From Clostridia bacterium (GTDB taxonomy: Bacteria > Bacillota > Clostridia > Oscillospirales > CAG-272): a stretch of 64,000 nt of DNA. The translations under genes were made by a program, and so were the position numbers. How positions within the stretch are numbered: position 1 is the stretch's first letter; each line of letters starts with the position of its first letter. This document shows positions 1-64,000 of the stretch, piece by piece. Under the pieces are notes generated by a model. It had not been told where the DNA came from. It was given only the letters and a program-made list of their open reading frames with translations, and did not search any database. Location of the stretch: positions 30,419 to 94,418 of the forward strand of contig JAFVTS010000010.1 in assembly GCA_017503105.1 (NCBI GenBank), in the 5' to 3' direction.

Positions 1-690
1 GATAGAGTGATTGACGTGGATGAATTCGGCACTGATCGAGCCGAGCCTTACCGTATCGCCTGCTTCAACCGTTTTAAGCCTCGGCTGGAAGGACGGGGGA
101 TTTTCATCAAGCTTTCCCTCTATTATTCCAAGAGATAACTTAGTTCCGTAGATCGGAACGTCAAGCTGTGAGAGGACGTAAGGAATTGAACCGATGTGAT
201 CCTCGTGTCCGTGGGTTATAAGTATTCCCTTTATCTTATGGGCATTTGCCGTCAGATATGAAATGTCCGGAATTACGAGATCTACGCCGAGCATATCGTC
301 GTCGGGAAATCCCATTCCACAGTCAATTATAACTATATCGTCACCGCACTCAAAGGCGGTCATATTTTTTCCGATCTCCTGAAGTCCGCCAAGCGGAATT
401 ATGCGCAAGGTGGCACCCGTGTTAAGTTTTTTGTTTTTATTTTGTAAAGTATAGTTGTATTTATTTTTGCTTTGATTTCTTTTGGTCTCGTTTTTAACGC
501 GCAAGGAAGGCTCACGCCCCTTTTGCTCGGCAGCCTGTGCTTTCTTTTGGGAAGGCTTTGCGGCAGAGTCGTTCTTCGCCGCAGGTCTTCTCTTTTTAGC
601 AAACTTATTCTTTACAACCTTCTTTTGCTGCACGGGGGATTTAGCTCCCTCGTTCTTTTTTCTGTTCTTTTCTTCTTTTTTTTCGTTCAT
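1..690 (-). CDS. rnj: Ribonuclease J, 5' part (runs off the left edge), with a ~94-aa basic N-terminal extension
   Basis: Manual translation from ATG 690: MNEKKEEKNRKK...LRIIPLGGLQEIGKNMTAFE...DCGMGFPDDDMLGVDLVIPD...ITHGHEDHIG (metallo-beta-lactamase HxHxDH motif). Not in the ORF track because the stop is outside the window. Confidence 0.95.
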   Translation of the reverse strand, partial: MNEKKEEKNRKKNEGAKSPVQQKKVVKNKFAKKRRPAAKNDSAAKPSQKKAQAAEQKGREPSLRVKNETKRNQSKNKYNYTLQNKNKKLNTGATLRIIPLGGLQEIGKNMTAFECGDDIVIIDCGMGFPDDDMLGVDLVIPDISYLTANAHKIKGILITHGHEDHIGSIPYVLSQLDVPIYGTKLSLGIIEGKLDENPPSFQPRLKTVEAGDTVRLGSISAEFIHVNHSI

Positions 691-780
691 ATGCGTTTCC
701 TTATTTTATGTAATGCCCGCAAAGGAGCAGGCTGTTTCTTATAATAACCCTAATCCAACCTTTTCAGCTCTCAAAAAGAC

Positions 781-1047
781 TTACCCCGTATACCGTGTTA
801 AAATAAATAGGCTTATTGCGATTGCCAGAGCAGATATAAAACCGGCAAAAAAAGCAAGAAGCCTACCGTCTTTTTTTGTTTTTTCTTTTGTGCTTTCCTC
901 TATGAGCTTGTTTGCCTCTTTTATAAAATCTCCGTGTCTTTCGTCAAGAGTCACGTCCCGTGACAGTACAAAATAAGCTTCGTCGATCATAGGACTGTCA
1001 GTCTTTTTCAAGCAAACTACTCTTCTTTGATATCCTCTCAAGTCCAA
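781..1047 (-). CDS. Small hypothetical protein with a C-terminal transmembrane helix
   Basis: 88-aa ORF co-oriented with its neighbours; hydrophobic C-terminus LLAFFAGFISALAIAISLFIL. Start may be TTG at 1041. Confidence 0.7.
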   Translation of the reverse strand: MDLRGYQRRVVCLKKTDSPMIDEAYFVLSRDVTLDERHGDFIKEANKLIEESTKEKTKKDGRLLAFFAGFISALAIAISLFILTRYTG

Positions 1048-1147
1048 AGAACACCTCTCTTTCGGTATTCAATATAGACTTTTATCACGTTAAATATACA
1101 CTTCTTATAAAAATAATGTAGGGCTATATGAAAATGTAAGCTTTGGT

Positions 1148-1639
1148 TTACTTTCTTCCAAAGATTTTACCGAAGAAGCCTTTTTTCTTTTCCTCGGGCT
1201 TCGAAATTTCTTCTTTCTTTTCCTCTTTCGGCTCTTCGGCGATCTTCTTCTCGTTGATCACCTCGACGCTTATCTCTTCAATTACGGGCTCTGCGGATAT
1301 GGGAGCCGCAACTTCGACCTCGAGCTTCGAAATTTCTTCTTTGATCTCTTCATCTGCTATTTCTCTGTTTTCGAAAGAGGTTTCATTTCTTTCGTCCTTT
1401 TTGACGGAGCGTCTCTTCTTCTTTTCGGGAAGAGCTACTTCTATTTTCTCGTCAAGAAGCTCGTCAAAGCTGATCTCAAAGATCTCTTTCATTTTTATAA
1501 TCTTCGGGACCTCGGGATAGCACTGTCCGCTCTCCCATTTATGTACCGATTGACGGGAGACTTCAAGTGCCCTTGCAAGCTCATCCTGAGTTATCCCCTT
1601 CGTTTTTCTGAGTATTACGAGTTTTTGGCTGAGTGTCAT
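1148..1639 (-). CDS. XRE-family HTH protein with acidic linker and C-terminal amphipathic tail
   Basis: MTLSQKLVILRKTKGITQDELARALEVSRQSVHKWESGQCYPE is a typical HTH_3 pattern; AAAGGAG RBS precedes ATG 1639; ends KKKGFFGKIFGRK. Confidence 0.85.
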   Translation of the reverse strand: MTLSQKLVILRKTKGITQDELARALEVSRQSVHKWESGQCYPEVPKIIKMKEIFEISFDELLDEKIEVALPEKKKRRSVKKDERNETSFENREIADEEIKEEISKLEVEVAAPISAEPVIEEISVEVINEKKIAEEPKEEKKEEISKPEEKKKGFFGKIFGRK

Positions 1640-1667
1640 TTTCTTTTCTCCTTTTGTAAATGAAGAA

Positions 1668-2396
1668 TTATCGCTTGTTAAGCTCATTTTCCAACTCTTT
1701 GATTTTATCCTGATCTTCATTGTAGACGGCGAAGGTCGGAGTATCGAGCTTCCAACCCGTCGCATCTTCAATAAGATCGACCTCTACGGTCTTTTTCTGA
1801 GTTTTTTCCGAAGACGTACCTGCGTCCTTTGTGACGGTTATGCTTATGGAAACGGTAATTTTTTCTCCGTTAACGTCCACGACCTTTAAAGTCGAGTAAT
1901 CGTAAGTCACAAGATCCGTCTTTTTTCTTTTGTAGGTCGTGTCTACCATTATGACTTTTCTTTCCACGTCCTTGCCGTTTATATCCTGCTCGATCCTTAC
2001 GTCACCGTAATAACGCGTGTGAGAATCCACGCTTCCGTATAAAACACCCAAGAAAATATTATCCGCGTATCCGGGTGTATATACCTTAGTTATAAGAGTT
2101 CTCAAACCGTCGAAGTCGTTTATCTCTTCGCCAAGCTTCTGTTCGTAGCTTTGTATACTTCTCCCGTCAACCTCTTTATATACGGAGCTGTTCGTATCCA
2201 AAGGATCGGGACTTAATCCTTCTCCAAAGAGGATATCCTCTATTATCGCCGACTTTTTTATAAGCTTTTCAGCCGCCGCGATGACCTCAGCCTCGTCGTA
2301 ATCCCTGTCGCAGGAAACAAAAGAGGTAAATACCGTTGAAAAGAGAAGAACTATAATAAATAATTTATTTATAATTCCCGTTTTATTCTTCATCAC
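1668..2396 (-). CDS. Hypothetical lipoprotein
   Basis: Signal peptide with lipobox-like FVSC; overlaps the gyrA stop, suggesting coupling. Confidence 0.8.
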
Positions 2397-4953
2397 TTTC
2401 CGATGAAGGAATTTCTCCCTCTTCCTCCTCAGTCACGATTACTTTTTCTTCTGCTTCTGTGCTTTTTTCTATCTCTTTTTCTATTTTTTCGCTTGACTCT
2501 TCTATTTCTTCCTGCTTCTCAAGTCTTGCGACGTTGTTGATAATACAGCCGTCGGAAAGACGCATTATTATAACGCCCGTTGCCGTTCTTGAATAAACGT
2601 TGATACCAGAAACCGAGGTGCGTATTATCGTTCCTTCGTTGGTGATGAGCATTATGTCGTCATCGTCAGAAACGGTGATTATAGAAGAGAGCTTACCCGT
2701 CTTTTCGCTTATCTTATGGCAAGCAACGCCCTTTCCGCCTCTGTTCTTCATCTCACGGAAATCGTCGAAGCTCGTTCTCTTACCCATACCTTTTTCCGTA
2801 ACGGTAAGAAGAGTTTTGCCTTCCTCAACTCTTGCAGCTCCGACAACGACGTCATCACCTACGAGAGAAATTCCGCGCACGCCTCTTGCGCCTCTTCCCA
2901 TACATCTTACGTTATTTTCGTCAAATCTTACGGCAAGACCGTTTCTCGTCGCAAGTATAATGTTCTCCGTACCGTTAGTATGTCTTACGAAGAGCAATTC
3001 GTCGTTTTCGTCAAGATTTATAGCGATCTTTCCCGCGCTTCTCTGGTACTCAAACTCCTTGAGAAGAGTTCTCTTTATAACGCCGCGCTTGGTTATCATC
3101 GTAAGATATTCACCCTCTGTAAATTCCGTGATGGGAATTATCGAGGTAACGAACTCACCCTCTGTAAGATTGATTATATTTACGAGATTCGTGCCCTTTG
3201 CGGTCTTTGACGCCTCGGGAATTCTGTACGCCTTCTTTGCATAGACTCTTCCCTTATTGGTGAAGAACATAAGAAGTGAGTGGCTGTTTGAAACTATAAC
3301 GTCCTCAACGAAGTCGTCTTCCTTCGTCTTCATACCTATAACGCCCTTACCGCCTCTGTTCTGAGCGGAATACTCACTCGCCTTCTGGCGCTTGATATAT
3401 CCCGTGTGGCTGACGGTTATAACGCAGGTGTGACGCTCGATAAGATCCTCAAGATCTATCTCCTCAGACGCCTCAACGAGCTCGGAGCGTCTTTCGTCAC
3501 CGTACTTTTTCTTTATTTCTTCAAGCTCGGTCTTGAGTATCTCGCGCACCTTTCCCTCGTCGGCAAGAATAGAGCGTAATTCCGCAACTATTCCCTCAAG
3601 CTTTGCTATTCTGTCCTCTACCTTCTGCCTTTCGAGTCCTGAGAGCTTGCCGAGAGTCATCTCGACTATCGCCTGAGCCTGAGCGTCTGAGAGCGCGAAT
3701 CTTTCAATAAGAGCTTCCTTTGCCGCAGGAATAGACTCGCTTGACTTGATTATTTTTATGACCTCGTCAATATTATCTATCGCTATCTTATATCCCTCAA
3801 GTATATGCATCTCGCGAAGAGCCTTATCAAGGTCAAACTGAGTTCTCTTTATTATGACGCTCTTTTGAAATTCAATATACTTATCAAGAATCTGAAGAAG
3901 ATTCATAGTCTTAGGCTCACCGCCGTCTATGACGAGCATATTGACGGAGCAGGTATCCTGAAGCTGAGTATACTTATAAAGCTGATTGAGTATTACCTCT
4001 GCGTTAGCGTCGCGCCTGTACTCAACGACTATTCTCATACCGCCTCTGCCCGACTCGTCGCGAAGGGCGGTAAGACCCTCTATCTTCTTTTCTCTGTGGA
4101 GATTTGCGATAGTTTCGACGAGCATAGACTTATTTACCATATAAGGTATCTCGGTAAATACTATTTGCCTCTTATCATCGTTTATCTCGGCTCTTGCTCT
4201 TATGTAGATTCTGCCCTTACCCGTTTCGTAAGCCTCGCGGATTCCTCTTGAGCCGTAAATAATGGCAGCGGTAGGGAAGTCGGGACCCTTGATGAACTGC
4301 ATAACGTCTTCCGTCGTGCATTCGGGATTGTCTATTCTGTATACCGTTCCGTCTATTACCTCGGTCAAATTATGTGGCGGAATATTAGTAGCCATACCGA
4401 CGGCGATACCGACGGAGCCGTTTACGAGAAGGTTTGGGAAGCGCGATGGAAGCACGGTCGGCTCATCACGCGTGTTATCAAAGTTTCTTACCATAGGAAC
4501 GACGTTCTTCTCTATATCCGTCATCATATGGTTTGCCATACGGCTCATTCTCGCCTCAGTATAACGGTATGCCGCAGGCGGGTCACCGTCAACGTTACCG
4601 AAGTTTCCGTGACCCTCGATAAGAGTATAGCGAAGAGAGAAATCCTGCGCCATTCTTACCATAGTTCCGTAAACGGCGCTGTCACCGTGAGGATGGTATC
4701 TACCGAGAACGTTTCCGACGGTGGTAGCGGATTTTCTGAACGGCTTATCGTGAGTGAGATTATCCTCGTACATAGCGTAAAGAATACGTCTTTGTCCGGG
4801 CTTCATTCCGTCTCTTATATCGGGAAGAGCACGGGCGGTAATAACGCTCATAGAATACTCTATGAATGACGTTTTTACCTCTTTTTCCATATCTCTTTCC
4901 TCTATTTTTTGTAAAGGAAATTCAATATCGGAGCTTTTATATGTATGTTCCAT
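2383..4953 (-). CDS. gyrA: DNA gyrase subunit A
   Basis: [31 protein letters not shown] (catalytic Tyr), GyrA-box QNRGGKG; follows gyrB. Confidence 0.98.
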
Positions 4954-4992
4954 TTTTATATCCTTTCGGGGGAATGTAACTTAATATTGGTC

Positions 4993-6918
<1,926 letters not shown>

Positions 6919-6948
6919 TTAAATGAAACCTTCCTTCATTTTAATCTT

Positions 6949-7221
6949 TTAGTCGTTATTTATTTCCGTAATTTTTTCCAAAGCTCTTAATTTCAAGCCC
7001 GAGGTGGATATTCTTGAAAGAGAGATCCTCACGCCGTCTTTATCGTCGTAAACCACGAATGAGCGCGGAAGATCCGTGTCGTCGTATTCCAAGAGCCCTT
7101 CTTTTTGCTTTTTGTTTATATAATTTTTTGTGATAGATGAAACGGTTGCGGTATCAAGATCAAAAATACCTATTATTCTATTTTTTCTTATACTTTTACC
7201 GTTACCCACGTGAAGAAACAT
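6949..7221 (-). CDS. remB: RemB/DUF370-family protein
   Basis: MFLHVG...IIGIFDLD...PRSFVV...LSRISTSGLKLR; conserved recF-remB-gyrB position in Firmicutes; GGAGG RBS before ATG 7221. Confidence 0.85.
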   Translation of the reverse strand: MFLHVGNGKSIRKNRIIGIFDLDTATVSSITKNYINKKQKEGLLEYDDTDLPRSFVVYDDKDGVRISLSRISTSGLKLRALEKITEINND

Positions 7222-8308
7222 AATTTCCTCCGACGACCTCTGTGACAGAATCGGCAAATTTCATATTTTCATCGTTTTCACAAGAGGTTATTATTACTTG
7301 CTTTTCTTTAATTCCGTTTATCACGAACGTGCGCCTCTTCTCATCAAGCTCGCTTAAAACGTCGTCAAGAAGATAAACGGGATATTCTCCGCAAATAGCT
7401 CTGTTTACCTCACCCTCGGCAAGCTTCAACGAAAGCACGGCAGACCTTTGCTGTCCTTGAGAGGCAAAGCTTCTTGAATTTTCTCCGTTTATATTTATCT
7501 CAATATCGTCTCTGTGAACGCCAAAGAGAGTAACACCCGCAGCTATTTCTCTTTCTACGCTTGAATTTAAAAGGCTTATATAAGCTTTTTTTATATCTTC
7601 TTTATCTTCAAGCTCTTCGTCTATCCCACTTTTATAAAAGAGAGAAAGCTCTTCTTTTCCGTCTGATATTTTATACTGTATTTCTTTTGAATAAACGTCA
7701 AGGCTTTTCAAATATTCTTTTCTGTACTTATAAATGTAAGAAGCGTATTCAGCCATAGTTTCGGACCAGGAATTAAGCTCGCCTATATCGAAATAAAATC
7801 CTGACTTCGCGTTTTTTAAAATACAGTTTCTGTTTTCAAGAGCTTTTTTATAATCAGCGTATAATTTTAAGTAAGATGGGAAACACTGTGATGCCGCGAT
7901 ATTTAAGAAGCTGCGCCTTTCCTCAGGCCCGTCTTTAATTATTTTCAAATCGTCAGGAGAGAAGAGAACGGTTTTAAAAGAACCTATCATCTCGGTTACC
8001 TTGCTTATTTTATATCCGTTCTTCTTTCTTCTTCTTTCTCTTCCGAAAAATGCGTATTCAAGCGACCCGTCACCCGAAGAATCCTCGTATTCGATAAATA
8101 TACGAAATCCTTCGGCTCCGTTTTTTACAAGCTCCTTTTCATCGGACGTTCTGAACGACCTTCCTCTTGAAAAAATATAAATTCCCTCAAGAGCGTTAGT
8201 CTTTCCTTGCGCGTTTTTTCCGTGAAGGAGGTTTATCCCGGGAGAAAAGCTTATATCGCATTTTTCTATATTACGGAAATTTTCCGCACAAAATCTTTTT
8301 ACTATCAT
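7202..8308 (-). CDS. recF: DNA replication/repair protein RecF
   Basis: NFRN, Walker A GKNAQGKTN, ASQGQQRS, LLDDVLSELD. Confidence 0.97.
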   Translation of the reverse strand: MIVKRFCAENFRNIEKCDISFSPGINLLHGKNAQGKTNALEGIYIFSRGRSFRTSDEKELVKNGAEGFRIFIEYEDSSGDGSLEYAFFGRERRRKKNGYKISKVTEMIGSFKTVLFSPDDLKIIKDGPEERRSFLNIAASQCFPSYLKLYADYKKALENRNCILKNAKSGFYFDIGELNSWSETMAEYASYIYKYRKEYLKSLDVYSKEIQYKISDGKEELSLFYKSGIDEELEDKEDIKKAYISLLNSSVEREIAAGVTLFGVHRDDIEININGENSRSFASQGQQRSAVLSLKLAEGEVNRAICGEYPVYLLDDVLSELDEKRRTFVINGIKEKQVIITSCENDENMKFADSVTEVVGGNYVSSRG

Positions 8309-8316
8309 TAAAGCCT

Positions 8317-9480
8317 TCAGTTAGAAGAATTTTCTTTAAGCTTTATGGGAAGAACTATGTAGATATAATCAAAGTCCTCACTCTTCTCGGCAGCCTCTAT
8401 CGTAATAGCAAGCGTGGGACTCTTCATACCGAGAACTATATTTTCACCCTCGGCAACTCTGACGCTGTTCATTATATAACGGCAGTTGAATCCCATCTCA
8501 ATGTCGCTTCCCTCGTGGACGCATTCTATCTCGTCCTTTACACGGCCGTTTACGGAAGTGGAATTTATATGGAATATCTGATCCTCCGCCTTTATCTTTA
8601 CGTATCCCATATCGCTTCCCTTTATCTTCTCGTCGGCTATTATATTAGCTCTTTCAAGAGAGTCAATAAGCTTTTCCTTATCTATCGTAACGATAATATC
8701 GTTTTCCTTAGGTATGATCCTGTTATAATCTATATACTCGCTGTCGATGGTTCTCGTAAAGAATATCGTTTCTCCCTTTCTTACTATCGCGTGTTTTCTT
8801 GAAACGTATATCTTTACCTTTTCGTTTTCGCCGTCAAGAAGAATTTTTGAAAGCTCGGGAAGTGCGTGACCCGGAATTATAAGGCTTATATCATCAAAAT
8901 TACTGTCGCCTATTGAATAAATTTCACACTTAGCGGTGCATTTTGAAAGTATAAACGTATTGCAGGAAACTACCTCAAGAGTATTTCCTTTTATTTTAAA
9001 GAAAGCTCCGCAAAGCATCTGCCTCGTAGATTGATCGGCAACGGAGTGAATTACCTTTCCTATCATCTTGGCAACGATGTCACTGTCTATCTCAAATCCC
9101 TTATCCGTTACAAGATCGGGGAAGGAGGGGAAATCCTCACCCTTCATACAGGACATAGAGAACGAAGCTCTTCCGCTTCTTATATAACAGTTATAAGAGC
9201 CGTCTATTTCTATCTCTATCTCATCTTCCGAAAGAGATCTTACGGCTTGCATAAGTCTTGTGGCGTTTATTATGTACTTGCCGCCCTCCTCGATCGATTC
9301 CGCGTCTACGGTTATTCTTATACCCTTAGTCATATCGTAAGAGGAAATCCTTATTTTGTCGTCTTCCGTAGTTTCTATAAGAAAGCCCTCTATGTTGGTT
9401 ATGGTGTTTTTCTTTGAAACCGTTCCCATAGCGGTCATAAGCGCGTCTGTGAATACGTCTCTTTTAACTGTTATTTTCAT
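8317..9480 (-). CDS. dnaN: DNA polymerase III beta sliding clamp
   Basis: 387 aa directly downstream of dnaA; EDFPSFP, YIDYNRIIP, GFNCRY, C-terminal IVLPI. Confidence 0.93.
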   Translation of the reverse strand: MKITVKRDVFTDALMTAMGTVSKKNTITNIEGFLIETTEDDKIRISSYDMTKGIRITVDAESIEEGGKYIINATRLMQAVRSLSEDEIEIEIDGSYNCYIRSGRASFSMSCMKGEDFPSFPDLVTDKGFEIDSDIVAKMIGKVIHSVADQSTRQMLCGAFFKIKGNTLEVVSCNTFILSKCTAKCEIYSIGDSNFDDISLIIPGHALPELSKILLDGENEKVKIYVSRKHAIVRKGETIFFTRTIDSEYIDYNRIIPKENDIIVTIDKEKLIDSLERANIIADEKIKGSDMGYVKIKAEDQIFHINSTSVNGRVKDEIECVHEGSDIEMGFNCRYIMNSVRVAEGENIVLGMKSPTLAITIEAAEKSEDFDYIYIVLPIKLKENSSN

Positions 9481-9737
9481 TTTTTAACTTCCTCCTGTGT
9501 GTTTTTTCGGCGAAGCCGTAAAGAATAAATATAATTATATAGGTTGTTGATATTGTTGTAGTGTGTGTCTAAATTGTTTAAAACTCATTTTTCTGTTGAT
9601 TTTGTTCACTTTTTCGGTCTTTAATTTAAACATTTTCTTTGTTCATTTGCGTTTTTAAAAAGATGATTTTTAATGAACAAAAATATAAACGTGTATTAAA
9701 CAGGGTTTTATAAACAATTAAACAAAAAATTGTTGAA
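9481..9737. other. Putative chromosomal origin (oriC) with non-canonical DnaA boxes and AT-rich unwinding region
   Basis: dnaA-dnaN intergenic position; about 12 WWWTNAACA-like 9-mers between 9545 and 9739; tandem boxes at 9566-9583 next to a trinucleotide-like run and an AT-rich stretch (9524-9565). Confidence 0.8.
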
Positions 9738-11174
9738 TTATTTTATATCCTTAACTTCTTTAATGAGAGCTAATATTTCAGCCTCTTTATTTTTAACCGT
9801 TCTCATCATAAGATCCACTTTTTCAAGAGAATATATCATAGTAGAGTGATTACGTCCTCCGAGTGCCTGTCCTATCTCATCAAGAGTAAGCGTGGTTATA
9901 CTCTTAATAATATGAGCGGCAACTTGCCTTGCGTTAGTAATGGTTCCCGTTTTCTTTTTTGATTTTATGTCCTCTACCGAAACGCCGTAGTGCTTGCTTA
10001 CTATCGAAAGTATTCTCTCCACCATAATATCGGGAGGAATATTACCTGGGTCAACAACGGAAATAGCCTCGTCTATTACCGATTTTGTTATCTCCGTGCC
10101 CGAGAAGGTCTTCATAGCGTAGAGCTTCGTTATAACACCCTCAATCTGTCTTATGTTGGATATAAGCCTCTCCGCTATGTAATAAACGAGATTTTGCGGT
10201 ATCTCAAGCCCGAGCGCTTTAGCTTTTTTAAGTATTATAGCGCTCCTAAGCTCGATATTAGGCGGCTGAACGTCAACTATAAGACCCATTTCAAAACGAG
10301 TATGAAGTCTGTCCGTCAGAGGCTTTATTTCCTTCGGTGGACGGTCTGAGGTAAGAACTATTTGCTTTTCACTCTCATAAAGAATGGTGATCGTATTGAA
10401 TATCTCTTCCTGCATAGATTCTTTTCTTGCAATAGACTGTATATCGTCTATCAGAAGAACGTCTGCGGAACGATATTTTTCCTTAAATAAATAGGTGGAG
10501 TTGGTATTTATTGAAATAATAAGCTCGTTTAAAAATTCCTCGCATTTTTTGTAGATTATCTTAAGCTCCGGGTTGTTTTTTCTCAAGTGATTTATAATAG
10601 CGTAAAGAAGGTGAGTTTTACCAAGACCCGAGTTTCCGTGGATAAAGAGAGGGTTGAACTGATTTGAAGACGGCTCCGTAGCAACGGCGAAGCACGCCGC
10701 CTTAGCAAATTTATTAGAATCACCTTCTATGAAATTATCAAACGTATACTGCTCTATCAGCGACTTTTTATCGGTGTTGTTTCCTTTCAGAAAATCGCTG
10801 ATCATCTCAGACTTTTTCTCTTCCTCCAAGCGCTCCCGCTCTTGCTCCTCGGGTGTCTTTACGGGAGTTCTTTTTATTTCGTCTATATAAGAGGGAACGA
10901 GCGGAAAATCCTTCTCGGGATCCTTTTCGCTTTCTATTTTTATGTTTACGCTAAATCCGATAACTTCCTCAAGAGTTTGCTCTATTACGGTGCCGTATTT
11001 TTGAACGAGTATCTTCTTTTTCAGAGGCGACGGAGCTAAAAAAACAGCCTCTTGCTCACTTAACGAAACAAGCTTTAAATTTCCGAACCAAAGATTGAAT
11101 ATCGATTTAGAGGTGTTAAGCTTTTGCTCTATGAGATTCAAAAATTCATTCAGTATATCCGAAAGTTCGTCCAT
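9738..11174 (-). CDS. dnaA: Chromosomal replication initiator DnaA
   Basis: YTFDNFIEG, NPLFIHGNSGLGKTHL, LLIDDIQ, LTSDRPP, NIRQIEG; domain IV ARQ...IG...GGRNHST. ATG 11174 fits the AAAGGAG RBS better than TTG 11183. Confidence 0.97.
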   Translation of the reverse strand: MDELSDILNEFLNLIEQKLNTSKSIFNLWFGNLKLVSLSEQEAVFLAPSPLKKKILVQKYGTVIEQTLEEVIGFSVNIKIESEKDPEKDFPLVPSYIDEIKRTPVKTPEEQERERLEEEKKSEMISDFLKGNNTDKKSLIEQYTFDNFIEGDSNKFAKAACFAVATEPSSNQFNPLFIHGNSGLGKTHLLYAIINHLRKNNPELKIIYKKCEEFLNELIISINTNSTYLFKEKYRSADVLLIDDIQSIARKESMQEEIFNTITILYESEKQIVLTSDRPPKEIKPLTDRLHTRFEMGLIVDVQPPNIELRSAIILKKAKALGLEIPQNLVYYIAERLISNIRQIEGVITKLYAMKTFSGTEITKSVIDEAISVVDPGNIPPDIMVERILSIVSKHYGVSVEDIKSKKKTGTITNARQVAAHIIKSITTLTLDEIGQALGGRNHSTMIYSLEKVDLMMRTVKNKEAEILALIKEVKDIK

Positions 11175-11356
11175 CTTAATCAACTCCTTTATCGGGTAAT
11201 TTAAAATATTTTATATACTAATAGTAAAAGTTATAATATATTATAACATAAAATAAATAAAAAAGCAAGGAAAAAACGGAAAAATATACTTTTCCGTTTA
11301 TATAAAAATGTTAATTTTTTATAAATTTTAAATAATAAACGCGCGTGCGTGATGTT

Positions 11357-11722
11357 TTACATTCTTTTCGTTTTACTTCTGAAGATAACGGACGCCAAAA
11401 ATCCGAGTACCAAAGCAGCAGTTATTCCCAAAGCGGAAGCCGAAAGTCCTCCTTCGAGAATACCTATAATTCCCTTTTCGTTGACGGCTTCAAAAACGCC
11501 TCTTCCTATATTTGCGCCGAAGCCTATAAGGGGAAGGGACGCGCCGCAGCCGAAAATATCAAAGAGCGGCTCGTATATTCCGACCGCGTAGAGAAAAACG
11601 CCGAGGCAAACGTAAATTACCAATATCCTCGCGGGAGTCAATCGCGTAAGGTCGATGAGAAGCTGAGCCAAAAAGCAAAGCGCACCGCCGAGAATAAAAA
11701 CCAAAATTAAATTATGCTCCAT
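11357..11722 (-). CDS. spoVAE: Stage V sporulation protein AE
   Basis: GGALCFLAQLLID.T.LTPARILV, GASLPLIGFG; third gene of the spoVAC-D-E cluster. Confidence 0.9.
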   Translation of the reverse strand: MEHNLILVFILGGALCFLAQLLIDLTRLTPARILVIYVCLGVFLYAVGIYEPLFDIFGCGASLPLIGFGANIGRGVFEAVNEKGIIGILEGGLSASALGITAALVLGFLASVIFRSKTKRM

Positions 11723-11743
11723 AAGATCTCCTTTTTATTTTTA

Positions 11744-12742
11744 TTATTCCCTTTCGATTCTCAGGGCGGGAGCTATTCCGAGTATATTCTGACCTTGCAG
11801 GGTAGTAGTGGAGTTCATAAGAGCACCCGTTGACATAAAGAGAACTCTTTTCAGTTTTCTTTCTTCGAGCATTGGGAGAAAGTGGCAGGCAAGGACGGAG
11901 GCTGAGGTGCCGCAGCCCGAGGCTCCCGAGTGAGCGTCCTGCTTCTTATCATCGTAGAGCAAAAGAGCCGAATCTTTATGAATAGATGAAAGATAAGGGT
12001 CCTTTTTTGATAAAAGCTCGTGCAAAAGAGAGGTGCCGCAATATCCGAGATCTCCCGTTATAATAAGGTCAAATTCTCTCGGAGAAATTTCGGAGCTTTC
12101 AAAATAATTTATAACGGTATCAGCCGCAGCGAAAGCCATAGCGGGACCCATATTCGAAGCGTCGCTCGTCGCGCCGTCAACTATTCTTCCGACCAAAAAA
12201 TCGCGTATTTTTACACGTCCCGCGTTCCTACCAAGCAAAAAAGCGCCGGCTGCCGTCGCGGTCCACTGTGCCGTCATAGCTCTCTGTCCGCCGTATTCAA
12301 GAGGTGTTCTGAACTGTCTTTCCGCCGTGGCGTTATGAGATGAGGTAACGGCGGCGCAAACGTCAAGCTCCTCGTGAGAGTCCATAAAAGCCGAGAGGGA
12401 GAGAAGAGATTCCGCGCAGGTGGAGCAAGCTCCGTAAAGTCCGAGAAACGGAACGGAGAAGGAATGAAGACCGAGCGCCGTGGCGGCACATTGATTCTGA
12501 AGGTCGCCCGCGGCTATCAGGGTAAGGTCAAGGTTTGAGATACCCGCTTTTTTAAGTGCGATGTTAAGGCATATCCTCGCCATCTCCCCCTCGGCAAGCT
12601 CCCAGGTCTTTTGACCGAAAAGGTCGCTCGTGTCGCAAAAATCAAATTTATTACCTAAAGGGCCGCGCGATTCCTCAAGACCGCCGCACGAGGCGGCACA
12701 AATAAAGCCAATATCGTTTTTAATTTGAACTATTCGCTGCAT
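11744..12742 (-). CDS. spoVAD: Stage V sporulation protein AD
   Basis: E.RGPLG..FD, AGDLQNQC, PFLGLYGACST, ERQFRTPLEYGGQR, TAQWTAT, TGDLG. Confidence 0.95.
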   Translation of the reverse strand: MQRIVQIKNDIGFICAASCGGLEESRGPLGNKFDFCDTSDLFGQKTWELAEGEMARICLNIALKKAGISNLDLTLIAAGDLQNQCAATALGLHSFSVPFLGLYGACSTCAESLLSLSAFMDSHEELDVCAAVTSSHNATAERQFRTPLEYGGQRAMTAQWTATAAGAFLLGRNAGRVKIRDFLVGRIVDGATSDASNMGPAMAFAAADTVINYFESSEISPREFDLIITGDLGYCGTSLLHELLSKKDPYLSSIHKDSALLLYDDKKQDAHSGASGCGTSASVLACHFLPMLEERKLKRVLFMSTGALMNSTTTLQGQNILGIAPALRIERE

Positions 12743-12743
12743 T

Positions 12744-13190
12744 TTATCCTCCGATAAGGGAATAGACGTAGTAAATTACACCGTAGATAACGCCCGACAA
12801 AAGGCCGAAAATTATAACGGGTCCCGCCACGGTGAATATTTTTGCCCCGACTCCAAGTACGTATCCTTCGCTTGCCGAGTCCATAGCCTCGCTCGTTACG
12901 GCGTTGGAAAATCCCGACACGGGAACGAGAGTTCCCGCACCCGTAAAGCGCGCTATTTTATCAAAAACACCAATGCCCGTGAGAAGCGACGCTATAAAAA
13001 TTACCGAAAGGGTAACCAGACTTACGGAAGTTTTTTCTTCCGCGCCGAAGAAAACGTAGACTTTAAGCAAGACCTCGCCAAAAAGACAGATAAGTCCGCC
13101 AAAAAAGAACGCTCGCAGTGAATTTTTTAACACGGGTGAGGACTTAGAGTGCTTTTTTATCAGTTTTTTCTTTTCTTCTTCAGACATCAT
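12744..13190 (-). CDS. spoVAC: Stage V sporulation protein AC
   Basis: AFFFGGLIC, GAGTLVPVSGFSNAV, EGYVLGVGAKIFTVAGPVI. Confidence 0.95.
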   Translation of the reverse strand: MMSEEEKKKLIKKHSKSSPVLKNSLRAFFFGGLICLFGEVLLKVYVFFGAEEKTSVSLVTLSVIFIASLLTGIGVFDKIARFTGAGTLVPVSGFSNAVTSEAMDSASEGYVLGVGAKIFTVAGPVIIFGLLSGVIYGVIYYVYSLIGG

Positions 13191-13370
13191 TTTTTAAAAT
13201 ACCTGCCAAAAAGTTAATTAAAGTTTACAAAAATCGCGGCTTGTTTTCCTTAGATCGCGCGATTTTCCCATATTTATTTTCTGTCGGTAAAAATAAAATA
13301 TACGTATTGATTTTTTTTAAAATCTATTGTATAATAGTTATATAAATAAATGAAAGGAGCCGTGCTTCCT

Positions 13371-13907
13371 TTGAAAATAAAAGCAAGTATAATGGATTCT
13401 CCCGCCGTCGGAAGAGCGATAAAGCGTCTTGCGCACGAGATAGTAGAGAAGAATAACGGGACTGACGACGTCGTAATAGTAGGCATATTAAAGCGCGGAT
13501 CTTACATAGCGAGCCGACTTGCGGAGAAGATATACGAGATAGAGGGGACGAGAGTTCCCGTCGGTGATATGGATATCAGCTTTTACAGGGACGATCTTGG
13601 AAGAAACGTGCAGCCCGTCGTAAACAACACCGACATACCTTTTGATATAAACGGAAAGAACGTGGTGCTGGTGGATGACGTTCTTTACACGGGCAGGACC
13701 GTCAGAGCCGCGATAGACTGTCTTTTCAGAATGGGCAGGGCAAGGACCGTGCAGCTCGCGGTTATGATTGACAGAGGGCTTCGAGAGCTTCCGATAAAAG
13801 CGGATTTCGTGGGAAAGAACATACCGACCTCTCACACGGAAAGAGTTGCCGTTAAAATGAGTGAGTGTGACGGTGAGGATCTGGTATTCATTTATGAAAA
13901 CGATTAA
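13371..13907 (+). CDS. pyrR: Bifunctional pyr attenuation regulator / uracil phosphoribosyltransferase
   Basis: RLAHEIVE, DISFYRDD, LVDDVLYTGRTVRAA, RELPIKADFVGKNIPT; TTG start after AAAGGAG. Confidence 0.95.
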   Translation: MKIKASIMDSPAVGRAIKRLAHEIVEKNNGTDDVVIVGILKRGSYIASRLAEKIYEIEGTRVPVGDMDISFYRDDLGRNVQPVVNNTDIPFDINGKNVVLVDDVLYTGRTVRAAIDCLFRMGRARTVQLAVMIDRGLRELPIKADFVGKNIPTSHTERVAVKMSECDGEDLVFIYEND

Positions 13908-13924
13908 AAAAGAGGAGAATTAAA

Positions 13925-14308
13925 ATGCCGTATCAGCAGCTTAAGGGATACGTTCCCGAGGAAAAGGTAGAAGAAGACGTCGACGATCACACTATGGAAC
14001 CCGAAGCAGAGGAGGAATCTAACCCCAACATAACGCACGGAACGCGTCTTTGGTCTATTTTGTCCGTGATTTTTTCCGCCGTCGGAGTTATACTCGTTTT
14101 TATTCCTGCGGTCGGTATTTTCTTCGGTCTTGCGGGGATAGGATTTGCCATCGTTTCAAGAAAGAAAAACGGATATTTCTATAACACCGACGTCGTTGGA
14201 ATAGTAATAGGAGCCATAGCCGTCGCATCCTGCGGATTCTTCATTATCTACAACGCGATGAACGCCGCGGGCGCTATCCCGAGCATATTCCGTGAGCTTA
14301 TAAAATAA
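13925..14308 (+). CDS. Hypothetical membrane protein (DUF4190-like)
   Basis: Acidic N-terminus followed by 2-3 hydrophobic segments; GAGGAG RBS. Confidence 0.7.
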   Translation: MPYQQLKGYVPEEKVEEDVDDHTMEPEAEEESNPNITHGTRLWSILSVIFSAVGVILVFIPAVGIFFGLAGIGFAIVSRKKNGYFYNTDVVGIVIGAIAVASCGFFIIYNAMNAAGAIPSIFRELIK

Positions 14309-14337
14309 CGCTCCACAGAACTGAAATAAAAGAGCGA

Positions 14338-14390
14338 AAATAAAAAAAGGGCAGAGAATGATTTACGTGCATTCTCCGTCCTTTTTATTT
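14338..14390. terminator. Bidirectional intrinsic terminator
   Basis: Imperfect inverted repeat AAATAAAAAAAGGGCAGAGAATG...CATTCTCCGTCCTTTTTATTT between convergent genes. Confidence 0.6.
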
Positions 14391-14401
14391 CGTTCGGTTT
14401 T

Positions 14402-15466
14402 TTATTTCGTCGGGCTTATAACCTTTTGAACGTTATTTTTATAGTCGATGCAGTCGCAGAACCAATCGGTCTTATCGCCCTCTATATCCCAGAGATAGAA
14501 GATTGTATTCTTGCAGTTATGGAACGCGTAGGTTTCGATAGTTTTGACGCTTGAGGGAATGTCTATCTTTGCAAGACTCGTGCAGCCGTTGAACGCGCCG
14601 TTTGATATTTTCTCGGTCTTGGGTGACAGCTTTACCTCGGCAAGAGAGGTGCATTCCTCAAAGACGTAGCTCGATATAACGGTCACTCCCTCGGGAATCG
14701 TTATTGATTTAAGGGAGGTACAATATCTGAAGGCAAAGCTTCCTATCTCGCGGAGCGTGTCGGGCAGGGTTATTTCCTCGAGCGTCGAGCAACCGTTGAA
14801 GGCGTCTTTCTTTATGGAAACGACGGTCCTTTTTCCTATTTTCGCGGGAATCGTAAGGCTCACGGGCTTTTCTATGTAGCCGGTAATGGCAATTTCCTTG
14901 TCGCTGATGCTTGTCCAAGAGAAGGAGCCGAAGCTTCCGCATCCCCACTCAACGTGTTCCTTGTCAGCGCTCATATCATTACCGCTCGTGTCTGTGTACC
15001 AATATCTGTGCCAGCCCTCGGGATGAATGGATTCACAGTTCTCCTCCTCGGTGCATATATGCGGGTCGTCCGTTTCGCAAAAGACCTTGTAATTTCCGAC
15101 AAGCGCGTTTTTGGATACGGATTTTATCGAAGAGGTTATCGTTATGGTCTCTATAACGCTGTTATCGTTGAAGGCGTAGGAGTTGATTCCGAGAACGGGC
15201 TTTCCGTTCCATTCCGCGGGAATGAAAACGTCCGCTTCCGTGCCGTGGTAGCCCGTAACGACGTAGAAATCGTGAACCTCGCTGAACGCAAGACCGTACG
15301 TGCCGTTGCTCGTTATAGGCTCTTCCTTTTTCTCGGGGGATAAGCCCGGAACGACTATCGGATCTCCCTCGGGCGTAACGGTAACGTCCTCCCACGAGCA
15401 AGAGAAAAGCGCGGATGTCAAAACTGCGATGACGGGAATTATAAGTAATTTTTTAAATATTTTCAT
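14402..15466 (-). CDS. BspA-type leucine-rich repeat (LRR_5) lipoprotein
   Basis: Lipobox LFSC; repeats of AF.GC..L..I.IP..V..I. Confidence 0.9.
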   Translation of the reverse strand: MKIFKKLLIIPVIAVLTSALFSCSWEDVTVTPEGDPIVVPGLSPEKKEEPITSNGTYGLAFSEVHDFYVVTGYHGTEADVFIPAEWNGKPVLGINSYAFNDNSVIETITITSSIKSVSKNALVGNYKVFCETDDPHICTEEENCESIHPEGWHRYWYTDTSGNDMSADKEHVEWGCGSFGSFSWTSISDKEIAITGYIEKPVSLTIPAKIGKRTVVSIKKDAFNGCSTLEEITLPDTLREIGSFAFRYCTSLKSITIPEGVTVISSYVFEECTSLAEVKLSPKTEKISNGAFNGCTSLAKIDIPSSVKTIETYAFHNCKNTIFYLWDIEGDKTDWFCDCIDYKNNVQKVISPTK

Positions 15467-15651
15467 AAATTACCTCGCAATTTTTATGGTAATATTTTTT
15501 CATTATATATTTTAGCACAAAAACGCGTGTTTTACAACACTTATTTGAAAATTCCATAAAAAAACAGAAAGTAAAGAAAAAGAAGGACGGAAAAGCCGAA
15601 AAGCTCGCCCGTCCTCTTTTTTAAACGTTTATTCCGTTATTTATTTCTTTC

Positions 15652-18288
15652 TTATATTGAAGAAAGTATCTCCTCTGCCTTCGAAAGAGCCGCGTCGATC
15701 TTGTCAATATCGCGTCCGCCGCTCATCGCGCTGTCGGGGCGTCCGCCGCCTTTGCCGCCCGTTACTGCCGCAACCTCTCCGAGAAGCTTGCCCGCGTGCG
15801 CGCCCGCCTTTACCGCGTCGGGACCCGCTGCCGCGATGAAGTTGAGCTTTCCGTCCGAAACGAGTGCGAATACCGCGACGGCGTCGGGATATTTTGCCTT
15901 GACCGTGTCGGCAAGACCTCTTACCGCGTCGGGCTTCATTCCGTCAACCCTTGCCGTAAGGAGCTTGAATTTGCCGACTTCCTTGATTCCCGAGAGAAGC
16001 GCGCTCGCTTTGCTCTCGGCTATCTTTGCGTTCGCGGAGTCAAGCTCGCGCTTGAGCTCCTTTATCTCAGCCTGAAGTGCCTGAGCCTTGGTTGCTATTG
16101 CCGCGGAGTTGGGGCTCTTGAGCTCCTTTGCGGTCTCCTTTATGAGCTCTTCCTTTTCGCCGAGAAGCGCAAGGACGCCAAGTCCCGTCGTGCCCTCTAT
16201 TCTTCTGACGCCTGCCGCAACGCTCGACTCGGAAATGATCTTGAAAAGACCGATAACGCCCGTGTTGGGGACGTGAGTACCGCCGCAGAGCTCGGTGGAG
16301 GACGAGCCTATCTTAACGACTCTGACTTCCTTGCCGTACTTTTCGCCGAAGAGAGCCATAGCGCCCATCTTCTTAGCGCTCTCGGGGTCGGTGAGGACGG
16401 TGTCACAGCCCTCTGCAAGAAGGATGTTGGTGTTTACTATTGCCTCGACCTTAGCGATCTCATCAGCCGTCATAGCGGCAAGGTGAGTAAAGTCAAAGCG
16501 CACTCTGTGCTCGTCAACGTAAGAGCCCGCCTGCTCAACGTGCTTGCCGAGGACGGCTCTCAGAGCTGCTTGGAGGAGGTGTGCCGCGGAGTGGTTTCTC
16601 ATAATTGCCGCGCGGCGTATGGGGTCGACAGTAAGGGTGAGCGTGTCACCGAGCTTGATCGAGCCTTTTTCTATTTTAACCTCGTGAATATAGATGCCGT
16701 TGGTCTTCTTGGTGTCGCAAACGGTGATAGCCACGTCAGCGCCCGTGATAGAGCCCGTGTCGCCGACCTGACCGCCGCCCTCGCCGTAGAAGGGCGTTTT
16801 GTCGAATATAAGGGAGCACTCACCCTCGGAGATCTCGTCTGCGGCGCCCTCGTCGGTGATTATTGCAAGGAGCTTTGCCTCGCAGGAAGCCTTCGCGGGA
16901 TCTGCTACGTAGCCCGTAAATTCCGTCGCGGGAAGGTTTTCAAGAAGGTTCTTTGATGAATCAGCCCAGCCCGAGATGTTGCCTCTTGCCGCACGCGCGC
17001 GAGTTTTTTGCTCGTTCATAAGCTCGGCAAACGCCGCCTCGTCAACGGAAAGACCGTTTTCCTCCGCGATCTCGCGAGTGAGGTCAACGGGGAAGCCGAA
17101 GGTGTCGTAAAGCTTGAAGGTGTCGGCGCCCGAAAGGGTCGTCTTGCCCTCGGCTTTTGCCGCGTCTATAAGCGATGAAAGGATGCCAAGTCCTGCGTCG
17201 ATGGTAGCGTTGAAGCGCTCTTCCTCAAGAACGATGACCTTGAGAACGTAATCGCGCTTCTCGCGAAGCTCGGTGTAAGCGTCCTCGTTCTGCGAAATAA
17301 CTATCTCGCAAAGACCCTTCAAGAACAATCCGTCTATTCCGAGGAGCTTTCCGTGACGGCAGGCACGTCTTATGATCCTTCTGAGAACGTAGCCTCTTCC
17401 CTCGTTCGAGGGGATAACGCCGTCGGAGATCATAAACGTAGCGCTTCTTACGTGGTCGGTAACGACGCGGATCGAAATATCGTCCATCTTGTCGTCGCCG
17501 TACCTTTTGCCCGCGATGGAGCAGACGGTATCAAGGATCCTTCTCACCGTGTCTACCTCAAAGAGGTTGTCCACGCCCTGCATTACGCAGGCAAGGCGCT
17601 CAAGACCCATACCCGTGTCGATATTTTTCTGCGCAAGCTCGGTGTAGTTGCCCGCGCCGTCGTTATTGAACTGAGAGAATACGTTGTTCCAGATCTCCAT
17701 AAATCTGTCACAGTCGCAGCCGGGCTTACAGTCGGGCGAGCCGCAGCCGTACTTCACGCCTCTGTCGAAGTATATCTCCGAGCAAGGACCGCAGGGACCC
17801 GAGCCGTGCTCCCAGAAGTTGTCCGCCTTGCCGAGCTTTACTATATGCTCCTCGGGCACGCCGATCTTATCGCGCCAGAGCGCGTACGCCTCGTCGTCCT
17901 TTTCGTAGACGGAGGGCCAGAGCAGATCTGTGGGGATCTCAAGGGTTTCCGTAAGGAATTCCCAAGCCCACGGAATAGCCTCGTTCTTAAAGTAATCGCC
18001 GAAAGAGAAGTTTCCGAGCATCTCGAAATACGTGCCGTGACGCGCGGTGTGACCGACTCTTTCAAGGTCGGGCGTTCTTATGCACTTCTGGCAGGTGCAA
18101 ACGCGCTTTCTCGGCGGCTCTTCCTCTCCCGTAAAATATTTCTTCATCGGCGCCATACCGGAATTTATAAGAAGCAGGGATTTATCACCGTTCGGCACAA
18201 GCGAGAAGCTTGGAAGACGGAGGTGCCCCTTACTCTCAAAGAAAGAGAGATATTTTTCACGAAGCTCATTGAGCGAGGTCCATTTCAT
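15652..18288 (-). CDS. alaS: Alanine--tRNA ligase
   Basis: FEMLGNFSFGDYFK, GPCGPCSEI, IDTGMGLER, NHSAAHLL, ELCGGTH, GGKGGGRP. Confidence 0.98.
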   Translation of the reverse strand: MKWTSLNELREKYLSFFESKGHLRLPSFSLVPNGDKSLLLINSGMAPMKKYFTGEEEPPRKRVCTCQKCIRTPDLERVGHTARHGTYFEMLGNFSFGDYFKNEAIPWAWEFLTETLEIPTDLLWPSVYEKDDEAYALWRDKIGVPEEHIVKLGKADNFWEHGSGPCGPCSEIYFDRGVKYGCGSPDCKPGCDCDRFMEIWNNVFSQFNNDGAGNYTELAQKNIDTGMGLERLACVMQGVDNLFEVDTVRRILDTVCSIAGKRYGDDKMDDISIRVVTDHVRSATFMISDGVIPSNEGRGYVLRRIIRRACRHGKLLGIDGLFLKGLCEIVISQNEDAYTELREKRDYVLKVIVLEEERFNATIDAGLGILSSLIDAAKAEGKTTLSGADTFKLYDTFGFPVDLTREIAEENGLSVDEAAFAELMNEQKTRARAARGNISGWADSSKNLLENLPATEFTGYVADPAKASCEAKLLAIITDEGAADEISEGECSLIFDKTPFYGEGGGQVGDTGSITGADVAITVCDTKKTNGIYIHEVKIEKGSIKLGDTLTLTVDPIRRAAIMRNHSAAHLLQAALRAVLGKHVEQAGSYVDEHRVRFDFTHLAAMTADEIAKVEAIVNTNILLAEGCDTVLTDPESAKKMGAMALFGEKYGKEVRVVKIGSSSTELCGGTHVPNTGVIGLFKIISESSVAAGVRRIEGTTGLGVLALLGEKEELIKETAKELKSPNSAAIATKAQALQAEIKELKRELDSANAKIAESKASALLSGIKEVGKFKLLTARVDGMKPDAVRGLADTVKAKYPDAVAVFALVSDGKLNFIAAAGPDAVKAGAHAGKLLGEVAAVTGGKGGGRPDSAMSGGRDIDKIDAALSKAEEILSSI

Positions 18289-18477
18289 AGAGTTTTTCTC
18301 CTTAAATATTTTGTCATTTATAAATTATAGCACAGAACGTATATAAAAGTCAATATTTAAAATAAAGAATATTTAATTTTGAAAGCTTATATTTTTTGCG
18401 TTTTAAGCAGAGCTCTCCGAAGCGCCGCGAAAGAACGGGGCGATTCGGGAAAAGCCGTTACCCCCACCCCGTGTAAA

Positions 18478-18506
18478 GAAAAAGCGCTCGAAACGAGCGC
18501 TTTTTC
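18478..18506. terminator. Intrinsic terminator downstream of the oxidoreductase
   Basis: AAAAAGCGCTCG-AAA-CGAGCGCTTTTT perfect hairpin with T/A tails. Confidence 0.75.
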
Positions 18507-18516
18507 TTTAAAAATG

Positions 18517-19803
18517 TTAATCAAAGTTTACAAGAGTCTTGATATCGACGGGCATACCCGTGGCAATGGACTTATTTGCCGCGATACCCGTAAGTATACT
18601 CATCGCGCCGTCAACGTGCGATGCAGCCCTCTTCAAGGGGTCCTCTTCGGGAGTGCCGAAGATGTCGTTGAGAAGAACGGGGTCGCCGCCGCCGTGACCG
18701 CCCTCGGCGGTGGGAATGTCGACCTTATAAGGAGCTGCGAACATAGGATAAACGGTGATGGATTTCTCGTTTACCGCACCCTCCTTTTCCTTCTCGCCTG
18801 CGCCGTTTACGTAAACCGTTTCCGAAACGTCAAGCTCAAGTCTGCCCTTCGTACCCGTGAAGACGACTCTGAAGCCCTCGCGCGGAGAGTAGGCGGTAAG
18901 AGAGTAGGACATAATAGCGCCGTTTTCATATCTTACGAGCACGCCCATAGTGTCCTCGATGCTGATCCCGTCGCCGAAAACGCTCTGGTCGCGAATGTAT
19001 CCGTCGTCAGCCTCCGCGTCAAGATAAAGCTTCTTGAGGGTGGGGTTTTCAGCCATATTGAGTGCGAAGGGATCGTTCTTCGCGTTTTCCGAGCCGTGGA
19101 CTCTCGAATAGAACTTCGTCTCGCCTCTGTTTTCCGCGTTCTCTCTGCCGTAGAAGAGAAGATCGCCGTAGGCGAATACCTGCTTCGGCTTCGTGCCGAG
19201 CCAGAAGTTTACGAGGTCGAAGTGGTGAGTTGACTTGTGAACGAGAAGGCCGCCGCTGTTTCTCTTATCTCTGTGCCAGCGTCTGAAATAATCCGCGCCG
19301 TGGCTGGTGTTGAGCATCCATTCGAAGTGAACGCACTTTACGTCGCCGATAACGCCGTCCATAAGGAGCTTGCGGGTGACGGAGTTGTGGGGCGCGTAGC
19401 GGTAGTTGAAGGAAACGCGCAAATTTCTGCCCGTTCTCTTCTGCGCGTCGATTATAGCCTGACACTTGACAGCATCGACGGTCATAGGCTTTTCGGTAAC
19501 GACGTCGCAGCCCATTTCCATTGCCTTGATTATGTATTTATGGTGAGTTCTGTCAACGGTGGTAACGATGACGCAATCGGGCTTTTCGATCTCGATCATC
19601 TTCTCGAATTCGTCAGCCATATAAATGTTTACGTCAGCTCCGCATATCTCCTTGATGCTGTTTTTTGCGTATTCAAGACGGGTACGGTTGATGTCGCAGA
19701 ATGCCACGATCTCCGACGTATCTCCGAAAGTTTTGGCTACCGCCTGGTAGAAGAATCTTGCTCGGCTTCCGGTGCCGACTTGAACGTATCTTTTCTTTTT
19801 CAT
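18517..19803 (-). CDS. Gfo/Idh/MocA-family oxidoreductase (YteT-like)
   Basis: VQVGTGSR Rossmann start, EKPM, NYRYAP, HGADYFRRWHR, SGGLLVHKSTHHFDL, GGHGGGD. Confidence 0.92.
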   Translation of the reverse strand: MKKKRYVQVGTGSRARFFYQAVAKTFGDTSEIVAFCDINRTRLEYAKNSIKEICGADVNIYMADEFEKMIEIEKPDCVIVTTVDRTHHKYIIKAMEMGCDVVTEKPMTVDAVKCQAIIDAQKRTGRNLRVSFNYRYAPHNSVTRKLLMDGVIGDVKCVHFEWMLNTSHGADYFRRWHRDKRNSGGLLVHKSTHHFDLVNFWLGTKPKQVFAYGDLLFYGRENAENRGETKFYSRVHGSENAKNDPFALNMAENPTLKKLYLDAEADDGYIRDQSVFGDGISIEDTMGVLVRYENGAIMSYSLTAYSPREGFRVVFTGTKGRLELDVSETVYVNGAGEKEKEGAVNEKSITVYPMFAAPYKVDIPTAEGGHGGGDPVLLNDIFGTPEEDPLKRAASHVDGAMSILTGIAANKSIATGMPVDIKTLVNFD

Positions 19804-19980
19804 TTTAAAAGACTCCTTTTGTTTTTATTTTACGGCTAAATTTTATCATAATAGGTAGGACTTTGCAATAGCTTATTTTGTCCTGTTTTATAAAAATCAA
19901 CATTTTTTGAACTGATTTTGAGTAAAATGTTGAACTTTACGTTTATTTATGGTAAAATTGTAGCGAATAGAGGTGATGAA

Positions 19981-20847
19981 ATGCAAGAGCAAAGAAGAAT
20001 GCCGAGAGAGGGATTTTTCCACTCGCTGGATGAGATGTTTAAAATAGATCGCAACCGTGTTGACAAACCCTGGTCAATGCGGAAATACCATTATCACGAC
20101 GCCGTCGAGCTTTATTATCTTGTGTCGGGCTCGAGGTATTATTTTATTAAGGATAAGACCTATCGCGTCCGCGCGGGTGAGCTCGTCACTATCTGTCCTT
20201 ATGACATTCACGCGACAGCCGCCACGGAGCAAGGGGCTTACGAGCGCGTGCTTATCACTTTTAAAAAAGAATACCTCGCACAGCTCCCCGACGCTTTTGG
20301 CGCGGATATTTTATCGCCAATATCGGAAAAAAGTCGCGTCGTAGCCCTCACGCGCGGTGAGCAAAGGTGGCTTGAGGCAACTCTTGACGCTCTTACGGAG
20401 GCAGATTCTTCGACTGACGCGTGCTCCGAGGCCTTCGTCAAAAGCGCGCTCGTCGGCATCCTTATTCTTCTCGGTAAAAAGAGCGAGAGAGCGGACGATG
20501 AAATTTTGAAAATGCCGGCGGGAGCTATGCTCGTTTCTCGCATTTCGGGATATATAAGCGCGAATTTCGCGGAGAAAATATCGCTTCGAACCGTTGCCGC
20601 GGAGTTTTTCGTCAGTCCGAGTTATCTTTCAAGAACTTTCAGCCGTATAACGGGAATGACGATAACCGAGCATATAAACGCCGTGAGAATAAAAGAAGCG
20701 GAGCGCCTGCTTCTGACGAGCGACGCCACGGTTTCGGCCATTGCCGAGCGCGTCGGATTTTCGTCGCAAACGCACTTTGAGCGCGTATTCAAATCCGTGA
20801 CCAACACCAGACCCCTTGACTTCAGAACGAAAAGAGGCGGGAAGTGA
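19981..20847 (+). CDS. AraC-family transcriptional regulator
   Basis: Cupin HYHDAVELYY; C-terminal double HTH (YLSRTF...RIKEA..LL...IAERVGF.SQTHF.RVFK); divergent from the oxidoreductase. Confidence 0.92.
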   Translation: MQEQRRMPREGFFHSLDEMFKIDRNRVDKPWSMRKYHYHDAVELYYLVSGSRYYFIKDKTYRVRAGELVTICPYDIHATAATEQGAYERVLITFKKEYLAQLPDAFGADILSPISEKSRVVALTRGEQRWLEATLDALTEADSSTDACSEAFVKSALVGILILLGKKSERADDEILKMPAGAMLVSRISGYISANFAEKISLRTVAAEFFVSPSYLSRTFSRITGMTITEHINAVRIKEAERLLLTSDATVSAIAERVGFSSQTHFERVFKSVTNTRPLDFRTKRGGK

Positions 20848-21029
20848 CGAGGCGCTGTGAGTGTCGCCCGTTTGTAAACGGCATTTTAACTTCGTGCGCC
20901 GCATTTTTGCGCCTTTTCCTTACAGAGAAGGAAAGGGAGCTTTTCCACGTTGCCTTTAAATAAAAAACGGTGCCGTCCGTGATGGGTGGCACCATTTTTA
21001 TCACCTATACCCCGAGGGGAGCGGTGACG

Positions 21030-22157
21030 TCAGTATTTTTTCGGATTTTTGAAGTATTGGTAGAGGTAGCAGGGGATCATACCGTTGTAGAGCTTGCGCA
21101 CCTTGTCCGCGCGCTTACCGTAAAGGCGTTCAAACGCGGGGTGCGAGGTGATGATGTATATCTGCCACGGCGCAAGAGCTCTGAAATGCTCTCCGATCTC
21201 GCGGTAAAGCCGCTCTACCGAGGCGGGGTTGCCGAGCCTTTCGCCGTACGGGGGATTTACCACCACGGTGGCGCGTCTTTCGGGCGCGGAGATCTTTCTC
21301 GCGTCGCAAACGAAGGGCTTCACCACGTCGAGCACGCCTGCCGCCCTCGCGTTTCTCTCCGTCAGGGCAACGCAGTTTTTGTCTATATCGGACGAATAAA
21401 CCTCAAAGCTCGTCCTGATTATTCCGTCGGCAGCCTCTTCACGCGCGTTTTTCCAGTGCTTTTTGTCAATGAAGGCGAACTCCTCACCCGCAAAGCTCCT
21501 CTTTGCCCCCGGGGCAACGTGCTTCATCATCATTGCCGCCTCTATTCCAAGCGTGCCGCTGCCGCACATCGGATCCCAAAGAAGGACGTCCTCTCTCGGG
21601 CGCGAGGTGGCAACTATCGCCGCCGCAAGAGTTTCCCTGATAGGCGCGGCGTTTGACTCTTTTCTGTATCCGCGCTTGTGGAGCGGAAGACCCGAGGTGT
21701 CTATCATCAGCGACGCCTCGTTGTTCAGAATGAAGAATTCCACCTGATATTTCGTGCCCTCCTCGGGGAACTGCGTAATGCCGTATTTTGACGACATCGA
21801 GCGCACTATCGCCTTTTTAATTATCGCCTGACAGTCAGGCACGGAGTGAAGCTGCGATTTTATCGCGTGTCCCTTGACGGGAAAGGCGTCGTCACGCCCG
21901 ATAAATTCGTACCACGGCAGAGCCCTCGTCCCCTCGAAAAGCTCCTCAAAGCTCTCCGCGTGAAACGAGCCTAATTTTATATAAACTCTCTCTGCATATC
22001 TCAAAAACACGTTTGACAGCGCGATAGCCTCTTCATCTCCGATGAAGGTCACTCGCCCGTCTATCGTTGAAATTCTCTCGTAACCCAAGGCGTCGATCTG
22101 CTCGCCGAGCAGGTGCTCAAGCCCGAAAAGACAGGTGGCAACAAGCTGAAGCTTCAT
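21030..22157 (-). CDS. THUMP-domain rRNA methyltransferase (RlmL/YpsC-like)
   Basis: ATCLFGLE, DTSGLPLHKRGYR, APIRETLAAA, DPMCGSGT, NPPYGERL. Confidence 0.9.
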   Translation of the reverse strand: MKLQLVATCLFGLEHLLGEQIDALGYERISTIDGRVTFIGDEEAIALSNVFLRYAERVYIKLGSFHAESFEELFEGTRALPWYEFIGRDDAFPVKGHAIKSQLHSVPDCQAIIKKAIVRSMSSKYGITQFPEEGTKYQVEFFILNNEASLMIDTSGLPLHKRGYRKESNAAPIRETLAAAIVATSRPREDVLLWDPMCGSGTLGIEAAMMMKHVAPGAKRSFAGEEFAFIDKKHWKNAREEAADGIIRTSFEVYSSDIDKNCVALTERNARAAGVLDVVKPFVCDARKISAPERRATVVVNPPYGERLGNPASVERLYREIGEHFRALAPWQIYIITSHPAFERLYGKRADKVRKLYNGMIPCYLYQYFKNPKKY

Positions 22158-22420
22158 TTTTTGTTCTCCAAAATAAGGATTTTTTCTTATTGTAGCATAA
22201 ATATGTTCTAAAGTCAATCCGACTATTGTAAAAATTGTATGGCGTAATCGAAACGACCTTGCTCCAAAACGGCACCGTAAAGCATCTTTCTCCCCTTTTC
22301 TTCATATAATTTATAAAACGGGAGAAAAATAGGAAAAATGCCACGCTAATTTATCAATTGTTCAAACTGAGTTAATTATTTTTTAACATTTATCTGCTAA
22401 AATATATTAGTCACGTACAA

Positions 22421-22497
22421 GGACCATTAGCTCAGTTGGTTAGAGCTACCGGCTCATAACCGGTCGGTCCTAGGTTCGAGTCCTAGATGGTCCACCA
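22421..22497 (+). tRNA. tRNA-Ile2 (anticodon CAT, lysidine type)
   Basis: Cloverleaf GGACCAT/ATGGTCC, D-arm AGCTCAGTTGGTTAGAGC, anticodon arm ACCGG-CTCATAA-CCGGT, T-arm CTAGG-TTCGAGT-CCTAG, encoded CCA. G1:C72 pairing excludes initiator; C4:G69 and C5:G68 are TilS/Ile2 determinants. Confidence 0.88.
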
Positions 22498-22506
22498 ACA
22501 AAAGAG

Positions 22507-22982
22507 AGATAACCCTCGCGGTTATCTCTCTTTTGTTGTCGAGCCGTCAGGCTCGGGCGTAGCTTCGCGCCCCGAGCTCTATGCTCGCAAAGCACGTCAA
22601 TCACAAAAGCTTTAAAGACCGAGCGCGAAATAGGTTCGCATTCCCGCCGAAGAGCGCGTCGAGCTTGCTCGTAAGCGGCAAGGCGAGGAATATTGCCCCA
22701 ACGGGGCAAAGACCTAGATGATTAAACCCCAAGATAACCCTCGCGGTTATCTCTCTTTTGTTGTCGAGCCGTCAGGCTCGGGCGTAGCTTCGCGCTCCGA
22801 GCTCTATACTCGCAAGGCACGCCTATCGCAGAAGCTACAAAGACCGAGCGCGAAATAGGTTCGCATTCCCGCCGAAGAGCGCGTCGAGCTTGCTCGTAAG
22901 CGGCAAGGCGAGGAATATTGCCCTGACGGGGCAAAGACCTAGATGGTCTAACTGAGATAACCCTCGCGGTTATCTCTTTTTT
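22507..22982 (+). repeat. tRNA-linked ~225-bp tandem repeat (two units plus a third terminator hairpin)
   Basis: AGATAACCCTCGCGGTTATCTCT begins at 22507, 22732 and 22955; units are nearly identical; each ends in CCTAGATG(GTC), matching the tRNA 3' end. Confidence 0.92.
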
Positions 22983-23062
22983 ACAAGAGATTATTTCGGC
23001 ATTAAATTCAGATGTGAAAGATGAGCTAATTACAGCCGAACACTGACAACCTAATAAGATGA

Positions 23063-23133
23063 AGCACGCGGAGTTAACGAAGAGCCCTGCGTGCTTTTTG
23101 TTTTTTATAAACGGTTAGAACAAAACAGTATAT
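23063..23133 (+). repeat. ~70-bp imperfect direct repeat, copy 1 (terminator-like)
   Basis: AGCACG...AGAGCCCTGCGTGCTTTTTGTTTTTTATAAACGGTTAGAACAAAACAGTAT aligns with 28548-28619. Confidence 0.85.
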
Positions 23134-23533
23134 TGCTTTTTACGGTATTCAAATTCTCCTAAAGAGACTATCTTCAAAGTTTATATTTGTTTGCCTTTCG
23201 GTGGAGGATCGTAGCATAGTTCTCGTATATGTAAACGGTCACTCGGAGCTTAAATTTTGCTGATAAAATGCAAGCCGTAAAGAGTCAAATCTTTATCTTT
23301 AATATCAAATATCATTCAACGAAGTCGGGTAGAAATACCCGGCTTTTTGTTTTACGGTGATACAAATTTTCAAGCCTTGCTTTATTTCCAATTTAAGACC
23401 GTTGACATATACAAGCGTTACAAGCAATTTTGTTTTCTTCTTACCGAACCACGCTACGATGGGGTGCGGTGCCGAAAGGCAAAAAATTTAAATTTAAGGA
23501 GAAAAATTCAGCAAGTGCGAACGTAGTAATGCA

Positions 23534-23592
23534 AAAACTCGGTTTTCTCAAACGCTCTAATATTGCATTTGAGAAAGCCGAGTCGCTCTTTT
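23534..23592 (-). terminator. Hairpin downstream of the 1284-aa gene
   Basis: ACTCGGTTTTCTCAAA...TTTGAGAAAGCCGAGT inverted repeat. Confidence 0.55.
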
Positions 23593-23611
23593 TAACTGAG
23601 TTAACTTTTAA

Positions 23612-26600
23612 TCAATCGTTTCTGTACGGTTTGTTTTTCAGAACCCAATCTACCAATTGCTGAAGTCCGTTCATATCTGCTTCGGAATTGAATATTTGAA
23701 CGAAATTCGTTTCGTATGTTTCAGTCGTATTAACACTTAAAAATTTATCTGCGTCAAATTCTTCTCTGATCGAAGTATCGAGGCAAAAATCGTATGGAAG
23801 TGACGTTGCGCTCTCGCCGGTGAGAAGGCTGTATATGAGCATTGACTGAATATAACCCGTCAGCATCGTTCCGTGCTTTCCGTCTTTTACAATGAAGGAG
23901 TTTATGCTATACGTTTGGGTGGCATTCGGAACGGTATACTCTCCCTTTAAAATGCCGTCTATCAAGCCGCCCCAATCCGCAACAAGAATTCCTTGATCCT
24001 CAAATCCTGCAAGAAGGTCCTTCTGGTAAGAGTATGTATCGCCGTAAGTGCTGTTGTAGCCGTAAGCGCATGCGGTACCCATCACTATAAATTTCACGTC
24101 AGGATTTGCTTCCCTGAAGAAATCCATAACCTTAATTATCGTTGTATCAAAATTCGATTCCGCACCGGGGGATATTACAACGTAATCATAGTAGCGGTCC
24201 TCTAAATAGCTTTTATGATCGTAGGAGCAGTGACTACAATTATCCGAAAAGATGCTTCCAACACCGTGTCCGCCAAAGGTCCAGTTAGTAACATCAACCT
24301 CTGCTCCCATTTTCTTGCAAAGCTGATAAAAATATCCCTGATCGTTCTGTCTTTCCTCTTGTGTCTTGGCGCCGGATTCCAAGACTGTTTTTCCCCAAAA
24401 CAGGTATGAGTTACCGATAAATATGAATTTTTTCCTATTTAACATATGTTCTTCTCCCAGCGTTTCTTTATATGCTTTCGTTTCTTCGCCAAGAAGATAT
24501 AAGGAACGCGCAAGGTCTTTGAAGCTGTCGGGGATCTCCGTGCTGTCGGCACTCGTAAGGACGAGATAAAGCAGGGAATAAACGCTTAGCGTCACGGTCG
24601 TTTGCTTTTCTCCGTCTTCAAAAATAACGGTGTGCGCTTTGTCGAAGGTTGCGGGCGTGGGCTCGGTCAGGGTGACGCAGTACTCTCCTGAAATCTCGGA
24701 CTCATAAACAGGCAAAGACTTCTCCGTTACATTTCCGTTTTCACTTACGCTCTCATAGGCTCTTACGTTATTTGAACCTCTGAAGTAAATTTTCATCTCG
24801 GTGTGTGAGGTGAGCACGAGCTTTCCCTCGGTTACTGTGACCGCATTTCCCGTAATCACGGGCGCGTAATCAGCAACGTCCACCACTCCCACCGAATCTA
24901 TGGCATTTCTGTCATTCTCGGATAAATCTGCGTTTGGAAGCACGTCCGCCAAATCGTCGGGATTGCCGTTCATACCTGTGAAGTAGATTTGCGCGTACGA
25001 GCCGTAATTTTTCATTGCCTTTACGAGATCGTGGACAGCGGATTCTTGCGGTGTGGCAAGAAGCTCATCCAAATAATCGTTGATTGTTGTTTTGTAAGGA
25101 GAAACATTTGTATCGCCATCTGCCTCATAGCTGACGGTTATTTCTCTCGTCATATCTATGGAGCGAAGAGGGAGCGTGAGCTTATACAAGCCCTTGTTTT
25201 CGCCCTCCGTCTCGGGGGAGAGCTCGGAAATAGCAAATTCCGCCTTCTTGCTGCCGCCGGCTGCCGTAGTATCAAGAACGAGCTTGGAGTCAGCGTAATC
25301 GGCGGCTTCTTTACAGAGCTTTATATACGCGTTAAAGGCGATTGAATCCCCGATAGAGGCACTCTTTGAAATCACGGCGGCGTCGGAAGATATAGCGTGA
25401 CCGTCGCATATTTCACAGCGAGTGACCGTTTCACGCTTGGCTTTGCACCACTCGCAAGTGTCGCCAATGAAGCTATGTGCACATTCGTAATTTACGTCGG
25501 AGCGATAGAACTTAACGTTATCTATAGCAAACAAGTCTTTCGTGTTACTGCTTGCTATCTGAGGAGTTCTGATATAGCCGGGAGTGAAGGACGCCGCACC
25601 CTTCATCGCAATCTCGGTGCCTACAAAGCCTGAAAGATTTGAAGTGGTCCAAGTAGTTTTATCGCTATCTGCATCGCTGATCGCCTTCAAACCGCTTGCA
25701 ACGCGCTCGCCGTTTACGTATACGTCAAATATGTTATCTTCGGGGATATGATGGACGGTGATGGTATAGAATACCCCTTTCGTTAAAACCACGCTTTCAC
25801 CGTTCGAATCTTTTATGTCGGTGTATGTACCACCTTCGGCAATTAGACGCTGAAGAGTGCCGTCTTTTGATATTTGCAACGGCTTGAAAACAATGGTTTT
25901 ACCGGAGGAAGGTGCCGCCGTCATATCGTCGGTACCTCTCGTATAGGAAGCTATCTCGAAGGGTGTTAACACTTGGTTACCGTAGTGCATAAAGTCTAAG
26001 GTAGCCACATACGAATTCCCGATAACGCCGCTATTTATAACTTTCTTCAAGGAGTTGAATCCATTATGTTGAAGAAAGTCGTTGCTTCCGCCGGTGTTGG
26101 TGGCGGCACCGAATTTGACGTAAAGGTTTCCCGTTTCCTCGTCAACTACGGTGCTGATTGCAGACGCGGTACCGCTGTTGCGAGCGAATCCGGTAAAGAA
26201 CGGAGAAGTTTCCGTACTTTCGCCGTAAGCGAGCATATTTGACGCGCCTGCAAGAGCGACAACCTCGTCAGGAGTCAGAATTCCGCCTTCGGAGTGGCTT
26301 GACATAGCGAGCGTGCGGGTTTCTGTAAGACCGCAATCCTTGCAGGTATAGCTTACCTCGTTGGTAGCTGCCGCAAGATCGTGGGTGTGAGTAAGCTCGT
26401 AATCGTGAACGTGCTCAAAGAAAGTATCGGAGTAGTAGAACTTTACGTTGTCCCAAGCGTATTGGTCAGCTGTGAGATTTTTAACCGTTGAGTCACTGAT
26501 CTGACAGGTTCTCGCAAGAGCGGGAATATAGTCAACCGCACCGTTTACGGTAATCTGGGTCACATCCGATGCATAAGTAAGCGTGCCTGAGGTGAAGTCC

Positions 26601-27466
26601 ATCTGATCGCTTTGAAGAGCGGTGAGTGCCTGAACATTTTCTATAATAAGCTTGCCGTCAACGTAAGCGTCGTATGTGTTGGGGGGAGAGGTTTCGTCAC
26701 CCGCAGGAGTATGGTGAACGGCAAAAGTATGGAAATTTCCGTCCTTAACGTTGACCGCGGTGGAAACGTAAGCGTTTTCACCCTTTGACGCGTCGAGATA
26801 CTGCACTGTTCCGCCGTTAAGAATGCGTAGGAAGTAAGGAATTGTCGCACCTCCGAGCGTGGTGCAGCCGTCAGAGCCCTTGAGGTAACACATAGTACCG
26901 AGAACTTGTACTGATTGCACGGAGAGAGTGTCGAAGAGAAGCATATCGACAGAGATTACGTAGGACTTGCCTTTGAGGGCTTCAAAGTTGTTAAGCGTGG
27001 AAACCTGGTATGGGGAGCTAAAGTCGGTTCTTACGAAGTTCTGAAAGGAAGTGTCGGTCTTAGTGGGCGTTACTGTAGGAGCGCCAAGCTTTGTGTAGGT
27101 GTTGTCGCTTTCATCGGTAACGGTAGAGATAGCGCTGCGGGGATCGTTTTCTCTTCCTTTTCCGTCGCTTGAGACAAAGAGCACGTTGTCGGCATATTTT
27201 GAGATTTCATCCGTGGGGAGAGAACCGCCGTATGGAAGCTCGCCAAAGCAGAGGTCGCATACTCTGTCGCCATTTACATCAATAGTCCCTCCGCAAACAG
27301 TACAGGTGTAGGTCGCCTCGGAGGCAGCATTGATTTGTTCGGTGTTGGTTACAAGATCGTTTTGCTCAGTCTGCGCTGTCTCTTCGTCCGCCGCGAATAT
27401 GTTCGTCGAAAGAGCGGAGAAGAGCATCGTGAGCACAAGCAAGAGAGAAATAATTTTCTTTTTCAT
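23612..27466 (-). CDS. Large secreted modular protein: two tandem LamG/lectin-like repeats, Cys-rich linkers, C-terminal SGNH/GDSL-like esterase
   Basis: Signal peptide; duplicated blocks (SAISTV.DE, SYV..D, VHH.P..N.YD.YV.G, DNVKFY.SD); CxxC pairs; C-terminal FIFIGNSY ... DGKHG (SGNH block I and DxxH). Confidence 0.75.
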   Translation of the reverse strand: MKKKIISLLLVLTMLFSALSTNIFAADEETAQTEQNDLVTNTEQINAASEATYTCTVCGGTIDVNGDRVCDLCFGELPYGGSLPTDEISKYADNVLFVSSDGKGRENDPRSAISTVTDESDNTYTKLGAPTVTPTKTDTSFQNFVRTDFSSPYQVSTLNNFEALKGKSYVISVDMLLFDTLSVQSVQVLGTMCYLKGSDGCTTLGGATIPYFLRILNGGTVQYLDASKGENAYVSTAVNVKDGNFHTFAVHHTPAGDETSPPNTYDAYVDGKLIIENVQALTALQSDQMDFTSGTLTYASDVTQITVNGAVDYIPALARTCQISDSTVKNLTADQYAWDNVKFYYSDTFFEHVHDYELTHTHDLAAATNEVSYTCKDCGLTETRTLAMSSHSEGGILTPDEVVALAGASNMLAYGESTETSPFFTGFARNSGTASAISTVVDEETGNLYVKFGAATNTGGSNDFLQHNGFNSLKKVINSGVIGNSYVATLDFMHYGNQVLTPFEIASYTRGTDDMTAAPSSGKTIVFKPLQISKDGTLQRLIAEGGTYTDIKDSNGESVVLTKGVFYTITVHHIPEDNIFDVYVNGERVASGLKAISDADSDKTTWTTSNLSGFVGTEIAMKGAASFTPGYIRTPQIASSNTKDLFAIDNVKFYRSDVNYECAHSFIGDTCEWCKAKRETVTRCEICDGHAISSDAAVISKSASIGDSIAFNAYIKLCKEAADYADSKLVLDTTAAGGSKKAEFAISELSPETEGENKGLYKLTLPLRSIDMTREITVSYEADGDTNVSPYKTTINDYLDELLATPQESAVHDLVKAMKNYGSYAQIYFTGMNGNPDDLADVLPNADLSENDRNAIDSVGVVDVADYAPVITGNAVTVTEGKLVLTSHTEMKIYFRGSNNVRAYESVSENGNVTEKSLPVYESEISGEYCVTLTEPTPATFDKAHTVIFEDGEKQTTVTLSVYSLLYLVLTSADSTEIPDSFKDLARSLYLLGEETKAYKETLGEEHMLNRKKFIFIGNSYLFWGKTVLESGAKTQEERQNDQGYFYQLCKKMGAEVDVTNWTFGGHGVGSIFSDNCSHCSYDHKSYLEDRYYDYVVISPGAESNFDTTIIKVMDFFREANPDVKFIVMGTACAYGYNSTYGDTYSYQKDLLAGFEDQGILVADWGGLIDGILKGEYTVPNATQTYSINSFIVKDGKHGTMLTGYIQSMLIYSLLTGESATSLPYDFCLDTSIREEFDADKFLSVNTTETYETNFVQIFNSEADMNGLQQLVDWVLKNKPYRND

Positions 27467-27582
27467 CTTGTGGTTTCCTTTTCTTAAATTTTTTTAGTTG
27501 CATATTGATTATAGCACAAAAATATGGTATAATCAAATATGAATTGTTATATATTGTTATAAGCGAGAGGTTATGATGCACT

Positions 27583-28542
27583 ATGGAATTGATAAAGAAA
27601 TATATTTATGAGGTATACAAGGAAAGTAATTTTACAAAAGCGGCACGAAAGCTTTTCATTTCGCAGCCTGCGCTCAGTTCGGCTGTTTCAAAATATGAAA
27701 AAAGCTTAGGGTTCCGAATATTTGACCGTTCCAAGAATCCCTTGAAAGTGACTGCGGAGGGAAGAATTCTGATAGAATCCATCGCAAACATCATTAATAT
27801 AGAAACCTTAGCGGAGCAGGAAATTTCTCTTATGAAGAGAGAGCCTAAAAACGAAATAGTAATAGGCGCGGCTACTTCCGTTGCGTATTATTTGATTCCA
27901 AAGATCTGCGCGATATTTCATAAAGAAAATCCCTCTGTATCAATAAAGATTGATTTGGGAAATACGACTATCTACGGTAATTTTTTTAAAAAAGTGCAAA
28001 ACGGAACGCTTGATCTTGTAATTGACTGTATTCCTACCTGGGATTCTCTTGAAAGCATCGTGATATGCAAGGAAAGTATGGTAGTGGTAGTGCCGGAGGA
28101 TATGGTCTCAGAAAGATTAAAGCGATATGCACTCACTTACGATGAATTACAGAAGGTTGACCTCTCCGACGTGGTAAGAGTGAAAGATAGTTCGCTGTTC
28201 GAGGATGTTTCCTTTGCTGATTTTCCGCCAACAAGCCTTATTATGAAATCTAAAATGAAGGAATTGTTCGGCGAGTATCATACGATTCCGTTGGTCGTTT
28301 TCAATCACCATAACAGTATACTTCATCACAGTTTGGCAAAAGAAGGAGTTGGAGCTGTTCTCGTAAGCATAGGTGCCGCAAAGGCGTTCTTTTCGAATTC
28401 GGATAAAGTGTCTTTCTTTTTGCTTGACAATGAAAAAGCCAAAAGAGAGATTTATCTGACAGTAGCAGACAAGAACCTTAATTCTCCGCTAATAAAAAGG
28501 GTCGTTGAAATTGCCAAAGCCGTGTGCGAAGATATAAAATAA
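27583..28542 (+). CDS. LysR-family transcriptional regulator
   Basis: NFTKAARKLFISQPALS..V.KYEKSLG..IFDRS; divergent from the large secreted gene. Confidence 0.95.
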   Translation: MELIKKYIYEVYKESNFTKAARKLFISQPALSSAVSKYEKSLGFRIFDRSKNPLKVTAEGRILIESIANIINIETLAEQEISLMKREPKNEIVIGAATSVAYYLIPKICAIFHKENPSVSIKIDLGNTTIYGNFFKKVQNGTLDLVIDCIPTWDSLESIVICKESMVVVVPEDMVSERLKRYALTYDELQKVDLSDVVRVKDSSLFEDVSFADFPPTSLIMKSKMKELFGEYHTIPLVVFNHHNSILHHSLAKEGVGAVLVSIGAAKAFFSNSDKVSFFLLDNEKAKREIYLTVADKNLNSPLIKRVVEIAKAVCEDIK

Positions 28543-28547
28543 AAACG

Positions 28548-28619
28548 AGCACGTAAGGTTCTAAAAAGAGCCTTGCGTGCTTTTTGTTTTTTATAAATGG
28601 TCAGAACAAAACAGTATTT
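28548..28619 (+). repeat. ~70-bp imperfect direct repeat, copy 2
   Basis: AGCACG...AGAGCCTTGCGTGCTTTTTGTTTTTTATAAATGGTCAGAACAAAACAGTAT; follows the LysR stop and abuts the recombinase truncation point. Confidence 0.85.
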
Positions 28620-29341
28620 TCTCCGGAAAGCTTGTGTGCGGACTTTGCAAACACAAGATGAGCGGAGAGAGCGGAATTAGTCAGAATAGCGAAACACATT
28701 ATTACTACGTTTGCGTGGCGTGAAGAAGAAAGAAACAAAAATGCGAAACGAAAGCAATACGCAAGCAAGAGCTTGAAGATATGGTAATAGGCGCGACAAC
28801 AAGATTGCTGAACACGCCCGACGTTATAGAAAAGATAGCAAAAACCATACATAATATTCACGAAAAAGAAACTCGCGACAATACGGCACTCAAGCTGCTT
28901 GTCAAAAAGCGAGAGGAAGCCTTCAAAGCAAGCAGAAATATCATAAAAGCGATCGAACAAGGCATTATCAACGATATGACAAAAGGTCGAATGAAGGAGC
29001 TTGAAGCCGAGATAAAGCAATACGACTTCGATATTGAAATGGAGAAGCAAAAATCGTATTCATACCTCTCGCTCGAAGATATAACCGCGTTTTTGAAAAG
29101 CAACGTCTTTGACAGTACGGACGATATAAACATTCGCAAGGCGATTGTCAATACCTTCATACGCGAAGTAATGCTTTATCCCGATAAGGTCATCATTACA
29201 TATAAGTTTTCCGACAAGATCGAGAATCATAAAATCACACCCGAAACAATAAACAAAACCGAAGAGCAGATAACCTCTGCTCTTTCTTATACCGATAGTT
29301 CGTGCTTATTCTATCCTGTGCCACCAACAAAAGAGAGATAA
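28619..29341 (+). pseudogene. Large serine recombinase C-terminal remnant (Zn ribbon plus coiled coil)
   Basis: FSGKLVCGLCKHKMSGESG...HYYYVCVA*RRKKQKCETKAIRK..LE with in-frame TGA at 28721; NIIKAIEQG, AIVNTFIREV; catalytic N-terminal domain missing. Confidence 0.85.
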
Positions 29342-29496
29342 CCCTCGCGGTTATCTCTCTTTTGTTGTCGAGCCGTCAGGCTCGGGCGTAGCGGAGCATT
29401 GTAAGCAAAGACGAGGGGCGCTTTCTTGTAAGTTTTACATTCGCGATGTAATATTCGGTTTGCTGCCAATATTCGGTGGAACTTGTATTAAAAGGC

Positions 29497-29525
29497 TTGA
29501 ATTGTCATATTGAATATGTTATAAT
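29497..29525 (+). promoter_or_regulatory. Sigma-A-type promoter of the deacetylase gene
   Basis: TTGAAT-17 bp-TATAAT. Confidence 0.6.
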
Positions 29526-29558
29526 GAACTTGTAAAATTCAAAATCGGAGGGATTTTT

Positions 29559-30410
29559 ATGAAATATAATTTTATCAGATTTCCGGGCGGAAAAAGCAAA
29601 GCTGTGACTCTCAGCTATGATGACGGTGCCTGCAACGACGTTCAATTTCTTGAAACCGTCAATAAATACGGTTTAAAATGCACGTTTAATCTTGTGGGCA
29701 AGAACGTGGAGAAGGGCGAGCCGCTCAGCGCTCAGTTTATTAAAGAAAACATGCTTGCAAAGGGGCACGAGGTCGCAACTCACGGTTACAATCACAGAGC
29801 CCTCAACAGGGTGCGTTCCATTGAGGGCATTCGCGACACTCTTGAATGCCGCCTTGCGCTTGAGCGCGCGCTTGGAATCATCGTGCGCGGTATGGCGTTC
29901 CCCGACGTTTCCGTGAATCGCTCAAGTCAGCCCGACCTTTACGAAACGATCAGGGAATATCTATGCGATCTTGATATTGCTTATGTGCGTTCTGCGGGTC
30001 AAGATAACAACACGTTCTCAATTCCCGACGATTGGCATCAGTGGATCCCCACGGCGCATCACGATAATTCGAACGTTATGGAATACATCGACGAGTTTTT
30101 GAATATGGACGTTGACAAAATGTACATTAGCCGGCGCAATGCAAAGCTCTTCTATCTTTGGGGGCACTCCTTTGAGTTCGAGCGCAAGAATAATTGGGAC
30201 CACTTGGAAGCCATTTGTGAGAAGCTTGGCGGAAAAGATGACGTCTGGTATGCGACGAATATCGAAATCTACAACTACGTTGAGGCGTACCGCCATCTGC
30301 AATACAGCGCGGACGGCACTATCGTCTACAACCCCACGCTCTATGAAATTTGGTTCGACATTGACAAAAAACTCTACCACATAACCCCCGGCGAAACTTT
30401 GAGGATATAA
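29559..30410 (+). CDS. Polysaccharide deacetylase family (CE4/NodB-like) protein
   Basis: KAVTLSYDDG, GHEVATHGYNH, RGMAFP, FYLWGHSFEF, WYATN. Confidence 0.9.
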   Translation: MKYNFIRFPGGKSKAVTLSYDDGACNDVQFLETVNKYGLKCTFNLVGKNVEKGEPLSAQFIKENMLAKGHEVATHGYNHRALNRVRSIEGIRDTLECRLALERALGIIVRGMAFPDVSVNRSSQPDLYETIREYLCDLDIAYVRSAGQDNNTFSIPDDWHQWIPTAHHDNSNVMEYIDEFLNMDVDKMYISRRNAKLFYLWGHSFEFERKNNWDHLEAICEKLGGKDDVWYATNIEIYNYVEAYRHLQYSADGTIVYNPTLYEIWFDIDKKLYHITPGETLRI

Positions 30411-30465
30411 AAGGTATAACACAAAAAACTTGCGGAGCACGCAAGGCGTGTGCTTTTTGCTGTAA

Positions 30466-30557
30466 GGCGTAGCTTCGCGCTACGAGCTCTATACTCGCAA
30501 GGCACGCCTGCCGCAGAAGCTTTAAAGCCTTGGATGTTTTTTGGGGCTCTGTTTTTG
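30466..30557 (+). repeat. Partial dispersed copy of the tRNA-linked repeat
   Basis: GGCGTAGCTTCGCGCTACGAGCTCTATACTCGCAAGGCACGCC...GCAGAAGCTTTAAAG matches the middle of the 225-bp unit. Confidence 0.88.
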
Positions 30558-30636
30558 TAAAAGCCAACCCGAAATTCGTTTAGAAAGCGGGCAGTTCAAC
30601 AAAAAGTGCAGAGCAAACGCGGTAATACGCGTCATA

Positions 30637-30665
30637 TTGACATTTTACAGCTTTGGGTTTATAAT
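30637..30665 (+). promoter_or_regulatory. Consensus sigma-A promoter heading the AT-rich gene array
   Basis: TTGACA (30637)-17 bp-TATAAT (30660). Confidence 0.75.
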
Positions 30666-30669
30666 AAAA

Positions 30670-30873
30670 ATGGAGAATGACCCGAGCGGGCACTTTTTGC
30701 CGTCAGCATTGATAACGGGGTTCTTTATAGTAGCGACAATAGGTTTTGCGGCAACCGTCTATTCCGATTATAAGGATGACGGACAAGTATTTAACGGAAG
30801 CGTATCATCCAAAGATTATGTTGTATATACGATAGTTGACGATGTTATGGCATTAGGAGTAAGAGGAGAATAG
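30670..30873 (+). pseudogene. RHS toxin post-core remnant
   Basis: MENDPSGHFLPSALITGFFIVATIGFAATVYSDYKDDGQVFNGSV: DPxG motif followed by a small-residue hydrophobic segment, as at the RHS core/toxin junction; no YD repeats upstream. Confidence 0.6.
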
Positions 30874-31431
30874 ATGAAAACATATATTTTTGAATGGACA
30901 ATAAAAGATGATAATGGTGATGATCATTTAGTAAAAATCAAAAAGGAGGAGCGGAATCGATATATCTATTTAGATGATATTAAGATCGATATGATTCCTA
31001 ACGATTTTCATCACTCTGAAATTTTCAATTTTGAGTATAATTTCAGCATTTTAAACAAGAACGCAAAAATTATATATAGAGTAAGTAGCAATACAAATCC
31101 AATAGACTTGTTCATAGACGGTCAAAATGTTGATGCGAATGGACGTAAAAATTGTCATGTGCCAAAGCTACCTATTTATGGAATTATATCGCTTGTTTTA
31201 GGATTTGTTTTAACATTTTTTATCGAGATGCAGGTGATTAAACTAAACGATCCTAATTATATCTTATGGGCTATTTGTCCGTGGGGTCCGATGCTGTTTT
31301 TAAGAATGGTAATTAATGCTCCAATAATCGTTCAAATTCCTAAACCGGTAGCGCATATAATAAGAATTATTTTTCAAGCATTTTTGGTAGTTGTATTAGG
31401 ACAAATGTTGTGGTATCTTAAAACAAGATAA
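30874..31431 (+). CDS. Hypothetical membrane protein (candidate orphan immunity protein)
   Basis: AT-rich ORF; AGAGGAG RBS; three C-terminal hydrophobic segments; abuts the RHS remnant stop. Confidence 0.7.
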   Translation: MKTYIFEWTIKDDNGDDHLVKIKKEERNRYIYLDDIKIDMIPNDFHHSEIFNFEYNFSILNKNAKIIYRVSSNTNPIDLFIDGQNVDANGRKNCHVPKLPIYGIISLVLGFVLTFFIEMQVIKLNDPNYILWAICPWGPMLFLRMVINAPIIVQIPKPVAHIIRIIFQAFLVVVLGQMLWYLKTR

Positions 31432-31480
31432 AACTTCTTATGTGTAAAAATATAATAGCACATAAAAACACTATGAAAAA

Positions 31481-31933
31481 ATGTTGAATACATACCGACT
31501 ACAAAAAAGTTTTGTAAAAGCAATAATCGTTATTGGAATTGGTCTATTTATGCTTTGTAATTTGTTTTCTTGTGCAGGACTTTCAGACTGGGAATACGAG
31601 CTCCCCCAAGGATACTGTATAATAAGGGTAAATTCATGTGATATTCACATCGGATCAAATAACGGTGTTAAAGTTGACCGCTTTATAGTGAGTTTTTGCT
31701 ATAATGACAGATATGTTTGTGCAAAACGTGTTGAAGTTTCTGAAAACGATAGTTATGATGATATAATGTCTATGGTTCCTGATGATGCATTTTATTGTAT
31801 AGTTGATACTATAACGAATAAGGTATACGATCGATTAAATACCAAACAGTTCGAAGAGTTGTGTACCGAACTTGAAGTTTATAATCTGTGCGATTGGATT
31901 GATACCACAACAAAGCCCGATGGCGCAAAATAA
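31481..31933 (+). CDS. DUF3997-like lipoprotein (candidate immunity protein)
   Basis: LFSCAGLSDWEYELPQGYCIIRVNS...FYCIVDT...WIDT pattern; lipobox. Confidence 0.65.
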   Translation: MLNTYRLQKSFVKAIIVIGIGLFMLCNLFSCAGLSDWEYELPQGYCIIRVNSCDIHIGSNNGVKVDRFIVSFCYNDRYVCAKRVEVSENDSYDDIMSMVPDDAFYCIVDTITNKVYDRLNTKQFEELCTELEVYNLCDWIDTTTKPDGAK

Positions 31934-31975
31934 CCCAAATGTTGATGTTTCATTATTATAACTACGGAGTGACAT

Positions 31976-32476
31976 ATGAAAAAAACGAAAAAAATTGTAG
32001 GTTTATTGCTTTTATGCTCAATCTTGTTTTTAAGTTCTTGCGAAAATCCTATCATTTACGAACGACAACCGCAAAGATTTCCGGGATCAAAATGGAAGAC
32101 AGAAAATGGAGAAATTTCTTTTGTTGTTGAAGCAATCCATTTGCCGCTTCCTCAATTAGCAGGAACTAACGGATATGGCGATGATCCTAATGTTTATTAT
32201 TTTGCACAAGGCGAGGTTAATGTAAACGGCGAGAAAATAGGTGTATATTTTGAAAATTTTGCCGGCTCATATGATGTATGCATCATTTCGAAAGAAATAG
32301 AAGAACTTGCTAAAACAACTACAGAATATCTTCATCCCGGAGGGGGAGAAGAGGCAAAATATGTAATTGCTTGGATTGATTGTAATTATAAAAGCAAGAA
32401 ACGTTTTGATGCTGTAGTGACAGAAAGCAAATATTTTAATGTTGGAGAAAAATTCGTCTTTAGGCGAGTCGATTAA
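31976..32476 (+). CDS. Hypothetical lipoprotein (candidate immunity protein)
   Basis: MKKTKKIVGLLLLCSILFLSSC lipobox; GGAG RBS. Confidence 0.75.
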   Translation: MKKTKKIVGLLLLCSILFLSSCENPIIYERQPQRFPGSKWKTENGEISFVVEAIHLPLPQLAGTNGYGDDPNVYYFAQGEVNVNGEKIGVYFENFAGSYDVCIISKEIEELAKTTTEYLHPGGGEEAKYVIAWIDCNYKSKKRFDAVVTESKYFNVGEKFVFRRVD

Positions 32477-32494
32477 CAAGCGGATTCCGTCGCC

Positions 32495-32638
32495 CTCGGG
32501 CGTAGCTTTGCGCTCTGTACTTTATGCTTGCAAAGCACGCCTGCCGCAGAAGCTTTAAAGCTTTGGATTTTATTTTTGGCTTTGTTTTTGAATGGACAAT
32601 AAAAGATGATAATGGTGATGATCATTTAGTAAAAATCA
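32495..32638 (+). repeat. Partial repeat copy fused to an exact 54-bp duplicate from the 5' end of the 30874 gene
   Basis: 32499-32590 aligns with 30466-30557; 32585-32638 is identical to 30887-30940. Confidence 0.88.
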
Positions 32639-32738
32639 GCGAAGCATGCAGATATTAATCCTGGAGATCAAGGAAAATCATGGCGGCAGTTTTTGTTAGC
32701 TGGTGCGTTCGGAAAATATTATAATTACGGAGTGACAT

Positions 32739-33398
32739 ATGAGTAAAACCAAAAAAATCATACTATTTATTATAACTATTGTCGTTGTTGCGATTGTAAC
32801 AGCTTGCTCTTCTTTCTTATATATTTTTGTCAATTCTTCTGACGTATCAACTATTGGCAGGATAGAACACGATCAAAATAGGTTCAAGCAAGAACTTATA
32901 AGTGAAGGTGTATTGGACGAAGAGAGTTTCACATCGTGGATCTCTGCCGATTGGACGTATGAATACGGTACTTTGAAAATTGAAAAAAATGATTTGGTTG
33001 CTACCCTTTACATTGAGGCTCATGTAGATGAGTATATTGTTGATCTTTCATTTTTAAAAAATAGCAGTGCTGAAATAACAAATGAAGATAAGCTATTTGT
33101 TACGCAAGTTATCGAATGCGCAAAAGTTGTTTTTGAAAACGATAAGTTTTCTGCAGATATGCTTGAAGCAAAATATGATAAAGGCTATTTGATAGAAAAC
33201 TTTGATTCGAATTGCGTTCAAGAAGAATCGTTCAAAGCTTGCTACTTGAAGGTGCTTAATGATGATTCCGCGTTGGAAAGTGCCCCTGTGTATTACAAGT
33301 ATAAAACCGTAATGCATACCGATAAGATCGTTCTTAAAGAATGTTCTATTCAATATACCCAAAAGGTGTCAGAGGACTTTTATGAGGAGGTGAACTGA
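32739..33398 (+). CDS. Hypothetical membrane-anchored protein
   Basis: N-terminal TM/signal segment; AT-rich; shares a ~25-bp upstream segment with the 31976 gene. Confidence 0.75.
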   Translation: MSKTKKIILFIITIVVVAIVTACSSFLYIFVNSSDVSTIGRIEHDQNRFKQELISEGVLDEESFTSWISADWTYEYGTLKIEKNDLVATLYIEAHVDEYIVDLSFLKNSSAEITNEDKLFVTQVIECAKVVFENDKFSADMLEAKYDKGYLIENFDSNCVQEESFKACYLKVLNDDSALESAPVYYKYKTVMHTDKIVLKECSIQYTQKVSEDFYEEVN

Positions 33399-33400
33399 AA

Positions 33401-34030
33401 ATGAAATTGTTTAAAAACATTTTTATTTTTCTCCTCGCAGGTATTATAGGAGTAATTGGCGGTTTTAGCATTGCCGTTGGGGTAGTATCTTATTCGGGTG
33501 AATATTCGAAGGTAAACGAATATTCAAAAAAATCCAAAGCAGAGCTTAAAGAGCTTTCGGATTTGTTTGCTTCGTCGGGTTACAGTGTGTCAGATATTTC
33601 TACTGATGATGAGAAACATATGATTTTCCTCGTATCATCGGGCGAAAAAAGCATTGATATAAGTTCCGCCAATTTAAACGCAAACGTGGCGGTCACTTAT
33701 AATTCGGATGGAAGGTCGGTCGAAGTTCGTTTCATTGATAAAATGAGCTCTGAAAGTGAAGCTAATATAACAATTTCCGGATATAAAGGTCTCTTGAGTT
33801 TACTTGATACCTTTTATGATGCTAAGGACTTCACTAAGCTGCTTGAACTTTTTGATGCAAGTAAGCTAACGTATGGTAGTAATAGTGTATATGAAATTTC
33901 TGTTCCTACCGATGCTTATAAAAATTATCGCAATTCGGAAGCTGTAACGGTAAGATACGAACTTCAAAAATCCGATACCGGTTATAGTTTGCTGTCTTCT
34001 GTTTCCGTTCAACTGCCGACAGAAAGTTAA
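33401..34030 (+). CDS. Hypothetical membrane-anchored protein
   Basis: N-terminal TM; GAGGAGGTG RBS; followed by hairpin GCCCGAGAGC-CCCGT-GCTCTCGGGT. Confidence 0.75.
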   Translation: MKLFKNIFIFLLAGIIGVIGGFSIAVGVVSYSGEYSKVNEYSKKSKAELKELSDLFASSGYSVSDISTDDEKHMIFLVSSGEKSIDISSANLNANVAVTYNSDGRSVEVRFIDKMSSESEANITISGYKGLLSLLDTFYDAKDFTKLLELFDASKLTYGSNSVYEISVPTDAYKNYRNSEAVTVRYELQKSDTGYSLLSSVSVQLPTES

Positions 34031-34147
34031 ACGGTTAGTTTAGTGCCCGAGAGCCCCGTGCTCTCGGGTGCTTAAATTTCATCGAACGCTTTCCCGTTTT
34101 TTATGAAGGTGCGTTTTTTCGTTTTTCTTCAAAATGCATTTTTCCTC

Positions 34148-34176
34148 TTGACATTTGCCTTCCTATGTGTTATAAT
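34148..34176 (+). promoter_or_regulatory. pyr operon sigma-A promoter
   Basis: TTGACA-17 bp-TATAAT. Confidence 0.8.
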
Positions 34177-34189
34177 ATTAAAAAATAAA

Positions 34190-34305
34190 ATCTTTAATTC
34201 GGTACAGAGATGCCGACAAGGTTTTCTACAAAACGGACGCGCCCTTGCTTGTCGAGGGGGCGGTATTTTGCGGAATCTTGCTCGGAGCGAGGTTCTTTTT
34301 TTTGC
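34190..34305 (+). promoter_or_regulatory. PyrR-binding loop and attenuator
   Basis: CTTTAA..GGTA-CAGAGA-TGCC..AAGG matches the PyrR binding-loop layout; downstream hairpins with T tracts (CGCCCTT..GAGGGGGCG; GAATCTTGCTC..GAGCGAGGTTCTTTTTTT). Confidence 0.8.
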
Positions 34306-34426
34306 AATTTCGCGGTTGTTTTGAGTGCTTTTTTGTCGAAGCTTATCGTCCTTGTACCGTTTCGCGTTATGTTTTTATAATGTAATCGCGGCGTATTTTT
34401 TATAATAATTAGGAAGGAAGACCGAT

Positions 34427-35686
34427 ATGAAAATCATTTTTAAAGATGCGCTCATATACGATGGCGGAGTTATGAAAAAGCAGTCCGTGCTTTTTGACGG
34501 TACCGCTCTTTGTGCTTTTGATTTTGCCGCTGATTCTATCGGCTGTGCCCGTATTTTCGAAAATACAGTTATTCTTCCCGGTTTCTGTGATGTGCACGTG
34601 CATTTCAGAGAGCCGGGTTTTTCTTATAAAGAAACGATGGAGTCAGGAACTCGCGCGGCTGCCGCGGGCGGTTACACCGCAGTATGCACTATGCCGAATC
34701 TCTCGCCCACGCCCGACACGAGGGAGCATCTCGACGAGCAGCTTGAGGCGATAAGGCGCGCGGGCGGCATCACCGTCATTCCTTACGGCACCATAACCAA
34801 AGCCGAGGCGGGTGAGGAGCTCTCCGATATGGCGGATATGGCGAAGGACGTTGCGGGCTTTTCCGACGACGGACGCGGTGTGCAGAGCGAGGAGATGATG
34901 GAGGCGGCAATGCGCCTTGCGAAATCTCTCGGCAAGCCCATCGTCGCGCACTGCGAGGACAACTCGCTTCTTCGCGGCGGCTATATTCACGACGGCGAAT
35001 ACGCGGCGGCACACGGTCACAGAGGAATTTGCTCCGAGAGCGAGTGGGGACCCATCGCAAGAGATATAGAGCTTGTGAAAAAGACGGGCTGCGCGTACCA
35101 CGTGTGCCATATTTCAACGAAAGAGAGCGTCGATATAATCAGGCGCGCAAAAGCCGAGGGCGTAGACGTCAGCTGCGAGACGGGACCGCACTACCTTACC
35201 CTTGACGACTCGTGCCTTCTTGAGGACGGCAGGTTTAAGATGAATCCGCCTCTTCGCGCGGCGGAGGACAGGGAAGCGCTCGTCGCGGGGCTTCTTGACG
35301 GGACTGTTGATATGATAGCGACGGACCACGCGCCGCACTCGGCTGAGGAAAAGTCGCGCGGGCTTGAAAAGAGCCTGATGGGCGTCGTCGGACTTGAAAC
35401 GGCGTTCCCCGTTCTCTACACCAAGCTCGTAAAGCCCGGGGTGATAAGCCTTGAGGCACTTGCGGAGCTTATGTCGAAAAAGCCGAGAGAGCGCTTCGGC
35501 ATCACGTCGGACGCGGGCTTTACCGTCTTTGACGTCGGGGAAGAGTACGAGGTCGACCCCGAAAAGTTCCTTTCCAAGGGCAAGAGCACACCGTTTGCGG
35601 GAATGCGGGTCTTTGGAAAATGTCTTGCGACCGTCACGGGCGGCAGGGCTGTGTATTTAGATGAAAAAATAATAAAAAATATATAA
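34427..35686 (+). CDS. pyrC: Dihydroorotase
   Basis: PGFCDVHVHFREPG, AHCED, YHVCHIST, KMNPPLR, IATDHAPH. Confidence 0.96.
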   Translation: MKIIFKDALIYDGGVMKKQSVLFDGTALCAFDFAADSIGCARIFENTVILPGFCDVHVHFREPGFSYKETMESGTRAAAAGGYTAVCTMPNLSPTPDTREHLDEQLEAIRRAGGITVIPYGTITKAEAGEELSDMADMAKDVAGFSDDGRGVQSEEMMEAAMRLAKSLGKPIVAHCEDNSLLRGGYIHDGEYAAAHGHRGICSESEWGPIARDIELVKKTGCAYHVCHISTKESVDIIRRAKAEGVDVSCETGPHYLTLDDSCLLEDGRFKMNPPLRAAEDREALVAGLLDGTVDMIATDHAPHSAEEKSRGLEKSLMGVVGLETAFPVLYTKLVKPGVISLEALAELMSKKPRERFGITSDAGFTVFDVGEEYEVDPEKFLSKGKSTPFAGMRVFGKCLATVTGGRAVYLDEKIIKNI

Positions 35687-35705
35687 CAAAACGGAGGAAG
35701 AAAAA

Positions 35706-38700
35706 ATGAGCAAACGCAAGGATCTGAAAAGAATTATGATAATCGGCTCGGGCCCCATCGTCATCGGACAGGCGGCTGAGTTCGACTACGCCGGCACGCA
35801 GGCGTGCCTCGCTCTTAAAGAGGAGGGCTACGAGGTAATTCTCGTAAACTCCAACCCCGCCACCATAATGACGGACACCACCATAGCGGACAAGGTATAT
35901 ATGGAGCCTCTGACGCTTGAATATATCGCGAAGATAATAAGATACGAGCGCCCCGACGCCATAGTTCCCGGCATCGGCGGACAGACGGGTCTTAATATGG
36001 CTATGCTTCTTGAGAAGAAGGGCGTACTTAAGGAAAGCGGCGTTGAGCTTCTCGGAACGTCCTCGGAAAGTATCGAGCGCGCAGAGGACAGAGAGCTCTT
36101 CAAGGAGCTTTGCGAGTCTATCGGCGAGCCCGTTATCCCCTCCGATATAGCGAATACGGTGGAGCAGGCTGTTGCGGTTGCGGAGAAGATCGGCTTCCCC
36201 GTAGTTCTTCGTCCCGCCTTCACCCTCGGCGGCACGGGCGGCGGCTTTGCTTACGATCTTAAGGAATTGAAGGAGATTGCAAAGGACGCGCTCTCCGCAT
36301 CCCCCGTTCACCAGGTTCTCGTTGAGAAGAGCGTGCGCGGCTTCAAGGAGATAGAGTTTGAGGTTATGCGCGACAGCGCAAATAACGCCATCACCATCTG
36401 CGGAATGGAGAACATAGACCCCGTCGGCGTCCACACGGGCGACAGTATGGTCGTTGCTCCCATTATGACTCTTAACGACCACGACCTGAAGATGCTCAAC
36501 GATTCCGCGATAAAGCTCATAAAGGAGCTTAAGATAGAGGGCGGCTGTAACGTTCAGTTCGCGCTCAATCCCACCTCTTCCGAATATTATCTTATAGAAG
36601 TAAACCCGAGAGTTTCAAGAAGCTCCGCTCTTGCGTCCAAGGCGTCGGGCTATCCGATAGCGAGAGTTACGGCGAAAATAGCCGTCGGTATGACCCTTGA
36701 CGAGATAGAGGTAGCGGGCACGAAGGCGTCCTTTGAGCCGAGCCTTGACTACATCGTAGCGAAATTCCCGCGTTTCCCCTTTGACAAATTCACCTCCGTT
36801 CCCAATAAGCTCGGCACTCAGATGAAGGCGACGGGCGAGTGTATGGGCATCGGCTCAAACCTTGAGGAGTGCGTGCTCAAGTCGGTAAGATCGCTTGAGA
36901 TCGGCGTTTGCCACCTTCATATGGCGAAGTTTGACAAGAAGACCGATAAGGAAATGCTTTCGTATCTTGAGGAGTTCCACGACGATAACGCCTTCGTCAT
37001 CACCGAGCTGCTTCGCCGCGGCCACACGGTCGAGGAGCTTCACAAGATCACTATGATAACACCCTTCTTCCTTGAGTCATTCAAGAAGATCACGGATATG
37101 GAAAAGACCCTCTCCGAGAACAAGGAGAACGTCGAGGTTCTTAAGACTGCGAAGAAGATGGGCTTCTCCGACAAGTATATCGCGAAGCTCTGGGGCACCT
37201 CGGAGATCTGCGTTGCCGATTTCAGAAAGAAGGCGGGCATCACTCCCGTATTCAAAATGGTTGACACGGCACACGTCGGAGCTTATATACCCTACTTCTA
37301 TTCCTCCTACTCGGATGAGAACAAGTCCATCCTTACCGACAGAAAGAAGGTCATCGTTCTCGGCGCGGGTCCCATCCGTATCGGACAGGGCGTTGAGTTC
37401 GACTATTCTACCGTTCACGCGGTAAATACCATACGCAACTCGGGCTACGAGGCTATAATCATAAACAACAACCCCGAGACCGTTTCGACCGACTACACCT
37501 GCTCGGACAAGCTCTATTTCGAGCCCCTTACAACCGAGGACGTAATGAGCGTTATCGAGTTTGAAAAGCCCGAGGGCGTCATCGCTTCCCTTGGCGGTCA
37601 GACCGCTATAAACCTCGCGGCGCCTCTTGCTGAGCGCGGTGTAAAGATCATCGGCACCGATTGCGAGGCGATAGACAGAGCGGAGAACCGCGACGCCTTT
37701 GAGAAGATCCTTGAGGAGCTCAACATCCCTCAGCCGAAGGGTCAGGCGGTAACGAAGATAGAGGACGGCGTTAAGGTTGCCGAGAGGATAGGCTACCCCG
37801 TTCTCGTTCGTCCCTCCTTCGTCCTCGGAGGAAGAGCTATGCAGCTCGTCGGAAACGAAAAGCAGCTCCGCCACTACCTGAGAACCGCGGTTGAGATAGA
37901 CGAGGACAAGCCCGTTCTCGTTGACCACTACATTCAGGGCAAGGAGGTCGAGGTCGACGCCATCTGCGACGGACAGGACGTCTTCGTCGCGGGTATTATG
38001 GAGCTCGTTGAGCGCACGGGCGTTCACTCGGGTGACTCCATCAGCGTTTATCCCTCCTTCTCGATTTCGGACAAGGTAAAGGGCAAGATACTTTCTTATT
38101 CAAAGATGCTCGGTCTTGGTATCGGCATTATCGGTCTTTTCAACATTCAGTTCATCGTTGATGACAAGGAAGACGTTTATATCATAGAGGTCAACCCCCG
38201 TTCTTCAAGAACCGTTCCCTTCCTCTCGAAGTCCACGGGCTACAGCCTTGCGGACATTGCGACCGAGGTCATCCTCGGCAAGTCCTTGAAGGAGCTCGGC
38301 ATCTTCACCCTCTATCCCGAGGAGAAGAAGAGATGGTACTGCAAGGTGCCCGTATTCTCCTACAAGAAGATCAACGGCATCGACGCTTACCTCTCACCCG
38401 AGATGAAGTCCACGGGCGAGGCTATCGGCTACGACGACGACCTTAACCGCGCGTTCTACAAGGCTCTTCAGGCGTCGGGTATGACGGTGCAGAACTACGG
38501 CACGGTGCTCGTCACAATCGCAGACGCGGACAAGCCCGAGGCCCTTCCGCTCATCCGCCGTTTCTATAACCTCGGCTTTAATATCGAGGCAACCGAGGGC
38601 ACGGCGAAGTTCCTTAAGGATAACGGCATCAGAACGAGAGTTAAGCAGAAGATCGGCGAGGGCTCGGACGACATTCCCGAATCGATAAGGGCAGGGCACA

Positions 38701-38879
38701 TTGCTTACGTCATAAACACGAGCGACATCGGCTCCTCCGATCAGCAGAAGGACGGCTACGAGATAAGAAAGCTCGCCGTCGAAACCAACACCACGATGTT
38801 TACATCCCTTGACACGGTAAGAGTTCTTCTTGACGTGCTTGAGGATATAACCATCACTATCTCTACCATCGACGCGTAA
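35706..38879 (+). CDS. carB: Carbamoyl-phosphate synthase large subunit
   Basis: GSGPIVIGQAAEFDYAG, duplicated ATP-grasp halves (IEVNPRVSRS, IEVNPRSSRT), MGS-like C-terminus. Confidence 0.98.
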   Translation: MSKRKDLKRIMIIGSGPIVIGQAAEFDYAGTQACLALKEEGYEVILVNSNPATIMTDTTIADKVYMEPLTLEYIAKIIRYERPDAIVPGIGGQTGLNMAMLLEKKGVLKESGVELLGTSSESIERAEDRELFKELCESIGEPVIPSDIANTVEQAVAVAEKIGFPVVLRPAFTLGGTGGGFAYDLKELKEIAKDALSASPVHQVLVEKSVRGFKEIEFEVMRDSANNAITICGMENIDPVGVHTGDSMVVAPIMTLNDHDLKMLNDSAIKLIKELKIEGGCNVQFALNPTSSEYYLIEVNPRVSRSSALASKASGYPIARVTAKIAVGMTLDEIEVAGTKASFEPSLDYIVAKFPRFPFDKFTSVPNKLGTQMKATGECMGIGSNLEECVLKSVRSLEIGVCHLHMAKFDKKTDKEMLSYLEEFHDDNAFVITELLRRGHTVEELHKITMITPFFLESFKKITDMEKTLSENKENVEVLKTAKKMGFSDKYIAKLWGTSEICVADFRKKAGITPVFKMVDTAHVGAYIPYFYSSYSDENKSILTDRKKVIVLGAGPIRIGQGVEFDYSTVHAVNTIRNSGYEAIIINNNPETVSTDYTCSDKLYFEPLTTEDVMSVIEFEKPEGVIASLGGQTAINLAAPLAERGVKIIGTDCEAIDRAENRDAFEKILEELNIPQPKGQAVTKIEDGVKVAERIGYPVLVRPSFVLGGRAMQLVGNEKQLRHYLRTAVEIDEDKPVLVDHYIQGKEVEVDAICDGQDVFVAGIMELVERTGVHSGDSISVYPSFSISDKVKGKILSYSKMLGLGIGIIGLFNIQFIVDDKEDVYIIEVNPRSSRTVPFLSKSTGYSLADIATEVILGKSLKELGIFTLYPEEKKRWYCKVPVFSYKKINGIDAYLSPEMKSTGEAIGYDDDLNRAFYKALQASGMTVQNYGTVLVTIADADKPEALPLIRRFYNLGFNIEATEGTAKFLKDNGIRTRVKQKIGEGSDDIPESIRAGHIAYVINTSDIGSSDQQKDGYEIRKLAVETNTTMFTSLDTVRVLLDVLEDITITISTIDA

Positions 38880-38890
38880 AGGAGAACGGT

Positions 38891-39625
38891 TTGATGAAGG
38901 ACTCCGTTTTTAAGGTTCTTACAAACAAAAAAATAGCAAAAAACACTTATGAAATGACTCTCAGGGGCGACGTGAGCGACATCAGCGCCCCGGGTCAGTT
39001 CGTGAACGTAAAGCTTGACGGCTTTTATCTTCGCCGTCCGATTTCCGTGTGTAACGTAGAGGGTGACGTTCTCACTCTCATATATAAGGCGGTAGGACGC
39101 GGAACGGAGCTTATGGCAGAGATGACGGGCGGCGAGGAGCTTCTTACCCTTACGGGTCTTGGCAACGGTTATGACACGAAAAAGAGCGGAGATAAGCCTC
39201 TTCTTGTCGGCGGTGGCGCAGGCGTGCCTCCTATGTACCTTCTTTGCCGAGAGCTCGTAAAGGAGGGCAAGCATCCGACGGTCATTCTCGGCTTCGGCTC
39301 TTCTGACGAGGTCTTTTACGAGGATGAGTTTAAGGCTCTCGGCGCAGAGGTCATAGTCACTACCGTCGACGGCTCTTACGGAATAAAGGGCTTCGTTACC
39401 GACGCGTTTTCGGGTCTTTCTCCGACGTACTTCTACACCTGCGGTCCTGAGCCAATGCTGAAGGCTGTGTACGATAAGTCGGAATGCTCGGGCAGCTTCT
39501 CATTCGAGGAGCGTATGGGATGCGGCTTCGGCGCTTGTATGGGCTGCTCTTGCAAAACGAAATACGGAAACAAGCGCATCTGCCGCGACGGCCCCGTGCT
39601 TGAAAAGGAGGAGATAATATGGTAA
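38891..39625 (+). CDS. pyrK: Dihydroorotate dehydrogenase electron transfer subunit
   Basis: PGQFV, LRRPIS, GGGAGVPP, EERMGCGFGACMGC...CRDGPV [2Fe-2S]. Confidence 0.96.
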   Translation: MMKDSVFKVLTNKKIAKNTYEMTLRGDVSDISAPGQFVNVKLDGFYLRRPISVCNVEGDVLTLIYKAVGRGTELMAEMTGGEELLTLTGLGNGYDTKKSGDKPLLVGGGAGVPPMYLLCRELVKEGKHPTVILGFGSSDEVFYEDEFKALGAEVIVTTVDGSYGIKGFVTDAFSGLSPTYFYTCGPEPMLKAVYDKSECSGSFSFEERMGCGFGACMGCSCKTKYGNKRICRDGPVLEKEEIIW

Positions 39626-40530
39626 ACACTAAAGTAACCCTCTGCGGCGTTGAAATAGACAACCCGATAATCCCCGCGAGCGGCACGTTCGGCTTCGGCT
39701 ACGAGTTCGCGGAGCTTTACGACATCAATGTTTTAGGCTCTCTTTCCTTTAAGGGAACGACTCTTGAGCCGAGATTCGGCAACCCCACCCCGAGGATCGC
39801 CGAGTGCCCCGAGGGAATGCTCAACGCCGTCGGTCTTCAGAACCCCGGTGTTGACAAGGTGAAGGAGTGCGAGCTCCCGAAGCTGCGTGAGGTCTTTCAT
39901 AAGCCCGTAATGGCAAACGTATCGGGATTCTCGGAGTACGAGTACGTCACCACGGTAGAAAAGCTCGATTCCGAGCCCGACATCGCGTGGTTTGAGGTCA
40001 ACATCTCCTGCCCCAACGTTCACGGAGGCGGAATGAGCTTCGGAACCTCGTGCCAGAGCGCGGAGGCTATCACGAGGGCTGTAAGGCGCGTCACGAAAAA
40101 GCCTCTTATAATCAAGCTCTCGCCGAACGTCACGGACATCGTATCCATCGCAAAGGCGTGCGAGGCGGGCGGAGCTGACGGTATCAGTCTTATAAACACT
40201 CTTCTCGGTATGAGAATAGATCTGAAGAAAAGACGTCCCATACTCGCCAATACGACAGGCGGCTACTCTGGTCCCGCGGTTCTTCCCGTCGCGGTAAGAA
40301 TGGTATATCAGGTATACGATGCGGTGAAGATTCCTCTCGTGGGAATGGGCGGCGTGTCGCGTGCTGAGGACGTTATAGAATTTATGCTCGCAGGAGCAAC
40401 GGCGGTCGAGGTCGGCGCGGCAAATCTCGTCGATCCCTTCGCCTCTAAAAAGATAATCGACGAGCTTCCCCTCGTTATGGAGAAGTACGGAATAAAAAAT
40501 CTTAGTGAAATAATAGGAGGAGCGCACTGA
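39619..40530 (+). CDS. pyrD: Dihydroorotate dehydrogenase 1B catalytic subunit
   Basis: [34 protein letters not shown]. Confidence 0.97.
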
Positions 40531-41228
40531 TGGGACGCGACGTTATAATTGCTTGTGATTTTGCAAGCGCAGAGGATACCTTTAAGTTTCTTGACAAATT
40601 CGAGGGAAAGAAGCCGTTCGTAAAGATCGGAATGGAGCTTTACTACGCTGAGGGTCCCTCTATCGTAAAGGAGATAAAGAAGAGAGGGCATAAAATATTC
40701 CTTGATCTTAAGCTCCACGACATTCCCAACACCGTTAAAAAGGCGATGGCGGTTCTTTCGAATCTTGACGTTGATATGACCAACCTCCACGCGAGCGGCA
40801 CTAAGAGAATGATGGAGGCGGCAATCGAGGGCCTGACGAAGCCCGACGGCACTCGCCCCATTCTTATCGCTGTAACCCAGCTCACCTCCACCGACCAAGA
40901 GAGTATGGAAAACGATCTTCTTATAAAAGAACCCATTGACAAAGTAGTTATGCACTACGCGTCATGTGCGAAGGCTGCGGGGCTCGACGGCGTCGTTTGC
41001 TCACCCCTTGAGGCGGGCAAGGTTCACGACACCTGCGGCAAGGACTTCGTTACCGTTACCCCCGGCGTCAGATTCGCTGACGGTGACAAGGGCGACCAGA
41101 AGAGAGTTATGACTCCCGAGGAGGCAAAGAAGATAGGCTCCGATTACATCGTCGTCGGCAGACCTATAACAGCGGCTGAGGATCCCGTCGCGGCATACGA
41201 AAGATGCTGCCGTGAGTTCATCGGCTAA
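40530..41228 (+). CDS. pyrF: Orotidine-5'-phosphate decarboxylase
   Basis: [30 protein letters not shown]. Confidence 0.97.
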
Positions 41229-41260
41229 TAAAAGATCAAACGTATGAGGAGATAAGAAAA

Positions 41261-41917
41261 ATGGAAAGCTACAAGAGAGAATTTATACAGTTCCTTGAGA
41301 ACGCGGGCGTTCTCAAGTTCGGTGACTTCACCGCAAAGAGCGGAAGAAAGATCCCCTATTTCATCAACGCGGGAATGATCAAGACGGGCAGCGATATAGC
41401 TACTCTCGGCGAGTTCTACGCAAAGGCTTATTTTGAAAAGCTCGGCGCAAAGAAGGCAGTTCTTTACGGCCCTGCGTACAAGGGAATATCCCTTTCCGTT
41501 TCCGCGGCTGTCGCGCTTTCTAAGAAGGATCTCAACGTGCCCTTCTTCTTCAACAGAAAGGAAGTTAAGGACCACGGCGAGGGCGGCGTTTTCGTCGGCT
41601 ACGTTCCCACCGCAGGCGAGGAGATAGTTATTATCGAGGACGTTATCACCGCCGGCACGGCTATCCGCGAGAGTATGGAGATCCTCTCCCATCTTGAGGG
41701 CACGAAGGTTGCCGCGACCTTTATAATGGTTGACAGAAAGGAAAAGGGTCAGGGCGAAAAGGGTGCAATGACAGAGATCGAGGAGCAGTTCGGCTTCCCC
41801 GTTTATTCCATAGTTGACGTTTACGACATCATCGAATACCTCGAAGAGGACGAGAAGAACAAGGAAAACGTCGAGAGGATCAGGAAGTACCTTGAGGTGT
41901 ACGGCGCAAAGGCGTAA
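41261..41917 (+). CDS. pyrE: Orotate phosphoribosyltransferase
   Basis: LKFGDFTAKSGR, GPAYKG, FNRKEVKDHGEGG, IIEDVITAGT. Confidence 0.96.
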   Translation: MESYKREFIQFLENAGVLKFGDFTAKSGRKIPYFINAGMIKTGSDIATLGEFYAKAYFEKLGAKKAVLYGPAYKGISLSVSAAVALSKKDLNVPFFFNRKEVKDHGEGGVFVGYVPTAGEEIVIIEDVITAGTAIRESMEILSHLEGTKVAATFIMVDRKEKGQGEKGAMTEIEEQFGFPVYSIVDVYDIIEYLEEDEKNKENVERIRKYLEVYGAKA

Positions 41918-41950
41918 GTTTCTAAAACTCCCGAAAGGAAGCTCTTTAAA

Positions 41951-43012
41951 ATGAGAAATCTTGTTGACATCCTTGACTTTTCCGTCGAGGAGATAGACGG
42001 TCTTGTAAAGACCGCAAACGACATAATAGAAAACCCCGAAATGTATTCCGACAGCTGCAGGGGCAAGATCCTCGGCACGCTCTTCTTTGAGCCGTCGACG
42101 AGAACCAGACTCTCCTTTACGTCGGCTATGATGTCCCTCGGCGGCAGCGTGCTCGGCTTCTCGCAGGCAGCAAGCACGTCCGTGTCAAAGGGCGAGACCG
42201 TTTCCGACACCATAAGGATGGTCAGCGCGTATTCCGATATAATCGCGATGCGCCACCCGAAGGAGGGCGCGCCCATCGTGGCGTCACGCGTCTCGAGCGT
42301 TCCGATAATCAACGCGGGTGACGGAGGGCACTTCCACCCCACTCAGACGCTAACCGACCTTCTTACGATAAACAGGAAGAAGGGCAGATTTACGGATATG
42401 ACCGTCGGAATCTGCGGCGACCTTAAATACGGCAGGACGGTGCATTCGCTGATCAGCGCGATGACGAGATACGAGGGTGTGAAATTCGTCCTCATTTCGC
42501 CAAAGGAGCTGGCGCTTCCCGATTACGTAAAGGCGGACTTCCTTGACAAGTGCTCGTCGGAGTACGTTGAGTGCGAGAGCCTTGAGGACGCGATCCCCTC
42601 GCTTGATATCCTTTATATGACGAGGATCCAGGCAGAAAGATTTGATTCCCCCGAGGAGTATGAAAGGCTCAAGGATTCCTACGTTCTCACCAAAGAGAAA
42701 TTGAAGGACGCGAAGCCCGATCTTTCGATAATGCACCCGCTTCCCCGTGTAAACGAGATCTCAACGGACGTTGACGACGATCCGAGAGCGGATTACTTCG
42801 ACCAGGCGAAATTCGGCAGATATATCAGAATGGCGCTCATCCTTATGCTCCTCAAAACGAAGAGCGTGTCGGACGTGCGCACGGGGGGAGAGGAAGATCC
42901 CACCCTTATCTGCAAGAATCCGCACTGCATCTCTATGACCGAGCGCGGAATTAAGCGCCTCTTTAAGGGCGGCGCTTGCATCTATTGCGATCAAAAGGCG
43001 TCAAAGGTGTGA
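41951..43012 (+). CDS. pyrB: Aspartate carbamoyltransferase catalytic subunit with C-terminal PyrI-like Zn module
   Basis: [18 protein letters not shown]; extra tail CKNPHCIS...CIYCD. Confidence 0.95.
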
Positions 43013-43182
43013 AAAAGCAATAGTTATCGGGTCAATGCCCGAAGACGAAAGACGCCGAGGTAAATTGAATTTTTAGTTATAAAAGACCCGCTATCTTAAA
43101 TGACAGCGAGTCTTTTTTCTTTGTATAAAATTAGTATTTTTGATAAAATATCCAAATTGGATCCGAGCGATTTATTGTACCG

Positions 43183-44652
43183 TCAATCTTCCGAGCTTAT
43201 TACGAGCCCCTTGCCGCGGCGGTACCTTTCGCCCGTCTTATCGTAGGTAACGGTGTAGAGCTTGCCGCGGTATTCGAGGTTCTCAAGGCGGAAGTAGTCC
43301 CAATCCGCAGGTATGGCAGGGGACGCCGTAAGTCCGTCCTCTCCGCAGCTTACGCCGACGGTGCCGCTTATTACGAGATCTATGAAGGTGGAGTGGTTAT
43401 AATCCTTTCCGCGCTCTTTTCCGCCGAGCTTTTCCTGCCAGCCGAGGTCCTTCAGAATCTCGCGGGAGGTCCAGATTTTTTCATACGGGCTCATCACCTC
43501 GTCTATCCAAGGAAGAGTTTTGCCGTTTTCGGTCAGGGTGTGGCTTTTTGCGTAAAGATTCATACCGTCGATGAAGATGGGCTTCAAGCTCTCGTCGCCG
43601 TCCTTTACGGCGGTGTAAAGTGCGGTGAGCGTTTCCGACGTTGCGAAGGGCCAGACGTAGCCGTTCCAAAGGCATTCGTGATCAGCTTCAAAGAGGAAGC
43701 GAGGGTCGCTCATATCAGCAGTCGTATATCCGACGGGTGAGCGGAAGCACTTGCTGTCAGAAAGATAGGCGAACGCCGCGTTTCTTTCCTTCGGCGGGAT
43801 CGAGAACATCCACGGAATGTAGCCGATCTCCTCCTTCGGAGCCTCGGAAAAGTCGCCCGACTCGAACGCCGAGTCAAGCTCTTCGTCGCGCTGACCGTGC
43901 AGGGGCTTGTAAAAGTCCCCGTCCCAAAGCTTTTCGTTTATCATATCGCGGAGCTTTGCCGCCTTTTCTCCGTACTCTTTCGCGACGTCCGCTCTGCCCT
44001 CGTCCTCGGCGAAGCGCGCGATGGCGAGCGCCTCGGCGTACATATAGGAGTTAAGCGTTGGGCGCGTGCCGCGTACCATATTCATATTTTTCGTTCCGCT
44101 GATGGAGTATTCCATAGCGTCCCGTCCGTCAAGCGACCAGAACATACCCGACGCCGTCCCGTGCGTCCGCTCCCATTCTTCGTAATAACGGATCATAAGA
44201 TCGAGCTTCCCCGAGAAGAGCTTTTTTCCCTTGACGTCCTCAAGCTTCGTCGCCGCGTCAAGAAGCCAGGTGCTGTATCTGTGGGATTCCTCGCCGTGGG
44301 TTAAGAAGAAGTTTACGTAATCGCAAAGATATCTCTCGCTCCCTCTTAGCCATCTGCCCTCGTAGATGTGGTGTCCTGCCGCTGCGTTTATTATATTGTA
44401 AGGACCCGCCCACGGCACGTCGGGAAGAAATTCCGAGATTATATACCCCTCGGGCGTTTCCTTCACGTGCTTTCTGAAGGTCCAGAGCCTGAAATAAAAG
44501 GTCCTCTCAAAATCCCCGTCGGGGCACTCAAATCTCGGGGCGCATTCCTTCAGCCATTCGTAAGCGTGTGCGTTGTCTATCGAGTTTTTATAAAGTTCGC
44601 TGTCGTTTTCGTTAAACGAATCGACGTATGCTTTCAGCTTTTTCGTCAGCAT
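43183..44652 (-). CDS. (alpha/alpha)6 glycoside hydrolase (MGH1/GH63/trehalase-like)
   Basis: YFRLWTFRKH, DAMEYSIS, RPTLNSYMY, HECLWNGYVWP, DYNHSTF. Confidence 0.8.
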   Translation of the reverse strand: MLTKKLKAYVDSFNENDSELYKNSIDNAHAYEWLKECAPRFECPDGDFERTFYFRLWTFRKHVKETPEGYIISEFLPDVPWAGPYNIINAAAGHHIYEGRWLRGSERYLCDYVNFFLTHGEESHRYSTWLLDAATKLEDVKGKKLFSGKLDLMIRYYEEWERTHGTASGMFWSLDGRDAMEYSISGTKNMNMVRGTRPTLNSYMYAEALAIARFAEDEGRADVAKEYGEKAAKLRDMINEKLWDGDFYKPLHGQRDEELDSAFESGDFSEAPKEEIGYIPWMFSIPPKERNAAFAYLSDSKCFRSPVGYTTADMSDPRFLFEADHECLWNGYVWPFATSETLTALYTAVKDGDESLKPIFIDGMNLYAKSHTLTENGKTLPWIDEVMSPYEKIWTSREILKDLGWQEKLGGKERGKDYNHSTFIDLVISGTVGVSCGEDGLTASPAIPADWDYFRLENLEYRGKLYTVTYDKTGERYRRGKGLVISSED

Positions 44653-45530
44653 TTCTTAAAAAGATCCCTTTCTCCGTATTCTGCAAGTCCTATGTACTCG
44701 GGCACGCCGTTACGGCCGTTATACCATATGCGCCAACGTCCAAGCTCCTCTTCCCAAAGCGCCGAGGGCTTGTAGCACGCGTCGCCGTCCCACGAGTCCT
44801 TGTCGGGGGAAACGAGGGGGTTGAGGGGAGAGCGCTCCCAGGCGGTGATGCCGTTTTCGGATCTTGCGACGCAGATGCGGGCGGTGTTTATATCCTCGTA
44901 GCCGATATAGAAGCAAAGATAACCCATATCGGGGGTCTTGATGACTTGACAGCCGCCAAGGCGGTCTTTTTCATAGTAGTTGCTCCCCTCGGCGACGAGG
45001 ATGGGGTTGATGCGCGATTTCTTCCAATTGATTCCGTCGTCACTCTCGGCGTAGGCAAGGACGTTTGGCTCGTAGGTCTCGCCTGCGGCGTACCACATTC
45101 TGTACTTTCCGCCTTCGTAAAGCACGCAAGGGTTCATAACGGATTCCTTTTCCCAAGGGTATTCGGAGATCATTATGGGCTCGTCGCACTTTTTCTCAAA
45201 GTGAATGCCGTCGACACTCTCGGCGTAGCCGATGTAGCTGTGTCCTCTTGCCTGTCCCGTGTACCACATCTTGAAGACGCCGTCTATTTTGAGCACGCAG
45301 TTGCGGTTAAGGCCGTCCTCCCAGCCTGATTTCGGGTCGGGGGCGAGGGTGATCTTGGGCTCAGACCAATGAATGCCGTCGTCGCTGAATATTACGGCAA
45401 GTGATTTTTCACGTCTCCAAGAAAAGTCGAGGCGGTATTTTCCATCCTCCTTAGTAACGTAAACGTCAAAGGCGGTGCCTATTTCTTCATTCCCGAAAAT
45501 GGGATTGTTTTCATTTTTCTTAAAGGTCAT
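44646..45530 (-). CDS. Five-bladed beta-propeller glycosidase (GH32/43/130-like)
   Basis: Repeated S.DG..W blades, NPCV, MWY.G, YKPS. Confidence 0.75.
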   Translation of the reverse strand: MTFKKNENNPIFGNEEIGTAFDVYVTKEDGKYRLDFSWRREKSLAVIFSDDGIHWSEPKITLAPDPKSGWEDGLNRNCVLKIDGVFKMWYTGQARGHSYIGYAESVDGIHFEKKCDEPIMISEYPWEKESVMNPCVLYEGGKYRMWYAAGETYEPNVLAYAESDDGINWKKSRINPILVAEGSNYYEKDRLGGCQVIKTPDMGYLCFYIGYEDINTARICVARSENGITAWERSPLNPLVSPDKDSWDGDACYKPSALWEEELGRWRIWYNGRNGVPEYIGLAEYGERDLFKKC

Positions 45531-45630
45531 TCTTTATCTCCTTGCTTTAAAGGTATTATGACTCTATTGTACACGCACAGCGGACGTAAGTCAATACGAA
45601 ATTAGGTCGGATTTTTATAAAAAAGAGTCG

Positions 45631-45801
45631 TTATACGGGATCCCACTCAAGCTGGTCGGGGTCGTAATGCTCGCCCGGGGCGGGGGTGTAGGTCTCGGGG
45701 TCCTTGTTTTCGTCTCTTTTGCCCTTTACGATGAATGCGAGGGATATTACGAGCACCGTAAGCGTGATTATCAAAACGGCGATTACAAGCTTTTTCTTCA
45801 T
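45631..45801 (-). CDS. Small single-pass membrane or secreted protein (56 aa)
   Basis: Manual translation MKKKLVIAVLIITLTVLVISLAFIVKGKRDENKDPETYTPAPGEHYDPDQLEWDPV*; AGGAG upstream; shorter than any ORF in the track. Confidence 0.65.
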   Translation of the reverse strand: MKKKLVIAVLIITLTVLVISLAFIVKGKRDENKDPETYTPAPGEHYDPDQLEWDPV

Positions 45802-45979
45802 TAAAGTAAATGGCGCTCCTCGTCGGGAGCGATACTCCTTTTTGATTTATATTACAATTATACCACCCGAGTATTTTTTTGTCAATAGAAAACGGACGCT
45901 CGCCGCTTTCACATAAATGTATCTATACCATAAAATAAATAGTGAGGTACAAATTAAGAGAAACGGAGCTTTTGATTTT

Positions 45980-46732
45980 ATGACAGTTGACGTAATAGGA
46001 GGCGGGGAGCGTGAGTCGGCGTGCGCCGAGCGGCTCGCCCCTTCGGAAATATGCTCGAATTTTTCGCGCGTGCTGGTCTTGCCGATACCGACGGCGAGAA
46101 ACGGCAGGGATATTACGGGCACGGATATACCGCTTGCCTCGCTCGCACAGCTTTCGGAAAGCGGAGTGCTTTTTTGCGCTCACGGCCTGCCCGAGTCATA
46201 TAAGAAATGCATCACGGAGCTTGGCGGGGTAGTGGCGGACGTCGCTGAGGATGAGCGATTCGTCGCGGAGAATGCCGCCCTTACTGCGGAGTGTACGCTT
46301 TCTTATATTATGAACACGCGGAAGGCGGCGCTTGCCGACCTTTACGTCGGTATCGTCGGTTACGGAAGGATAGGCAAGGCTCTGCTTGAGCTTCTTTTGT
46401 TCCACGGCACGAGAGTGACGGTCTTCACGCGCGGGGATTCCGTAAGGATGAAGCTGCTTGAAGACGGCGTTGAAGCAAAGCTCGTTCCCGAGGCGACGTT
46501 TGACTCTCTTGACGTGCTCGTCAATACGGCACCTGCAAGACTTTTTTCGAAAAAGCAAATTGAGAGTATCAGCGCCGAGGTGCTTGAGCTTGCTCCCGGT
46601 GATAATTTTAAGGGTGTCGAAAATTTAACACGCCTCCCCTCATTGCCCGCAAAAATGCTCCCGAAAACCGCGGGGCGTCTTTATGCTGAGGCGGTAGTCA
46701 GGGAGCTTGAAAAACAGGGAGATGTAAAGTAA
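45980..46732 (+). CDS. spoVFA: Dipicolinate synthase subunit A
   Basis: LVLPIP, ENAALTAE, GYGRIG, NTAP, LP.K..P.TAG; directly upstream of subunit B; GGAG before ATG 45980. Confidence 0.8.
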   Translation: MTVDVIGGGERESACAERLAPSEICSNFSRVLVLPIPTARNGRDITGTDIPLASLAQLSESGVLFCAHGLPESYKKCITELGGVVADVAEDERFVAENAALTAECTLSYIMNTRKAALADLYVGIVGYGRIGKALLELLLFHGTRVTVFTRGDSVRMKLLEDGVEAKLVPEATFDSLDVLVNTAPARLFSKKQIESISAEVLELAPGDNFKGVENLTRLPSLPAKMLPKTAGRLYAEAVVRELEKQGDVK

Positions 46733-47319
46733 TGTTTACAAAATCTTTTGAAGGTCTTAAAATAGGATATGCATTTTGCGCGTCGTTTTGCACGCTTGAG
46801 CGCTCTTTTTCGGAGATGGAAAAGCTCGTGGGGCTCGGCGCGTCCGTATATCCTATAATGAGCGAGAGGACGTATTCGGTTGACTCTCGCTTCACCGTGG
46901 CGAGTGAGTTTCGCGAGAGGGTAAAAAGATGCGCGGGCAGGGAAATCGTCGCAAGCGTCGAGGATGCCGAGCCCTTTGGACCCGCCGAGCCGCTTGACGT
47001 TTTGATAATAGCGCCGTGCACGGGGAATACGCTCGCTAAAATTTCCCTCGGAATATCCGACGGAGCAGTCAGTATGGCGGCAAAGGCTCATCTGAGAGCT
47101 GACAGGGTGACGCTCATCGCGCTTTCAAGCAACGACGCAATGTCGCGCAATCTTCCGTCGATCGCACGAATGCTTGAGCACAAGGCGGTGTATTTCCTTC
47201 CGATGCGCCAGGACGACCCGTCGAAGAAGCCGCACTCGCTCGTAGCGGATTATTCCCGTATGTGTGATGCGCTTGACGCGGCGCTTCGTTCCGAGCAGCT
47301 TCGCCCGATATTTATGTAA
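46732..47319 (+). CDS. spoVFB: Dipicolinate synthase subunit B
   Basis: CASFCT, AEPFGP, APCTGNTLAK, AAKAHLR, QDDP.KKPHSL. Confidence 0.95.
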   Translation: MFTKSFEGLKIGYAFCASFCTLERSFSEMEKLVGLGASVYPIMSERTYSVDSRFTVASEFRERVKRCAGREIVASVEDAEPFGPAEPLDVLIIAPCTGNTLAKISLGISDGAVSMAAKAHLRADRVTLIALSSNDAMSRNLPSIARMLEHKAVYFLPMRQDDPSKKPHSLVADYSRMCDALDAALRSEQLRPIFM

Positions 47320-47445
47320 GGGGCGGAAAAATATTCACGAAATTCCTCTTTTACCCCTGCCTAAATATCGCAAATATTGATATAAACGGACGCGGTAGTA
47401 CGCTGTTTTGCCATATCGCCGTCCGTTTTGTTTTTTTCGCTGAAA

Positions 47446-47503
47446 ATCGACACGGGGTGCCATCTCTGCTTCGACAATCTTCTTTCTCGCTTCGGTTTAT
47501 AAT
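47446..47503 (+). promoter_or_regulatory. Spo0A-dependent sigma-A promoter of spoIIE
   Basis: Perfect 0A box TTCGACA (47470-47476, reverse of TGTCGAA) 21 bp before TATAAT (47498); a 6/7 box ATCGACA at 47446. Same overlong spacing as Bacillus spoIIE/spoIIG promoters. Confidence 0.75.
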
Positions 47504-47556
47504 GATTTCGGAAATGCTTTTTCCGAATGAAGTCAACAAAAGAGAGGATTTTTGAA

Positions 47557-49968
47557 ATGGATAACGTCAACGGTCACGGAAAAAAGAATGAAAAGAAAGG
47601 GAAACGGCGCTTCCCGCTTGCGGACGTTTTTTATTCCGCCGTGGACAGAAGGCGAGCAAATCCCACGGCAATAGTTTCTGATATAGCGGTGTTCGTTATA
47701 GCTTTGGTTCTTGCAAGGCGGCACCTCATTTTCGGTGCGCATCCGCTCGGCATCGCGTTTCTTGCCGTTCTTCCGACGCACGTGTGGATATCTCTGATAG
47801 GAGCCGTGGTCGGCTCGATCACCCTTGGCGGCGCGGGCTTCGTTTACGCGATAATATCCGTCGTGGTAGTCTTTCTCCGCATAGTAACGTCGGGCTCGGA
47901 GGAAGGGGACGACGTCCTCTTTGGCGAAAGTCTGATTCTCAGAATGGCGGCGTCACTTATCGGCGGGTTTACCGCGGCTATATACGAAATACTTCTTACG
48001 GGCCTTTCGTGGACTACGGTCCTCTTCGGTCTTTCGATGACGCTGATACCGCCCGTGGCGGTCTTTGGCGTTTCGGGAATTTTCTCCGAGGGATTTACTC
48101 TTCGAGCCCTGCTTATCAACAGACGGAATTTGTTTGATTCAACGGGCAGGACTGAAAAGGAGCGTTATAATATAGTTTTCTTCCAGTGTTCCGCGGCGCT
48201 CGCGGTCTTCTTCGTAGGCTTCGCGCTTGAGCCGTACGCTCTCCTCGGAATATCGGCGTCCTACGTTTTTGCGGGGCTTTTTACCCTCGTTACAGCAAAG
48301 CGCTTCGGCGCGCTCAGAGCGGCGGGAGTCGGCTTTTTCGCAATACTCGGAGTGAACGCGATGCAGTCCGTTTCCTTCGCACTCGCGGGGCTCGCCTCGG
48401 GCGTGCTGTTTGCGGTCGGGCTTCCGTACGCGCTTGTCGGAGGCGGCGCGGCTCTGGTCGTGTGGAGCATATACTCCGGGGGATTTCGCTCCTTGCTCGA
48501 GGTCTTGCCCGAATATATGATAGCGGCGGTGCTTGGTGCCGCGATACTGAAAAAGATCACCATAGAAAAAACGGTGAAGGAAGAGGAAGAGTGCAAGAAG
48601 CAAGCGGCGGAGATGGTCGGGACGATGGGGCTCAATTACCGCTCGTCGTACCGCGGCTCTCTTGCCGCGCTTGAGGAATCGCTGCTCGGTCTTTCGGTCG
48701 CGGTGAGGAAATTTTCGCAAGGAAACGCGAAGCTTGACACCGAGGATTACAAAACCGTCGTGACGGACGCCGTTTCATCGTTTTGCAAAAGCTGCCCGGG
48801 TTATCCTACCTGTCGGGCAAACGGAGCCGAGCCGTACACCGAACTCGCCGACAAAATAGCCGCGCGTCTTACGGTGAAGAAAAACGTGTCGGCAAAGGAT
48901 TTTGAGGCGCTTCCCGCGTATTGCCATATGTCGAACAGGATCTTCGAAGTGATAAACGAAAGGGCGGCAAAGGCCGAGGCTGAGCGCTTCAAGATGTACG
49001 GCGCCGAGTCGGGCGGCAGTCCTTACGAGATGCTCTCAAGGCTCATAAACGACGCTATATCGAGTGATGACAGAGAGCGCACGGTGAACACGGCTCTCAC
49101 GGAACGTCTTGAGCCCGTGGTAAAGGAGTTCGGACCCGAGGATTCCGTCATCAGGGTATACGGCGACAGACGCTATCATCTTATAGCGGCGGGGGATGAT
49201 GCGGACGGAACGAAGATAAGCTCGCCCGAATTCAAAAAAAGGATAGAGGAGTCTATTGGAGTGAGAATAGGAGCACCTGAATTTTTCAGAAACGGTAAAA
49301 CCGCACTTATGGAGGCGGACGCGTGCAGAGCTTACGCCGTCGAGTGCGCGTCAAGGGCAATAGGAGGCAAGGAGGACGTCGTTTCGGGCGACACGGTGAT
49401 CACGTTCGAATCCTCCGATGACAGATTTTACGCCGTCCTCTCCGACGGAATGGGGTCGGGCAGAGTGGCAAGGGACACGTCGTCCTTCGTCTGCTCGTAC
49501 CTGTCGGAGATGCTTGACGCCTCCGCTCCGTCGGATACGGTGCTTCATATGCTGAGCCACATCATAAGACACGGCGGCGCCGAGTGCTCCGCCACGGTGG
49601 ATATTTTCGGTTTTGACCTGATAAACGGCGAGGCGATGTTCTTGAAGAGCGGCGCCGCTCCGTCGTACGTCAAGCGCAAGGATTCCATCTTCCGCATTCG
49701 CTCGGAAACGGCGCCCATCGGACTTATGAAGCGCGTTGACGCCGAGCGGATAGTGACGAGCGTGGACGACGGCGACTTCGTGATAATGCTCTCCGACGGC
49801 GTGAGCCAGAGCACGGATGACGCGGCGTGGCTGCTTGAACTTCTGGCAAAGCCGCCAATCGATGACGTTGAAGAATACGCCGAGGCAATTCTCTCTGCCG
49901 CGACGAGGCATTCGCATTTCAACGACGATATGACGGTCGTCGTGGCAAAGGTCACAAAGCTTGCTTGA
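47557..49968 (+). CDS. spoIIE: Stage II sporulation protein E (PP2C phosphatase)
   Basis: Multi-TM N-terminus, CxxCxxxxxC middle region, SGD, SDGMGSG, SATVD, KSGAAPS, SDGV, DDMTV. Confidence 0.92.
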   Translation: MDNVNGHGKKNEKKGKRRFPLADVFYSAVDRRRANPTAIVSDIAVFVIALVLARRHLIFGAHPLGIAFLAVLPTHVWISLIGAVVGSITLGGAGFVYAIISVVVVFLRIVTSGSEEGDDVLFGESLILRMAASLIGGFTAAIYEILLTGLSWTTVLFGLSMTLIPPVAVFGVSGIFSEGFTLRALLINRRNLFDSTGRTEKERYNIVFFQCSAALAVFFVGFALEPYALLGISASYVFAGLFTLVTAKRFGALRAAGVGFFAILGVNAMQSVSFALAGLASGVLFAVGLPYALVGGGAALVVWSIYSGGFRSLLEVLPEYMIAAVLGAAILKKITIEKTVKEEEECKKQAAEMVGTMGLNYRSSYRGSLAALEESLLGLSVAVRKFSQGNAKLDTEDYKTVVTDAVSSFCKSCPGYPTCRANGAEPYTELADKIAARLTVKKNVSAKDFEALPAYCHMSNRIFEVINERAAKAEAERFKMYGAESGGSPYEMLSRLINDAISSDDRERTVNTALTERLEPVVKEFGPEDSVIRVYGDRRYHLIAAGDDADGTKISSPEFKKRIEESIGVRIGAPEFFRNGKTALMEADACRAYAVECASRAIGGKEDVVSGDTVITFESSDDRFYAVLSDGMGSGRVARDTSSFVCSYLSEMLDASAPSDTVLHMLSHIIRHGGAECSATVDIFGFDLINGEAMFLKSGAAPSYVKRKDSIFRIRSETAPIGLMKRVDAERIVTSVDDGDFVIMLSDGVSQSTDDAAWLLELLAKPPIDDVEEYAEAILSAATRHSHFNDDMTVVVAKVTKLA

Positions 49969-50077
49969 TGAAACGAAAAGCCGCCATTTAATGAAAGTGC
50001 TCTGAAGGATGTGTGTCCACCGACAGAAAAAGGACGAAGAGCTGTTGATGCTCTCCGTCCTTTTTACTGCATTTTTA

Positions 50078-50536
50078 TTAAAGAAGATCATAAATATTTA
50101 TTATTTTCTTTTTCTTTCGTTTTGCCACTTGGAGCGATTTATATGCACCACCGTAATTGTGATTTACATATGCTATTATCAGGTCTGCGTTTGTCATCAT
50201 CCATTCATTTCTTTTCAATATTGCAAATCTTGGTGGCACGTTTTCTATAGGAGGATATATCGATGTATCGAATAAACCGCAGCCTTGCATTTCTTTTATT
50301 TTTGTTTGTTCTGATAAGCTGATGTAGGGGGTAACATAAACAATTTCAATAGTGCCATATTCCTGCTTTAATTCCCTGCACGCACGAGCACAAATTTCAT
50401 CGAAATTGCCGTATCCACCAAGATAGCAGGTAACGAGATTGTTATCAATAATATTATTTCGTATTTGATCTTTTACCATTTCTTTCACCATATTGTTCGA
50501 AGAAATGAACGAGTGCCCTGCAAAAGCAATTGTCAT
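50078..50536 (-). CDS. SLOG/DUF1273(YpsA)-like protein
   Basis: IAFAGHS, GGYGNFD, AILKRNEWM..NADLIIAYV...GGAY. Confidence 0.75.
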   Translation of the reverse strand: MTIAFAGHSFISSNNMVKEMVKDQIRNNIIDNNLVTCYLGGYGNFDEICARACRELKQEYGTIEIVYVTPYISLSEQTKIKEMQGCGLFDTSIYPPIENVPPRFAILKRNEWMMTNADLIIAYVNHNYGGAYKSLQVAKRKKKKIINIYDLL

Positions 50537-50555
50537 ATTACACCTCTTATTTTTC

Positions 50556-50673
50556 GTGGAACACCACTATATAACAGGTATATTATACAACCAAACGAAA
50601 ACTTTGTCAATATCGTGGAACTCCACGAGAGAAAGACTTTATATTTACCTATAATAATTGTGGAACTCCACAA
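50556..50673. promoter_or_regulatory. Three palindromic operators GTGG-AACW-CCAC
   Basis: Copies at 50556-50567, 50615-50626 and 50660-50671 between divergent genes. Confidence 0.75.
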
Positions 50674-50694
50674 AATCAAAGGAAGGATACGGTT

Positions 50695-50931
50695 ATGAAA
50701 TTAAATGACGCTATCGTCAAGCGGATAGATGAGCTTTGTAAGGAACGCGGCACTAACATATGTGATATTTCCCTGAGCGGCGGAATGTCACCCTCTGCAA
50801 TTTACGATCTGCTCAAAGGCAGAACTAAATGCTCAAAGGTTATTACCGTAAAGCGCTTTTGTGAAGGCGCGGGAATAACTTTATCCCAATTTTTTGACAA
50901 AGATTATTTCAACGATCCCGAGGACGATTGA
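50695..50931 (+). CDS. Small XRE-family HTH regulator
   Basis: RI.ELCKERG...S..GG.SPS.IY..L.G...T...FC.G.GITL..FFD. Confidence 0.85.
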   Translation: MKLNDAIVKRIDELCKERGTNICDISLSGGMSPSAIYDLLKGRTKCSKVITVKRFCEGAGITLSQFFDKDYFNDPEDD

Positions 50932-50971
50932 TATTGCGAGAAAGACGGTATTTACCTCTCGGAAGATGGAG

Positions 50972-51010
50972 AAAGGCACTTATGGAAGTTAGCTTGCCAT
51001 AAGTGCCTTT
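50972..51010. terminator. Bidirectional terminator hairpin
   Basis: AAAGGCACTTATGG...CCATAAGTGCCTTT. Confidence 0.7.
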
Positions 51011-51034
51011 GCGTTACATTCGTAATTTGTTTTA

Positions 51035-52042
51035 TTAAAGAAGTTTTATGCCTGCTTTTTTGCAGCCCTCTACCGTTTCTTTATCCCAAACGCTCGACTG
51101 CACCTCGCCGATGTGCGCGCAGCCCATCATAAGCATACAAAGGCGCGACTGACCGATGCCGCCGCCGACGGTGAGAGGGAGCTCACCTGCAAGGAGCATC
51201 TTGTGGAAGGGGAGCTCACGGCGCTCGTTGCAACCGCGCTCGTCAAGCTGGCGGGCAAGGGATTCCTCGTCAACTCTGATGCCCATTGACGAGATCTCAA
51301 AGGCTCTGCCGAGGACCTCGTTATAGAACATAATATCGCCGTTGAGCGCCCAATCGTCATAGTCGGGAGCTCTTCCGTCGTGGGGCTTGCCGTTTTTCAG
51401 CTTGCCGCCGATCTGCATAATAAGCGCGGTCTTATGCTCCTTGAGAAAGGCGTCCTCGCGCTCCTTTGGCGTCAAGGTGGGGTACATTTCTTCAAGCTCC
51501 GACGTCGTGATACACGCGACCTCGCGCGAGAGGTTGACGGAGAGTTCGGGGAAATCTATCTTCAAAAGCTCGTTCGTGTCACAAATGACGCCGACTATTT
51601 TGCGCACGGTATCCTTCAGATATTCAAGAGTTCTGTCCTCTTTGGTTATGACCTTCTCCCAATCCCATTGGTCGACGTAGATGGAGTGAATGTTGTCAAG
51701 CTCCTCGTCGCGGCGAATGGCGTTCATATCGGTGTAAAGACCGTTTCCGACGAAGAAGTTGTATTCTTTAAGAGCAAGTCTTTTCCACTTCGCGAGGGAG
51801 TGAACGACCTGCGCGTTTTCGCCAACGGCGGGAATGTCGAAGGAAACGGGACGCTCGGTGCCGTTGAGATTGTCGTTAAGACCCGAGCCCTCCGTGACGA
51901 AGAGGGGCGCTGACACACGCTTTAAGCCGAGTGCCGCGGCGAGCCTGTCCTGAAACGTGCGCTTGATAAAGGATATAGCCTTTTGCGTTCTGTAAACGTC
52001 AAGAGGGTTTTTGTAGTTTTGAGGAACGAATAACTTTGACAT
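51035..52042 (-). CDS. asnA: Aspartate--ammonia ligase
   Basis: GLNDNLNG.ERPV, VVHSLAKWKR, YVDQWDWE, GRAPDYDDW, GGGIGQSR. Confidence 0.97.
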   Translation of the reverse strand: MSKLFVPQNYKNPLDVYRTQKAISFIKRTFQDRLAAALGLKRVSAPLFVTEGSGLNDNLNGTERPVSFDIPAVGENAQVVHSLAKWKRLALKEYNFFVGNGLYTDMNAIRRDEELDNIHSIYVDQWDWEKVITKEDRTLEYLKDTVRKIVGVICDTNELLKIDFPELSVNLSREVACITTSELEEMYPTLTPKEREDAFLKEHKTALIMQIGGKLKNGKPHDGRAPDYDDWALNGDIMFYNEVLGRAFEISSMGIRVDEESLARQLDERGCNERRELPFHKMLLAGELPLTVGGGIGQSRLCMLMMGCAHIGEVQSSVWDKETVEGCKKAGIKLL

Positions 52043-52124
52043 ATTCTCTATCCTTTTTAATTTAATGAAGGAAAAAACGAAACGCGAGACGAGTGTTTTT
52101 CGCCTCGCGATTTTTTTGTTTTGA

Positions 52125-53630
52125 TTATTTTACGTTTGCGGTGCTTCTGAGCATAACGTCGTGATAACCGCCCTCAACGATGCTCGTTGCGGAAACGAGG
52201 GTTATCTTTGCTTTTTCCTGAAGCTCGGGAATGGTGATAGCTCCGCAGTTGCACATAGTGGATTTTACCTTGTAAAGCGACTTCTCAACGTTGTCGTGGA
52301 GTGAGCCCGCGTAGGTAACGTAAGAGTCAACGCCCTCCTCGAAGGAAAGCTTAGCCTTGCCGCCGAGGTCGTATCTCTGCCAGTTGCGCGCTCTGTTAGA
52401 GCCCTCGCCCCAATATTCCTTAACGTACTGTCCGTTGACCATAGTCTTGGGTGTGGGGGATTCGTCGAATCTTGCAAAGTATCTGCCGAGCATCATAAAG
52501 TCAGCACCCATAGCAAGAGCGAGAGTCATATGATAGTCGTGGACGATACCGCCGTCTGAACAAATGGGAATGTAGATACCCGTCTTCTCGTAATACTCGT
52601 CACGCGCTGCGGCAACCTCGATAACCGCGCTTGCCTGACCGCGTCCGATTCCCTTGGTCTCACGGGTGATACAAATTGAGCCGCCGCCGATACCGATCTT
52701 AATGAAGTCAGCACCTGCCTTAGCAAGGAACATAAAGCCCTCGCGGTCAACGATGTTGCCCGCACCTATCTTTACGCTGTCGCCGTACTTTTCACGAACG
52801 AAATCTATCGTTCTCTTCTGCCATACGGTATAACCCTCGGAGGAGTCGATGCAAAGTACGTCGGCGCCCGCCTCAACGAGCGCGGGGATTCTCTGCTCGT
52901 AATCACGGGTGTTTACGCCCGCGCCTACTACGTAGCTCTTGTTCTTGTCAAGGAGCTCGTCCGGGTTTTCCTTATGCTGAGAATAGTCCTTGCGGAATAC
53001 GAAGTACTTGAGCTTTCCGTTCTTATCAACGATGGGAAGGGAATTGAGCTTGTTGTCCCAGATGATGTCGTTGGCTTGCTTAAGCGTCGTTCCCTCGGGA
53101 GCTGTGATGAGCTTTTCAAGGGGAGTCATAAAGGACGCGACCTTTTCGTCGCCGTTCATACGGCTCACGCGGTAATCTCTGCCCGTAACGATGCCGAGGA
53201 GCTTGCCCGTAGCAGTTCCGTCGTCGGTAACGGCCATAGTGTTGTGACCGTTCTTCTCAACGAGCTCAAGAACGTCGTCAAGAGTGTTGTCAAGAGTAAG
53301 GTTGGAATCGCTTACGACGAAGCCTGCCTTGTAATTCTTTACGCGCGCGACCATTGCCGCCTCGTCCTCGATAGTCTGGTTTCCGTAAATGAAGGAAACG
53401 CCGCCCTCCTTTGCAAGAGCGATAGCCATTTTATCGTCCGATACGGACTGCATAATAGCGGAGACCATAGGGATGTTGAGCGAAAGGGGGCATTCCTCCT
53501 CACCCTTTCTGTATTTTACAAGAGGAGTCTTGAGCGAAACGTTCGCAGGAATGCATCTTTCGTCCGTATAACCGGGTACGAGAAGATACTCGCTGAAGGT
53601 GTGCGACGGCTCGTTAAAGTAGGTTGCCAT
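52125..53630 (-). CDS. guaB: IMP dehydrogenase
   Basis: [11 protein letters not shown] pair, [22 protein letters not shown]. Confidence 0.95.
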
Positions 53631-53744
53631 TTTTATAAATCCTCGCTTTTCAAAATTTTATTAGATATATTTTATCACAGAGATCTCGCCGTGTCAATAA
53701 CTTTTTAAAAGTTTTTCTTTTTTATCCGCTGCGCCAAGGGTAAA

Positions 53745-54380
53745 TCAGGGCTCGAAGGAGTCAAGAAGAACTATACTTTCTATGACGGGCTGAAGTCCCT
53801 TGATCTTGATAACCTCGTTTTCCGTATACTTCACGCATTCCTCGGTTATCTCGTCAACGACAGAAAGCCCCTTTACTACGTAGCCGAACGCCGCGTACTT
53901 TCCGTCAAGGAACGTGGAGTCCGCGTTGCAGATGAAGAACTGAGAGGACGCGGAGTCCATATCGTCGCTCCTCGCCATAGAGATAACGCCGCGAAGGTGG
54001 CTGATGTCGTTTTTGTGACCGTTTTCGGAAAACTCGCCTTTTATCTCAACCTCGGAGCCGCCTGAGCCGTTGCCCTTGGGGTCGCCGCCTTGGATCATAA
54101 AGTCCTTCATTATTCTGTGGAAGGTAAGACCGTTATAGAAGCCCTCGGACACGAGCTTCTTGAAGTTGGCTACCGTCACGGGTGCTGTCGTCGCGTCGAG
54201 AAGAACGACTATATCGCCGAAGTCCTTGACGGTGATCTTCGCGTAGCTTATATTTCTGCCGTCGGTGTTTCTCGTGTCGTAATAAACGCATCTGTCGTCT
54301 TCATCGCTACAAGAAGCAAAGATCCCGACGCACGTGCAAAGCGCAAGGATAAGGCACAGAATCTTCTTTAAGTGTTTCAT
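53745..54380 (-). CDS. Cyclophilin-type peptidylprolyl isomerase, lipoprotein (paralog 2)
   Basis: FASC lipobox; FYNGLTFHRI, FMIQGG, GVISMAR, SQFFI, LDGKYAAFG. Confidence 0.93.
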   Translation of the reverse strand: MKHLKKILCLILALCTCVGIFASCSDEDDRCVYYDTRNTDGRNISYAKITVKDFGDIVVLLDATTAPVTVANFKKLVSEGFYNGLTFHRIMKDFMIQGGDPKGNGSGGSEVEIKGEFSENGHKNDISHLRGVISMARSDDMDSASSQFFICNADSTFLDGKYAAFGYVVKGLSVVDEITEECVKYTENEVIKIKGLQPVIESIVLLDSFEP

Positions 54381-54401
54381 AATATATTTCTCCTTTTAAA
54401 T

Positions 54402-55088
54402 TTACTCGATTATTTCCATTTTTTCGATAACGGGCTGAAGCGCTTTTATATTGATCGTTTCGCCCTCGCAGTATTTCACGGCGACGCTCGTTATCTTATC
54501 AACGGTGCTCATTCCCTCTATAACGTAGCCGAACGCCGCGTAGCTTCCGTCAAGTCCCGTAGAGTCCGCGTTGCAGATGAAGAATTGGCAGGACGCCGAG
54601 TTCTTATCGTTGTTGCCCCTCGCCATAGATATAACGCCGCGAAGGTGGCTGATGTCGTTTTCGTGACCGTTGCTCGAAAACTCGCCCTTAATCTTTTCCT
54701 CGGTACTTCCGCCGCCGTCGCCCCTCGGGCAGCCGCCCTGTATCATAAAATTCTCCACTATTCTGTGGAAGGTAAGACCGTTATAAAAGCCGTCCGCTAC
54801 GAGCTTTTTGAAGTTGGCTACCGTTTCGGGTGCTGTCGTCGCGTCAAGAAGAAGCGTTATCTCCCCGTAATCTCTGACGGTCATCTTTACTTTACAGGTT
54901 TCGTGTCCCGTGACGTCGCGCTCGGTTTTGTAAACACACCAATCGAGAGCCGTTTCCTCTTTCGGTGGAGGCGTTGTCGGTGTGGGCGCGTTTTCTCCGC
55001 TCTGCGCGGCGCCCGTTTGCTCGCCGCAGGAGATGAGCGCTGTCAGCGACAGGGAGAGCGCCAAAATAAACGGTATTATTTTCTTCAT
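54402..55088 (-). CDS. Cyclophilin-type peptidylprolyl isomerase, lipoprotein (paralog 1)
   Basis: MKKIIPF...LISC lipobox; same motifs as the neighbour; GAGG RBS before ATG 55088. Confidence 0.93.
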   Translation of the reverse strand: MKKIIPFILALSLSLTALISCGEQTGAAQSGENAPTPTTPPPKEETALDWCVYKTERDVTGHETCKVKMTVRDYGEITLLLDATTAPETVANFKKLVADGFYNGLTFHRIVENFMIQGGCPRGDGGGSTEEKIKGEFSSNGHENDISHLRGVISMARGNNDKNSASCQFFICNADSTGLDGSYAAFGYVIEGMSTVDKITSVAVKYCEGETINIKALQPVIEKMEIIE

Positions 55089-55141
55089 AAAAAATCTATC
55101 CTCTTTTTCATAGCCGGAGAGCTTGTTTTTCAGGTGGCTGA

Positions 55142-56164
55142 TCATATATATTCCGAGATGAAGAGCTCTATCAGCCTGTAACCGCTGATGCCGCCGAATT
55201 TCGACGCCGCGTCAAGCCTCACGAGCTCGCTGAGTATTTTTGAGAGTCCCTCGGCGCCGTATCGCCTCGCGCCGCCAAGGCAAATCCTCGCCTTGAAATC
55301 CCTTATGCCGAGTAGTGGGCCGAGCTTATCAGCCTCACCGTCCTTTACGAGCATTGCTACGTTTAAAAGCTCTGTGAGCGAGCGCTCGGTCATAGCGAGA
55401 ATGACGGCCGGGTCGACACGCCTGAATTTCAAGTCGTCAAGGGCGCGGAATGCCGCAGCCTTGTCCTTATTTACTATCGCGTTCTGAAAGGCGAACGTTT
55501 CACTTTCGGGAGTTTGGGATGAAACCGCCTCAACGTCAGCGACCGTGACGTAGCTCCTGCCGTCCGCTTTTACGAAGGCAACGAGCTTGCTCACCTCGCC
55601 CGAGAGGACGTCCATACTCTTTCCCGAACGGGAGAGGAGGGTGTTCAGCGCAGAGGCGTCGGTAGTCAAGCCCTCTGCCGTAAAGTGTCTGTTGAGCCAG
55701 CCGAGAAGTTGCTTGTCGGTTGATTTCTTGAAATTCACAAGCTCAAAAAGCTTGCCGAAGCGTCGCTCGAGCTTGCTTTTGTTCTTTCCCGCAGAAAATT
55801 CAAAGCTCTCCTGCGAAACGGTGATAATAAGCACGGTATCGGGATTTTTGTCGTGCTCGGCGGCAAGCTCCTCCACTGCGGCAAGCTCCTTTTCCCTCAT
55901 CGCGGAAAAATCGGGGAATCGCCATTCTACGACCTTGTATTCACTCATCAGGGGCGGAGATATGACAGCCTCCAAGACCTCCGCCGCCGTCGCGTCCTCG
56001 CCGTCGAAGACCGAGTGACTGAAGATGTCGTCCGCGTCGCCTATTGCCGCCTTTACAAGCTGTCTTGCGTAGTGGCGCTTGAGAAAGTCCTCTTCGCCTC
56101 CGAAAATGTATCTTCCTGCGAAGGAGGCTTTTTTTATTCGTTCGTCAAGCTCTGTATATTCCAC
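55142..56164 (-). CDS. holA: DNA polymerase III delta subunit
   Basis: YIFGGEEDFLK, PLMSEYKVV, EVSKL, ~340 aa. Confidence 0.85.
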   Translation of the reverse strand: MEYTELDERIKKASFAGRYIFGGEEDFLKRHYARQLVKAAIGDADDIFSHSVFDGEDATAAEVLEAVISPPLMSEYKVVEWRFPDFSAMREKELAAVEELAAEHDKNPDTVLIITVSQESFEFSAGKNKSKLERRFGKLFELVNFKKSTDKQLLGWLNRHFTAEGLTTDASALNTLLSRSGKSMDVLSGEVSKLVAFVKADGRSYVTVADVEAVSSQTPESETFAFQNAIVNKDKAAAFRALDDLKFRRVDPAVILAMTERSLTELLNVAMLVKDGEADKLGPLLGIRDFKARICLGGARRYGAEGLSKILSELVRLDAASKFGGISGYRLIELFISEYI

Positions 56165-56200
56165 GGCACAGCCTCCTTCATTGAATTTAAGCTTAAAATT

Positions 56201-56626
56201 TTACACGGGGGTGGCGGTGATCTTCATAAGACAGTCTTTTTCAGCTCCGCCTATTTTCAAAAAGTATTCAAGCGTAAGGGTACCGCCAAAGGGAGAGAGG
56301 GAGCATTCCGTGCGCTTCGCCAAAACCTCGGCGTCAAAAGAAAACGGCGGGATCTTGTAGAGTGAAGCGTGTGTGACTCCGACCTCGAAGAGCATCTCGC
56401 TCTCTATTGCGCCGCGTCTTTGAAGGCGTATTACGCTTCCGAAGGGCTCGATGAGCGTTTCCGTCCTCGTGCCGCCGTCCTCGCTTTTGTAGGACAGGCG
56501 AAGAACACCCTCGTCTCTCGTGTATTTCATATAACCGACGTAGCTTTCCTCCGTGCGCTCGGGAATCGGATCGCCCTCGTTCGTGACGGAGGAGCTTACG
56601 GTGACGTTCATTTTTATAAGTGCCAT
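56201..56626 (-). CDS. DUF1934-family protein
   Basis: L.Y.SE...T.T....LQRRG.IESEMLFE.G..H.S.Y beta-rich pattern. Confidence 0.7.
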   Translation of the reverse strand: MALIKMNVTVSSSVTNEGDPIPERTEESYVGYMKYTRDEGVLRLSYKSEDGGTRTETLIEPFGSVIRLQRRGAIESEMLFEVGVTHASLYKIPPFSFDAEVLAKRTECSLSPFGGTLTLEYFLKIGGAEKDCLMKITATPV

Positions 56627-56686
56627 ACTCGTTATTTAGAAAAAGACAAAAACGGTAGCCGCAAACTCCCGTTTTTGTCATTATTC

Positions 56687-57121
56687 TCAGATCTTTCCTC
56701 TTTTTTTCAGATTGTATTCGCTCCTCGGATTTACGAACTCGCGCCAATTGAGGCTTCCGCTCTCAAGCGCCGTGACGAGCACCTCCGCCGTCGCGATATT
56801 CGTCGCAAGGGGGATGTTGTATACGTCGCAAAGTCTGAGAAGGTTCATCTCAGCCTCCGAGGGGTCCTTTGCGGGGTCAGTGCTTCTGAAGTAAAAAATT
56901 ACGTCTATCTCGTCGTAGGAGACCCTGGACGCGATCTGCTCGGTTCCGCCTGAATGACCGGAAAGGTAGGTTTCTATCTCAAGACCCGTCGCCTCGGAAA
57001 TATATCTTCCCGTTATATGGGTCGCGCAAAGGTGATGCTTGCTGAGTATTCCGCAATATGCTATACAAAATTGCGCCATCAGTTCTTTTTTGTTGTCGTC
57101 TGCTATGATTGCTATTTCCAC
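56687..57121 (-). CDS. mgsA: Methylglyoxal synthase-like protein, catalytic residues degenerate
   Basis: IAIIAD..KK, AT..TG, LSG..GG, LLRLCDV.NIPLATN.ATA fold signature. Confidence 0.8.
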   Translation of the reverse strand: MEIAIIADDNKKELMAQFCIAYCGILSKHHLCATHITGRYISEATGLEIETYLSGHSGGTEQIASRVSYDEIDVIFYFRSTDPAKDPSEAEMNLLRLCDVYNIPLATNIATAEVLVTALESGSLNWREFVNPRSEYNLKKRGKI

Positions 57122-57501
57122 TTAAGTTCTCCTTCTTTTTTTTTACTTCGAAAAATATTGAATTTTTCGTTTTCTACTTGCAATTATTATACCAAATTCG
57201 CAGGGCTTTGTCAATGCGTATAAAAATATTTTACATATCTCACAAATTTATTTGTACAACTTTAACCTTAAAAGGCCAAATAATAACCAGAAAAAGGAAA
57301 AAACGAAAACTTTTTTGTAAAAAATTAAAATATCCATTGTAAAATTCAAAAATATGTTGTATAATAACTCTTAAGGCAAGCGTAGCAAGGCTCTTCCGTG
57401 CGTAGAGCGAGCTCGGAGCTTTCCAAAGATCCTCTCCGCGCCGTCGGGTGGATTTTGCTTTTATTAGCTTTATATTATCTTACATAGAAGAGGTCAGCAA
57501 A

Positions 57502-58566
57502 ATGAAAAAATTCAGAAGAATAGGCGTACTTACATCGGGCGGCGACGCTCCCGGTATGAATGCGGCAATAAGAGCCGTAACGCGCGCGGCGATAGCTCAC
57601 GGTGTTGAGGTTATGGGTATTTACAGAGGATATTCGGGACTTATATCGGGAGATATAAAGCCCCTTGGTCTTCGTGACGTTTCGAATATTATAAACAAGG
57701 GCGGCACTATGCTCTACTCCGACCGTTGCCCCGAATTCAAGACCGAGGAGGGTATGGCAAAGGCGATAGAGACCTGCCGTAAGTTCAATATCGACGGTAT
57801 CGTGGCAATAGGCGGCGACGGCACCTTCAGAGGCGCGACCGACCTTACCGCACGCGGTATTCCCTGCGTAGGTCTTCCCGGCACTATTGATAACGATATT
57901 ACGTCGACCGATAACACCATAGGCTTCGACACCGCTATGAACACGGTAATAGATCTCGTTGACAAGCTCCGCGACACCTGCGAGTCTCACGCGAGATGCA
58001 GCGTCGTTGAGGTTATGGGCAGAGGCGCGGGTGATATCGCGCTTTATACGAGCATCGCCTCGGGCGCGTCGGCTGTCGTTATTCCCGAGATAGAGGCAAA
58101 CGACGATGAGATATGCAGCAAGATCGAGGCGGCAAGAAAGCTTGGCAAGCGTAATTTCATAGTTATAGTTTCCGAGGGCGTCGGCTCCGAGTACGGTCCC
58201 GCTCTTACCGAAAAGATAGAGAAGGTCACGGGCGTTGAATCAAGATTTTCCCGCTTTGCTCACATAGTAAGAGGCGGAAGCCCCACGCTTAAGGACAGAA
58301 TGATGGCGACCAAGATGGGTGCCTTTGCCGTGGATATGCTCCTTGAGGGAAGATCCAACATAGTTATTTGTGAGAAAAAATCCGAGACGGTAGCGGTAGA
58401 CATAAACTACGCTCTCGTTATAGACAGAATGTACAAGGGCAAGCTTAAGGAAGGCGATCTTGAGCCCTTCTCGGTCGAGGATATTGATATGATGAAGAGA
58501 GAGATCGAGGAGAAGAAGACTTCTATCAGAGAGACCTACGACCTTTCTCGCGAAATAAACCTTTGA
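57502..58566 (+). CDS. pfkA: ATP-dependent 6-phosphofructokinase
   Basis: TSGGDAPGMNAA, GGDGT, PGTIDND, EVMGR.AG; GAGG RBS before ATG 57502. Confidence 0.96.
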   Translation: MKKFRRIGVLTSGGDAPGMNAAIRAVTRAAIAHGVEVMGIYRGYSGLISGDIKPLGLRDVSNIINKGGTMLYSDRCPEFKTEEGMAKAIETCRKFNIDGIVAIGGDGTFRGATDLTARGIPCVGLPGTIDNDITSTDNTIGFDTAMNTVIDLVDKLRDTCESHARCSVVEVMGRGAGDIALYTSIASGASAVVIPEIEANDDEICSKIEAARKLGKRNFIVIVSEGVGSEYGPALTEKIEKVTGVESRFSRFAHIVRGGSPTLKDRMMATKMGAFAVDMLLEGRSNIVICEKKSETVAVDINYALVIDRMYKGKLKEGDLEPFSVEDIDMMKREIEEKKTSIRETYDLSREINL

Positions 58567-58657
58567 TCACAAAGCTCCCCCCGCCGTGTGCGAAAAAAGG
58601 GGAGCTTTTCATTACCGCGCAACGGAGAAAACGAGGAAAGGAGCGCAGTCTTTTGCT

Positions 58658-59596
58658 TTGAAAACGGTAGAGTACAAGTTGGGTGAGAAATATGCCGAGC
58701 GCGGATGCGCCCTTGCGCTCGGCTTTTTCGACGGGGTGCATAAAGGACACAGAGAGCTGCTTGCAAAAACCGTCGCCGAGGCTCGGAAAAGAGGCGTTTT
58801 TTCCGCGGTCTTTACCTTCCGCTACGCTGGTGGGCTAAAGGGCGGCAGGAATATGATATATTCCGAGAGGGAGCGGGAGGAACTTCTTTCTTCCTTGGGA
58901 ATAGACGTCTGCTTTATTGCGGATTTCTCTGAGCTCAAGAATATGACGCCCGAGGATTTCGTAAAGAAAACCGTCGTGGGAGATATAGGCGCCGCCTTTG
59001 CCTCGGTCGGATATAATTACCGCTTCGGAAGGGGCGGGGAGGGGGATGCACGAAAGCTCTCCGAGCTTATGCGCCAAGAGGGGGCTGAGGCGTTCATTTT
59101 TGACGCGTATACGGAGGGCGGCGAGCCCGTTTCCTCGACACGGGTGCGGTCTTCTCTTGAAAGTGGACGGATAGAAGAGGCAAACTCTATGCTCGGTGTG
59201 CCGTACTTCATATCGGGCACTGTTGAGCACGGACGCGGTGACGGCAAGCGCTTCGGCTTCCCTACGGTAAATACCGCGGTGGAGGAAGGACGGGTGCGAC
59301 TTAAAAGCGGTGTGTATCTTACCGCGGTTAAAATAGGCGAAAAACTCTACACGGGTCTGACTAACGCAGGAGAATGCCCCTCGTTCGGCAAGAGGAGCTA
59401 TCACGCGGAAACCTTTCTTTTGGATTTTTCGGACGATGTGTACGGAATGGAAATTAAAGTTTACTTTTTAAGCTTTTTGCGCGAGGAGCGCGTGTTCTCC
59501 TCGGCGGGAGAGCTTGCTTTGCAAATAGAAAAGGATCGCGCCGTCGCGCGGGAAAGGATGAAAAATATAAAATGGCAGGAAATTGGACTCGCCTGA
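58658..59596 (+). CDS. ribF: Bifunctional riboflavin kinase / FAD synthetase
   Basis: LGFFDGVHKGH, VGYNYRFG, SSTRVR, GFPTVN, GVY, LREERVF. Start codon uncertain. Confidence 0.92.
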   Translation: MKTVEYKLGEKYAERGCALALGFFDGVHKGHRELLAKTVAEARKRGVFSAVFTFRYAGGLKGGRNMIYSEREREELLSSLGIDVCFIADFSELKNMTPEDFVKKTVVGDIGAAFASVGYNYRFGRGGEGDARKLSELMRQEGAEAFIFDAYTEGGEPVSSTRVRSSLESGRIEEANSMLGVPYFISGTVEHGRGDGKRFGFPTVNTAVEEGRVRLKSGVYLTAVKIGEKLYTGLTNAGECPSFGKRSYHAETFLLDFSDDVYGMEIKVYFLSFLREERVFSSAGELALQIEKDRAVARERMKNIKWQEIGLA

Positions 59597-60498
59597 CCGT
59601 AAAGGCGAAAACGAAGGACCTTGACTCGGTTTCTGCGGTGATGAGTATGCTTGATAACGGGCTTATGATAGAGGATTACAGCGATTTTTCGCTGAACGGA
59701 ATGTACGGAGAGCTCGTGGACGAGAGCATTCTTGAGGCAGACAGGGAGAGCGTGAAGGTTTCCATATTCGTTCCAGAGGAGAAAAACGTTTTTGAGTACC
59801 GCGCTTTTCTTGAAGAAAGACTCTCGGTGCTCGGTATAGAGTACGAAATATCCTGCGAAGGACTCTCGGAGGACGATTGGGCGGACTCTTGGAAGCAGTA
59901 TTATAAGCCGATACCCCTCGGTCGTGTGACGGTCGTTCCCGCTTGGGAAAAATACGAGCCGAGGGCGGACGAGGTAATAGTCAGAATGGACCCCGGTATG
60001 GCGTTCGGCACGGGAACTCACGAAACGACGCGCCTCGTTATGCTCCTTATGCAGGACGAGGACCTTTCGGGCAAACGTGTGCTCGACGTCGGCACGGGCT
60101 CCGGTATTCTCTCCATCTGCGCCTCAAAACTCGGAGCTAAGAGCTGTAACGCGTATGATATAGACCCCGTCGCGGTGAAGGTCGCGCGCGACAACGCCCT
60201 CTCCGACGGATGCACCAATATAACGGTCGAGGTCAGCGATCTTCTGAAGAACGTCGACCTCTCGGGCGGCAAATATGACGTTTGCGTTGCGAATATCGTA
60301 TCCGATATTATAATAAGAATGATGCCCGATCTTGGGGATTATATAACCGATGGCGCTCCCGTTATCCTTTCGGGCATAATCGATTCTCGTGCGGACGAGG
60401 TGCGCGAGTGCGTCAGGAACTGCGGTTACGAAATAGAGCGTGAGCTTTACGAGAACGACTGGACGGCGCTTCTGATAAAAAAGAGAGCGTCCGTATAA
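59572..60498 (+). CDS. prmA: Ribosomal protein L11 methyltransferase
   Basis: WADSWKQYYKP, DPGMAFGTGTHETT, LDVGTGSGIL, ANI, ILSGI. Confidence 0.96.
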   Translation: MAGNWTRLTVKAKTKDLDSVSAVMSMLDNGLMIEDYSDFSLNGMYGELVDESILEADRESVKVSIFVPEEKNVFEYRAFLEERLSVLGIEYEISCEGLSEDDWADSWKQYYKPIPLGRVTVVPAWEKYEPRADEVIVRMDPGMAFGTGTHETTRLVMLLMQDEDLSGKRVLDVGTGSGILSICASKLGAKSCNAYDIDPVAVKVARDNALSDGCTNITVEVSDLLKNVDLSGGKYDVCVANIVSDIIIRMMPDLGDYITDGAPVILSGIIDSRADEVRECVRNCGYEIERELYENDWTALLIKKRASV

Positions 60499-60549
60499 GT
60501 GGGCTTCATATAGCTATATATAAATAAATGAAGAAAACCGAGGTGTAGT

Positions 60550-61284
60550 ATGCCGAGATTTTTTGTGACGTCCGACGCTGTGTCGGGGGGAGTGATATCC
60601 ATTAAGGGCGACGACGCATATCACATTGCTCGCTCCTTGAGAATGGCGGTCGGTGACGCGGTCACGGTTTCTGACGGCGAGGGTAGGGAATATTTCTGCA
60701 CCCTTTCCCGTATCCGCGACGAGGAATGCCTTTGCGATATATCCGAGTGCGCTCCCGCAAGCGCGGAATCTCCCGTGAAAATAACGCTCTATATGGCTTA
60801 TCCGAAAGGGGATAAGCTTGAAACCGTCGTCCAAAAGGCGGTGGAGCTCGGCGTCTTTAGTATAGTGCCGTTCGAATCCTCGCGCTGCGTGAAAAAGCCG
60901 AAGGCTGAAAAAGCGGACAAGCAGACCGAGCGACTTCAAAGAATAGCAAAGGAAGCCGCAAAGCAGAGCGGACGCGGTATCGTGCCCGAGGTCTGCAAGC
61001 CCGTTTCGTTTTCCGAGATGCTCGCACTCGCGTCGAAGGCGGAGCTGCCGTTGTTATGTTATGAGGGAGAAAAGGCTCTTTCTCTGAAGGAGGCTCTCGC
61101 GGGCAAGGAGGGCGTTTCCGAGATCTGCGCCGTCGTCGGCTGTGAGGGTGGATTTTCCGAGGAAGAGGCGCGCCTTTGCCGTGAGGCGGGGCTCGTCAGC
61201 GTTAGCCTTGGACCGCGTATATTGCGATGTGAGACGGCACCCAGCTATATTTTGTCGGCTTTGTCATTCTTTTTTGAGCTTTAA
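60550..61284 (+). CDS. rsmE: 16S rRNA m3U1498 methyltransferase
   Basis: HIARSLRM, KGDKLE..VQKAVELG, EAAKQSGR, EGGFS, LGPRILRCETA. Confidence 0.96.
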   Translation: MPRFFVTSDAVSGGVISIKGDDAYHIARSLRMAVGDAVTVSDGEGREYFCTLSRIRDEECLCDISECAPASAESPVKITLYMAYPKGDKLETVVQKAVELGVFSIVPFESSRCVKKPKAEKADKQTERLQRIAKEAAKQSGRGIVPEVCKPVSFSEMLALASKAELPLLCYEGEKALSLKEALAGKEGVSEICAVVGCEGGFSEEEARLCREAGLVSVSLGPRILRCETAPSYILSALSFFFEL

Positions 61285-61499
61285 TTTAGCAAAAAAGCAA
61301 AAATACACAAAAAAATTGTATCTTTTTTGTGAGTTTTAGAAATTTTTTTCGAAAAACTATTGCAAATTGAACAAAAATGAGTTAAAATATAGTACAGTAT
61401 CACCAAAAGCTTTTGTAAATGTTGCATATACAAAAGTCGGAAAGCCCCGAGAATAACATCCTCGCGGCTTTTTATCACATCAGGAAAGAAGGATATTTT

Positions 61500-62585
61500 A
61501 TGTCCAATCGCATATTCCAGACGATAATCCATCAGATGAAAGACGTCGTTGAGCGCACCATAGGCGTGATAGATGAAAACGGCATCGTCGTCGCGTGCTC
61601 CGAGCACGGCAGGATAGGAGAATCAAAGCAGCGTATAAGAGAAGAGCTTGCTTATTCCTCGGAATCCATCGTCTTTGAGGGTTACACTTACAGGTTTATA
61701 AGCTCGGGCGGAAAAAACGAGAATATAGTTTTCTGTGAGGGTGAGGACAGCACCGCCGACAGAGATGCGAGAATGCTTGCGATAGCTCTCGGAAACATTA
61801 AAAATCTTTACGATGAAAAGTACGACAAGGGCTCGTTTATCAAGAGCATAATCCTTGACAATATTCTTCCGAGCGATATTTACATAAAGTCAAACGAGCT
61901 TCACTTCAACAACGACGAGTACAGAGCCGTTATAGTGATAAAATTCGGAAGCATCTCGGACGTTCCCGCCTACGAAATGGTTGAGGCGGTAATGAAGGAC
62001 CACGAGCGTGATTACGTTATCAATATCGGCGAGCAGGACGTTGTTATCGTCAAGGAGCTTGGCGAGAGCGCTGAGGAGGACGAGCTTGAGAAGTATGCCG
62101 AGGGGCTTATGAACAGCATTGCCGACGTCTACGGGCTCGGAGTTTCCGTCGGAATTTCCTCTGTGACTGACAGCCTTCGCGATCTTGCTAAGGCTTATAA
62201 GGAGGCGCGCATCTCCATCGAGGTCGGAAAGATCTTCGATATCGAGAAGCCCGTTATGTCTTACCGCAACCTCGGTATCGGCAGACTCGTATATCAGCTT
62301 CCCACGACTCTTTGCGAGATATTCCTTCAAGAGGTGTTCAACAAGGGCTCTCTTGAGTCGCTTGACCGTGAAACGCTTATGACGGTCCAGAGCTTCTTTG
62401 AAAACAATCTTAACGTGTCGGAAACGTCGAGAAAGCTCTTCGTTCACAGAAATACGCTCGTTTACCGTCTTGAAAAGATCAGAAAGCTCACGGGTCTTGA
62501 CCTTCGTGAGTTTGATCACGCCGTGACGTTCAAGGTTGCCCTTATGGTTAAGAAATATCTTACCAGCAAGCCGACAAAATTCTGA
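61500..62585 (+). CDS. CdaR/PucR-family transcriptional regulator
   Basis: C-terminal FFENNLNVSETSRKLFVHRNTLVYRLEKI..LTGLD. Confidence 0.92.
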   Translation: MSNRIFQTIIHQMKDVVERTIGVIDENGIVVACSEHGRIGESKQRIREELAYSSESIVFEGYTYRFISSGGKNENIVFCEGEDSTADRDARMLAIALGNIKNLYDEKYDKGSFIKSIILDNILPSDIYIKSNELHFNNDEYRAVIVIKFGSISDVPAYEMVEAVMKDHERDYVINIGEQDVVIVKELGESAEEDELEKYAEGLMNSIADVYGLGVSVGISSVTDSLRDLAKAYKEARISIEVGKIFDIEKPVMSYRNLGIGRLVYQLPTTLCEIFLQEVFNKGSLESLDRETLMTVQSFFENNLNVSETSRKLFVHRNTLVYRLEKIRKLTGLDLREFDHAVTFKVALMVKKYLTSKPTKF

Positions 62586-62684
62586 TTTTCGGGATAAAAC
62601 GGGGCGCTGAATTATATAATTAAAACAGGACTGCCCTGTCGAAGCTCTCGGCGGGGTAGAATATTTTAAATGCTTGGAAAACAG

Positions 62685-64000
62685 ATGTATAAAAGAGGAA
62701 CATTAAGCATATTTTCCCGCGCTGTTGCCTTGACCGTTCTTGTCGCTCTCGTTTTTCTTTTTGCCGTATCGTGCGGCTGCTCGGAGGTGCTCGAGAGCGA
62801 GCCTCTTACGAAAAACGAGATTTACGAGAATATATCCGAGGATCGCGCGGAGCGCGAATCCGTCGCAAGGCATCTTTACGAGTGGGGACTTCCCACGTTT
62901 AACGTCAATAAGTTTAATTACGTTGAATCCTTGTTGAAAAAGAACTATTATCAGGCTATGCCTGACAAGCTGACTCACGCCACTCTCTTGGCAAGAGGCT
63001 TTCTCGACCATTTTTACGACGGCATAAATATTAAAGACGTGACGGCGGTGACCGACGCTTTGCTCACCTGCTATATGGCGTATCTCGGAGATCCGTACGC
63101 GGCGTACAGAATCCCGTCGGAGCACGAGATATTTATGGATGACATAAGCGGCGGCGGCACGTTCGTCGGCGTTGGCGTCCAGGTCCGTATGACCGAGGAG
63201 GGCTACCCTTACGTCGTGTCGGTATACAGGAACTCGGGAGCCGAGCTTGCGGGCGTTCTCCCGCACGACGTGCTTTTAAGCGTAGACGGGATCAGTGCTC
63301 TTGAGGCGGGCTATGACGCTACCGTTGGCGCCTTGAAGGGCGAGGTCGGCACAAGCGTTAGCGTCGTGGTTTTGCGAGAGGGCAAGGAGCTTGAGATAAA
63401 TATAGAGAGAAAAGTTTTGCCCGCGTCGTCCGTATCTTATTATTTTGATGAAAATACGGGTTATGCGTATCTGAATATAACGACCTTCAGAAGGCCCGAG
63501 GACGGAAAGCACAACGGCACCGCCGATGAGTTCAAGGCGGCGATAGACGAGCTTGAAAAGAAGGGCTTGCGAGGGATAGTTTTCGATCTTCGAAGCAATC
63601 TCGGAGGCGAGCTCAACGCCGTGAAGGACACGGTATCCTATCTCGTCGAGGACGCTCTTCCTTTGCTGTCTTACAGCAGGCGGGGCGAGCTTCTGAAAGA
63701 TGAAAAGACCGCCATCGACGGACACGTCCTGAGCGTTCCGACGGTAGTCCTTGTAAACGAGTTCACCGCTTCGGCAGCGGAGATATTTACGGCGGCTCTC
63801 AGAGATTACCGCGACTGTCCCGAGCTTGGGGCGTATAACAAAAACATCGTAATAGTAGGAAAAAACACGTACGGCAAGGGTGTTTCGCAAAGCTCTTATA
63901 TGCTCTCCGACGGCTCGTCGGTGACGTTTACTGCCGCGTATTATAATCCGCCCTCCGGTGTGAACTATCACGGCGTCGGCGTCGCGCCCGACGAGGGCTA
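62685..64000 (+). CDS. S41-family C-terminal processing peptidase (PDZ plus catalytic domain), truncated at the right edge
   Basis: Manual translation: signal/lipobox AVSC, LGDPY, FVGVGV, DLRSNLGG, TASAAE, TYGKG; an in-frame ATG also exists at 62670. Confidence 0.92.
   Translation, partial: MYKRGTLSIFSRAVALTVLVALVFLFAVSCGCSEVLESEPLTKNEIYENISEDRAERESVARHLYEWGLPTFNVNKFNYVESLLKKNYYQAMPDKLTHATLLARGFLDHFYDGINIKDVTAVTDALLTCYMAYLGDPYAAYRIPSEHEIFMDDISGGGTFVGVGVQVRMTEEGYPYVVSVYRNSGAELAGVLPHDVLLSVDGISALEAGYDATVGALKGEVGTSVSVVVLREGKELEINIERKVLPASSVSYYFDENTGYAYLNITTFRRPEDGKHNGTADEFKAAIDELEKKGLRGIVFDLRSNLGGELNAVKDTVSYLVEDALPLLSYSRRGELLKDEKTAIDGHVLSVPTVVLVNEFTASAAEIFTAALRDYRDCPELGAYNKNIVIVGKNTYGKGVSQSSYMLSDGSSVTFTAAYYNPPSGVNYHGVGVAPDEG

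What the first reader, a model, noticed from the sequence alone, without database searches (positions are those of the whole stretch)
9541..9990. Origin written in a non-canonical DnaA-box code (WWWTNAACA), paired with a substituted DnaA DNA-binding domain
Seen: the dnaA-dnaN spacer has no TTWTNCACA box that I could find. It has ATATCAACA (9545), ATTTAGACA (9566), TTTTAAACA (9575), AAATCAACA (9594), AAGTGAACA (9603), ATTTAAACA (9624), AAATGAACA (9640), TAATGAACA (9671), TATTAAACA (9694), TTATAAACA (9708), AATTAAACA (9716) and AATTCAACA (9731) on both strands, several in exact 9-bp tandem. None has C at position 6. One more copy (11309-11317) lies upstream of dnaA. A rough hand estimate gives fewer than one chance match in an AT-rich stretch this long. 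DnaA domain IV reads SKKK...TLDEIG...GGRNHSTMIYS. Established: the usual sequence is SxxR...SLPxIG...GGRDHTTVxHA, and E. coli R399, P423, D433, H434, T435 and H439 contact the box. Single C6-to-A boxes occur as weak sites in other origins; a whole origin built from them is what is unusual. Inference: initiator and origin co-evolved a shifted specificity in this lineage.
Basis: partly seen in the sequence, partly recalled or inferred. Interest (0 to 1): 0.82.

Follow-up and report, generated by a model that had tools for sequence, protein, structure and literature searches.

The report
Replication origin built from A-variant DnaA boxes
The gap between dnaA and dnaN in this uncultured gut or rumen Clostridium is a real replication origin whose initiator-binding sites all carry A where the textbook site has C, and one amino-acid change in the initiator's DNA-reading helix (Asp to Asn) tracks with this habit across relatives.

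Summary
The 257-bp dnaA-dnaN spacer (9481-9737) holds 11 T-N-A-A-C-A words against 2.4 expected, and no T-N-C-A-C-A. It is the densest such cluster in the 2.6-Mb genome, which has no canonical box cluster anywhere. DnaA differs at five of the six E. coli base-contact positions (R399K, P423D, D433N, T435S, H439Y).

I compared 231 dnaA-dnaN spacers from relatives. A at box position 6 is not a private code. It is enriched about 2.5-fold even in Clostridia with a fully canonical DnaA, with the same flanking preferences as C-boxes, and the published Mollicutes consensus already allows it. Low GC also favours it.

Asn at position 433 arose at least 11 times, and it reverses the preference: A 4.8-fold and C 3.2-fold enriched, against 2.6 and 7.8 for canonical DnaA. 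Phylogenetic regression gives p about 3e-5 with GC controlled. N433 clades exceed their sisters in 9 of 11 contrasts. T435S or T435A adds to the effect. R399K, P423 loss and H439Y do not track.

A second box cluster upstream of a UvrD-like gene is all-A in the two N433 species and mixed in nine close relatives. The shift is therefore quantitative and untested biochemically. I rate it a new variant of a known kind.

The parts
9481..9737 (-). dnaA-dnaN intergenic spacer = predicted oriC (257 bp, GC 0.249)
   Evidence: It lies between the DnaA and DnaN ORFs. It is the densest A6-box cluster in the genome.
9731..9739 (-). box AATTCAACA, overlapping the dnaA stop codon
   Evidence: Identical in G015.
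9716..9724 (+). box AATTAAACA
9708..9716 (+). box TTATAAACA (shares one base with the next box)
9694..9702 (+). box TATTAAACA
9671..9679 (+). box TAATGAACA
9640..9648 (-). box AAATGAACA (AAATCAACA in G015: position 5 varies, A6 is kept)
9624..9632 (+). box ATTTAAACA (its counterpart in G015 differs at position 5)
9603..9611 (-). box AAGTGAACA (G at position 3), in 9-bp tandem with the next box
9594..9602 (-). box AAATCAACA
9575..9583 (-). box TTTTAAACA (TTTTCAACA in G015), in 9-bp tandem with the next box
9566..9574 (-). box-like ATTTAGACA (G at position 6)
9545..9562 (-). tandem pair ACTACAACA + ATATCAACA nearest dnaN; candidate core box pair of the unwinding module
   Evidence: The block ACAACAATATCAACAACC is identical in G015. 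The architecture compares with the BUS described in PMC8287927 (inference).
9520..9541 (.). AT-only run AAAGAATAAATATAATTATATA; candidate DNA-unwinding element
   Evidence: It lies next to the last box and is largely conserved in G015. Its function is inferred. I saw no clean DnaA-trio array.
9738..11174 (-). dnaA (478 aa from the ATG at 11174; the ORF opens at a TTG at 11183)
   Evidence: Pfam Bac_DnaA 8.3e-62, Bac_DnaA_C 4.6e-22, DnaA_N. AAGGAG lies 9 nt before the ATG.
9828..9860 (-). codons for GGRNHSTMIYS, the start of the recognition helix. N (=D433) is at 9849-9851 (AAT), S (=T435) at 9843-9845, Y (=H439) at 9831-9833.
9951..9953 (-). Lys codon at the position of E. coli R399 (the minor-groove residue)
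9879..9881 (-). Asp codon at the position of E. coli P423
8317..9480 (-). dnaN (beta clamp)
   Evidence: Pfam DNA_pol3_beta, all three domains.
11309..11317 (-). single AAATTAACA upstream of dnaA
   Evidence: An isolated match at background level. It could be an autoregulatory site, which I did not test.

Best explanation
The dnaA-dnaN spacer is the chromosomal replication origin of an uncultured spore-forming Clostridium of the Oscillospiraceae/Ruminococcus kind. It is probably a one-part origin: about 12 DnaA boxes, then a conserved tandem box pair, then an AT-only unwinding stretch next to dnaN. Every box has the core T-N-A-A-C-A, with A instead of C at position 6.

In this bacterial order the ancestral DnaA already accepted both C and A at that position, as canonical DnaA of other Clostridia appears to do more weakly. 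In the window's lineage, Asp433 at the start of the recognition helix became Asn by a single G-to-A change (GAT to AAT), together with T435S. This most likely moved the preference from C>A to A>C. C-boxes were then lost from both DnaA-box clusters of the genome.

Shown here: the cluster, its uniqueness in the genome, the residue equivalences and the comparative association. Inferred: that DnaA binds these sites, that residue 433 reads position 6, and the direction of the affinity change.
For: Position and gene order: dnaA-dnaN-recF-remB-like-gyrB.

Enrichment: 11 TNAACA against 2.36 expected, 0 of 2000 shuffles reaching 11. The window has the highest A6 density of 231 spacers (4.28 per 100 bp).

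Whole genome: the spacer is the top WWWTNAACA cluster (10; the next has 5). There is no canonical cluster: at most 3 TTWTNCACA per 300 bp, made of T-run words, and at most 2 TTATCCACA with one mismatch. There is one DnaA gene.

These are DnaA boxes and not sites of another protein. Pooled A6 sites have the same flanks as C6 sites: T1, T2, W3, C5, G10. Only A and C are enriched at position 6, while G and T are at 0.8 to 1.4. Orthologous boxes in G015 keep A6 while position 5 varies.

Association with N433:
- Pooled counts are A6 152 to C6 52 in 29 N433 loci, against 171 to 256 in 57 canonical loci.
- Regression over 218 loci gives beta 1.37, se 0.32, p = 3e-5 with masked spacer GC. Without the window's lineage p = 2e-4, and with 9-mers p = 2e-4.
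- Within dnaA GC3 bands, the A6 fraction in N433 loci is 1.00, 0.98 and 0.67, against 0.49, 0.45 and 0.17 in canonical loci.
- In 9 of 11 independent N433 clades the A6 log-odds exceed the sister group (Wilcoxon p = 0.019).
- N433 with S/A435 gives 82 to 17, N433 with T435 gives 70 to 35.

Second cluster upstream of a UvrD-like gene: G000 has 5 A6 to 0 C6 and G015 has 3 to 0. All 9 nearest D433 or S433 species keep 1 to 5 C6 boxes there.

Literature (passages read): helix 434-451 reads TnCACA (PMC5742627), and D433 is one of the six base-contact residues (PMC2533591, PMC7561715).
Against: No binding data exist for any of these proteins.

A6 boxes are 2.6-fold enriched with fully canonical DnaA: outside the order, 47 loci give A6 162 to C6 172. 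So all-A origins could arise without any change in the protein.

Of the 18 all-A origins (C6 = 0, A6 at least 5), 8 have D433 and 2 have H433.

The identical helix RDHSTIVYA spans 11:1 to 2:5.

N433 lineages keep 3.2-fold C6 enrichment. Family f20 includes 3:6 and 3:5, and L052 is 2:7.

Spacer GC is an equally strong predictor (p = 8e-10), and the window's spacer is AT-rich (0.25).

The binary independent-pairs test was underpowered: 3.6 pairs went the same way against 0.2 opposite, of 9 pairs, median p = 0.25. The sign test on sister clades gives p = 0.065.

Word counts include chance words, about 1.3 A6 and 0.5 C6 per spacer. Only the dnaA-dnaN spacer was counted, so C-boxes upstream of dnaA in two-part origins were missed. 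The tree is a FastTree of DnaA itself.

I could not read the structure paper to confirm which base D433 touches. GC skew is only weakly informative.
Confidence: 0.55

Rival explanations
1. Tolerance plus drift. The spacer is the origin, but this DnaA has the same intrinsic preference as its relatives (C at least as good as A). A6 sites are ordinary lower-affinity boxes that accumulate in AT-rich origin spacers. The all-A state and the domain IV substitutions are independent drift in a fast-evolving lineage.
For: A6 is enriched 2.5 to 2.6-fold with canonical and other D433 DnaA. Canonical DnaA outside the order gives 162 A6 to 172 C6. The GC effect is strong (p = 8e-10). Ten of the 18 all-A origins lack N433. 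The same helix sequence goes with opposite box usage. The Mollicutes consensus allows C or A (PMC3322544). [quoted passage not shown]
Against: The N433 effect survives control for masked spacer GC and for dnaA GC3, and survives removal of the window's lineage. Canonical-DnaA family f27 keeps C6 even in AT-rich spacers (L123 3:10 at GC 0.29; L143 1:10 at GC 0.30). The genome is 48.7% GC. The UvrD-upstream cluster (GC 0.37) is all-A only in the two N433 species. Across both clusters of G000 and G015 there are 26 A6 words and no C6 word.
Confidence: 0.33
2. The TNAACA words are sites for another origin-associated protein, such as a sporulation or nucleoid regulator, and DnaA binds elsewhere or with very low specificity.
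For: No direct binding evidence exists. The organism sporulates (SpoVAC and SpoVAD lie next to dnaA). In B. subtilis Spo0A is known to bind oriC; this is recalled and comes from no call.
Against: A6 and C6 sites share flanking preferences and replace each other at the same loci across relatives. Position 5 varies freely, as in DnaA boxes. There is no other enriched word and no canonical boxes in the spacer.
Confidence: 0.04
3. Chance words in AT-rich DNA.
For: The spacer is 75% A+T.
Against: None of 2000 dinucleotide shuffles reaches the observed count. Sibling words are at chance. Among 390 AT-rich windows of the genome, only this locus stands out.
Confidence: 0.01

Closest known systems
Canonical DnaA box TTWTNCACA with domain IV R399/P423/D433/H434/T435/H439 (E. 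coli, B. subtilis, C. difficile)
   Same: A nine-base site with invariant T4, A7, C8, A9 and free position 5. Boxes are clustered next to dnaA with an AT-rich unwinding stretch. The DnaA fold and HTH are the same (Pfam; PDB alignment).
   Different: Position 6 is A in 11 of 12 boxes and never C. Positions 1-3 are only A/T-rich. Five of the six contact residues are substituted, although PMC7561715 calls them conserved among all Firmicutes.
Mollicutes DnaA-box consensus TT(T/A)TC(C/A)ACA (Cordova et al. 2002, as cited in PMC3322544, Table 2; Acholeplasma TT(T/A)T(C/T)(C/A)ACA)
   Same: A is accepted at position 6 in AT-rich relatives of the Firmicutes. The functional origin lies downstream of dnaA (PMC4351888).
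   Different: There A is an alternative to C. Here it is exclusive. The genome is not AT-rich (48.7% GC), and a specific residue change accompanies the box change. The primary paper was not held.
Epsilonproteobacterial boxes (T required at position 5) with altered helix 5 (PMC5043019)
   Same: A lineage-specific change in box reading, attributed to substitutions at the N-terminus of helix 5.
   Different: A different box position and different residues. That case has footprinting support and this one has none.
Thermotoga maritima 12-mer box (mentioned in PMC7561715)
   Same: A natural re-specification of DnaA.
   Different: That is a wholesale change of the motif. This is a change at one position.
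M. tuberculosis DnaA domain IV (3PVP)
   Same: It has K and Y at the columns aligned with R399 and H439, so these two substitutions are not peculiar to the window.
   Different: It keeps D433, T435 and P423, and C at position 6 (box YWRTCCACA per PMC5043019).

Membership tests
DnaA protein (Pfam Bac_DnaA + Bac_DnaA_C) | An AAA+ domain III and a C-terminal HTH domain IV score above the Pfam cut-offs | tested here: met
   208.6 bits against a cut-off of 23, and 78.3 bits against 31.5.
DnaA protein, canonical DNA-reading signature | R399, P423, D433, H434, T435 and H439 (E. coli numbering) | tested here: not met
   Only H434 is kept. The others are K, D, N, S and Y.
Bacterial oriC of the dnaA-dnaN kind | It lies next to dnaA and dnaN | tested here: met
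Bacterial oriC of the dnaA-dnaN kind | A cluster of at least 3 DnaA boxes, significant against background | tested here: met
   11-12 boxes of the A6 kind, reached by 0 of 2000 shuffles, and the top cluster in the genome. With the canonical definition the count is 0.
Bacterial oriC of the dnaA-dnaN kind | An AT-rich unwinding element beside the boxes | tested here: inconclusive
   A 22-bp AT-only run at 9520-9541 is conserved in G015. I made no stability computation or assay.
Bacterial oriC of the dnaA-dnaN kind | DnaA-trios (NAN, at least three in a row) within 16 bp of a box (PMC8287927) | tested here: inconclusive
   By eye, only TAT-AAT-TAT after the last box. This is weak, and only two of the three are shared with G015.
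Bacterial oriC of the dnaA-dnaN kind | A GC-skew switch | tested here: inconclusive
   Skew is -0.10 to -0.16 left of 10 kb, about 0 from 10 to 26 kb, and positive beyond. The cumulative minimum lies at 40-55 kb of contig C32, with dnaA at 40.2-41.6 kb. The genome is in 44 contigs.
Bacterial oriC of the dnaA-dnaN kind | DnaA binding, unwinding or autonomous replication shown by experiment | not testable with these tools
   The organism is an uncultured MAG lineage.
Canonical DnaA box TTWTNCACA | C at position 6 | tested here: not met
   0 of 12 boxes.
Mollicutes-type box TT(T/A)TC(C/A)ACA | A allowed at position 6, with TTW at positions 1-3 and C at position 5 | tested here: inconclusive
   A6 is met in 11 of 12 boxes. 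Position 5 is C in only 3 of 12 oriC boxes. TT at positions 1-2 occurs in 2 of 12. The UvrD-upstream cluster fits well: TTTTCAACA and TTATCAACA twice.

The most novel reading that the evidence does not exclude
Asp433-to-Asn at the first turn of DnaA's recognition helix is a one-residue recognition switch. It has arisen at least 11 times in gut and rumen Clostridia, and each time it pulls the origin's boxes from C to A at position 6. It is strongest together with T435S. This would be a natural, portable specificity rule for the universal bacterial initiator. A relative with Gln at the same position (G022, helix SCQHSNVILA) has six ACTGACA and two ATTGACA words in its spacer, which hints that the same position can also re-code towards G.
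Probability: 0.35. Interest if true: 0.8.

Novelty: new variant of a known kind. Interest (0 to 1): 0.6.

Why it matters
DnaA-box recognition is usually treated as nearly invariant. Origin finders search for TTATCCACA with mismatches, and a paper on C. difficile states that the six contact residues are conserved in all Firmicutes.

This work shows three things:
- A large order of gut and rumen Clostridia varies at those residues.
- A at box position 6 is a general second-choice box across Clostridia.
- One substitution, D433N, repeatedly goes with origins dominated by or made entirely of A-boxes.

If binding assays confirm it, this gives a simple residue-to-base rule for the initiator. It would also be a natural series for studying how an essential protein and its many sites change together. 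In practice it would improve origin prediction in metagenome-assembled genomes, because a canonical-box search finds no box in this origin.

Tried and rejected
- Chance or composition as the cause: rejected by local dinucleotide shuffles, sibling words and real AT-rich windows of the genome.
- A canonical box cluster elsewhere in the genome: none. The best candidate, C12:587-778, is three T-run words.
- A second dnaA gene: not found. There is one match in G000.
- R399K, loss of P423 and H439Y as drivers: no association in the regression. K and Y also occur in M. tuberculosis DnaA.
- Binary independent-pairs tests for every residue: underpowered. For N433, 3.6 pairs went the same way against 0.2 opposite, of 9 pairs, median p = 0.25. 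I also printed far too much output there.
- A clean DnaA-trio array: not seen by eye.
- Which base D433 contacts: Fujikawa 2003, Tsodikov and Biswas 2011 and Cordova 2002 are not held. A full-text search for Asp433 with DnaA gave one unrelated paper.
- Prior reports of D433N or A6 co-variation, or of origins in Ruminococcaceae or Oscillospiraceae: none found in searches. This covers the held library only. Supplementary tables of PMC8287927 and the DoriC lists of species-specific boxes were not seen and could list A6-type boxes.
A parallel call failed on a missing field.
- The UvrD-upstream cluster is not conserved beyond the 11 nearest species, so the other N433 species of the genus (G004, G006, G011) gave no information.
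Full report
WHAT IS THERE

On the minus strand the window carries gyrB (4993-6918), a RemA-like gene (6949-7257), recF (7202-8308), dnaN (8317-9480) and dnaA (9738-11174). Upstream of dnaA, on the same strand, lie spoVAC/AEB-like and spoVAD genes. The organism is therefore a spore-forming Firmicute. Its nearest named records are uncultured 'Ruminococcus sp.', 'Eubacteriales bacterium' and 'Oscillospiraceae bacterium' MAGs. The assembly is 2.60 Mb in 44 contigs, 48.7% GC and 96.5% complete.

THE OBSERVATION

Ten of them fit WWWTNAACA. ATTTAGACA has G at position 6, and AAGTGAACA has G at position 3. The 257-bp spacer (GC 0.249) holds 11 T-N-A-A-C-A words and no T-N-C-A-C-A.

In 2000 dinucleotide-preserving shuffles of the spacer itself, WWWTNAACA averaged 1.04 (maximum 5) against 9 observed. 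TNAACA averaged 2.36 (maximum 8) against 11 observed. Four sibling words were at chance. Of 390 windows of the genome with GC 0.30 or less, only the five that overlap this locus exceed 3 matches.

Across the genome this is the top cluster, with 10 WWWTNAACA in 300 bp. The next cluster has 5. There is no canonical cluster: at most 3 TTWTNCACA, which are T-run words, and at most 2 TTATCCACA with one mismatch. The genome has one dnaA. GC skew is weak but compatible with an origin here.

DnaA reads SKKK...TLDEIG...GGRNHSTMIYS. HMMER alignments to the solved domain IV structures give K=R399, D=P423, N=D433, H=H434, S=T435 and Y=H439. The Asn codon is AAT, one transition from GAT.

ARE THESE DnaA BOXES?

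I collected 268 dnaA loci. Of these, 259 have distinct DnaA sequences. A usable dnaA-dnaN spacer was present in 231. The other 28 were dropped because no dnaN lay within the fetched stretch, the spacer was under 140 bp or held N, or the DnaA fragment was under 300 aa.

Of the 231, I counted 154 as the window's order and 77 as other orders of the class. The order set includes seven named MAG loci that I assigned by similarity and did not verify.

In relatives, the most over-represented spacer words are TCAACA, GTTGAA and TTGAAA, which together give TTTTCAACA. These occupy the place that TTTTCCACA holds in other lineages. Pooled A6 sites show the same flanks as C6 sites: T at positions 1 and 2, A/T at 3, C at 5 and G at 10. 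At position 6 only A and C exceed expectation. G and T are at 0.8 to 1.4 times expectation.

The spacer of the closest relative, G015 (DnaA 87% identical), keeps the boxes while position 5 varies: AAATGAACA against AAATCAACA, TTTTAAACA against TTTTCAACA. It also keeps the block ACAACAATATCAACAACC and the AT run next to dnaN. A different protein is therefore unlikely.

IS A AT POSITION 6 A SPECIAL CODE?

It is not. With a fully canonical domain IV (P423, D-H-T, H439; 57 loci), A6 words are 2.6-fold and C6 words 7.8-fold over mononucleotide shuffles. Outside the order, the 47 canonical loci hold 162 A6 and 172 C6 words.

A review of phytoplasma genomes tabulates the Mollicutes consensus as TT(T/A)TC(C/A)ACA and the Acholeplasma boxes as TT(T/A)T(C/T)(C/A)ACA. 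I read passages and Table 2 of PMC3322544. The primary paper was not held. [quoted passage not shown]

A6 usage rises steeply as GC falls. The regression coefficient is -0.58 in log-odds per 0.1 of masked spacer GC, p = 8e-10. All-A origins (C6 = 0, A6 at least 5) make up 18 of the 231 loci.

DOES THE PROTEIN CO-VARY?

Yes, for one residue in particular. Asn at position 433 occurs in 29 of 231 loci, and the trait changes at least 12 times on the DnaA tree.

Enrichment in N433 loci is A 4.8-fold and C 3.2-fold, which reverses the order seen in canonical loci.

The regression was a phylogenetic generalised least squares with Pagel's lambda. The tree was a FastTree of the last 330 residues of DnaA without the helix columns. 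The response was log((A6+0.5)/(C6+0.5)), and 218 loci had at least 3 sites. Results:
- N433 with masked spacer GC: beta 1.37, se 0.32, p = 3e-5.
- N433 with dnaA GC3: p = 9e-6.
- Without the window's lineage: p = 2e-4.
- With the 9-mer definition: p = 2e-4.
- T435 replaced by S or A: beta 0.67, p = 0.007 within the order, and not significant in the whole set.
- Loss of R399, P423 or H439: no effect.

Within GC3 bands the N433 A6 fraction is 1.00, 0.98 and 0.67, against 0.49, 0.45 and 0.17 for canonical loci. N433 with S/A435, the window's own combination, gives 82 A6 to 17 C6. N433 with T435 gives 70 to 35.

Of 11 independent N433 clades with data, 9 exceed their non-N sister group (sign test p = 0.065, Wilcoxon p = 0.019). 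The two exceptions are L253 and L015.

A binary independent-pairs test pointed the same way but lacked power: 3.6 pairs against 0.2, of 9 pairs, median p = 0.25.

A SECOND, INDEPENDENT LOCUS

The second-best A6 cluster of the genome (C14:164927-165064) holds TTTTCAACA, TTTTTAACA, TTATCAACA twice and TATTCAACA. It sits in a 437-bp intergenic region of GC 0.375, upstream of a UvrD/PcrA-like helicase gene. The cluster is conserved at about -310 to -180 in the 11 nearest species.

The two N433 species have 5 A6 to 0 C6 (G000) and 3 to 0 (G015). All nine D433 or S433 species keep C6 boxes there: 2:5, 5:1, 1:4, 6:1, 1:3, 1:3, 1:1, 1:1 and 4:3. Some of these have an origin spacer that is nearly all-A (G010 7:0, G013 8:1).

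So the D433 proteins of this genus evidently use both box types. In the N433 lineage, C-boxes have gone from both clusters: 26 A6 words and none with C6. This counts as one evolutionary event, not two.

EVIDENCE AGAINST A TRUE SPECIFICITY SHIFT

- There are no binding data.
- N433 is neither necessary nor sufficient. Ten of the 18 all-A origins lack it. Family f20 (KNHTT) includes 3:6, 3:5 and 4:4. L052 (RNHAT, spacer GC 0.51) is 2:7.
- The identical helix RDHSTIVYA goes with 11:1 and with 2:5.
- Word counts are proxies that include chance words.
- Only the dnaA-dnaN spacer was scored.
- The tree comes from the protein under study.
- I could not read the structure papers to confirm that residue 433 faces base pair 6.

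What the held papers say, in the passages I read:
- Helix 434-451 reads TnCACA, and R399 reads TTA in the minor groove (PMC5742627).
- R399, P423, D433, H434, T435 and H439 make the base-specific contacts (PMC2533591, PMC7561715).
- E. coli DnaA leaves the guanine opposite C6 reactive to DMS (PMC5043019). That leaves the cytosine itself as a possible target of an acidic side chain.
- That Asp tends to pair with cytosine and Asn with adenine is general knowledge, recalled here and drawn from no call.

MECHANISM, WITH ODDS

The spacer is the origin (about 0.9). DnaA binds the A6 boxes (about 0.9). The tandem pair at 9545-9562 and the AT run at 9520-9541 form the unwinding core by analogy with the BUS (PMC8287927, passages). 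This last point is inferred, and no clean trio array was seen.

I put about 0.55 on N433 with S435 having moved the preference to A>C. I put about 0.33 on unchanged preference with tolerated drift.

NOVELTY

Lineage-specific DnaA boxes are known from Thermotoga, the Epsilonproteobacteria and the Mollicutes. What I did not find in print (searches; held library only; supplements not seen) is threefold:
- The wide variation of the contact residues in a Firmicute order. PMC7561715 calls these residues conserved among all Firmicutes.
- The general 2.5-fold enrichment of A6 boxes across Clostridia.
- A recurrent residue-to-base co-variation.

Noticed in passing
L019 (G022:C7:86001-90437), dnaA-dnaN spacer of 254 bp: A relative in the same genus has DnaA helix SCQHSNVILA (R432C, D433Q, T436N). 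Its spacer has no C6 box. It holds six ACTGACA and two ATTGACA words, that is T-G-A-C-A with G at position 6. This may be a different re-coding at the same residue.
   Followed up: partly
G000 contig C14:164757-165193 (locus L269:2358-2794): A second DnaA-box cluster (5 A6 boxes, 0 C6) upstream of a UvrD/PcrA-like helicase gene. It is conserved in the 11 nearest species with mixed A6 and C6 boxes. It is probably a DnaA-regulated promoter or a DnaA titration site.
   Followed up: yes
window 11175-11356: The region upstream of dnaA is only about 180 bp. It has one A6 word and no C6 word, and it is flanked by spoVA genes where rpmH would usually lie. The origin therefore looks one-part (dnaA-dnaN only), unlike the two-part origins of Bacillus and Clostridioides.
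   Followed up: partly
window 30000-34000: A stretch of low GC (0.36-0.37 against about 0.49) with positive GC skew. It holds 3 of the window's 5 TTWTNCACA words (31441, 31718, 32200). It may be foreign DNA or an AT-rich gene cluster.
   Followed up: no
Loci of families f7, f17 and f21 (for example L116, L121, L054, L139): Many DnaAs of the order have His at position 433 (RHH, MHH, QHH), some with Met or Gln in place of R432. Their spacers remain C6-rich: pooled non-D/non-N loci show A 1.9-fold and C 5.7-fold enrichment. Not every change at 433 moves box usage.
   Followed up: partly
Family f27 loci L123 and L143: Fully canonical DnaA with AT-rich spacers (GC 0.29-0.30) still keeps 10 C6 against 1-3 A6 words. 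This is a useful internal control: AT-richness alone does not convert boxes.
   Followed up: yes

What the first reader, a model, noticed from the sequence alone, without database searches (positions are those of the whole stretch)
22498..22982. tRNA-linked 225-bp repeats that rebuild the tRNA T-arm around a ~71-nt structured insert
Seen: the tRNA ends TAGG-TTCG-AGT-CCTAGATGGTCCACCA. Each repeat unit contains TAGG-TTCG (22631, 22856), then ~71 nt, then AGA-CCTAGATG(GTC) (22710, 22935), then the same terminator hairpin that follows the real tRNA. The insert folds internally (ATTCC/GGAAT, CGCC/GGCG, GAGC/GCTC, TTGCCC/GGGCAA). Each unit therefore looks like a tRNA 3' half with its T-loop expanded by a multi-stem element. 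Established: tRNA-3'-end tandem repeats exist (E. coli tyrT), but I do not know of one with a T-loop insert. Inference: a non-autonomous tRNA-targeting mobile unit, a structured ncRNA or tRNA mimic, or a decoy att site.
Basis: partly seen in the sequence, partly recalled or inferred. Interest (0 to 1): 0.75.

Follow-up and report, generated by a model that had tools for sequence, protein, structure and literature searches.

The report
tRNA-linked repeat with T-loop module
The repeats behind this tRNA gene are copies of the tRNA's own tail split by a conserved folded 71-base module, a lineage-specific counterpart of the long-known but unexplained "tRNA-linked repeats" of E. coli.

Summary
A tRNA(CAT) gene (22421-22497) is followed by 2.1 tandem 225-bp units. 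Each unit has TAGG-TTCG, a 71-nt insert, then AGA-CCTAGATG(GTC) and a copy of the tRNA's terminator.

The insert is a conserved three-helix module. A covariance model finds it in 33 of 150 other genomes of the same family and in 0 of 150 genomes of other families of the class. It lies behind at least 13 tRNA species, behind a tmRNA, and beside the 5' end of tRNA-Ser on the opposite strand. It always follows TTCG, and its flanks match the local gene. 22 of 23 modelled base pairs covary.

E. coli RtT units behind tyrT and lysV have the same layout, so this is a new sequence family of a known kind (tRNA-linked repeats, TLRs). It matches no Rfam family. This scan has noted similar elements before on other DNA.

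Best reading (about 0.45): a gene-less, DNA-level insertion or recombination module that keeps the tRNA intact. Module cores about 90% identical sit in different tRNA contexts, copy number varies (2 versus 3 units), and unit pairs bracket small gene islands. Main rival: a structured RNA processed from terminator read-through. No recombinase or Y1 transposase is linked.

The parts
22421..22497 (+). tRNA gene, anticodon CAT (ARAGORN calls it Met; an Ile2 or initiator identity was not resolved). T arm is CTAGG-TTCGAGT-CCTAG, acceptor 3' strand ATGGTCC, then A-CCA.
   Evidence: (Rfam tRNA 70.6 bits)
22496..22538 (+). H1: terminator-like palindrome directly after the tRNA, with 19-nt arms and 100% complementarity. 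It starts in the last bases of the tRNA. Its T run is interrupted (CTCTTTTGTTG).
   Evidence: (I3)
22507..22982 (+). Tandem array: 2.1 units of 225 bp. The parallel contig C5 has 3 units.
22556..22617 (+). Spacer segment 'repeat R' inside unit 1 (again in unit 2, +225). In most relatives this position holds the antisense copy of the tRNA 3' end. Repeat R also occurs at 30466-30527 and 32487-32560.
22631..22638 (+). Unit 1: pseudo T-stem 5' strand TAGG plus TTCG.
22639..22709 (+). Unit 1: conserved module. P1 is 22640-22648 with 22682-22691 (one bulged A). P2 is 22655-22663 with 22668-22677 (tip AGC-TTG-CT). P3 is 22693-22699 with 22703-22709.
   Evidence: (98.9 bits, E 1.9e-21)
22710..22720 (+). 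Unit 1: rest of the T loop (AGA), T-stem 3' strand CCTAG and the first 3 nt of the acceptor 3' strand.
   Evidence: (D5)
22731..22763 (+). H1 copy 2.
   Evidence: D2, I1
22856..22863 (+). Unit 2: TAGG plus TTCG.
22864..22934 (+). Unit 2: conserved module (97.6 bits).
22935..22948 (+). Unit 2: AGA-CCTAG-ATGGTC, 13 of 14 identical to the tRNA.
   Evidence: D5
22954..22982 (+). H1 copy 3: a shorter stem followed by T6, the only copy that fits the simple terminator scan with an uninterrupted T run.
29321..29392 (+). Exact 72-nt second copy of window 22492-22563 (CCACCA, H1 and the first ~25 nt of the unit). It lies at the far side of a 6.8-kb low-GC segment and is overlapped by the stop of a 186-aa ORF with no family.

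Best explanation
The array consists of units of a tRNA-linked repeat (TLR), the kind of element known from E. coli (RtT), but of a separate sequence family confined to one family of uncultured animal-gut Clostridia. Each unit is a copy of the neighbouring tRNA's T arm and 3' end, split after TTCG by a conserved ~71-75-nt module (P1 enclosing P2, then P3). In most relatives the unit is preceded by an inverted copy of the tRNA 3' end and a small GC hairpin.

I think it works at the DNA level. The module is the cis-acting, single-strand-folded part of a gene-less insertion or recombination unit. The unit enters at TTCG^A of a tRNA-type sequence while a copy of the tRNA 3' end (often with the terminator) is supplied or duplicated, so the tRNA gene stays intact. 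Recombination between the repeated 3' ends and terminators then expands or contracts arrays, and further DNA accumulates at the same site.

Shown here: the architecture, the flank switching, the covariation, the module exchange between tRNA contexts, the copy-number polymorphism and the cargo between unit pairs. Inferred: folding as single-stranded DNA, the trans-acting enzyme (unknown), and the order of events. Read-through past the leaky first terminator would also put the units into the tRNA transcript, so an RNA product is likely a by-product or a second role.
For:: the model hits 33 of 150 other genomes of the family (25 of 97 genera counting G000), with up to 8 copies per genome; 0 of 150 genomes from other families of the class.

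47 of 96 hits have a same-strand tRNA within 450 nt upstream, of 13 anticodon species. In 33 of those 47 the distance is 72-110 nt. The 5 nt before TTCG match the cognate T-stem 5' strand at 4.28 of 5 on average, against 2.45 for non-cognate tRNAs. The 12 nt of T-stem 3' strand plus acceptor match at 8.13 against 5.55.

TTCG is kept even where the tRNA reads TCCG (Cys, Tyr, Gln-TTG), so it belongs to the module.

12 hits in 11 loci lie beside the 5' end of tRNA-Ser, or a 5'-half fragment of it, on the opposite strand. The module again follows TTCG and the layout is the same. That is hard to reconcile with tRNA mimicry or co-transcription.

module cores 62/69 and 63/70 identical sit in different tRNA contexts of one genome. 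One array (L040) holds two module types (34/72 identical).

2 versus 3 units in two contigs that are 99.9% identical.

unit pairs bracket 2.85 kb and 5.7 kb of cargo (DNA methyltransferases, a rhamnosidase) with no recombinase.

an exact 72-nt repeat of the tRNA end plus H1 lies 6.8 kb downstream in the window.

two tRNA-Pro genes without a module also lack the inverted copy.

22 of 23 pairs show changes on both sides. 370 cells carry such changes, against 148 +/- 10.6 in shuffles and 45-135 in slid controls.

in E. coli the analogous lysV unit is a 156-nt presence/absence difference that aligns inside the T loop. The strain without it carries the G variant seen in the distal K-12 repeat copy.
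Against: No clean empty-versus-occupied pair was found for this family; relatives are too diverged.

No mobilising enzyme is linked. Among 120 loci the recurrent neighbours are AraC regulators, ABC transporters and the like.

Y1 (HUH) transposase is present in 13 of 33 module-positive and 46 of 117 module-negative genomes, 39% in both groups.

The module pattern has 0 hits in viral contigs, and one representative has none in phage records.

Module cores also cluster partly by tRNA type across genera (31 label changes against 40 in shuffles). Many units are therefore old and vertically kept, which also fits a selected RNA gene.

The units lie between a leaky and a strong terminator, as the transcribed E. 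coli rrB and RtT do (PMC8144298 passages).

The test for strand-specific G.T pairs was inconclusive (116 G.T against 118 A.C cells).

In the window itself the inverted tRNA copy is not recognisable.
Confidence: 0.45

Rival explanations
1. A structured small RNA, RtT-like. RNA polymerase reads through the weak first terminator. Each unit is then cut out by the tRNA 3'-processing enzymes, because it ends in the tRNA's own T stem and acceptor strand, and it acts as a stable regulatory RNA or tRNA mimic. The module would be the functional fold.
For: The fold is conserved with covariation. The same tRNA carries the same module subtype across genera, for example Gln-CTG, Tyr and Arg-CCT. The units are on the tRNA strand, 72-110 nt behind it in 33 of 47 cases. 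No promoter-like site lies inside the array, and only the last hairpin has a full T run. E. coli TLRs are transcribed and processed, and rrA/B/F bind Hfq and CsrA (PMC8144298, passages read). One contig of an RNA library joins a tRNA(CAT) 3' end, 91 nt and a module (depth 2.6, from a relative, and DNA carry-over is not excluded).
Against: An RNA role does not explain why the flanks copy the local tRNA, or why near-identical cores sit in different tRNA contexts. The tRNA-Ser 5'-side copies lie on the strand opposite to the tRNA and are embedded in antisense tRNA sequence. Unit pairs bracket cargo DNA. Expression was not shown, because only assembled contigs could be laid.
Confidence: 0.3
2. Plain integration scars. 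The units are attL/attR remnants of ordinary integrase-borne islands or prophages that target the tRNA 3' end. The module would be a double-stranded attP arm with protein-binding sites, and the array a pile of decayed elements.
For: There are direct repeats of the tRNA 3' end. A low-GC island (about 23.0-34.4 kb) follows the array. An exact 72-nt repeat of tRNA end plus terminator bounds a 6.8-kb segment. tRNA-Ser 5'-half fragments cut in the anticodon loop lie near some units.
Against: Compensatory changes that keep three helices are not expected for duplex protein-binding sites. No integrase lies next to the units in the window, in the bracketed segments or among the recurrent neighbours at 120 loci. 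The module was not found in viral contigs or phage records. The split falls inside what should be a contiguous core.
Confidence: 0.12
3. A decoy or spare tRNA 3' half, for example bait for a tRNA-cutting toxin or for an integrase.
For: Only the resemblance to the tRNA T arm and acceptor strand.
Against: The antisense tRNA-Ser 5'-side copies do not fit this reading. In the window the copies lack the CCA end and most of the acceptor strand. No defence or toxin genes recur nearby.
Confidence: 0.03

Closest known systems
E. coli tRNA-linked repeats (TLRs) / Rfam RtT RNA (RF00391): rttR behind tyrT-tyrV, the unit behind lysV, and rrA/B/F behind 5S rRNA
   Same: Both lie directly behind a stable-RNA gene on the same strand, often in tandem, between terminators. 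Both end in a copy of that gene's 3' end. In the E. coli sequence I read, the T arm is split after TTCG (TTTG at lysV) by a 62-68-nt GC-rich multi-hairpin insert, and an inverted piece of the tRNA 3' half lies just upstream. Both show presence/absence and copy-number polymorphism. Function and origin are stated as unknown in PMC8144298 (passages read).
   Different: There is no detectable sequence or model relationship. RF00391 scores 134-137 bits on the E. coli units but gives no hit at E<=10 in window 21500-24000. My model scores under 10 bits on the tyrT locus. The helix topology differs: the RtT consensus has one stem enclosing two hairpins, whereas this module has P1 around P2 followed by P3. 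The hosts are in a different phylum. In the window the tRNA-end copy is 11-14 nt, not 18-19.
Direct repeats of tRNA 3' ends left by integrase-borne islands, and gene-less derivatives of such elements (CIME-type elements; name recalled, not from a call)
   Same: The tRNA 3' end is regenerated or duplicated, DNA accretes behind the tRNA, and gene-less units are bounded by att-like repeats.
   Different: No integrase is linked. A conserved, covarying fold sits inside the pseudo T loop. An inverted tRNA copy is present.
Recombination sites that act as folded single strands: integron attC and CTX-phage attP(+) (attC papers seen as a search listing only; the CTX-phage case is recalled)
   Same: Both have imperfect inverted copies of the target separated by a loop and bulged structured parts. 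Both are gene-less units or small cassettes stacked at one platform with no recombinase in cis.
   Different: No integron integrase or Xer dependence was tested. The platform is a tRNA gene. The sequence motifs are unrelated. The analogy is inference only.
IS200/IS605-derived palindromic mini-elements and REP/REPIN with RAYT
   Same: These are also small hairpin elements whose fold is kept by compensatory change. Insertion after a fixed tetranucleotide would fit the constant TTCG.
   Different: Y1 transposase presence is unrelated to module presence (39% against 39%). Copy number is low (1-8 per genome). Local target sequence is duplicated in direct and inverted form.

Membership tests
tRNA-linked repeats (TLR) as defined for E. 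coli | Located immediately downstream of a tRNA or rRNA gene in the same operon and orientation | tested here: met
   The array starts 10 nt after the tRNA on the same strand. In relatives 47 of 96 hits have a same-strand tRNA within 450 nt upstream.
tRNA-linked repeats (TLR) as defined for E. coli | 18-19 bp at the unit's 3' end identical to the 3' end of the upstream gene (PMC8144298) | tested here: inconclusive
   In the window the copies are shorter: 11 nt in unit 1 and 13 of 14 nt in unit 2, without CCACCA. In relatives copies of up to 16 nt plus A-CCA are exact (L070, L071).
Rfam RF00391 RtT RNA | Score at or above the gathering threshold (45 bits) of the covariance model | tested here: not met
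   No RtT hit at E<=10 in window 21500-24000. The same search gives 134-137 bits on the E. coli units.
Rfam RF00391 RtT RNA | Architecture: inverted tRNA piece, T-stem 5' strand plus TTCG, structured insert, T-stem 3' strand plus acceptor strand | tested here: met
   Read directly for E. coli and for this family. In the window itself the inverted piece is replaced by another repeat.
tRNA gene or pseudogene | Recognised as a cloverleaf by ARAGORN or the Rfam tRNA model | tested here: not met
   Only the gene at 22421-22497 is called.
Integrase-mediated island (attL/attR) | Tyrosine or serine recombinase gene at one end of the repeat-bounded DNA | tested here: not met
   No recombinase family was found in the island ORFs tested, in the bracketed cargo, or in the nine most recurrent neighbour clusters, which are the only ones I annotated, at 120 loci.
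Integrase-mediated island (attL/attR) | Direct repeat of the tRNA 3' end bounding foreign DNA | tested here: met
   A 72-nt exact repeat lies at 22492-22563 and 29321-29392, around low-GC DNA.
IS200/IS605 mini-elements / REP-RAYT | Co-occurrence with a Y1 (HUH) transposase gene in the genome | tested here: not met
   13 of 33 module-positive and 46 of 117 module-negative genomes carry PF01797. Related genomes are not independent, so this is descriptive only.
Folded single-strand recombination sites (attC / CTX attP type) | Recombination of the folded strand by a dedicated or host tyrosine recombinase | not testable with these tools
   Only the inverted-copy-plus-bulge geometry can be seen.
Small protein gene (as tpr in the E. 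coli tyrT repeats) | An open frame conserved across the module | tested here: not met
   All three frames are stop-free about equally often (62, 64 and 53 of 89). Module lengths of 68-91 nt are not in steps of three.

The most novel reading that the evidence does not exclude
TLR-type units, here and in E. coli, are a general and so far unrecognised class of gene-less mobile DNA. A lineage-specific folded module, acting as a single strand with an unknown trans-acting host enzyme, inserts at TTCG^A of tRNA-type sequences and has the local 3' end copied in direct and inverted form. This keeps the tRNA alive and creates a landing pad where further DNA accumulates.
Probability: 0.3. Interest if true: 0.85.

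Novelty: new variant of a known kind. Interest (0 to 1): 0.66.

Why it matters
tRNA-linked repeats have been known in E. coli since 1978, and a 2021 paper still states that they have no known function (PMC8144298, passages read). This window shows that a distant lineage of uncultured animal-gut Clostridia uses the same odd layout: a tRNA tail split in its T loop by a folded insert, with an inverted copy upstream. The module is different, strongly covarying and exchangeable between sites. That makes the layout a product of a mechanism and not an E. coli curiosity. It also supplies a large natural alignment (96 copies here, and at least 120 more contigs) for finding that mechanism. If the units are insertion modules, they help explain how tRNA genes become hot spots for gene gain without any visible integrase. 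If they are RNAs, they are a new family of tRNA-operon small RNAs.

Tried and rejected
- Rfam at E<=10 over 21500-24000 gave only the tRNA and weak chance hits. Rfam gathering thresholds on 20 loci without a called tRNA found tmRNA and opposite-strand tRNAs but no family for the module.
- Assembly artefact or chance: rejected.
- Coding potential of the module: rejected.
- Empty site for this locus: RlmL orthologues in 28 relatives carry no tRNA or module within 1.5 kb, and the other neighbours are not syntenic, so no comparison was possible.
- tRNA-Pro loci with and without a unit, in one genus and in a further genome, are too diverged to fix the insertion boundaries.
- Metagenome scan with the 29-nt distal flank: 0 hits.
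- Viral contigs with the module pattern: 0 hits. Phage records with one representative unit: no match. Plasmids were not searched.
- Y1 transposase profile: no association. Other enzyme families were not profiled.
- Neighbour clustering at 120 loci found no recombinase among the nine most recurrent clusters, which are the ones I annotated.
- The 186-aa ORF ending in the 72-nt repeat looked to me, from memory, like the tail of a large serine recombinase. Pfam, NCBIfam, PHROGs and PDB sequence searches gave nothing significant, so I dropped that reading.
- RNA evidence: only assembled contigs could be laid, so expression, ends and strand could not be read.
- G.T against A.C asymmetry as a strand test: inconclusive because of register shifts in the alignment. 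RNAalifold on the MAFFT and model alignments recovers only P1 and part of P2.
- E. coli mobilome preprint (10.1101/2024.07.17.603846, passages read): the tyrT-rttR region is enriched, but the authors attribute this to RNA/DNA heteroduplexes and saw no circles. Its supplements were not seen.
- Literature: the searches 'tRNA-linked repeat' (2 papers), rttR/RtT/tyrT/tRNA-linked (6 papers), partial tRNA/T-loop/integration (19 papers) and folded single-stranded/attC/tRNA gene (19 papers) returned no description of this family or of a T-loop-split reading of TLRs. Only the listings were read, plus the passages named above.

Full report
**1. What is in the window**

A single tRNA gene with anticodon CAT lies at 22421-22497 on the + strand. 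Its 3' part reads CTAGG-TTCGAGT-CCTAG-ATGGTCC-A-CCA. A perfect 19-nt-arm palindrome, here called H1, starts in its last bases (22496-22538).

Tandem Repeats Finder reports 22507-22982 as 2.1 copies of a 225-bp unit at 92% identity. Each unit has these parts:
- H1.
- A ~90-nt spacer.
- TAGG-TTCG (22631-22638 and 22856-22863).
- A 71-nt insert (22639-22709 and 22864-22934).
- AGA-CCTAG-ATG(GTC), which is 11 and 13-of-14 nt of the tRNA's T-loop end, T-stem 3' strand and acceptor strand.

The last H1 copy (22954-22982) is shorter and is the only one followed by six T. No promoter-like site lies inside the array.

A second contig of the same assembly (C5, 16.4 kb) is 99.9% identical to this region but carries three units. 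Contigs from public DNA runs cover the unit junctions. The array is therefore real and its copy number varies.

**2. The insert is a conserved, covarying module**

A DNA search of 200 genomes of the same family hit 15 of them, and only over the insert. From 23 copies I built a covariance model with three helices: P1 enclosing P2, then P3.

The model finds:
- 7 copies in the window's own genome: the array in both contigs, plus two copies on contig C36.
- Hits in 33 of 150 other genomes of the family (25 of 97 genera counting the window's own), with up to 8 copies per genome.
- No hit in 150 genomes drawn from other families of the class.

Nearly all of the rows shown were metagenome-assembled genomes labelled Clostridia, Oscillospiraceae, Eubacteriales or uncultured Ruminococcus, many of them from goat, sheep, deer, cattle and buffalo guts. 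Two hits outside the group are probably chance.

On the 96-copy alignment A2, 22 of 23 pairs show changes on both sides. 370 cells carry such changes, against 148 +/- 10.6 in column shuffles and 45-135 when the partners are slid by 1-3 columns. P1 is paired in 94% of cells. The alignment was fitted to the model, which favours it. RNAalifold alone recovers P1 and part of P2.

The most constant letters are GGTTCGCAT at the 5' edge, the P2 tip AGC-TYG-CT and AT(A/C)TT before P3. One genome has a short form without P2 (L103). No frame is conserved. No Rfam family matches.

**3. The flanks follow the local gene**

Of the 96 copies, 47 have a same-strand tRNA within 450 nt upstream. In 33 of those 47 the module starts 72-110 nt after the tRNA. 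The tRNAs are of 13 anticodon species:
- Met/CAT
- Glu CTC and TTC
- Gln CTG and TTG
- Cys
- Arg CCT
- Gly CCC
- Lys
- Pro CGG
- Ser CGA and GGA
- Tyr

The five bases before TTCG match the cognate T-stem 5' strand at 4.28 of 5 on average, against 2.45 for other tRNAs. The twelve bases after the module match the cognate T-stem 3' strand plus acceptor strand at 8.13, against 5.55. The cognate tRNA is strictly the best match in 23 of 46 cases. Examples:
- Pro: GCAAG-TTCG ... CTTGT-CACCTCG-A-CCA, exact.
- Ser-GGA: GTGAG / CTCAC.
- Tyr: GGTGG / CCACC.

TTCG is kept even where the tRNA's own loop reads TCCG, so TTCG belongs to the module.

Of the 49 copies without such a tRNA:
- 22 lie within 300 nt of a contig end.
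- One lies 198 nt behind a tmRNA gene.
- 12 copies in 11 loci, including the two on the window's own contig C36, lie beside the 5' end of tRNA-Ser, or a 5'-half fragment of it, on the opposite strand. There the module follows TTCG in the antisense copy of the acceptor and D arm (..CCAC-TTCG^ATAT-CTCTCC), with the same overall layout.

The target is therefore a TTCG^A context followed by about 12-20 nt and a hairpin. It is not the T loop as such.

**4. The full layout**

In most relatives the order is as follows:
- tRNA.
- Terminator palindrome H1.
- An inverted copy of the tRNA 3' end. It starts TGG where CCA is encoded, and lacks TGG in L052, where CCA is not encoded, so it is copied from DNA or the primary transcript and not from mature tRNA.
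- A small GC hairpin, often with a GCGAAGC loop.
- T-stem 5' strand plus TTCG, the module, and the rest of the tRNA 3' end.
- Often H1 again.

Two tRNA-Pro genes without a module also lack the inverted copy. In the window the inverted copy is not recognisable. Its place is taken by a short hairpin and by a ~62-nt repeat that recurs twice in the adjacent island.

**5. Signs of DNA-level dynamics**

- Copy number differs between the two parallel contigs.
- Module cores 62/69 and 63/70 identical lie in different tRNA contexts of the same genome (Gln against Pro; Gln against the tRNA-Ser 5' side), while their flanks are unrelated. One array behind tRNA-Cys holds two module types only 34/72 identical. 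One unit behind tRNA-Lys has Glu-type flanks.
- On a tree of 56 cores (71 columns, poorly resolved), the tRNA label changes 31 times against 40 (minimum 35) in shuffles. The genome label changes 40 times against 46.6 (minimum 42). There is some vertical persistence and repeated exchange.
- Pairs of units bracket 2.85 kb and 5.7 kb of cargo (two DNA methyltransferases, a rhamnosidase and small unknown ORFs) with no recombinase.
- In the window, an exact 72-nt copy of CCACCA plus H1 plus the start of the unit lies at 29321-29392. It bounds a 6.8-kb part of a low-GC island (about 23.0-34.4 kb, 35-48% GC against 52-57%) that sits between the tRNA and pyrimidine-synthesis genes.
- RlmL orthologues in 28 relatives have no tRNA or module beside them. 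The whole tRNA-plus-array-plus-island block was not found at this position in the relatives searched.

**6. What is not linked**

- Among 120 module loci, the nine most recurrent neighbour clusters, which are the ones I annotated, are AraC regulators (15 loci), an ABC transporter (10), an unknown protein (6), a 23S-IVS protein (5) and other non-recombinase families. None is a recombinase or transposase.
- Y1 transposase genes occur in 39% of both module-positive and module-negative genomes. Related genomes are not independent.
- The module pattern is not in IMG/VR contigs, and one representative unit matches no phage record.

**7. Comparison with what is known**

E. coli tRNA-linked repeats (TLRs) are defined by 18-19 bp identical to the 3' end of the upstream tRNA or rRNA. 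They number 22 at ten loci and are said to have no known function. Three of them, rrA/B/F, are transcribed by terminator read-through and bind Hfq and CsrA (PMC8144298, passages read).

Reading the tyrT-tyrV-rttR locus, each RtT unit is GGGGAAGGAT..TTCGACC (an inverted tRNA-Tyr 3' half), then AAGG-TTCG, a 68-nt insert, then AAT-CCTTC-CCCCACC-A-CCA. The lysV unit has the same build, with TTTG. So the T-loop split and the inverted copy are features of the classical TLRs too. I found no paper that says so.

At lysV, strain Z217-4 lacks 156 nt relative to K-12. The gap aligns inside the T loop. The remaining single copy carries the G variant of K-12's distal repeat. This fits an insertion whose proximal tRNA end is the newer copy, but it rests on one base.

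RF00391 scores 134-137 bits on the E. coli units and nothing on the window. My model scores under 10 bits on the E. coli tyrT locus. The helix topologies differ. This is therefore the same kind of element but not the same family.

Earlier notes of this scan describe similar tRNA-linked palindromic modules in gut Clostridia, Bacteroidota, candidate-phylum bacteria and Thermococcus. A sequence look-up found none that matches this module. I used those notes as leads only.

**8. Verdict**

I rank the explanations as follows:
- A gene-less, site-specific insertion or recombination module whose fold is the cis-acting part (0.45).
- A read-through-derived structured RNA (0.30).
- Plain integrase scars (0.12).
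- A decoy (0.03).
- The rest is unassigned.

The enzyme, the single-stranded intermediate and the direction of events are inferences. No expression data could be read. It is a new variant of a known but unexplained kind.

Noticed in passing
window 22556-22617, 22781-22842, 30466-30527, 32487-32560: A ~62-74-nt repeat (GGCGTAGCTTCGCGC...GCTTTAAAG) lies inside each unit's spacer. It recurs twice after genes in the low-GC island, each time following a hairpin or a gene end. It is not part of the conserved module, and in this window it replaces the inverted tRNA copy.
   Followed up: partly
window 23000-34400: A low-GC island (35-48% against 52-57%) lies between the array and the amidohydrolase (dihydroorotase-like) and carB genes. 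It holds a 1284-aa protein with no family (23612-27466, minus strand), a LysR regulator, a polysaccharide deacetylase, a DUF3997 protein and several small ORFs without families.
   Followed up: partly
window 28781-29341: A 186-aa ORF whose last codons and stop lie inside the 72-nt repeat of tRNA end plus terminator. It has no significant match in Pfam, NCBIfam, PHROGs or PDB sequences.
   Followed up: yes
G000:C36:442-541 and 678-774 (L107): Two more modules in the window's own genome, 236 nt apart, next to an antisense 5'-half fragment of tRNA-Ser(TGA) that ends in the anticodon loop. No whole tRNA was called in the 3 kb fetched.
   Followed up: partly
L149:1-340 and L071 (upstream of tRNA-Pro CGG): A different kind of tRNA-linked repeat on the 5' side. 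Copies of the first ~20 nt of tRNA-Pro, up to the D-loop GG, are each followed by a non-tRNA stretch, repeated in tandem with a period of about 160 nt upstream of the real gene (two copies in L149).
   Followed up: no
L088:235-603 and 801-897: A module lies 198 nt downstream of a tmRNA gene on the same strand.
   Followed up: no
L103:801-1153: Three tandem short-form units behind tRNA-Gln(TTG), in which P2 is replaced by a small cap on P1. P2 is therefore dispensable in at least one lineage.
   Followed up: no
window 22459-22478 joined to 22676 or 22901 (tables 5 and 5c): Contigs of two public DNA runs carry another module variant directly after a 20-nt stretch resembling the tRNA from the anticodon-stem 3' strand to TTCG. 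Some copies may retain more of the tRNA body, or interrupt a tRNA gene.
   Followed up: no
L276:600-880 against L277:141-265 (E. coli lysV): The lysV RtT unit is a 156-nt presence/absence polymorphism between K-12 and strain Z217-4, bounded by a ~58-nt direct repeat of tRNA end, terminator and 10 further nt.
   Followed up: partly
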